Assembly: GCA_964510585.1 (NCBI GenBank)
Contig: CAZECW010000148.1
Location: 1 to 12,132, forward strand
DNA length: 12,132 nucleotides
Source of the DNA: an uncultured archaeon
GTDB taxonomy: Archaea; Asgardarchaeota; Jordiarchaeia; Jordiarchaeales; Jordiarchaeaceae
Reading direction: 5' to 3'
Shown: positions 1-12,132 of the stretch, piece after piece
How the letters are laid out: every line of letters starts with the position of its first letter
Position numbering within the stretch: the first letter of the stretch is position 1
The notes under the pieces: generated by a model
The model's database searches: none
What the model was told of the DNA's origin: nothing
The model's input: only the letters and a program-made list of their open reading frames with translations
Translations under genes and position numbers: made by a program

Positions 1-11
1 ATCAGCAGGGT

Positions 12-146
12 CAGCAAAACATAAATGGGCAGGATGAGAATAACAGTTTGGAGTAGTGTTTCTGGCATTTTTATCACTAGTTATTTACTTGCAGAAGCAC
101 TACTCCAATTTTTCGGTTCAAATTGCACCAGAAACTTTTTATGCCC
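12..146 (+). repeat. Copy 1 of a >=135-bp hairpin-containing non-coding repeat; inverted partner at 11996-12132
   Basis: Manual alignment to the reverse complement of 11996-12132 gives about 112 matches over about 138 columns (~80%). Shared blocks include CATAAATGGG, TGAGAAT, TTGGAG, ATCACT, GAAGCACTACTCCAAT, TTTCGGTTCAAA and AAACTTTTTAYGCCC. Internal stem 48-64/92-108. Confidence 0.93.
130..142 (+). promoter_or_regulatory. Candidate archaeal BRE/TATA promoter (AGAAAC-TTTTTAT) for the dehydrogenase-ior-acd operon, lying inside the repeat end
   Basis: Purine-rich run followed by a T-rich TATA-like box about 80 bp upstream of the first start codon. It resembles AGAAGAC-TTTTATA upstream of the thiolase gene (minus strand, 10445-10458). 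Confidence 0.45.
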
Positions 147-207
147 TTTGCCAAAAAATATTTCTTTAACGTTTCTAATTGAATTATAAAGGATTTCTAA
201 CTGTTTT

Positions 208-212
208 GGAGG
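208..212 (+). promoter_or_regulatory. Shine-Dalgarno GGAGG
   Basis: GGAGG lies 8 nt before an in-frame TTG at 221, which supports 221 rather than 179 as the start. Confidence 0.7.
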
Positions 213-220
213 AATCTTGG

Positions 221-1192
221 TTGGGTAAAAAGCTTCTGGTTACGGGTATGGATTTTCTTCTGGATTGGGTTAAGCAGCATATAAAGAGTGCGGAAATAGT
301 TTGTACTTCTGATGTTTCTGAGGAGAATCTATGCCAGATGGTTAAGGATGCTGATGGAATACTGTACATGCAGGCTTTGAGTTATCCCATTACTAGGAAA
401 ATTATTGAGTCTGGTAAAAAGTTGAGGTTCATAAGTTCGGCGGGTGTGGGTTATGAACGCATCGACGTTAAGGCTGCCACGGATAATGGGGTAGTGGTAA
501 TGAATATGCCTGTGGGTACAACTGTGTCTGTGGCGGAACACACTATAGCTCTGATACTTGCGTGCGCAAAGAATCTGGTCAAGGCCCACGAAAACGTGGT
601 TAAAGGAGGATGGAGACTTTTAGCTATGGGAGTTGAATTGTGGAATAAGACTCTGGGAATAATTGGTTTTGGCAGAATAGGAAGAGAAGTGGTTAAAAGG
701 ATGCGGGGATTTGAGATGAATATCTTAGTGTACGACCCATACGTGAAGGAGGATGAAATCAAAAATTTGGGGGGCAAAAAAGTGGACTTGGAAACGCTAC
801 TTAAGGAATCAGATGTAGTCTCGATACATTCACCCTTAACCAAAGAAACCGAGGGACTAATAGGCGAGAAGGAACTGGGACTAATGAAGCCAACAGCTAT
901 CATGGTAAATACCGCCAGGGGGGAACTAATAGACGAAGATGCGCTTATTAAGGCGTTAAAGGAAAGGCGGATAAGCTACGCGGGTCTAGATGTTTTTCGA
1001 AATGAACCCATAAACAAGGATAATCCCCTACTCACCTTGGACAATGTGGTTCTGACGCCGCACATGGCGGTTCAAACATTCGACGCGGTAGTGAGAATGA
1101 TGAATCAAAATGGTATCCAAGTCGAAAAAGCTTTAAACGGAATTTATGAAAATGTGGTAAACCCCGAGGTTTTAACGAAAATGAAAAAATAA
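221..1192 (+). CDS. NAD-dependent D-isomer-specific 2-hydroxyacid dehydrogenase (SerA/glyoxylate reductase-like, no ACT domain)
   Basis: Motifs GVGYERID, SVAEH, Rossmann GIIGFGRIG, YDPY, and the catalytic Arg-Glu-His set in NTARG, LDVFRNEP and TPHMA. Start moved from TTG179 to TTG221 because of the SD. Confidence 0.9.
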   Translation: MGKKLLVTGMDFLLDWVKQHIKSAEIVCTSDVSEENLCQMVKDADGILYMQALSYPITRKIIESGKKLRFISSAGVGYERIDVKAATDNGVVVMNMPVGTTVSVAEHTIALILACAKNLVKAHENVVKGGWRLLAMGVELWNKTLGIIGFGRIGREVVKRMRGFEMNILVYDPYVKEDEIKNLGGKKVDLETLLKESDVVSIHSPLTKETEGLIGEKELGLMKPTAIMVNTARGELIDEDALIKALKERRISYAGLDVFRNEPINKDNPLLTLDNVVLTPHMAVQTFDAVVRMMNQNGIQVEKALNGIYENVVNPEVLTKMKK

Positions 1193-1195
1193 TTT

Positions 1196-1201
1196 GGAGG
1201 T
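1196..1201 (+). promoter_or_regulatory. Shine-Dalgarno GGAGGT for iorA
   Basis: GGAGGT lies just upstream of ATG1210, in a 17-bp intergenic gap. Confidence 0.75.
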
Positions 1202-1209
1202 AAAAGCGT

Positions 1210-3129
1210 ATGAGTTTAGAGGTTGGATTGGATGCTCCGGGGAAAAAGGTTCTTTTGATGGGAAACGAAGCTGTGGCCAGAGGGGCACTGGAAGGAAACT
1301 GTCAGTTTGCTGCTTCCTACCCTGGAACACCCGCTTCCGAAATATTAGAGACTATGGCTCGTTTGGCAAAGGATTTTGAAATATACGCTCAGTGGTCAAC
1401 AAATGAGGCGGCTGCTTTCTGGGCTGGAGCTGGAGCCACTTATTGTGGCTTGAGGTCAATGGTTTCGGCGAAACATCATGGTGTAGCGTGGATGACTGAT
1501 CAACTTATCCACATCTCTCACTGGCAAATTGGCAAAGGAGGGCTCGTCATAGTCATTGGAGACGACCCGAAGGGACATAGTTCAGCTAATGAGTACGATT
1601 CCAGAAATTTGGCGTCTAGAGTTTTTGAGATTCCCATTTTGGAGCCCGCGGATCCCCAAGAATCCAAAGAGTTTACTAGAATGGCGTTTGATTTTTCCGA
1701 AAAACTGAAACTTCCCATATATGTGAGGATGACCACCAGAGTGTGTCATGCGAGCGGGGATGTGATTCTGGGAGAGATTCCAAAAGAAAAGAGGGTTCCC
1801 AGCTATTATCCAACATTCTTTGAATTGGGAATGGAAATGCTCATGGCAAAGGGGTGGGTGGATGTATCCTACCTGCATGAAAGATTACACACAAAAAAGC
1901 TAAAAGAAGCTGCTGAGATATCGGAAAACTTTCCAGGCAACAAATTAGAGATGGGTGGAGGTGAGGAGATAGGGATAATTGCGTCTGGGGTTTGCCGCCA
2001 CTATGTAGAAGAGGCTGTAGACAAGCTCGGAGTTAAACCAGCGCTCCTACATTTGGGAATGTCTTTTCCACTACCCAAAGAAAAGGTGTCAAAACTTCTA
2101 AAATCCGTAAATAAAGTGATAGTTTTTGAGGAGACAGACCCAGTTATAGAAACTGAGGTTAGAGCATTGGCAGAGGACGAATCCTTGGGTGTCGAAATCT
2201 TGGGAAAAAGAAATGAGTTTACTCCCATCTCTGGCGAATTGAATCCCCTAGACGTCATGATTGTTCTTTCAAAAGCCTACGGTAAACCTCTCCCCATAAT
2301 ACCAGAAAGGAAGGAACTTAGAGAAATGATTAAGCCCTACGAGGGAATGAGGCGAATAGTTTTGTGCGCCGGCTGCCCCCATAGAGCATCCGCATATGCG
2401 GTGAAGCTAGCGGCCAAAACCTTTAAAGGAGGGTCCTATATTGGGATAGGGGATATTGGTTGCTATGGTATGATGGGGCCTCCGCCTCTAATGGCCTTCA
2501 CTCTAACTAACTGTATGGGGGGAAGCATAGGACTGGCAAACGGGATAGCCAAAACGGGAATAGACCAACCAGTGGTAGCATTCATAGGGGACTCCACCTT
2601 CTACCATGCAGGTATACCCCCTCTGATAAACGCCACCTTCAACAATGCCAAATTCACTACAATCGTCCTAGATAACCAAGTGACTGCATTAACTGGTTTT
2701 CAACCCCACCCTGGATCTGGATTCACCGCTATGGGCGATAAGACTAAGCCAGTGAAAATAGAGGATATAGCAAGGGCATGTGGAATAGAGTTTGTAGAAG
2801 TAGTGGATCCATACAATATCAAAAAGGCGGCTGAAGTAATTAAAGCTGCTTTTGAGCATCCTGGGGCATCCCTTGTGATATGCAGGAGGCTGTGTTCAAC
2901 GGAGGCCCTAAGAAGGAGGAGAAGCGAGGGATTACCGCCACCAAAGCCCTTCATGGTAGACCCAGATTTGTGTAATGGATGCAAAATATGTATAAATGAG
3001 TTTGGTTGCCCAGCAATGATCTGGGATGAGAAAACAAAGAAGGTATCAATAGATGAAACCCTCTGCATAGGTTGTGCGGTCTGCACCCAAGTATGCCCAG
3101 AAAGAGCACCAAAAGCAGTTAAGGAGTGA
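1210..3129 (+). CDS. iorA: Indolepyruvate:ferredoxin oxidoreductase subunit alpha
   Basis: LLMGNEAVARGALE, YPGTPASEI, LCAGCPHR, GDIGCY, TPP-binding IGDSTFYHAG/LDN, and two C-terminal 4Fe-4S motifs (CNGCKIC...CP, CIGCAVCTQVCP). Confidence 0.93.
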   Translation: MSLEVGLDAPGKKVLLMGNEAVARGALEGNCQFAASYPGTPASEILETMARLAKDFEIYAQWSTNEAAAFWAGAGATYCGLRSMVSAKHHGVAWMTDQLIHISHWQIGKGGLVIVIGDDPKGHSSANEYDSRNLASRVFEIPILEPADPQESKEFTRMAFDFSEKLKLPIYVRMTTRVCHASGDVILGEIPKEKRVPSYYPTFFELGMEMLMAKGWVDVSYLHERLHTKKLKEAAEISENFPGNKLEMGGGEEIGIIASGVCRHYVEEAVDKLGVKPALLHLGMSFPLPKEKVSKLLKSVNKVIVFEETDPVIETEVRALAEDESLGVEILGKRNEFTPISGELNPLDVMIVLSKAYGKPLPIIPERKELREMIKPYEGMRRIVLCAGCPHRASAYAVKLAAKTFKGGSYIGIGDIGCYGMMGPPPLMAFTLTNCMGGSIGLANGIAKTGIDQPVVAFIGDSTFYHAGIPPLINATFNNAKFTTIVLDNQVTALTGFQPHPGSGFTAMGDKTKPVKIEDIARACGIEFVEVVDPYNIKKAAEVIKAAFEHPGASLVICRRLCSTEALRRRRSEGLPPPKPFMVDPDLCNGCKICINEFGCPAMIWDEKTKKVSIDETLCIGCAVCTQVCPERAPKAVKE

Positions 3130-3136
3130 AAAGGTA

Positions 3137-3724
3137 ATGAAGAAAAATTTTGATATACTGATAGCGGGAATAGGTGGACAGGGAGGAGTTCTAACTTCCA
3201 GAATAATAGGAGACGCGGCAATTGAGGCAGGTTACCACGTAACCGTAGGCGAAACATTTGGAGCCAGCCAAAGAGGAGGCTCAGTTATCACTCATATTAG
3301 GCTTGGGAAGGAGAGAATTTACGGTCCGCTCATACCCGAGGCGAGTGGTGACGCAGTGATTGGGTTGGAGCCACTTGAATCACTTAAGTGCGCGGTGAAA
3401 TTTCTTAAAACTAACGGGATAATAGTGACCAATGAGCGGCCAGTACTGCCACCGGACAAAAATTATCCCGAACTGGATAAAATATTTGAATCCGCAAGGA
3501 AAATTCCCGCACAACTATTCTCAATTGATAGCATTAAGCTGGCTAAAGAAGCAGGAGACATACTCTCGTCAAACATTGTTATGATAGGCGCAGCTTATGC
3601 GGTAAAGGCGCTCCCCATAGAAGAGGAACATTTGAAGAATTCCATCCGAAGTAAACTCCCCAAAGCAGTCGATTTAAATCTTAAGGCATTTGAATTAGGG
3701 AAAAAGGCGATGGAGAAGAAGTGA
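3137..3724 (+). CDS. iorB: Indolepyruvate:ferredoxin oxidoreductase subunit beta (POR gamma-like)
   Basis: ILIAGIGGQGG, ETFGASQRGGSV, LEPLE, NIVMIGA, NLKAF. Directly follows iorA. ATG3137 is preferred over 3074, which would overlap iorA. Confidence 0.92.
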   Translation: MKKNFDILIAGIGGQGGVLTSRIIGDAAIEAGYHVTVGETFGASQRGGSVITHIRLGKERIYGPLIPEASGDAVIGLEPLESLKCAVKFLKTNGIIVTNERPVLPPDKNYPELDKIFESARKIPAQLFSIDSIKLAKEAGDILSSNIVMIGAAYAVKALPIEEEHLKNSIRSKLPKAVDLNLKAFELGKKAMEKK

Positions 3725-5157
3725 TGTCTGAAGAAAACCGGATTGTCCAGCAACTCACCCCCCTTTTTAAACCCTCGTCTGTTGCCATAATAGGAGCCTC
3801 CTCCACCCCCATGAAGTTCCCAACCTGGGTCACATCCACCGCCCTAAAAAGCGGTTTCCGGGGTAAAATATATCTTGTAAATCCCAGAACCAAAGAAATC
3901 CAAGGAATAAAAACCTACCCCAGCATATTAGACATAAAGGATAACGTGGACCTGGCGGCAATAATAATACCCGCGGAACTAATTCCGGGCGTGATGGAGG
4001 AATGCGTTGAGAAGGGTGTTAAGGCTGCAATCATATTTTCTTCGGGTTTCAGAGAAATAGGGGAAAAGGGAATAAAAAGGGAAGAGGAAATACTCAGAAT
4101 AGCTAGGAGAGGGAACATTAGGCTGGTTGGCCCCAACTGTATGGGAATCTACAGCTCAGAAGTAAACCTCACCCTATCCATAATTTCATTTAAGGAGAAG
4201 GGAGAGATAGCATTCATAACTCAGAGCGGCGGCTACGGCATAGAGATATGCTCCTCGGCTATGTCTAAGGGCATAAATTTTAGCAAGTTCATAAGCGTGG
4301 GCGACAAAATAGACATCCAAGACTATGAGTACCTGGAGTACCTTTACCAAGACCCAGACACCAAAGCAATTATGATGTACATAGAGGGAATAGAGAAGGG
4401 AAGGGAATTCCTAAACGCTGCAAAAAAGGTAACTCGAAAGAAGCCCATATTTGTAATAAAAATTGGAAGAACAATGGAAGGCAGCAGAGCCGCAAGCTCC
4501 CACACTGGCGCACTAGCTGGAAAAGACGCTATATACGACGCAGTTTTCAAGCAGAGCGGAATAATAAGAGCATATGATGTGGAAGAACTCTTCGACTATC
4601 TAAAAGCCTACCTGACTCTACCCCTACCAAAGGGAAACCGCGTGGGACTACTCGTGGGAAGCGGCGGGGTGGGCTGCGCAGCCACAGATAAATGCATAGA
4701 GTTGGGTCTACAGGTTCCAGAAATAAGCGAAGAAAACAAAAAAATGTTAAAAACTATTCTCCCAGAATTCGCATCCGTCAGGAACCCAGTAGACTTCACA
4801 GCATCCGGAGCACAGGGAATATTCACAAACACCCAAGTACTCAAAAAGCTCTTTGCAGACCCAAACATTGACGCCTGGTTTTTCGGAGGCTTCACCAGCT
4901 CATCCATAGCAGAAATAAAAGACATAATAGAACAATTCAGACCAGTCATAGACAAAATAAATTCCAAAGATTTAATGGGCGAACTCAAAGTGCCTCTAGT
5001 TGGATCCATGGATGAAAACGATATAGTTAGACCAATTATGGAAAAAATGTTCGGCGCAGTATTCTACCCAACACCCGAAAGAGCGATCCGAGCGATATCC
5101 GCACTACACAGATACGGAAAATATTTGGAAATGATCAAAAAATGTGTGAACGGTTGA
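3721..5157 (+). CDS. acdA: Acetate/acyl-CoA ligase (ADP-forming) alpha subunit
   Basis: FKPSSVAIIGAS CoA-binding fold, VGPNCMG, AFITQSGG, phospho-His motif SHTGALAG, NPVDFT. GTGATG start overlaps the iorB stop (ATG3724 is the alternative start). Confidence 0.9.
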   Translation: MMSEENRIVQQLTPLFKPSSVAIIGASSTPMKFPTWVTSTALKSGFRGKIYLVNPRTKEIQGIKTYPSILDIKDNVDLAAIIIPAELIPGVMEECVEKGVKAAIIFSSGFREIGEKGIKREEEILRIARRGNIRLVGPNCMGIYSSEVNLTLSIISFKEKGEIAFITQSGGYGIEICSSAMSKGINFSKFISVGDKIDIQDYEYLEYLYQDPDTKAIMMYIEGIEKGREFLNAAKKVTRKKPIFVIKIGRTMEGSRAASSHTGALAGKDAIYDAVFKQSGIIRAYDVEELFDYLKAYLTLPLPKGNRVGLLVGSGGVGCAATDKCIELGLQVPEISEENKKMLKTILPEFASVRNPVDFTASGAQGIFTNTQVLKKLFADPNIDAWFFGGFTSSSIAEIKDIIEQFRPVIDKINSKDLMGELKVPLVGSMDENDIVRPIMEKMFGAVFYPTPERAIRAISALHRYGKYLEMIKKCVNG

Positions 5158-5159
5158 CT

Positions 5160-5200
5160 GTACTGATATAAATGTTATAAAAATAAAGGGGGAGGGAAGG
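5160..5200 (-). terminator. Possible pyrimidine/oligo-T archaeal terminator after the SDR gene
   Basis: The minus strand reads CCCTTCCCTCCCCCTTTATTTTTATAACATTTAT directly after the SDR stop, in a 47-bp convergent gap. Confidence 0.4.
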
Positions 5201-5204
5201 GTTT

Positions 5205-6158
5205 CTAGCTTAGGGCACTCATTATTATTCCCGCTAATTCTTCTCTTGGGGGCTGTTTTGCTATTAGTTCTTTTAGTTTTGGCCCTATTTCTTCCGGCTT
5301 CCAGAATCCTGGTGGAGAGCGTTTCACGGGTTCGCTGGATTTCCAGCTGTGCAGCAGCCACATGTTCCCGCCAACCACTCTTATAACTTGGCCGGTTACA
5401 TCTTTAGCCTCGTCGGAAGCTAGGTAAACCACAAGGGGAGCCATAGCTTCGGGACTCAAGACGTCGTATCCATACTTCTTTTCGAAATCCTCCTTAGTTC
5501 CCATCATAGGAGCCAGTGAGGGCGTTGCCTCGGTTGTTAGTCTGGTTCGGGCAACAGGTACTATAACATTGGCTGTTACCCCGTATTTCGCCATTTCTTT
5601 GGCCACTATGAGGGTAAAGGCGGTTATTCCGGCTTTCGCGGCTCCGTAGTTGCTCTGACCTGGATTATATAGTAGTCCAGCGTCGGAGGTGGTGTTTATT
5701 ATTCTTCCTGCTACGGGTTTTCCTTCTTTGGACTGGGCTCTCCAGTAGTTGCAGGCGTGTCTGGTGCAGTTGAATGTTCCCTTGAGGTGAACCCCTATTA
5801 CTGCGTCGAAATCTTCCTCTTCCATGTTGAATATCATTTTGTCTCTAAGGATTCCCGCATTGTTGACCAGTATGTCCAATTTGCCAAAGGTGCTAATGGC
5901 TTGATCAATTATTCTTTTTGCTCCCTGGAAGCTTGTGACGCTCTCATAGTTGGGGGCGGCTTCCCCTCCCATCTTCTTGATTTCGTTTACTACGTCGTCG
6001 GCTGGACCGTGGAACTCGCCTTTTCCATTGTGGCTTCCGCCCATATCGTTTACTATGACTTTTGCTCCGTGTTTTGCTAGAAGTAGGGCTTCTTCTCGTC
6101 CTAAACCTCTTCCAGCGCCAGTAACTATAGCTACTTTACCTTTAAGTGATATTGGCAT
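5205..6158 (-). CDS. Short-chain dehydrogenase/reductase, MFE-2 (3R)-hydroxyacyl-CoA dehydrogenase / PRK07791-like
   Basis: TGAGRGLG, VIVNDMGG, LVNNAGILRD, VHLKGTF, RIINTTSDAG, GQSNYGAAK. SD GGTGA at 6166-6170 (minus strand), 7 nt before the ATG. Confidence 0.88.
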   Translation of the reverse strand: MPISLKGKVAIVTGAGRGLGREEALLLAKHGAKVIVNDMGGSHNGKGEFHGPADDVVNEIKKMGGEAAPNYESVTSFQGAKRIIDQAISTFGKLDILVNNAGILRDKMIFNMEEEDFDAVIGVHLKGTFNCTRHACNYWRAQSKEGKPVAGRIINTTSDAGLLYNPGQSNYGAAKAGITAFTLIVAKEMAKYGVTANVIVPVARTRLTTEATPSLAPMMGTKEDFEKKYGYDVLSPEAMAPLVVYLASDEAKDVTGQVIRVVGGNMWLLHSWKSSEPVKRSPPGFWKPEEIGPKLKELIAKQPPREELAGIIMSALS

Positions 6159-6240
6159 TTTTATATCACCCTAAAAAGCAACTATTAATAATTCGATTAC
6201 CATTTAGATAACTGATTCATAAGCATTTCGTCTACTTTAA

Positions 6241-6275
6241 GAGGGCAGCGTAGAAATGTTGGATTCTACTCCCTC
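6241..6275. other. Imperfect hairpin in the divergent SDR/ATPase intergenic region
   Basis: GAGGG(6241-6245) pairs with CCCTC(6271-6275), and GTAGAA(6250-6255) pairs with TTCTAC(6264-6269); 8-nt loop. Confidence 0.4.
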
Positions 6276-6396
6276 ACTTCAAGGTTCTAAATTGAAAAAG
6301 AAGCTATATAAACGCTTATTTTGGAAGTGAAATCGAAAAATTCTAAATTGCTTCCTGCCCTTTTTTCTGCGGATAAAATATTAATACAATACAGAG

Positions 6397-6440
6397 TTAT
6401 ATAGAATTTATGTAAAGTTGCCTTCATGGTTTAGAGGAGG
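6397..6440 (+). promoter_or_regulatory. Candidate TATA box (TTATATA, 6397-6403) and SD (GGAGG, 6436-6440) for the P-type ATPase
   Basis: TTATATA preceded by ACAGAG; GAGGAGG about 30 bp downstream; in-frame ATA 8 nt after the SD. Confidence 0.55.
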
Positions 6441-6475
6441 ACTCCAGTATAATTGAGATTAAAAACTGGCACAGT

Positions 6476-9163
6476 ATGCCTATTGAGGAAATAATGAAAA
6501 TTCTGGAAACCAGCCCCAAAGGCCTTACCAAGGAGGAGGCCTTCAGAAGACTGGAATTGTATGGCCCCAACAAGGTTCAAGAAGTGAGAAGACTTTCTCC
6601 CCTGAAACTTTTTTTGGAACAGTTTCGTAACGCCCTGAACTACATCCTCATTTTGGCCGTTACAATCTCAATAATCCTTGGAAATACCTTGGACGCTATG
6701 ATAATCATTGTGATACTTTTATTCAACGCCACTTTAGGGTTTGTTCAGGAGTACCGCTCAGAAAAAGCCCTGGAAGCCCTTAAAGAGTTATCGGCACCCA
6801 AAACCATAGTTGTACGAGAAGGAAAAGAGAGAGAAATCAAAACCGAAGAACTGGTTCCCGGAGACCTAGTAATCCTCAATACTGGAGATAAAGTTCCCGC
6901 AGACATACGCCTCATCACCTCTGTGAGGCTGAGGGCCCTAGAATCCATACTCACCGGCGAATCTGGCTCTGAAGAAAAAGTTACCGGAGAGCTACCAGAA
7001 GATACACCCCTAGTAGACCGCTTAAACATGGTCTACTCCGGAACAGTCATCACAGGAGGTAGAGGCTCAGGGATAGTTGTAGCCACCGGCATGAACACCG
7101 AGGTTGGAAAGATCGCGAAAGAAATTTCAGTAGCTGGTGAAGAAAAAACACCTCTCCAGAAGAAAATATCACGCCTAGCAGTTTATCTGGCAGTAATCGC
7201 CTTCATATTTGCAGGCATCCAAGCGATTCTAGCATTTGTGAGGGGTATACCTACATCGGATATACTTTTATTGGCTCTCGCCTCAGTGATTCACTTCATT
7301 CCAGAAGGCCTCATAGCTGTGGTAACCATAGTTCTAGTCATTGGCGTCAGAATAATGGCCAGGAGGAACGCCATAATTAGAAACTTGCAGGCGGTGGAAA
7401 CTCTTGGCTCCGCCACTGTGATATGCACAGATAAAACGGGTACACTCACCAAAAACCAGATGACAGTACGAGTAATATATTTGAATGGTGAAGTCATAGA
7501 GGTAACCGGTGAGGGCTACACGCCGGTAGGTGAATTCCGAAAAAATGGAGCGGTAATAAATCCAAAGGAGAACCCCAACCTCCTACTGTTCCTCAGAGCC
7601 ATGGCTCTGTGTAATGATGCCCGTCTTGTCTCAGAGAACGGCAGATACTCTATAGTTGGGGATCCCACTGAGGGGGCGCTGGTGGTTGCGGCAGCCAAGG
7701 GAGGAGTTAACAAGGAGGAGGAAGAAAAAGAAAACCCTAGAATAGATGAGATTCCCTTTGAGTCTGAACTGGCCTGTATGGCTACGGTTCACGAATTTAC
7801 AGAGGAGGAAAAATATGTTTATGCTAAGGGCTCCCCTGAACGCATGATTAGCCTCTGCAACGAGATATACATAAGAGATCAGATTATTCCAATTACCGAT
7901 GAGCTTCGGAAACAGGTGTTGGAGGTAAGCCACGAGTTCGCATCTAAAGGTTACAGGGTCCTAGGACTTTCCTATAGGGTTGTTGGCAGTTCAAAGTACC
8001 GTTTGGCTAGAGAGGACTGCGGGAAAGACCTGGTTTTTCTGGGATTGGTGGGAATGGTGGATCCCCCCAGAAGAGAGGTCATAGAAGCGGTTGAAAAGTG
8101 TAAAACTGCTGGCATAAAGGTTGTCATGATTACTGGAGACCACCGGGAAACAGCTCGAGCCATAGCCCAAGAAGTGGGAATAATGACCAAAAAAGACCTG
8201 ATACTGGAGGGCAGAGAACTAGACAATATTCCAGAGGAGGAGTTTGAAAAAATTGTGGATTCAGTTAAAGTATATGCCCGAAATGAACCCCGCCACAAGC
8301 TCAGAATAGTGAAAGCCCTAAGGAAAAAGGGGCACATTGTGGCCATGACTGGTGACGGCGTAAATGATGCTCCCGCGTTAAAGGAGGCGGACATAGGTAT
8401 CGCTATGGGAATTACGGGAACACAGCTTGCCAAGGAAACATCCAACATGGTTCTGGCTGATGATAACTTTGCATCCATAGTGGCAGCAATAGAGGAGGGA
8501 CGAACCTCATTTAACAATTTGAGAAGAGTGGTACTTTACCTGATAACAACCAGCATCGCTGGAGGCTTCATCCTACTCTCCTCTCTGCTCCTAGGATTGC
8601 CCCTACCCTTCCTTCCTTTGCAGATACTTTGGATTAACTTGGTTACAGATGGTATCTGCGACAAAACCCTGGCAATTGAACCCCGGTATAGAGACGTCCT
8701 CAAAGATCCCCCCAGACCCCCAAAAGAGAGTATTGTTAACAGAGGAGTAATCTACCAGATAGCATTCCTATCAGCAATTATGATTATTGGAACAATGTGC
8801 GTCTACTACTTTTCCCTCCAATCCCTAGGATTGTCATACATCTGGAGGGGGTACGAGGAGCCTCGAACAATGGCTTTCGCAACCATTATCTTCTTCCAGC
8901 TTTTCAATGCTTTGAACATAAGGTCTCGGGAGAACTCCATTTTCAAAATAGGACTCCTCAAAAACAAATATTTCGCAGTAGGGTTTATTTTCTCAATGAT
9001 TTTGAACTTCTCCATAGTTTATGTACCGTTCTTCCACCAGCTGTTTGAAATCACACCACTGAACATTTACGATTGGCTCATAGTGTTCTTGGTAAGCAGC
9101 ACCATCCTCCTGATAGAAGAAATAAGAAAGGCTGTAGCACCAAAACTATTCACAAAGAGATAA
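6476..9163 (+). CDS. P-type cation-transporting ATPase, type IIA-like (Ca2+-ATPase family); true start probably ATA at 6449
   Basis: TGES (A domain), PEGL (M4), DKTGT phosphorylation motif, KGSPE, DPPR, MITGD, TGDGVNDAPALK, QILWINLVTDG (M6), and hydrophobic segments consistent with a 10-TM architecture. Confidence 0.95.
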   Translation: MPIEEIMKILETSPKGLTKEEAFRRLELYGPNKVQEVRRLSPLKLFLEQFRNALNYILILAVTISIILGNTLDAMIIIVILLFNATLGFVQEYRSEKALEALKELSAPKTIVVREGKEREIKTEELVPGDLVILNTGDKVPADIRLITSVRLRALESILTGESGSEEKVTGELPEDTPLVDRLNMVYSGTVITGGRGSGIVVATGMNTEVGKIAKEISVAGEEKTPLQKKISRLAVYLAVIAFIFAGIQAILAFVRGIPTSDILLLALASVIHFIPEGLIAVVTIVLVIGVRIMARRNAIIRNLQAVETLGSATVICTDKTGTLTKNQMTVRVIYLNGEVIEVTGEGYTPVGEFRKNGAVINPKENPNLLLFLRAMALCNDARLVSENGRYSIVGDPTEGALVVAAAKGGVNKEEEEKENPRIDEIPFESELACMATVHEFTEEEKYVYAKGSPERMISLCNEIYIRDQIIPITDELRKQVLEVSHEFASKGYRVLGLSYRVVGSSKYRLAREDCGKDLVFLGLVGMVDPPRREVIEAVEKCKTAGIKVVMITGDHRETARAIAQEVGIMTKKDLILEGRELDNIPEEEFEKIVDSVKVYARNEPRHKLRIVKALRKKGHIVAMTGDGVNDAPALKEADIGIAMGITGTQLAKETSNMVLADDNFASIVAAIEEGRTSFNNLRRVVLYLITTSIAGGFILLSSLLLGLPLPFLPLQILWINLVTDGICDKTLAIEPRYRDVLKDPPRPPKESIVNRGVIYQIAFLSAIMIIGTMCVYYFSLQSLGLSYIWRGYEEPRTMAFATIIFFQLFNALNIRSRENSIFKIGLLKNKYFAVGFIFSMILNFSIVYVPFFHQLFEITPLNIYDWLIVFLVSSTILLIEEIRKAVAPKLFTKR

Positions 9164-9187
9164 AAAATATTTTTGAGAAAAAAAGAT
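9161..9187. terminator. Possible bidirectional oligo-T terminator between the convergent ATPase and thiolase genes
   Basis: 12-bp palindrome AAAAATATTTTT (9163-9174) plus an A7 run (T7 on the minus strand) in a 50-bp convergent gap. Confidence 0.45.
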
Positions 9188-9213
9188 GTTCCCTACCTTC
9201 GCTACGAAGAGAT

Positions 9214-10371
9214 TTATCTCTGGAAAATGTGCACAACAATATTATTCCCAAAACCGCCGAAATTGACTGATAATCCTGTTTCGCATTTGGGCACTTGGCG
9301 TTTTCCAGCCTCCCCTCTTAGTTGCCAAGTGATTTCAACCGCCTGAGCCACACCGGTGGCCCCAAGAGGATGACCTCTGGCCTTAAGTCCTCCGCTGGGA
9401 TTTATGGGTAGTTCTCCATCAAGCCAAGTTTTTCCCTCCTCAACGGCTTTGGCTCCCTCTCCCTTCTTAAAGAAACCCACATCCTCTGATTGCACAATCT
9501 CCAGTATGGTGAAGGCGTCATGTAGCTCTGCAAAATCTATGTCCTGCGGTTTGAGCTTAGCCATAGAATATGCCTTTTGAGCAGCCTCCCTCAAAGCTTC
9601 CAAAACAGTTGGGTCCTCACGCTCAGCAACCATCTGAATATCTGTAGCTTGCCCAAACCCCTTAATCAGCACTGGGGTATCACTGTACTCTCTAGCTTTA
9701 TCCGCTGCGCAAAGCACTAAGGAAGCAGCCCCGTCACTCACGGGGCAAACATCGAACAGGCGTAGTGGATCTGCAATAATTGGTGAGGTCAACGCCTTTT
9801 CCAGGGTTATTTCTTTCTGGAAGTGAGCGTAAGGGTTGTGGGCCCCATTTTTGTGGTTTTTAACCGCCACCAATGAGAGCAGCTCTCTCTTAACATTATA
9901 CTTCTTCAAATATAACTGGGCAAGAAGCCCCCCAAGGGAGGGTAAAGTAACACCATACTTGTACTCCGCAGTTGGGTGTGTTAAAGTCGCCACCGAAGAA
10001 CTAACCTTGGGATTGGGTATGGAAGTCATTTTTTCCACACCAACAACCAAAACAAGGTTGGAAACACCAGATGCGATGGCTTGGAAACCTTCCTTTGTGG
10101 CTGAGCCGCCACTCGCCGGACCATTTTCTATTTTGTCTGCGGCTGCAGGTAGCAGATTGAGTCTATCGGCAAGCACACTTGCAATACCAGTCATCCTATT
10201 GAATTCTCCAGAAAACATGTTACCCACATAAACCGCGTCAAAATCACTCTCAGAAGCATTGGCGTCAGAAATCGCCCTGAAACTAGCCTCCACCATAAGA
10301 TCAGTAAGGGACTTGTCTTCAAGCTGCCCAAACCGCGTCATGCCGCAACCAATAATGGCAACACCACGCAT
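9214..10371 (-). CDS. SCP2-type thiolase-fold protein lacking the canonical catalytic cysteines
   Basis: VAIIGCGMTRFG, VGVEKM, PVSDGAASLVL, ELHDAF, NPSGGLKARGHPLGATG. The CxS position reads ENGPAS. ATG10371 lies 8 nt after GGGGG(10380-10384); TTG10386 and ATG10377 are alternative starts. Confidence 0.9.
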   Translation of the reverse strand: MRGVAIIGCGMTRFGQLEDKSLTDLMVEASFRAISDANASESDFDAVYVGNMFSGEFNRMTGIASVLADRLNLLPAAADKIENGPASGGSATKEGFQAIASGVSNLVLVVGVEKMTSIPNPKVSSSVATLTHPTAEYKYGVTLPSLGGLLAQLYLKKYNVKRELLSLVAVKNHKNGAHNPYAHFQKEITLEKALTSPIIADPLRLFDVCPVSDGAASLVLCAADKAREYSDTPVLIKGFGQATDIQMVAEREDPTVLEALREAAQKAYSMAKLKPQDIDFAELHDAFTILEIVQSEDVGFFKKGEGAKAVEEGKTWLDGELPINPSGGLKARGHPLGATGVAQAVEITWQLRGEAGKRQVPKCETGLSVNFGGFGNNIVVHIFQR

Positions 10372-10444
10372 AAACATAACCCCCAAAAATTAAATAACCA
10401 CCATACAAAAATGATTATGCTTTTTGAATTCTTAGTTCACTTAC

Positions 10445-10458
10445 TATAAAAGTCTTCT
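10445..10458 (-). promoter_or_regulatory. Candidate BRE/TATA for the thiolase gene
   Basis: The minus strand reads AGAAGACTTTTATA about 75 bp upstream of the start. Confidence 0.45.
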
Positions 10459-10604
10459 CATAAACAAGGTTGCGACCAAAAATTGGAGCATTTTTTTAAG
10501 GCATCATGTATTTAGCCGCTGGAAATATAGATTTATTCGGTTCCCCCTTCTCTTTGAAAAGATAGCTTCTGGTGGTGCCTTTTAAATTAGCGTATGTTTT
10601 AAGG

Positions 10605-11108
10605 CTACCAAATCTTTTTTTCATATTTCAGAGTGCGTTTAATTCTAGATTTTTTTTGCATTTTTGCTAGTTCTTTCTCAAAGTCTTCAATTGATAGGAG
10701 GCTATCCACGCTGTCCTTTAGAGCTTGGGGAATTGGCTGCCTGTAGACGTAGTATTTTCTGACGTCCTGTACGATTCTTTTTGAGCGTTCTGAGAGAATT
10801 GGAGCGTAACGGTAAAGTGCATCATTCTCTTCCTTATCCACAACGAAACTAAGTGTACCGATGCGCTCTTTTCCCCTAGCTTTCTCATCGGGAATGGAGA
10901 AATAATACACAAAAGCGCTCTTCTGTTCCTCTTGAATGGGAATTATGGATTCCCCCTCATCCACATGGTGACTTAAAGCAACCGCCCCAATCATTGTCTT
11001 CAAAGCAATTTTATCAGCAGTCTCCTTTTCGATTCCCTTAAAATAAACACTGGTGGGACCAACATCCTCGTCCACAATGGCCAGACAGATTCCCCTTTTT
11101 TCAAACAA
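10605..11108 (-). CDS. Small uDENN/longin-domain protein (folliculin/SMCR8 N-terminal-like), putative Asgard eukaryotic signature protein
   Basis: N-terminal beta-strand followed by VDEDVGP (the FxxxxGP motif of uDENN domains), and YYFSIPDEKARGKERIGTLSFVV, matching the DxxARGxxR motif of the FLCN/SMCR8 longin domain. Basic C-terminal tail. Recognised by motif recall, not by search. Confidence 0.7.
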   Translation of the reverse strand: MFEKRGICLAIVDEDVGPTSVYFKGIEKETADKIALKTMIGAVALSHHVDEGESIIPIQEEQKSAFVYYFSIPDEKARGKERIGTLSFVVDKEENDALYRYAPILSERSKRIVQDVRKYYVYRQPIPQALKDSVDSLLSIEDFEKELAKMQKKSRIKRTLKYEKKIW

Positions 11109-11239
11109 GGCACCACTTCCGCTTTTCCCTCAAACACAAGCCCAAAGGGAATCAAATATTTTAGAACTTATACAACCAGTAACCTTAATACTTTTGTATA
11201 AACGTAAATATAAACTTGTTGAAAAAACTTACTTTTGAG

Positions 11240-11995
11240 AGCATATACTATAACAAGTCTATTCATAGTGTTAGGATAAACTATAAACACATTTAAAAGG
11301 GTTAACATCCCCTCTGCTTAATCTACGCACTACACATAAGATTAATCATTGTTCTCTAATCTTGAAATATGCGTATTTTCCTTTTGCTACAGTAAAAATA
11401 TCAATTTATGATATGAGTTGAGAGAGAACAAAAATTACTTATTAATAATTGTTGGTAATCCATTAGCTCTGCTTAATTGTTCATCTAAAAAGTTATTAAT
11501 AGTCATAATTGATGCTTCTCACAACTTATTTAGGATTTTTCTCTAAAAAGATTTAAGTTTTTGAATCAAAACGGGCGTAAAACCTTTCTTTTTTGGCTCA
11601 TTTTTGTTTAAGGAGCTTTTTCTTTGCATAAATTGTTCAAAAACTTATCAAAAATATATTTATTTAAGTAGTTACTCAGTTGAGGGTTGCTTTATGCGCG
11701 GATTGCACCTGTGGCAATGTGAACTCTAAGTTTTTACCCTGAATTGGTAAAAACAGGACATTTTGTTCCCATTTCCCAAAAAATGAGAAAAAAAGATTAA
11801 AATTAGAAAAAATAAGGCAAAAAAGTCAATCTACCACAACCTCCACACAAAAAACTACCCAACCGTATAAGTTCTATTATTATCTGGATTTTCGATTACA
11901 GCAGCGAATTAGGTTAAAAACACCAAACAATTTAATTGGATTCTACATCGTCTATTATTGAATTTTATAGTGAAAATACATAATTACGAAAAATT
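11240..11995. other. Long AT-rich gene-free intergenic region
   Basis: No ORF of 60 aa or more in the six-frame track. Many A/T runs; contains short palindromes and repeats. Confidence 0.75.
11730..11754. other. Perfect 9-bp hairpin (possible terminator or protein-binding site)
   Basis: GTTTTTACC-ctgaatt-GGTAAAAAC. Confidence 0.5.
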
Positions 11996-12132
11996 GGGCG
12001 TAAAAAGTTTTTAGTGCAGTTTTGAACCGAAAGATTGGAGTAGTGCTTCAGCACAAAGTAGTAACAGTGATCAAAATGACAGAAGCACCACTCCAATTGG
12101 TCATTCTCACTCTACCCATTTATGCTTTACTA
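11996..12132 (-). repeat. Copy 2 (inverted) of the hairpin-containing repeat; runs to the window edge
   Basis: The reverse complement aligns to 12-146 at ~80%. Internal stem 12097-12082/12049-12034. Confidence 0.93.

Follow-up and report, generated by a model that had tools for sequence, protein, structure and literature searches.

Two independent IS66-family insertions as the probable source of the inverted repeats at the ends of a 12-kb archaeal contig

Gene content and chromosomal context

The window, the whole stretch of DNA that was analysed (12,132 nucleotides), is the entire contig C148 of an archaeal MAG (G000). A Pfam scan assigned a 2-hydroxyacid dehydrogenase (179-1192, + strand), a 2-oxoacid:ferredoxin oxidoreductase TPP/Fer4 subunit (1210-3129, +), a POR gamma-type subunit (3074-3724, +), an ADP-forming acyl-CoA synthetase (3721-5157, +), an SDR (5205-6158, -), a P-type cation ATPase (6476-9163, +), a thiolase (9214-10386, -) and a Folliculin/longin-like protein (10605-11108, -). 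By the Pfam assignments, the eight ORFs are metabolic or transport genes plus the Folliculin/longin-like one, and the initial annotation was correct that no transposase or recombinase is found among the genes inside the repeats that end the window. TBP genes support an archaeal origin, and no SSU rRNA is found in the bin.

The gene block (179..11108) is collinear with G003:C21:13417-25383 in a sister species, at 88-91% identity. Synteny with that contig gives the order C129(+), C148(+), which is the window, and C158(-), such that the C129-window and window-C158 adjacencies are predicted independently of the target-site duplications (TSDs) described below. In G003, divergence of the intergenic DNA prevented alignment of the exact empty site. 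A second copy of the 12-kb block was sought in the genome, and only paralogue-level matches were found. The block is normal chromosome, and is neither a mobile nor an invertible unit.

Terminal repeats

Window positions 12-146 (+) and 11996-12132 (-) align by BLASTN in 138 columns, of which 81.2% are identical (E 3e-28), and a repeat search resolves the pair into three collinear arms, 13-78/12066-12131, 90-122/12021-12053 and 120-146/11996-12022. The homology stops abruptly on the inner side at ...ACTTTTTAYGCCC, and on the outer side it reaches the contig edge. The initial annotation had described inverted repeats of about 80% identity at both ends, with a sharp inner limit and an outer run to the edge, and both searches bear this out. 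They are not non-coding, as had been thought, since each takes in the beginning of a transposase gene that reads outward, 19-22 codons from the start codon on. The initial annotation had allowed that the repeats might turn out to be pieces of paralogous genes that continue outside the window, and this is what was found, with the 5' end of the transposase gene inside. Similarly, the block was said to be bracketed; repeats do lie at both ends, but the term misleads, since the ends are assembler stops inside two repeated elements. A 17-mer at window position 11574 that resembles the terminal inverted repeat (TIR) is not significant as a MITE remnant.

The left repeat belongs to an IS66-family element, IS copy 1, whose left (IRL-side) end occupies 1..146 (-), with element nucleotide 1 at window position 146 and the contig break at element nucleotide 146. 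Its 23-nt TIR lies at 124..146 (-) and reads GGGCATAAAAAGTTTCTGGTGCA inward, and the first 22 codons of its transposase gene (MPETLLQTVILILPIYVLLTLL..., 1..68, -) run off the contig. The remainder of the copy is found on metagenome contig L098 and at G000:C129:6408-6700. L098 is a JGI metagenome contig of 1,722 bp, of which nucleotides 1-141 are 100% identical to window 1-141 and nucleotides 1582-1722 are 100% identical to the end of C129, an overlap of exactly 141 nt. L098 is a k=141 repeat unitig. JGI 3300010289 is apparently the assembly of the source metagenome. The pieced element has a total length of 1,879 bp, and 20 of the 23 TIR positions are the same at its opposite end, on C129. The only frames are those of the transposase (nucleotides 79-1691), with no tnpA/tnpB accessory ORFs. 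There is a frameshift near element nucleotide 1113 relative to an intact 535-aa relative, P0006, and therefore IS copy 1 may be non-autonomous.

The right repeat is the left (IRL-side) end of a second element, IS copy 2 (11996..12132, +), with the contig break at element nucleotide 137. The 23-nt TIR (GGGCGTAAAAAGTTTTTAGTGCA) is at 11996..12018 (+) and the first 19 transposase codons (MTEAPLQLVILTLPIYALL...) are at 12076..12132 (+). The opposite end of the element is found at G000:C158:21977-22117. IS copy 2 is of another subfamily than copy 1, with ends that are about 81% identical, and its end matches the start of L097, a near-complete element of 1,867 bp from another dataset, with 91% identity. 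The body of copy 2 was not recovered from the source metagenome; its full structure would be that suggested by its two ends, its TSD and the 91%-identical L097.

Inspection of the flanking DNA, as proposed initially, gives a perfect 8-bp TSD at each IS. On the left, TTTGCCAA (147..154) has its partner at G000:C129:6400-6407. On the right, GAAAAATT (11988..11995) is repeated directly next to the IS terminus on C158, from G000:C158:21976 downwards. Each IS was inserted separately at its present site, given that each has its own TSD.

The repeats are almost certainly the left ends of two independent multicopy IS66-family insertions at which the assembly broke. Two IS copies of about 1.9 kb would have landed separately in intergenic, AT-rich DNA to the left and right of the 12-kb block, in opposite orientations, such that both transposase genes read away from it; they presumably moved by the usual DDE mechanism. 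In de Bruijn assembly, a contig of unique sequence runs k bases into a collapsed repeat and then stops. Because each subfamily is present in at least two near-identical copies, the k=141 assembler could not pass through them; the contig was cut off after 137-146 nt of each IS, and the body of the element, collapsed and shorter than 2 kb, was left unbinned. The exact 141-nt unitig overlap at both ends and the absence of the repeat contig from the bin are those of repeat-caused contig breaks in de Bruijn metagenome assemblies; there is no difference from this textbook artefact. In short, of the models first put forward, the one that holds takes the repeats for termini of larger elements that continue past the window edges. 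The argument made for it was also sound, that a whole contig ending in repeats on both sides favours a repeat at which assemblies break; the window is a whole contig, and the repeat is multicopy and found at many contig ends.

Composite transposon or invertible segment

Related IS copies in inverted orientation on both sides of a gene block resemble a composite transposon, in which both IS copies would carry the metabolic block of 12 kb along as one unit, in the manner of Tn5/Tn10; in principle, a transposase can use any two IS ends that it recognises. This reading is very improbable. Where one TSD outside the IS pair and a unit off its ancestral context would be expected, a separate 8-bp TSD spans each IS's own ends, and the block and its neighbours C129 and C158 are collinear with G003:C21, the ancestral context. 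In addition, the IS copies belong to different subfamilies (ends about 81% identical, right ends B versus C), the left IS is frameshifted, and the block is single-copy in the genome.

Homologous recombination between inverted IS copies is known to result in inversions, and the inverted homologous sequences at both ends of the block could be taken for the sites at which it flips. There is hardly any chance that this is so, given that no recombinase is found in or next to the block or among its eight ORFs, that the copies are merely about 81% identical, and that the unbranched L098 joins the window-left-type end to no other type than that of C129. The TSDs pair up in the syntenic arrangement, which is not inverted, and thus no chimeric IS of the inversion type is seen; unitig and TSDs fit one orientation only. 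The two models of the initial annotation in which the repeats are TIRs of a non-autonomous cargo-carrying element or ends of an invertible segment are both refuted by the TSD at each IS and by the same neighbourhood in the sister species. The inverted IS copies could allow for later mobilisation or inversion of the 12-kb acyl-CoA/2-oxoacid block.

Transposase and family assignment

The initial annotation recognised no family that fits the element, but it belongs to the IS66 family. PF03050 (DDE_Tnp_IS66) is matched above its gathering score with E 2.5e-19 to 4e-25 (89.1 bits for P0006, 84.9 for P0003 and 70.2 for L098 ORF1; cutoff 23.1), and the alignment with the curated NCBI model of IS66 transposases, NF033517, spans the profile end to end, from position 4 to 378 of 387 (E 7.5e-50), at 170.1 bits, just below the cutoff of 180. 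The motifs VDE[ST]G, ADFW and STNxAE are conserved in the transposase alignment, and the match to P0006 takes in the N-terminus, the zinc ribbon and the DDE motifs. A tblastn match of P0006 residues 2-342 to IS copy 1 begins at element nucleotide 79. The outward ORFs of the two window repeats have an amino acid identity of about 68%, below the nucleotide identity of about 81%; the doubt that this raised was dropped, as full-length homologue alignment shows a true transposase N-terminus.

PF03050 is absent from the G000 bin, which is expected if the IS bodies are unbinned, and P0003 used as a query against the genome contigs found no relative. When 151 genomes of the phylum were searched in all six frames, the only matches were a partial copy in the congener G004 and, in G037, an IS66 homologue of 30% identity. 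The hydrophobic, TM-like N-terminal segment of the transposase also occurs in a homologue of 30% identity from a different family of the phylum.

IS66 elements typically, though not obligatorily, have TIRs that start with GTAA, and the canonical terminus is GTAAGCG. The TIRs described here are 23 nt long and start GGGC(A/G)TAAAAAG, without the usual GTAA. Given the NF033517 score below cutoff and the TIR start, sequence comparison indicates a divergent member of the family. The element is a new member of the known IS66 family, single-ORF and ISBst12-like.

The ISBst12 group consists of single-ORF IS66 members that produce an 8-bp direct repeat, and the TIRs of ISDge4 start GTGACT/GTAACT (PMC12898284). 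Like ISBst12 and ISDge4, the element has an IS66 catalytic domain with a zinc ribbon N-terminal to it, one transposase ORF without tnpA/tnpB (L096 likewise has one single 535-aa transposase gene), an 8-bp TSD, imperfect TIRs of about 20-25 nt and a length below 2 kb. Unlike them, it has TIRs with the start GGGC(R)TAAAAAGT in place of GT(A/G)A, an NCBIfam equivalog score just below cutoff (170 versus 180 bits), a longer protein (about 535 aa) with the TM-like segment, a covarying hairpin around the Shine-Dalgarno motif (SD) and start codon, an archaeal host, and a large family of MITE derivatives of about 224 bp.

Copies and derivatives

The copy count suggested initially for the source genome and its relatives shows the terminus to be multicopy, with 28 occurrences of the terminus pattern in G000, 91 in G004, 24 in G003, 8 in G002, 5 in G001 and 0 in the closed congener G005, and the reversed-pattern control gave 0. 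Ends of the window type, always outward-facing, are found at distances of 70-249 nt from the contig end in C214, C44, C22, C77, C126, C60 and C59. Four further end types have in common only the terminus of about 23 nt. Of the 434 contig ends, 19 lie inside a member of this IS superfamily.

MITEs of about 224 bp bear the same TIRs, with more than 20 copies in G004. Of 20 such MITEs, 9 are flanked by perfect 8-bp TSDs, 2 by TSDs of 7 bp and 2 by TSDs with one mismatch. One MITE is at G000:C120:2053-2275, with TSD AAATTCGA, and G000:C27:22025-22372 is a 348-bp deletion derivative in which an A-type end is joined to a B-type end. Inward-facing termini 7 kb apart on C43 were considered as an element and rejected, as they are solo termini in a defence island (R-M, AAA_21/Toprim, helicase). 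Internal copies on G004:C151 and G003:C79 were rejected as well, being solo decayed ends with no transposase.

Start-codon hairpin

A 17-bp hairpin is found by RNAfold and pairing conservation in IS copy 1 (48..108, -), and its counterpart in IS copy 2 is at 12034..12097 (+). A Shine-Dalgarno-like motif, GTGAT, and the start ATG of the transposase gene lie in the loop, and the 3' arm spans codons 2-7; the folding energy is -22.1 kcal/mol (RNAfold). Across homologues, pairing is conserved in 89.7% of cells, as opposed to 28-47% for a slid control, and 7 of the 17 pairs have changed on both sides, with the L096 lineage (46-49% identical) included.

By analogy with IS10 and IS50, the hairpin may control transposase translation through fold-back inhibition. 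As in those elements, it is a transposase-proximal stem-loop at the translation-initiation region, kept by compensatory changes. Unlike theirs, it has the SD and ATG in the loop and a 3' arm over codons 2-7, and its function is predicted only.

The hairpin and the MITEs with the same TIRs might suggest that the window repeats are themselves two short, non-autonomous MITE/REP-like elements or a structured small RNA gene, an idea with next to no likelihood of being correct. MITEs would be ORF-less and under about 600 bp, whereas the window repeats extend into full-length elements. The left repeat runs for 141 nt without a mismatch into the 1.7-kb, transposase-bearing L098, and the right repeat, as noted, matches the start of the 1,867-bp element. 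The frame that is open in both repeats encodes the N-terminus conserved among the transposases. In the whole window, no Rfam match (cmscan, E<=1) and no tRNA gene (ARAGORN) was found.

Implications

The reading of the repeats as ends of two IS66-family insertions carries a caution, that inverted repeats ending a whole contig are a signature of breaks in a multicopy IS and not proof of a mobile unit. One IS superfamily accounts for about 4% of the contig breaks of this MAG. The complete 1,879-bp archaeal IS66-family element and its MITE derivatives are usable to scaffold the MAG (C129-window-C158).

It is possible, if rather doubtful, that the element represents an undescribed archaeal IS66/ISBst12 subgroup, with GGGC-type TIRs, a TM-like transposase N-terminus, an SD/start-codon hairpin that would act as a translational brake, and a burst of MITEs in one congener. 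The start-codon hairpin, conserved by covariation, provides a testable case of translational control in an archaeal IS.

Repeats at the ends of a complete contig

The inverted repeat that the initial annotation placed at the window ends is real. Both copies align by BLASTN over 138 columns at 81.2% identity (E 3e-28), and a repeat search of the window resolves three collinear arms, 13-78/12066-12131 (80%), 90-122/12021-12053 (94%) and 120-146/11996-12022 (85%). At the inner edge of both repeats homology ends abruptly at ...ACTTTTTAYGCCC, and on the outer side it reaches the sequence edge. No match to the window was found with Rfam (E<=1) or ARAGORN. The eight long ORFs encode a 2-hydroxyacid dehydrogenase, two subunits of a 2-oxoacid:ferredoxin oxidoreductase, an ADP-forming acyl-CoA synthetase, an SDR, a P-type cation ATPase, a thiolase and a Folliculin/longin-like protein. 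This inventory agrees with the earlier description of metabolic and transport genes plus a longin-like gene, with no transposase or recombinase among them. The Folliculin/longin-like gene (10605-11108, minus strand, 167 aa) has several paralogues in congeners, including three tandem copies in the closed genome G005 (C1:639083-642402) and more in the sister species G003 (G003:C82, G003:C17). The gap between the acyl-CoA synthetase and SDR genes differs by an indel, and is about 1.08 kb in G003 (C21:18360-19443) versus 48 bp in the window (5128-5176).

The window is the complete contig C148 (1-12132) of the source MAG, G000, which has 217 contigs and 3.78 Mb and is called archaeal on the basis of its TBP genes, the control family having matches in archaea alone. 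The repeat of about 140 nt, or A end, also occurs at the ends of seven further contigs (C214, C44, C22, C77, C126, C60 and C59), where all copies face outward and the sharp terminus lies 70-249 nt from the contig break. Four further types of contig end match the A end in the last ~23 nt only: B (C129, C149), C (C46, C62, C65, C158, C178), D (C90, C168, C171) and E (C145, C202). When the terminus was searched as GCACNARARACTTTTTAYGCCC with up to two mismatches, 28 matches were found in G000 and 91 (in G004), 24, 8 and 5 in four congeners; G005 had none, and the reversed pattern, used as control, matched nowhere in any genome searched. The repeat is multicopy, as the initial annotation expected if the window were a whole contig. 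In G000, 19 of 434 contig ends stop within this insertion sequence (IS) superfamily. Among the 41 relatives searched, the A end was found in this genus only.

Assembly breaks within an insertion sequence

Three proteins, P0002 (180 aa), P0003 (392 aa) and P0006 (535 aa), were found when the 81-aa ORF tail at the B end of G003:C179 served as query in an exhaustive HMMER search; each is encoded on a contig of 1.7-1.95 kb that consists of the element alone. In its last 34 residues, P0002 matches the C129 ORF tail exactly. The JGI metagenome contig L098 (1,722 bp) shares exactly 141 nt with window positions 1-141 and exactly 141 nt with the end of C129, both overlaps being 100% identical. Exact 141-nt overlaps are the expected output of a k=141 de Bruijn graph in which the repeat is collapsed into its own unitig. 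The window retains 146 rather than 141 nt of the left IS because element position 5 (A/G) distinguishes it from the twin on C214, and 137 nt of the right IS because the twin on C44 has 4 nt of common flank (137+4=141). Even the smallest contigs in the G000 bin are longer than the IS body, and the bin has no PF03050 match.

Two independent insertions

Collinearity with contig C21 of G003 (86-91% identity) runs through C129 (145-6165), then the window (183-11014), then C158 reversed (from 20901 downward). It follows that the left element spans from a B end on C129 to an A end on the window, and the right element from an A end on the window to a C end on C158. Synteny alone gave these pairings, before the flanks were checked for duplications. 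Perfect 8-bp direct duplications flank both elements: TTTGCCAA at C129:6400-6407 and window 147-154, and GAAAAATT at window 11988-11995 and adjoining the terminus on C158. Since each IS has its own target-site duplication (TSD), each was inserted separately where it is now found, and the intervening block is ancestral chromosome.

The exact L098 overlaps, the whole-contig status, the synteny and the separate TSDs decide for the proposed model in which the repeats are the ends of larger elements that extend beyond the window. An invertible 12-kb segment, recombining within the IS bodies, would produce chimeric IS copies and mismatched duplications, whereas in the syntenic arrangement both elements have matching duplications and an unbranched unitig connects the left end type of the window to the C129 end type only; this model fails. 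A cargo or composite element carrying the block fails as well, as it predicts one duplication at the outer ends and a non-ancestral context rather than a TSD for each IS and a block syntenic with G003:C21, and the two copies, just ~81% identical and of separate subfamilies, speak against both models.

The right IS lies in ~2 kb of AT-rich DNA (window 11109-11995 and G000:C158:20901-21976; 34% GC vs 43% for the window) with no counterpart in G003, where 43 bp are found; its window side is non-coding and its C158 side has a 252-codon open frame. A separate short dispersed repeat at window ~11667-11876, with no Rfam match, has 75-83%-identical copies on C184, C38, C195 and C27. Solo IS termini also occur at 4455, 6376 and 13406 of G000:C43 (L031), which at 1246-13183 has a defence island with an R.HinP1I-like endonuclease, an Eco57I/N6 methylase, an AAA_21 ATPase with a Toprim/DUF4276 protein, a radical-SAM protein, a ResIII helicase and an SDH-type protease.

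Short derivatives

Inward-facing pairs of termini enclose short elements without an ORF, such as the 223-bp MITE at G000:C120:2053-2275 with AAATTCGA on both sides. Among 20 pairs of ~224 bp from G004, nine have a perfect 8-bp duplication, two a 7-bp duplication and two a duplication with one mismatch. The repeat termini are the ends of a TIR transposon that makes 8-bp duplications. The MITEs (~224 bp, with one 417-bp variant at G000:C44:3727-4143) have the 23-nt TIRs of the IS, 8-bp TSDs and AT-rich targets; copies are few in G000 versus more than 20 inward-facing pairs in G004 (loci L051-L070 among them), and none was found in G005. In a 348-bp deletion derivative (G000:C27:22025-22372), an A-type left end is fused directly to a B-type right end, so A and B are two ends of one element type. 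This internal-deletion product, in which the A-end hairpin has decayed, is probably old, since no TSD is recognisable around it.

The element and its transposase

Joining the overlaps yields a 1,879-bp element with 23-nt TIRs (20/23 positions matching) and one ORF; tnpA and tnpB are not present. Its protein matches PF03050 (DDE_Tnp_IS66) well above the gathering score, and aligns end to end with NCBIfam NF033517 (IS66 transposase; E 7.5e-50, 170 bits against a cutoff of 180 bits). The ISBst12 group of IS66 has single-ORF members and 8-bp direct repeats (PMC12898284), and the element resembles it in both respects. The transposase ATG is at element nt 79, which is window 68-66 (minus strand) in the left copy and 12076 (plus strand) in the right. 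Because the frame opened by this ATG (MPETLLQTVILILPIYVLL...) can be aligned to the N-terminus of P0006, an intact relative of 535 aa, the repeats are partly coding, and not non-coding as first described: each holds the ATG and N-terminal codons. A CxWCG...RCPxCG zinc ribbon follows the N-terminus, and then the DDE motifs.

Relative to P0006, the left element is frameshifted near nt 1113 (L098:74-1147 and 1144-1686) and the element on contig L097 elsewhere, near the N-terminus (nt ~173-239). These look like inactivating lesions and not programmed shifts, and the lesion near nt 1113 would be common to both G000 copies that share unitig L098. The transposase on L096 (P0006) is intact, unlike those of the two closest assembled elements. 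Transposases of this lineage open with a hydrophobic, TM-like segment of ~20 residues (window 1-68, minus strand, and 12076-12132, plus strand; L096:70-150; L099:~1234-1300), then a basic Gly-rich stretch and the zinc ribbon. Such a start is unusual for a DDE transposase, and is conserved even in a homologue of 30% identity from another family of the phylum.

A hairpin with a 17-bp stem (window 48-108 and 12034-12097) has the SD-like motif GTGAT and the ATG in its loop, and its 3' arm covers transposase codons 2-7. In a comparison of seven distinct copies, one of them L096 with a transposase of only 46-49% identity, pairing is seen in 89.7% of cells, versus 28-47% with the partner slid, and 7 of 17 pairs have changes on both sides. 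At most 1 of 500 shuffles reaches the observed values on four of five measures. The pattern suggests a candidate translational control like that at IS10 and IS50 ends.

Distribution

When 151 genomes of the phylum were searched in six frames for the transposase body, the only matches were a partial copy in G004 and the 30%-identical IS66 homologue in G037, from another family, which likewise has a hydrophobic N-terminus and has perfect 23-nt TIRs of different sequence. The repeat had been said to match no recognised family, yet the PF03050 match assigns it to IS66. The repeats at the window ends are an ordinary outcome of short-read assembly in the presence of IS66-family insertions, and the element is a new, unnamed and somewhat divergent insertion sequence of this known family.

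Follow-up and report, generated by a model that had tools for sequence, protein, structure and literature searches.

The window analysed here is a whole contig of 12,132 nucleotides (G000:C148) from a 3.78-Mb, 217-contig archaeal genome with 42% G+C. It begins and ends with copies of a repeat of ~135–146 nt in inverted orientation, each of which contains a long hairpin. The locus therefore poses a two-part question: what does the repeat belong to, and in which molecule, and on which strand, does its hairpin act?

A sequence-only reading had described the hairpin on one strand of each copy, and we recovered the same pairs. In copy 1 (hereafter copy A), positions 48–64 pair with 92–108 over 17 bp, with a T59/G97 wobble on the plus strand, a bulged G65 and two further pairs, 66/91 and 67/90. 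In copy 2 (copy B), 12097–12082 pair with 12049–12034 on the minus strand over 16 bp. Copies A and B have the same arm, GAAGCACTACTCCAA, and ATCACT is retained in their loops. Folded as RNA on these strands, copies A and B gave -27.2 kcal/mol (z = -7.3) and -27.1 kcal/mol (z = -4.5), respectively, and none of 200 shuffles was as stable in either case. The complementary strands fold too (z = -6.1 for copy A and -4.3 for copy B), and with DNA parameters all four strands give the hairpin (z = -4.4 to -7.5). The window hairpins are far beyond chance.

Nine copies of the repeat are present in the genome, each at a contig end with the same end outward, and all nine share a sharp inner boundary (...CTTTTTAYGCCC). 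On three contigs the sequence continues outward for 83–104 nt. These extensions are mutually 100% identical, which, together with the placement at contig ends, shows that the repeat borders a longer multi-copy unit at which the assembly broke. Eight further contig ends begin with the same 23 bases inverted and represent the other end of this unit. A CRISPR leader or rRNA-operon flank at the contig breaks was rejected, as the outward extension holds no repeat unit and continues as an open reading frame (ORF). Repeat families terminate most of the 217 contigs (one at 78 ends, another at 50, several at 8–9), and mobile elements account for almost all of the fragmentation of the assembly.

The 11 genomes of the class yielded no full-length copy. 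Complete elements came only from a metagenome scan with a pattern across the terminus and the stem, which returned 17 contigs, two of them with complete elements: L177 (1880 bp), which has the sequence of copy A, and L175 (1876 bp). Both carry 23-bp terminal inverted repeats (GGGCGTAAAAAGTYTYTDGTGCA), with the left-end sequence inverted at the right end. The L175 transposase ORF contains two in-frame stops, at codons 182 and 292. The flanks of this element form no duplication, and its contig is therefore probably chimeric, joining different copies.

The 1880-bp element contains a single ORF of 537 codons, without accessory tnpA or tnpB. This ORF, together with its ATG and an SD-like motif, lies on the strand opposite to the one on which the hairpin had been described, and had been overlooked there. 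Its 537-aa product matches Pfam DDE_Tnp_IS66 (PF03050) at 89.2 bits (E = 4e-25; cut-off 23.1). Ten relatives were found in the database, two of which are named ‘IS66 family transposase [Candidatus Freyarchaeota archaeon]’; PF03050 is present in all nine strong matches, and the DETG and NxxE motifs are invariant among the relatives (alignment A3). The Freyarchaeota names, the presence of PolD in the genome and matches to Ca. Jordarchaeia contigs, from a scan whose 15-base pattern otherwise gave mostly chance hits, mark the host as an Asgard archaeon of Jordarchaeia/Freyarchaeia type. The corresponding ORF of L178 has 532 codons, and the copy B transposase has the same start. Between subfamilies, protein identity is 57–62% and DNA identity ~70% overall; in a sliding profile the left end stands at 0.8 against about 0.7 for the remaining element, a slight excess only. 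Classic IS66-family terminal repeats are about 15–30 bp long and start with GTAA, and the 23-bp repeats found here begin with GGGC ahead of GTAA. The element is a single-ORF, ISBst12-like insertion sequence (IS) of the IS66 family.

Two other identities were considered and rejected. A TnpB omega-RNA scaffold at the right end of an IS605 element is ruled out because no tnpB adjoins the repeat, the five PF07282 matches of the genome lying elsewhere, and because the repeat coincides with an IS66 gene's 5' end. An IS5/DUF4096 element, a reading based on a C-terminal WKTVY motif, fails because PF13340 is absent from the genome; the three PF01609 matches lie in other contigs, away from the repeat.

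The two window repeats are thus the left ends of two separate 1.88-kb IS66-family copies, both truncated by the contig ends. Copies A and B are 81% identical and belong to different subfamilies. Each has its own 8-bp target-site duplication (Table 1), and the same bases adjoin a matching right end on contig C129 for copy A and on contig C158 for copy B. Two relatives preserve the empty site (G003:C21 and G004:C181): there the C129 flank lies ~100 nt from the window flank, and the IS is absent. The separate duplications and the 81% identity rule out a composite transposon. What appeared to be non-coding inverted repeats around a 12-kb metabolic block are two ordinary, independent IS insertions that broke the assembly, and the block between them forms no composite unit.

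Some features of this block were recorded in passing. A 167-aa ORF (10605–11108, minus strand) gives a weak Folliculin N-terminal (longin-type) Pfam match (27.3 bits, E = 3.8e-6), a eukaryote-like trafficking domain that is expected for an Asgard archaeon. A 2-hydroxyacid dehydrogenase gene starts ~75 nt from IS copy A (window 147–225), with the IS upstream. Its start codon is TTG in the window and ATG in sister genomes, and outward transcription from the end of copy A would enter this gene.

Read on the coding strand, from window position 146 to 1, the left end of copy A comprises the terminal repeat (element positions 1–23), a 15-nt spacer, the 5'UTR arm of the hairpin, a 27-nt loop and the coding arm, in that order (Table 1). 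The conserved loop motif ATCACT is the complement of the SD-like AGTGAT, and the transposase ATG follows five or six bases further on. A gene at 6158 (minus strand) in the window is preceded by a GGTGAT-type SD at similar spacing. The two extra closing pairs of copy A involve two start-codon bases, U and G. Two to five of the bases neighbouring the ATG are paired, and C126-subfamily copies pair five around it. All subfamilies have the hairpin at the same position with respect to SD and ATG, and the arm motif occurs once in the element, being absent from the right end and elsewhere.

Table 1. Coordinates of the left-end features of IS copies A and B in the window
Feature	Position	Strand	Basis
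Left terminal inverted repeat, copy A, 23 bp, GGGCATAAAAAGTTTCTGGTGCA	124..146	-	Sharp copy ends; inverted in the right ends of L177 and L175
Target-site duplication, copy A, 8 bp, TTTGCCAA	147..154	.	Same bases at C129 right end
5'UTR hairpin arm, copy A, TTGGAGTAGTGCTTCTG, element positions 39-55	92..108	-	Folds; alignment
27-nt loop, copy A: AGTGAT 78->73, A5 spacer, ATG 68->66	65..91	-	Sequence; L177 ORF
Coding hairpin arm, copy A: last two bases of codon 2 and codons 3-7	48..64	-	
First 22 transposase codons, copy A (MPETLLQTVILILPIYVLLTLL...), running off the contig	1..68	-	Identical to L177 ORF start
BRE/TATA-like GCAAAAC-ATAAAT, candidate antisense promoter (putative start about 48-50)	14..26	+	Inferred only
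Target-site duplication, copy B, 8 bp, GAAAAATT	11988..11995	.	Same bases at C158 right end
Left terminal inverted repeat, copy B	11996..12018	+	Subfamily 81% identical to copy A
5'UTR hairpin arm, copy B	12034..12049	+	
Loop, copy B: SD-like AGTGAT 12066-12071, ATG 12076-12078	12050..12081	+	Sequence
Coding hairpin arm, copy B: codons 3-7 and first base of codon 8	12082..12097	+	
First 19 transposase codons, copy B (MTEAPLQLVILTLPIYALL), running off the contig	12076..12132	+	Start as in L178 ORF

To follow the stem across copies, 20 distinct left ends were collected from this genome, four sister genomes and metagenome contigs, and 16 of them were aligned. Over the 17-pair structure, 86.8% of the cells in the 16 copies are standard pairs, as against 28–43% when the partners are slid by 1–3 columns, and none of 500 shuffles reached the observed pairing or covariation score; these statistics are inflated by kinship, as the aligned copies come from one archaeal order and only four pairs covary. 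Those four core pairs have changed on both sides (AU/GC, GC/UA, CG/UA and UA/CG). In the coding arm the encoded amino acids vary (ETLLQ, EATLQ, EAPLQ, EELLQ) while the pairing stays, so that pairing outweighs protein sequence there. All copies that start with the gene's ATG fold at -19 to -28 kcal/mol on both strands. The sequence-only reading had hinted at a single-stranded function for the hairpin and had called for more copies and a covariance model. Because diverged copies retain the stem through changes on both sides, the best reading is indeed a single-stranded (RNA) role. When the class's 11 genomes were searched with a covariance model derived from the alignment, no additional matches appeared.

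A different picture emerges from derivatives that have no gene. A relic in G005 has no ATG and five broken pairs, a miniature derivative (MITE) in G010 has three broken pairs, and a relic in G003 has lost the 5'UTR arm entirely. The stem is tied to the gene: gene-less derivatives lose it or are without it. A MITE of 223 bp (G000:C120:2053-2275) retains ~26 nt from the left end, together with about 36 nt from the right, and is flanked by an 8-bp duplication, AAATTCGA. The family to which it belongs (also C44:3727-4143 and the ends of C202 and C145) shares the 23-bp terminal repeats and contains neither hairpin nor ORF. These MITEs have transposed, and the hairpin is thus dispensable in cis for transposition.

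Two types of shortened or altered left end were noted alongside. Two internal partial copies (G000:C113:54883-54938 and C43:4454-4511) comprise element positions 1–58 only, from the terminal repeat through the 5'UTR arm. In the relic L209 (G003:C33:10174-10258) the 5'UTR arm has changed from GGAGTAGTG to GGGGCGGCG, and its four differences are all A-to-G or T-to-C on one strand.

The MITEs bear directly on a role of the hairpin at the DNA level in transposition, whether as a subterminal binding site for the transposase or a host factor, as a cruciform or as an HUH-type end hairpin. Such a role would fit the folding of both strands as single-stranded DNA (z = -4.4 to -7.5) and the location of the structure 38 nt from the element tip. 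It is nevertheless very improbable, given that the arm motif is missing at the right end and in the remaining element and that MITEs retaining just ~26 nt at their left end have transposed. Elements of the HUH type (IS200/IS605, IS91) have HUH/Y1 transposases and hairpins at both ends, and they lack terminal inverted repeats and target duplications. The HUH version, which the sequence-only reading had raised, is largely refuted: the enzyme is a DDE transposase of the IS66 family, the element has 23-bp terminal inverted repeats and 8-bp duplications, and the hairpin is found at one end only.

It could also be argued that the hairpin is a functionless quasi-palindrome, carried along by an active IS and kept near-perfect by template switching or gene conversion. 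The C126 subfamily (C126, C22, C77, L174 and L176) has four polymorphic sites, all within the hairpin region (element positions 39–99) and in mixed combinations, while the next 83 nt are identical. This pattern suggests inter-copy recombination or templated mutation within the palindrome and fits the quasi-palindrome explanation, as does the tolerance of both kinds of single stem mismatch among the aligned copies. Against it stand the fixed position of the hairpin relative to SD and ATG in all subfamilies, the persistence of the stem over about 25% nucleotide divergence, and its decay in gene-less relics, which templated repair alone would not predict. We regard this explanation as unlikely.

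A third possibility is that the stem and an adjoining T run form a transcription stop, which would limit read-out from the IS into its neighbour or the reverse. Copy A fits this description, its stem being followed by TTTTT at 109–113. The T run is not conserved, however, as other subfamilies have TCTTTC or CCTTTC at this place, and no T-rich stretch lies beyond the stem in the other direction; a terminator has, in our estimation, scarcely any chance of being the explanation.

The most likely role is RNA-level control of transposase translation, through the mRNA, an antisense RNA or both. About half of our confidence goes to a cis-acting RNA hairpin that the tnp mRNA would form where translation of the IS66-family transposase begins. 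In this mechanism, an mRNA stem of -20 to -28 kcal/mol would close immediately after the AUG and in part over it, the small ribosomal subunit would rarely gain access, and transposase would remain scarce; we infer this lowered access from the anatomy described above. The mirror-image hairpin on the other strand may additionally form the body of a small antisense RNA.

Several points weigh against the cis hairpin. The SD-like motif lies in the 27-nt loop, outside the stem, so that its sequestration would be indirect, and in the G004 subfamily the motif is degenerate. In three of the five subfamilies the mRNA strand has A.C mismatches at positions where the other strand has G.U. In addition, template-switch repair of quasi-palindromes could mimic compensatory change.

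The question of the strand was first raised by the wobble pairs. Both stem substitutions between the window copies are G-U compatible only on the strand opposite to the gene, as the sequence-only reading had observed; this polarity does not extend to the element at large, and it is opposite in the C126/C22 subfamily, which makes up five of the nine copies in the genome. Counted over copies that still begin with the gene's ATG, in-stem wobble intermediates number 4–5 on the antisense strand and 3 on the mRNA strand. Confined to the antisense strand are A.C at pair 8 (two subfamilies), C.A at pair 12 (two subfamilies) and C.A at pair 11 (G004 type); confined to the mRNA strand are U.G at pair 13 (C126 type), G.U at pair 11 (L181) and a terminal U.G (G004 type). 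Likewise, the fold is more stable on the antisense strand in three of five subfamilies and on the mRNA strand in two, with the C126/C22 subfamily and L173 folding better as mRNA.

The antisense-strand majority in both comparisons would fit an RNA of ~90 nt that starts at the base of the hairpin and blocks transposase translation in trans, an explanation that we hold as tentative. A BRE/TATA-like box inside codons 13–19 would serve as its promoter, and the RNA would run outward and end at a T5 run (136–140) within the terminal repeat. Its loop would be complementary to the SD and AUG of the mRNA of every copy, and the block would scale with copy number. The box, GCAAAAC-ATAAAT, places a TATA-like element ~25 nt upstream of the stem base, and ATAAAT is invariant wherever a copy still begins with ATG. 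A similar box, GCAAAA-YTAAAAAT, lies upstream of two tRNA-Val genes in the same genome; introns limit the tRNA genes that ARAGORN and Rfam find there to 7–9. In several archaea, antisense RNAs covering the 5' ends of transposase genes have been documented (PMC6523106).

Codon conservation points in the same direction. Synonymous sites were compared at the 194 codons whose amino acid is conserved among four full-length copies: within codons 3–16, 8 of 10 are identical, compared with 41% gene-wide, the top value of 185 windows. The conserved codons (ATT CTC ... CCC ATT TAT), read on the opposite strand, correspond to GCAAAAC-ATAAAT, and conservation over the first 20 residues far exceeds that of the remaining protein. 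At the sequence level, this conservation is suggestive of a constraint beyond the mRNA hairpin.

The protein segment concerned is itself unusual. Residues 1–23 of the transposase (L177:1515-3128, minus strand) are hydrophobic and membrane-anchor-like (LLQTVILILPIYVLLTLLI) and are followed by a very basic stretch; such conservation of an N-terminal segment relative to the remaining protein (alignment A3) is uncommon for a transposase. Overlapping constraints from RNA or a promoter, as opposed to protein function, may account for it. Under the antisense reading, the hydrophobic N-terminus would be largely a by-product of these constraints, which we consider possible yet doubtful.

Other observations speak against the antisense RNA. 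The promoter was called from sequence alone, and a k-mer scan of upstream regions returned AT-richness only, with no local promoter consensus. The invariant codons could also reflect protein selection or early-codon usage. A loop of 27 nt is unusually large for loop-initiated antisense pairing. Rfam, a search that the sequence-only reading had proposed, gave no match in the window at E ≤ 1 and only a chance-level match for the full element. The cis hairpin and an antisense RNA would in any case be compatible, by analogy with IS200.

Start-site hairpins in insertion sequences are textbook knowledge. Davis, Simons and Kleckner reportedly described in 1985 a fold-back inhibition of read-through transcripts in IS10 and IS50. 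The element described here resembles these two in its DDE transposase, in a proposed control at the ribosome-binding step and in an outer-end stem-loop over the SD/AUG region. It differs from IS10 in belonging to another IS family and another domain of life, and in IS10 the 5' end of the mRNA pairs with the antisense loop. Antisense control of IS10 by RNA-OUT and RNA-IN goes back to Simons and Kleckner (1983, as cited in PMC4513863).

The closest parallel in arrangement is IS200, whose left end combines a stem-loop in the tnpA 5'UTR with the antisense RNA art200 (Ellis et al. 2015, PMC4513863). A second left-end inverted repeat of IS200 hides the SD and inhibits 30S binding, and this same repeat serves both cis and antisense control (PMC4513863). 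Both elements have a left-end inverted repeat within about 140 nt of the tip and a stem-loop at the translation start of the transposase. IS200, however, is an HUH/Y1 element without terminal inverted repeats, whereas the Jordarchaeia element is of the DDE IS66 family. In IS200 the SD lies inside the stem; here the SD-like motif lies in the loop, and the stem uses codons 2–7. Control of IS200 has been studied in bacteria, whereas the present hairpin is known from sequence and its host is an archaeon.

In ISPpu9, the structure in the transposase 5'UTR includes the ribosome-binding site, and a complementary antisense sRNA exists (PMC8450116). That antisense RNA opens the structure and helps translation, so that for the element described here an antisense effect could in principle have either sign.

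Among IS66 elements, the ISBst12 group (ISDge4, PMC12898284) shares with the present element a single IS66 DDE ORF, 8-bp direct repeats and imperfect terminal inverted repeats. The terminal repeats here start with GGGCGTAA instead of the GTAA or GTGA of the ISBst12 group. A further distinction is the conserved hydrophobic N-terminus of the transposase, and the family has so far been seen only in Jordarchaeia and Freyarchaeia. Our literature search found no paper on a hairpin of this kind, at the start codon, for IS66-family elements or for Asgard archaea.

Taken at its simplest, the window documents an active, lineage-restricted IS66-family element in Jordarchaeia and Freyarchaeia. This genome contains at least nine copies and a sister genome 14–15; there are at least three subfamilies as well as MITE derivatives. 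Single-ORF, ISBst12-type IS66 elements with 8-bp repeats are already known (PMC12898284), and the hairpin is an expected kind of feature. Its transposase-proximal inverted repeat includes the start region, with the ATG at the top of the stem and the SD-like motif in the loop, which by its layout places the structure among the start hairpins. The element thus carries the same kind of start-site hairpin that restrains the bacterial IS200 and IS10. If the antisense reading were true, this would be an archaeal counterpart of RNA-OUT and art200, and for both Asgard archaea and the IS66 family it would be the first description of a riboregulated insertion sequence. If control is shown experimentally, a classic bacterial device for taming transposons would extend to the archaeal relatives of eukaryotes.

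Follow-up and report, generated by a model that had tools for sequence, protein, structure and literature searches.

The gene studied here, on the reverse strand of the window (the whole 12,132-nt stretch of DNA analysed), belongs to an ancient and conserved clade, of thiolase fold and archaeal-ACAT/SCP2 type, whose members all lack the nucleophilic cysteine. Genes of this NGPAS family are linked to those for a DUF35 protein and a methylmalonyl-CoA mutase, and DUF35 and mutase also occur fused in a single polypeptide. By analogy with known thiolase/DUF35 assemblies, we give a probability of about one half to the reading that the window protein would form, with DUF35 as the tether, the core of a complex with the mutase and there perform, in place of thiolysis, enolate chemistry that does not depend on cysteine.

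The reading frame translates into 385 residues without internal stops and likely starts with the ATG at 10371, judging by homologues, which open M-R-x-V-A-I-I-G. Pfam Thiolase_N and Thiolase_C_1 match with 117.5 and 170.3 bits. NCBIfam PRK06064 scores 488.5 bits (cut-off 420), placing the protein in the SCP2/archaeal-ACAT subgroup, while the archaeal acetoacetyl-CoA thiolase equivalog NF053570 gives 431.8 bits, under its cut-off of 600. The AlphaFold2 model (pTM 0.90) matches 7YVY, 4YZO and 6ESQ in Foldseek with TM scores of 0.85–0.93. In sequence, the best PDB match is 4YZO (E 2.5e-100); archaeal thiolases range from 1e-90 to 1e-100, as against 2.1e-31 for Ltp2 (6OK1).

In a FastTree phylogeny, NGPAS and ST0096-like sequences form one monophyletic, entirely Cys-less clade (P or S at position 85; support 100), which is sister to mevalonate-type thiolases in this tree built without Ltp2 and Sal sequences. 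The window protein falls within it and bears each of its marks, N-G-P-A-S, H-D-A-F, G-H-P and N-F-G-G-F-G-N-N. ST0096 of Sulfolobus tokodaii (4YZO, 'thiolase-like protein') is from the same clade and likewise has no Cys at 85 and keeps both histidines, but belongs to a derived sub-branch with Ser in place of Pro at 85, HDMA in place of HDAF and S-M-A-G-Y-G in place of N-F-G-G-F-G. At least 575 species-level loci, archaeal and bacterial, match the NGPAS family in a genome collection with a single representative of each species. Several databases label these genes 'acetyl-CoA acetyltransferase', a label that is almost certainly wrong and whose correction matters for annotation already now.

Table 1. 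Positions of the thiolase-like gene, its active-site loops and other genes of the window.
Feature	Position	Strand	Remarks
Acyl-CoA island context genes	179..5157	+	D-2-hydroxyacid dehydrogenase; indolepyruvate:ferredoxin oxidoreductase alpha and beta; ADP-forming acyl-CoA synthetase alpha
SDR, PRK07791 type, 317 aa	5205..6158	-	Close paralogue of the SDR adjoining the DUF35-mutase pair on contig C211
Cys-less thiolase-fold protein gene	9214..10371	-	385 aa; stop 9214-9216; Thiolase_N + Thiolase_C_1
C-terminal catalytic loop, N370-F-G-G-F-G-N-N377	9241..9264	-	Cys-free
Second active-site His loop, G333-H334-P335	9367..9375	-	Retained
HDxF loop, HDAF (H284-F287)	9511..9522	-	His kept; Ala common to functional archaeal thiolases
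F206-D-V-C-P210 loop	9742..9756	-	Cys209 conserved; pLDDT <50 in model
Pro85 codon at the thiolase nucleophile-Cys position	10117..10119	-	Loop N83-G84-P85-A86-S87-G88, invariant in clade

The only real residue loss in the window protein is that of Cys85 to proline. In a HMMER alignment, Pro85 lies opposite the Cys of the A-C-A-S-G loop of 6ESQ, the M. thermolithotrophicus thiolase, and it is aligned with the nucleophile Cys of both 6ESQ and 7YVY. A competent archaeal acetoacetyl-CoA thiolase requires this Cys of the CxS loop, which the window protein lacks; the HDxF motif, as the archaeal thiolase motif is given (PMC12960953), and the GHx motif are both present, as HDAF (284–287) and GHP (333–335). 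Translation puts the Pro codon and HDAF exactly where the preliminary description had placed them, and the two histidines it reported as retained, H284 and H334, are there. Its statement that both catalytic cysteines are missing counts one too many, since the Cys85-bearing thiolase of the same genome (encoded in an HMGCS-thiolase-DUF35 operon on contig C20) and the P. furiosus thiolase 7YVY also read HDAF. Both of these equally lack the C-terminal Cys, so that the Cys-free C-terminal loop is not the loss it had been taken for. What does set this loop apart is F371, F374, N376 and N377, which are invariant in the Cys-less clade and rare among its Cys-bearing relatives.

NGPAS is found in 121 of the 121 closest database homologues (61–96% identity) and at 79 of 80 genome loci; hence, the exchange of Cys85 for Pro reflects neither chance nor decay. 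HDAF occurs in the same 121 homologues and at 78 of the 80 loci, with HNAF and HNPF as the two exceptions. Position 85 is Pro in all 197 clade members compared, a set that spans archaea and bacteria at ~55% overall identity, and conservation of H284, D285, H334, N324 and the whole remodelled C-terminal loop is 95% or higher among these sequences. Strong purifying selection on the window gene is supported. Comparison of the 197 sequences revealed no new acid/base residue among the clade-specific invariant positions.

Pro85 removes the thiol nucleophile and therefore rules out thiolysis or Claisen condensation by way of an acyl-enzyme. In the textbook thiolase structure, a proline at this position also deletes one backbone NH of oxyanion hole 2. 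The two active-site histidines of SCP2-type thiolases polarise the thioester and stabilise the acyl-CoA enolate. Because the protein cannot form a Cys acyl-enzyme, a non-thiolase activity or a scaffolding role, as first suggested from the sequence, is a reasonable inference.

A dedicated short DUF35 gene lies directly downstream of the NGPAS gene at 58 of the 80 related loci, in archaea and bacteria. Within the window there is none; the thiolase-like gene has a convergent P-type ATPase gene downstream and a longin-like gene upstream. The earlier observation that an adjacent DUF35 gene is missing is thus correct as far as the window goes, but an orthologue exists elsewhere in the genome, on contig C211 (C211:2569-3000), 5 nt upstream of a methylmalonyl-CoA mutase gene. 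This non-adjacent gene is the best tblastn match (1e-19 to 1e-24; runner-up about 1e-10), reaches 118 bits with an HMM made from nothing but the 58 adjacent DUF35s (next paralogue, 83 bits), and has all four zinc-ribbon cysteines, which are invariant. In a same-genus genome (G065), C211, the window and a further contig, C129, align within one 26-kb stretch of contig C21, and this synteny places the DUF35-mutase pair ~21 kb from the thiolase-like gene. The cognate DUF35 of DUF35-dependent thiolase-fold complexes is therefore present as a gene, and a dedicated short zinc-ribbon/OB DUF35 is the predicted working partner of the window protein. DUF35 is a known adaptor (PMC12329534; PMC12960953).

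In the genus of the window, the DUF35 gene has been separated from the thiolase-like gene but is still joined to that of the mutase large subunit. In all five genomes where DUF35 is detached from the thiolase-like gene, the mutase gene follows it. The order NGPAS gene, DUF35, mutase is found in other Asgard and archaeal lineages, with the mutase gene after DUF35 in seven loci plus Helarchaeota loci. In the sister family, the coordinates of the thiolase-like and mutase genes leave ~450 bp between them on the same strand, a DUF35-sized gap in which no DUF35 was called. DUF35::mutase fusions of 684–697 residues are encoded on one Freyarchaeota chromosome and occur in three further protein clusters, drawn from Logan, JGI, and JGI/Logan/nr. 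Moreover, the mutase is present in 15 of 15 NGPAS carriers among 101 Asgard genomes, and the single sister-family genome without an NGPAS protein has no mutase either.

The best PDB match of the DUF35-linked mutase is HcmA (4R3U). Aligned to 1REQ, 2XIJ and 4R3U, the C211 enzyme shows the methylmalonyl-CoA-type residues R-Q-Y, V-A-R-G-T-Y and V-A-F-D. It has the equivalents of Tyr89 and Arg207, the substrate-carboxylate residues of methylmalonyl-CoA mutase, and lacks the Ile/Asp pair of HcmA. We therefore rejected a 2-hydroxyisobutyryl-CoA mutase, since the specificity positions are of the methylmalonyl-CoA type despite the best match. A search for methylmalonyl-CoA epimerase returned VOC-family matches of 78 and 58 bits, under the cut-off of 115.

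The mutase link is lineage-specific, because NGPAS-DUF35 pairs in bacteria, Hadarchaeia and Bathyarchaeia have no adjoining mutase gene. Beside these pairs lies a gene for a conserved 230-residue protein, GNAT-like by Atlas features and with no Pfam match. As a partner in the present organism it was rejected, since neither the window genome nor the Hel and Loki loci have it. The operons of the mutase-free pairs contain a xanthine-dehydrogenase-family enzyme, AllF/G/H homologues, a PF04199 cyclase and a nucleobase permease, and the substrate of NGPAS proteins may differ between lineages.

The closest known counterpart is the archaeal thiolase/DUF35/HMG-CoA synthase complex. The window protein and the thiolase of that complex have the same fold, belong to the same subfamily (42–46% identity, TM 0.88–0.93 in Foldseek, PRK06064) and both show HDxF and GHP. 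In both cases, too, the zinc-ribbon/OB DUF35 is a separate protein and there is genetic linkage with one further acyl-CoA enzyme. The window protein differs in having Pro for Cys85, and in that this further enzyme is a B12-dependent methylmalonyl-CoA mutase where the known complex has HMG-CoA synthase; in bacteria a GNAT-like protein takes its place. No HMG-CoA synthase gene lies in the window; the real mevalonate operon of this genome is the one on C20.

On this model, the thiolase-like protein, DUF35 and the mutase would form an analogous complex. With the thiol nucleophile gone and the acyl-enzyme route closed by Pro85, the retained H284 and H334 would polarise the thioester and stabilise an acyl-CoA enolate, and the thiolase-like dimer would act on the substrate or product of the mutase by Cys-independent enolate chemistry. 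The reaction we favour would be decarboxylation of methylmalonyl-CoA to propionyl-CoA; epimerisation, or mere holding of the CoA ester, are alternatives. Ketosynthase variants with Gln for Cys decarboxylate malonyl units, and the Cys-free thiolase-fold active sites of the CLF/KS-Q decarboxylases, which act on malonyl thioesters, may offer a parallel. In E. coli, Sbm and YgfG are a methylmalonyl-CoA mutase and a crotonase-type methylmalonyl-CoA decarboxylase. The same pathway logic, a mutase feeding a biotin-independent decarboxylase, might apply here; the window protein is not homologous to YgfG, and this resemblance is a functional conjecture. Among Cys-less thiolase-fold proteins, TbSLP decarboxylates malonyl-CoA weakly (kcat 0.005 per s) and CtSal has no such activity (PMC12329534).

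Carboxyltransferase distribution bears on this proposal suggestively at most. A PF01039 carboxyltransferase was found neither in the window genome nor in five other carriers, all of which have mutases, and across the 101 Asgard genomes PF01039 is absent from 13 of 15 NGPAS carriers as against 31 of 86 non-carriers. Whole Asgard families are without PF01039, however, and at least 15 mutase-bearing genomes have neither NGPAS protein nor carboxyltransferase, which renders the argument from a 'missing decarboxylase' weak and confounded by phylogeny.

We consider it rather unlikely, though worth weighing, that the Cys-less dimer and DUF35 have no chemistry of their own and organise or regulate an acyl-CoA enzyme that varies between lineages: in Asgard archaea the mutase, in bacteria the GNAT-like protein. 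The nucleophile is gone with no evident catalytic replacement, the same NGPAS-DUF35 pair occurs with two different partner genes, and the adaptor role of DUF35 is established (PMC12329534; PMC12960953). Such a scaffold might hold the CoA moiety, by analogy with the shared CoA site of the thiolase/HMGCS/DUF35 complex. The conservation of H284, D285, H334, N324 and the C-terminal loop, however, amounts to a tighter constraint on the pocket than one would expect for a pure scaffold.

A retro-aldolase acting on 3-hydroxyacyl-CoA in the manner of Ltp2 or Sal is improbable. Ltp2-ChsH2(DUF35), Sal-Shy(DUF35) and TbSLP are, like the window protein, Cys-less, of thiolase fold and associated with DUF35, and in the genus of the window SDR genes are found repeatedly close to the thiolase-like gene as well as to the DUF35-mutase pair. 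The aldolase analogy drawn in the preliminary description nevertheless breaks down at the catalytic residues. In Ltp2 these are YDHF (Tyr294) and a general-acid Tyr344, and in Sal and TbSLP YDC(Y/F), namely YDCY and YDCF (PMC12329534), whereas the window protein has His284 in place of the catalytic Tyr (Tyr294, or Tyr302 of Sal) and Ala286 at the position of Cys304 (Sal) or His296 (Ltp2). Tyr344 lies 50 residues after Tyr294 and, by the same spacing from H284, would correspond to the retained H334 of GHP. Ltp2s, Sals, SLPs and SCP2-thiolases are reported to form distinct clades (PMC12329534), and the present clade is sister to mevalonate-type thiolases in the tree described above. A steroid-catabolic context is absent, and the DUF35 of the steroid aldolases is fused to a hydratase whereas that of NGPAS proteins is free or mutase-fused.

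It is similarly doubtful that the protein is the non-catalytic half of a heteromeric, KS/CLF-like thiolase, paired with a Cys-bearing thiolase encoded nearby. Candidates exist: in 11 Asgard loci a classical R-Q-C-A-S-type thiolase gene lies upstream of the NGPAS gene at a distance of 1.3–7.3 kb, which stays within 4.7 kb in 9 of them, another lies directly upstream at a sister-order locus (L040), and contig C129, part of the same island, encodes a Cys-bearing SCP2-type thiolase without a DUF35 of its own. These neighbours, however, are of a different, distant class, no second thiolase gene is found within 8 kb at 68 of the 80 loci, and the bacterial modules have none. Ordinary thiolase chemistry with another nucleophile, such as the nearly clade-invariant Cys209 of FDVCP raised in the preliminary description, is highly improbable: the D-C-[CSA]-P loop is by alignment a family-wide feature that includes Cys85-bearing thiolases, so that Cys209 is presumably no substitute, one clade member reads D-C-S-P, the loop is flexible in the AlphaFold2 model, and the oxyanion-hole NH is lost as well through Pro85.

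We found no functional study of the NGPAS family in the open-access literature, whether on 4YZO/ST0096, 7YVY or DUF35 with the mutase. As a more speculative extension, which we think unlikely in its entirety, the NGPAS protein, DUF35 and the mutase might make up an undescribed metabolon in which the Cys-less enzyme is a biotin-independent methylmalonyl-CoA decarboxylase (or an epimerase) fed directly by the B12 mutase, with the GNAT-paired core serving anaerobic nucleobase-type degradation in bacteria. If true, this would give Asgard archaea without a carboxyltransferase a route from succinyl-CoA to propionyl-CoA.

A picture is emerging of thiolase/DUF35 assemblies as a versatile platform that includes the mevalonate complex, steroid aldolases, benzoylsuccinyl-CoA thiolase and Friedel-Crafts acylases. 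The NGPAS family would add a widespread branch in which the nucleophile has been given up, the enolate-stabilising histidines are kept and the adaptor gene is tied to a B12 mutase. Defining its reaction would explain the orphan crystal structure 4YZO and supply a missing piece of acyl-CoA metabolism in subsurface archaea, the Asgard lineages among them.

The product of the thiolase-like gene has Pfam Thiolase_N and Thiolase_C_1 domains and belongs to NCBIfam PRK06064 ('thiolase domain-containing protein'; 488.5 bits, cut-off 420); its score for the M. thermolithotrophicus acetyl-CoA acetyltransferase equivalog (431.8) falls short of that family's cut-off (600). By sequence, its best solved relative is ST0096 of S. 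tokodaii (4YZO; E 2.5e-100); other top matches are the P. furiosus thiolase 7YVY and 6ESQ, the thiolase component of the M. thermolithotrophicus thiolase/HMG-CoA synthase (HMGCS)/DUF35 complex. An AlphaFold2 model (pTM 0.90) superimposes on all three with TM 0.85–0.93, and places residues 85–87 at the strand-to-helix elbow where thiolases bear their nucleophile.

The Pro codon reported in the preliminary description encodes Pro85, which in alignments takes the position of the nucleophile Cys in 6ESQ and 7YVY, within the N-G-P-A-S loop after which we name the protein. The HDAF motif lies exactly where it had been placed, both His residues (HDAF and GHP) are kept and the C-terminal loop, NFGGFGNN, has no Cys. 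The further claim that both catalytic cysteines are missing was overstated. The thiolase of the genome's own mevalonate operon (contig C20: HMGCS, thiolase, DUF35 and a UbiD-type decarboxylase) retains its Cys (E-E-G-C-G-S), yet has HDAF and no C-terminal Cys, as does 7YVY; the archaeal thiolase motif has been given as HDxF (PMC12960953). Hence, Cys85-to-Pro is the only genuine loss, HDAF not being one. Nor is the Cys-less state due to decay, since NGPAS is found in all 121 nearest database homologues (61–96% identity), each of which also has HDAF, and in 79 of the 80 best genome loci. By alignment, the Cys of F-D-V-C-P is unlikely to be a replacement nucleophile: it sits in a D-(C/x)-(C/S)-P loop that is present in Cys85-bearing thiolases too. 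The genome, that of an Asgard archaeon, encodes 24 SCP2-type thiolase paralogues and ~20 DUF35 genes.

In a FastTree phylogeny of 169 sequences (50%-cluster representatives, own paralogues and clade members), the NGPAS protein falls in a clade with support 100, all members of which have Pro or Ser, not Cys, at position 85 and keep HD(A/M)F and GHP. ST0096-like sequences (N-T-S-G-S, HDM-) form a derived sub-branch, giving the clade a deposited structure. The clade is monophyletic, and its sister group, with support 86, is the HDAF-type, HMGCS-associated thiolases of the mevalonate pathway. Compared with 96 Cys-bearing relatives, clade-specific invariants are G84, P85, S90, K93, L143, L290, S295, F371, F374, N376 and N377, and none of them adds a Tyr, Glu, Cys or Lys to the catalytic loops; those common to both groups include E113, H284, D285, F287, N324 and G333-H334-P335. 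In a collection of one genome per species, tblastn confirmed at least 575 relatives. The best 80 of these come from Asgard lineages (Jord-, Frey-, Prometh-, Hel-, Hermod-, Hod- and Thorarchaeota), Hadarchaeia, Methanoperedens, Bathyarchaeia and Archaeoglobi and, at 55–60% identity, from bacteria (Chloroflexota, Cloacimonadota, Bipolaricaulota, Thermotogae and others). Relatives at 86–96% identity are labelled Jordarchaeaceae, Jordarchaeia and Freyarchaeota, and 15 of 101 sampled Asgard genomes encode the protein.

At 58 of the 80 best loci, a gene for a 109–122-aa DUF35 protein (zinc ribbon and OB fold, four invariant Cys) starts no more than a few bases from the NGPAS stop codon. Absence of an adjacent DUF35 had been described for the window; in this lineage a convergent P-type ATPase does take its place, with the same synteny in a relative, but an orthologue of the partner lies on contig C211. 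It is the best tblastn match of three partner DUF35s (1e-19 to 1e-24; next ~1e-10) and tops its genome with an HMM built from only the 58 adjacent DUF35s (118 versus 83 bits). A 563-aa large subunit of a B12-dependent acyl-CoA mutase starts 5 nt downstream. Since a single contig of the same-genus genome G065 aligns, in order, with C211, C129 and the window, the three form one acyl-CoA island in which the DUF35 gene, ~21 kb away, is relocated rather than absent. The C211 segment holds the mutase, DUF35, an SDR and two CoA-transferase subunits; on that of C129, a Cys-bearing thiolase is followed in the list by a further two CoA-transferase subunits, an AMP-forming acyl-CoA synthetase and an NMO-type reductase.

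The two SDR genes of the island share a nucleotide-similar stretch of 580–594 bp, and each cross-matches the other's G065 counterpart (~86% identity); one is near the thiolase-like gene, the other beside DUF35-mutase. Freyarchaeota have a single such SDR between the two. Folliculin/longin is matched weakly just upstream of the thiolase-like gene; eukaryote-like trafficking domains of this kind have been described in Asgard archaea. The window is the whole of contig C148, and the inverted repeat at the contig ends may reflect points where the assembly broke, not a mobile element, because homologous G065 DNA runs on past both ends.

Features of the window and of contig C211 (locus L037), and loci with the GNAT-like operon
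Feature	Position	Strand	Remarks
Thiolase-like gene	9214-10371	-	Uninterrupted ORF, 385 aa
Pro85 codon	10117-10119		
HDAF motif	9511-9522		
PRK07791-type SDR	5205-6158	-	
167-aa protein	10605-11108	-	Directly upstream of thiolase-like gene; weak Folliculin/longin match, 27.3 bits (cut-off 23.3)
AT-rich region	11100-12132		~31-36% G+C (~45% elsewhere)
ORF, 61 aa	11053-11238		Sole ORF >=60 aa touching AT-rich region
Inverted repeat	13-78, 12066-12131		66 nt, 80% complementary
DUF35 orthologue	C211 2569-3000	-	tblastn and HMM best match
PRK07791-type SDR	C211 3290-4240	-	
Small ORF	C211 306-698	+	Weak SCP2 sterol-carrier match (24.7 bits); convergent to mutase gene
GNAT-like operon			Bacterial L076, L083, L100, L101, L106, L115 and others; L041, L063 (Hadarchaeia); L049 (Bathyarchaeia-like)

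The link to the mutase recurs. NGPAS, DUF35 and mutase genes are contiguous in Helarchaeota, Hodarchaeota, Promethearchaeota, Methanoperedens and a 'Thermoproteota' MAG (72% identity). In three sister-family genomes, coordinates put the NGPAS and mutase genes on one strand with ~450 bp between them, enough to accommodate a DUF35 gene. Where DUF35 is detached, in five genomes, the single strong match is followed by the mutase in all five. Freyarchaeota carry both as one polypeptide (DUF35 residues 7–126, a 12-residue acidic junction, mutase from residue 139), a fusion found in one complete chromosome and three more protein clusters from independent sources. The mutase is present in all 15 Asgard carriers among the 101 genomes, and in the one sister-family genome that has no NGPAS protein it is missing too. 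Specificity positions of the C211 mutase are of methylmalonyl-CoA type; its top PDB match is nevertheless HcmA.

To form the acyl-enzyme, thiolases need a Cys thiolate; the same residue contributes its backbone NH to oxyanion hole 2. Oxyanion hole 1, which stabilizes the thioester enolate, is formed in SCP2-type enzymes by two His. Pro85 removes both thiolate and NH while the His pair is invariant, probably limiting chemistry to enolate-only steps: decarboxylation of malonyl-type CoA esters, epimerization or aldol/retro-aldol reactions. With mutase joined to DUF35, methylmalonyl- or succinyl-CoA would be the likely substrate, and we favour, as a conjecture, decarboxylation to propionyl-CoA. 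A PF01039 carboxyltransferase was found neither in this genome nor in five other Asgard carriers, all with methylmalonyl-CoA-mutase-type genes, which we counted towards this reading; it stays a conjecture because at least 15 mutase-bearing Asgard genomes of the 101 lack both PF01039 and the NGPAS protein. TbSLP, which decarboxylates malonyl-CoA weakly, offers a precedent (PMC12329534). The alternative to enolate-only reactions is a thiolase-like protein without any chemistry. The previously proposed analogy with Ltp2-type aldolases is weak, because none of the Ltp2 and Sal catalytic residues (a Tyr replacing the first His; Tyr344 or Cys304 as acid; PMC12329534) is present.

Six clusters of the same genome (contigs C139, C60, C38, C28, C87 and C27) have tandem pairs of Cys-less thiolase-like genes, accompanied by one or two genes for DUF35 proteins; many of the thiolase-like proteins carry Y-(D/N/E)-x-F and N-P in place of HDxF and GHP, indicating Ltp2/Sal-like active sites in an archaeon. 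The C28 cluster adjoins a third mutase paralogue.

A search of open-access papers found no functional study of the NGPAS/ST0096 family. Lacking the defining nucleophile, the NGPAS protein is set apart from thiolases, although it descends from the archaeal thiolase/DUF35/HMGCS system and would work like it. The NGPAS–DUF35 pair of bacteria, Hadarchaeia and Bathyarchaeia is accompanied by a 230-aa protein, GNAT-like by Atlas features, with no Pfam match and absent from this genome. The same operons encode a three-subunit xanthine-dehydrogenase-family Mo enzyme, AllF/AllG/AllH homologues, a PF04199 cyclase and an NCS2 permease. From these two contexts, mutase and GNAT-like operon, the NGPAS–DUF35 core looks like a module joined to different acyl-CoA enzymes, and the GNAT-like operon, which is conserved, may encode a hitherto undescribed pathway that acts anaerobically on a nucleobase-like compound.

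Follow-up and report, generated by a model that had tools for sequence, protein, structure and literature searches.

A stand-alone FLCN/SMCR8-type longin in a hot-spring Asgard archaeon, derived by truncation of a longer paralogue

Our analysis of one contig from a hot-spring Asgard archaeon of the Freyarchaeum/Jordarchaeia group reveals a short gene, maintained by selection, whose product consists of a longin domain and a basic tail. In eukaryotic lysosomal nutrient signalling, FLCN, GATOR1, and C9orf72–SMCR8 are GAPs that set the nucleotide state of Rag or Arf GTPases. On balance, we favour the explanation that the short gene encodes a stand-alone longin of this GAP type, born by genus-level duplication and truncation, which by analogy with these systems would regulate a Rag/Arf-like GTPase together with its long paralogue.

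RESULTS

The short gene is real and under purifying selection

The window, by which we mean the whole stretch of DNA analysed, is an entire contig of 12,132 bp (C148) in a MAG of 3.78 Mb, 217 contigs, and 96% completeness. The stretch is present in three hot-spring DNA runs, and no RNA run is listed as containing it. The first-pass annotation had described an open reading frame of 167 codons with three sequence motifs; the frame and all three motifs are present (VDEDVGP, residues 12–18; FSIPDEKARGKERIGTLSF, residues 70–88; and KMQKKSRIKRTLKYEKKIW, residues 149–167), and we add the strand, which that annotation had left out (Table 1).

Seventeen orthologues were found, at 68–86% identity and with lengths of 166–167 aa (a single gene call gives 175 aa), in Candidatus Freyarchaeota, Freyarchaeum, or Jordarchaeum records and in hot-spring metagenomes. 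Comparison with two orthologues of equal length gives overall dN/dS values of 0.06 and 0.11, with 0.06 and 0.10 for residues 2–145 and 0.06 and 0.18 for the last 22 residues. The number and identity of the orthologues, together with the low dN/dS, rule out a chance open reading frame: the gene is real, and both its domain and its tail are under purifying selection.

The neighbours of the short gene in the window are metabolic or transport genes, in agreement with the setting first described: a thiolase-like gene 218 nt downstream, a P-type (P2-type) ATPase gene, an SDR gene, and genes for the alpha subunit of an ADP-forming acyl-CoA synthetase, for the alpha and beta subunits of indolepyruvate:ferredoxin oxidoreductase (IOR), and for a D-2-hydroxyacid dehydrogenase. 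The downstream neighbour (window 9214–10386, minus strand) encodes a thiolase-domain protein (NF004720, 488 bits). The window contains no small GTPase or roadblock gene, as had also been claimed, and no such gene adjoins the short or long Freyarchaeum genes either here or in the five other contexts examined.

Table 1. Coordinates of the short longin gene, its parts, and its candidate upstream elements, numbered along the window
Feature	Position (nt)	Strand	Basis or remark
Complete CDS	10605..11108	minus	TTG start, 167 aa plus stop; residues 2–11 conserved in 17 orthologues; dN/dS 0.06–0.11
FLCN/SMCR8-type longin (uDENN) domain, residues 1–145	10674..11108	minus	AF2 model, PF11704, VIA-align, end of homology to long paralogues
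GP motif G17-P18, start of β2, after D13-E14	11055..11060	minus	Invariant in 17 orthologues and 16 long paralogues
A77-R78-G79...R82, β4–β5 loop and just beyond	10863..10880	minus	Invariant in orthologues; R78 is the candidate arginine finger
Short-form-specific basic helix, residues 146–167	10608..10673	minus	22 residues, net charge +7, ends in invariant Trp
Candidate promoter/leader blocks	11114..11227	minus	Upstream alignment of six orthologues in three genomic contexts; function assigned from conservation only
Candidate SD-like block	11114-11129	minus	Upstream-region conservation
Candidate TATA-like box	11153-11162	minus	Upstream-region conservation
Candidate BRE/TATA-like block	11206-11227	minus	Upstream-region conservation

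The product has the fold of a GAP-type longin

The AlphaFold2 model of the short protein, computed from a 17-sequence alignment (mean pLDDT 84, pTM 0.81), has longin topology. Specifically, it comprises β1 (residues 5–13), β2 (17–24), α1 (28–46), β3 (52–58), β4 (63–74), β5 (80–91), and α2/3 (92–119), which is the β-β-α-β-β-β-α-α order typical of longins, and it is nearest to the longins of the GAP type. Beyond this core, the model has a short extra helix (residues 128–135) and then a long C-terminal helix of lower confidence (residues 143–166). The Pfam Folliculin model (PF11704) matches residues 60–120 at 27.3 bits, above its gathering threshold of 23.3 (E 3.8e-6); the six-frame search of the genome gives 26.8 bits for the same model, and the long paralogues score 27.5–28.3 bits. 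The C9orf72-like Pfam match is sub-threshold (13.4 bits).

Comparison of the model with known structures points the same way. A Foldseek search of the PDB places the Lokiarchaeal longin 8yqg at the top, followed by Kluyveromyces lactis Lst4, FLCN–FNIP2, C9orf72–SMCR8, and GATOR1 chains, this set having E values of 1e-4 to 1e-3. In all-against-representatives comparisons with VIA-align, the Z scores are 16.4 for 8yqg, 12.9 for Lst4, 12.7 for FLCN (6nzd_H), 12.6 for 7o2w_A, and 10.8 for GATOR1, versus at most 10.5 for TRAPP, sedlin, VAMP7, adaptor, and roadblock proteins. Shape searches of the ESM Atlas retrieve a Heimdallarchaeota cluster partly annotated as Folliculin (TM 0.86), vertebrate C9orf72 and SMCR8 clusters, a fungal "UDENN FLCN/SMCR8-type" cluster, and Promethearchaeota longin–Arf GTPase fusions. 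The language-model-feature search of the same atlas returns unnamed Promethearchaeota clusters and one NPR2 cluster at 19%, which we treat as leads only.

Searches at the level of sequence reach less far. Whether started from the short protein itself, from two relatives, or from two family profiles, HMMER searches of PDB sequences never reached FLCN, SMCR8, or NPRL2, and the sole PDB chain that a family sequence profile reached is 8yqg (E 8e-5). A 1,950-aa fish protein (P0043) among the profile matches was discarded, Pfam showing only low-complexity, multi-family noise in it. A homodimer prediction from two copies (alignment A1) scores 0.00 against a mark of 0.42 and weighs neither way.

Two other identities were considered and rejected. 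A roadblock protein would have α-β-β-α-β-β-β topology with an N-terminal helix, together with a Pfam match; the model opens with a β hairpin, the short protein has no match to Roadblock/LC7 (MglB-like, PF03259), and roadblock structures reach only Z 7.3–9.0. For NPRL2/NPR2, there is no match to PF06218 at E values up to 0.1, the NPRL2-specific C-terminal domain is absent, and the Z score of the GATOR1 chain lies below those of FLCN and Lst4.

Taken together, we conclude with high confidence that the short protein is an FLCN/SMCR8(/NPRL2)-type longin of an Asgard archaeon. The first-pass annotation, which had proposed a FLCN/SMCR8-like uDENN-longin protein lacking cDENN and dDENN modules, is thus upheld on several points: the Folliculin match is above threshold, the topology is that of a longin, the Foldseek search yields longin-fold matches to FLCN, Lst4, C9orf72–SMCR8, and GATOR1 chains, all relatives with a usable name are Asgard, and there is no C-terminal DENN module since the protein ends at residue 167.

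The GP motif of GAP-type longins and a candidate arginine finger are retained

The catalytic arginine fingers of the eukaryotic proteins are R164 in FLCN, R147 in SMCR8, and R78 in NPRL2. In the short protein, the arginine-containing segment (Table 1) falls within the Pfam Folliculin match, and A77, R78, G79, and R82 are each present in 15–16 of the 16 long paralogues; across a wider family of 31 sequences, R78 is found in 16 and R82 in 20. The local motif of human FLCN, which we take to be D-x-x-A-R-G-x-x-R, matches that of the short protein. From the loop position, the Pfam-matched segment, and this FLCN motif, we infer that R78 is the equivalent of FLCN R164, and we leave the equivalence at that level because the family HMMER profiles never reached the eukaryotic chains. 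FLCN Arg-164 has been identified as the catalytic finger for RagC (10.1101/2022.06.28.498039).

The second motif, GP, has been described as specific to the GAP-type longins FLCN, NPRL2, SMCR8, and C9orf72, in which it sits at the boundary between a loop and β2, spatially beside the arginine finger, and as occurring together with that finger in Asgard "FLCN/SMCR8-type longins" (PMC12290439, published in 2025). The short protein carries it at the start of β2, and in the wider-family alignment the glycine is conserved in 29 and the proline in 24 of the 31 sequences.

The short form is a recent, genus-level truncation

A profile search of 1.8 billion cluster representatives returned 91 relatives, most of them 360–390 aa long with the longin domain at the N terminus. 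The nearest are Freyarchaeota and Jordarchaeum proteins of 367–392 aa, with 65–77% identity to the short protein over residues 1–145. The similarity between short and long forms, in both nucleotides and protein, stops at window position 10673/10674 (codon 145); beyond residue 145, the tails of the two forms are unrelated.

The distribution of the two forms is uneven. Among 201 sampled Asgard genomes, 94 have a family member, presence being all-or-none by taxonomic family, and nearly all open frames are 350–500 aa long, complete short frames being essentially confined to this genus. Genomes of the sister family each carry one long copy, which aligns over its full length at ~31–32% identity; the ~370-aa form is conserved across the order, and it has relatives across Asgard lineages. 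Because the short form was found in one genus only, the ~370-aa form is kept across the order, and homology ends at residue 145, the short gene is derived, not ancestral: by sequence comparison it is a genus-level truncation of a ~370-aa gene, that is, a recent shortened duplicate. The suggestion in the first-pass annotation that it could be a minimal ancestral regulator is therefore not supported.

Gene order within the genus shows both tandem and dispersed arrangements. Ca. Freyarchaeum deiterrae (closed genome CP147778) and a JGI contig both show a long copy (367/368 aa), a second long copy (375/376 aa), and the short copy (166 aa) in tandem, followed by a gene for a 304/306-aa protein and a gene for a SNAP/TPR protein. 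The other three genomes of the genus each have one full-length long copy at a conserved locus, accompanied in two of them (G003 and G004) by a short copy at another place in the genome. In these two, the long copy lies in the order AP_endonuc_2, long longin, 306-aa protein, SNAP/TPR, IMPDH, and TYW2; the third (G002) has the long copy at the conserved locus, and the search found no short copy in it. The short gene stands alone beside the thiolase-like gene here and in one relative, and the short-copy region of G004 is syntenic with the window (positions 4715–11268 match at 85–91% identity). In G003 (L046:6940-9448, contig C82), the short longin gene is divergent to a gene for a 508-aa GvpD/KaiC-like ATPase.

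The conserved neighbourhood of the long gene in the genus (L033:6044-12462; L048; L049; L050:5001-7004) holds AP_endonuc_2, the long longin gene, the 306-aa gene, and SNAP/TPR. The AP_endonuc_2 neighbour is a xylose-isomerase-like TIM barrel, and the 306-aa protein has weak PCI/winged-helix similarity. A Heimdallarchaeota family member (380 aa) also adjoins an AP_endonuc_2 gene.

In the present MAG, the genome search found no long copy, no C-terminal module, and no second longin copy. The missing long copy is probably an assembly gap and not a loss, because three of its four conserved neighbours (the genes for the 306-aa protein, unk306, for the SNAP/TPR protein, and for the orthologous AP_endonuc_2) were likewise not found, and because contig C6, which carries the fourth, IMPDH, ends 234 nt beyond it (locus C6:13524-15269), where the long-gene block should begin.

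The AlphaFold2 model of the long form (pLDDT 79) comprises a longin domain, two linker helices, two β-β-β-α-β repeats, and a basic terminal helix. In the long paralogues of CP147778 (L033:7208-9747), a disordered stretch lies between the repeats and the basic helix. The C-terminal half of the long form has no Pfam match and no clear PDB or DENN match, and the Foldseek hits of the long form fall mostly on its longin domain, so that a DENN identity is not demonstrable for this half. Distant relatives of ~360 aa in Hod-, Thor-, and Promethearchaeota carry PF27109 (named SMCR8_C in the Atlas).

A duplicate that has lost its C-terminal module could be a regulatory or decoy subunit, which would use its longin domain to heterodimerise with the long form or would compete with it for the same GTPase without being catalytic, and would so cap, titrate, or re-target the complex. 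Derivation by duplication and loss of the C-terminal module, the tandem with two long paralogues in CP147778 and the JGI contig, the co-occurrence of short and long copies in three of the other five genomes in the genus, and a tail that is new and under selection would all suit such a subunit. We nevertheless regard it as unlikely. The GP motif, R78, and R82 are strictly retained in all 17 short orthologues, which would be unexpected if catalysis were dispensable; moreover, of the five genomes that carry the short gene, three have it relocated away from the long gene, and it has conserved upstream blocks of its own.

The C-terminal tail is basic and specific to the short form

[quoted passage not shown] K149, K161, E163, and W167 are invariant in the orthologues, and pLDDT falls to 54–65 in this region. 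The helical hydrophobic moment is low (μH 0.07–0.38), so the tail is not an amphipathic membrane helix. A plausible role for it would be to bind an anionic membrane or an acidic partner electrostatically, with the terminal Trp as an anchor.

The longin fold serves many roles that involve no GTPase, and a protein with such a tail could be a GTPase-independent longin platform, an adaptor or scaffold for a membrane or for another protein, with the tail as its main functional element and SNARE, adaptor σ/μ-N, or SRX longins as its models. The absence of a GTPase neighbour and a tail that is positive throughout would fit such a role, as would the breadth of the fold's use, VAMP7, Ykt6, Sec22, and AP σ/μ matching the model at Z 8–10. 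However, the matches to GAP-type longins are clearly stronger (Z 12.6–16.4), and the GP motif that is invariant here is reportedly absent from non-GAP longins (PMC12290439). In addition, the protein lacks a SNARE motif and a transmembrane segment, some orthologues have a tail charge of only +1, and the tail helix has no amphipathic character. We consider a platform of this kind even less probable than a decoy subunit.

Upstream blocks are conserved in three genomic contexts

The 1,024 nt upstream of the short gene reach the end of the contig and contain no open reading frame of more than 46 aa, no tRNA, and no Rfam match, which bears out the long non-coding region first described; Rfam and tRNA scans of the entire window likewise gave no match. 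Immediately before the gene, conserved blocks emerge when the upstream sequences of six orthologues, which lie in three different genomic contexts, are aligned (Table 1). In particular, all six have a AAAATATTT box ~50 nt ahead of the start and an SD-like GGGAAAAG.GG..GTG block, and five of them have a second TATA-like block ~100 nt upstream. Because these candidate blocks are conserved across three contexts, the short gene looks like a self-contained transcription unit.

Farther upstream, the sequence is repetitive. Inverted repeats of ~140 nt lie at both contig ends (window 12–146 and 11994–12132), and copies with 80–99% identity occur on at least 10 other contigs (C44, C77, C60, C126, C22, C214, C43, C59, C178, and others), in several cases at a contig end. 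Another dispersed repeat (window ~11667–11876) has copies on C184, C38, C195, and C27. Most of the long non-coding region therefore consists of dispersed repeats, and the 12-kb block is probably bracketed in this way because the assembly broke at a multi-copy element. The idea that the proximal promoter is itself a multi-copy element common to GTPase genes was rejected, since only the distal upstream parts are repeated in the genome.

A sequence that corresponds to the first 145 codons of a long paralogue and adjoins repeat-rich non-coding DNA at a contig end might be the pseudogenised, functionless 5′ half of a long gene in decay. The selection and conservation data effectively refute this reading, to which we give almost no credence: the 17 orthologues are intact and of constant length (166–167 aa, apart from the one 175-aa call) with an invariant C-terminal Trp, dN/dS is 0.06–0.18 with the tail included, and the upstream blocks are kept in three genomic contexts.

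DISCUSSION

A candidate regulator of Rag/Arf-like GTPases

The explanation that we favour can be set out as a series of proposed steps. A ~370-aa gene (longin, helical linker, two repeats, and basic C-terminal helix) would have been duplicated within one Jordarchaeia/Freyarchaeia genus, and everything beyond residue 145 of one copy would have been exchanged for a 22-residue basic helix ending in Trp. With the GP/Arg face of its longin sheet, the resulting short longin would dock on a small GTPase of Rag- or Arf-like type and insert R78 into the nucleotide pocket; the regulation would then be of the GAP type, as with FLCN, SMCR8, and NPRL2. By analogy with FLCN–FNIP, SMCR8–C9orf72, and NPRL2–NPRL3, it would probably form part of a longin–longin dimer with the long paralogue, and its basic tail would attach it electrostatically to an anionic surface, which could be that of a membrane or of an acidic partner.

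For the mechanism by itself, namely a GAP-type regulator of a Rag/Arf-like GTPase that is probably paired with the long paralogue, we put the prospects at slightly below even. Candidate clients are present in the genome, which has about 24 Arf/Ras-like HMM matches, including three clear Gtr1/RagA-type open reading frames of 306–412 aa, and 16 roadblock matches. Against the favoured explanation stand the lack of an adjacent GTPase or roadblock gene, the lack of Arg at the R78 position in about half of the wider family, the failure of the family HMMER profiles to reach the eukaryotic PDB chains, and the failure to find the long paralogue in this MAG.</find> On a Hodarchaeales contig (L054:345-2201), a gene for a 164-aa Ras-family protein, which has weak RING-finger matches, lies directly upstream of, and co-directional with, a gene for a 388-aa member of the longin family.

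Relation to known longin systems

The best structural match to the short protein, the longin domain of the Lokiarchaeota Roadblock-Longin protein 8yqg (solved as a dimer), superimposes with an rmsd of 2.4 over 139 residues; unlike the short protein, it is fused to a roadblock domain, and identity is only 10–14%. A search of the literature collection used here for 8yqg or "LokiRag" work found no paper. FLCN (with FNIP2) and yeast Lst7–Lst4 (6nzd, 6ulg, 8dhb, and 4zy8) share the longin fold with the short protein at Z 12.7–12.9, and FLCN shares in addition the Folliculin Pfam match, the GP motif, and, probably, the ARG..R motif in the segment of FLCN Arg-164; the short protein differs from them in having no DENN domain and no identified FNIP/Lst4-type partner, and in an identity of 10–17%. 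SMCR8–C9orf72 (CSW complex; 7o2w, 7mge, and 6v4u) and NPRL2–NPRL3 (GATOR1; 8fw5 and 9v0j) have the same GAP-type longin fold (Z 10.4–12.6), whereas the short protein lacks their C-terminal module, has a C9orf72-like match below threshold, and has no NPR2 match.

Closest in kind are the 15 published Asgard FLCN/SMCR8-type longins, which are like the short protein in Asgard origin, in the Pfam/UniProt family call, in the GP before β2, and in the Arg of the neighbouring loop, and for which the same GAP role, for Asgard Rag or Arf-related GTPases, has been proposed. The short protein differs from them in belonging to Freyarchaeum/Jordarchaeia, in being a genus-restricted truncation of a ~370-aa paralogue, and in its 22-residue basic tail ending in Trp. 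Since the combination of GP motif and Arg has already been reported in Asgard longins (PMC12290439), and DENN, FLCN-like, and NPRL2-like Asgard proteins had already been described (bioRxiv 10.1101/2020.10.19.343400), our fold and family assignment is supported but known, and the novelty is below what the first-pass annotation had assumed. The only new element is the lineage-specific duplication, truncation, acquisition of a new basic tail, and relocation in Jordarchaeia/Freyarchaeia.

Significance

Being a derived and not an ancestral form, the short gene leaves the published picture unchanged. It adds to that picture a small, soluble-looking candidate that retains the GP motif and the putative arginine finger, and it bears, in a testable way, on whether the unusual longin-based arginine-finger mechanism already worked in Asgard archaea; with identifiable long paralogues and defined candidate GTPases in one genome, the short protein is convenient for biochemistry. 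A bolder proposal, again by analogy and in our judgement somewhat unlikely, is that nature has pared the short protein down to a self-sufficient arginine-finger GAP for an Asgard Rag/Arf-like GTPase, or that the protein supplies the catalytic half of a longin complex of two or three paralogues acting on such a GTPase. If this were true, Freyarchaeum would have in its long-long-short cluster an archaeal equivalent of the heterodimeric GAPs FLCN–FNIP, NPRL2–NPRL3, and SMCR8–C9orf72, and the 145-residue domain of the short protein would offer the simplest test of whether the GAP mechanism predates eukaryotes.
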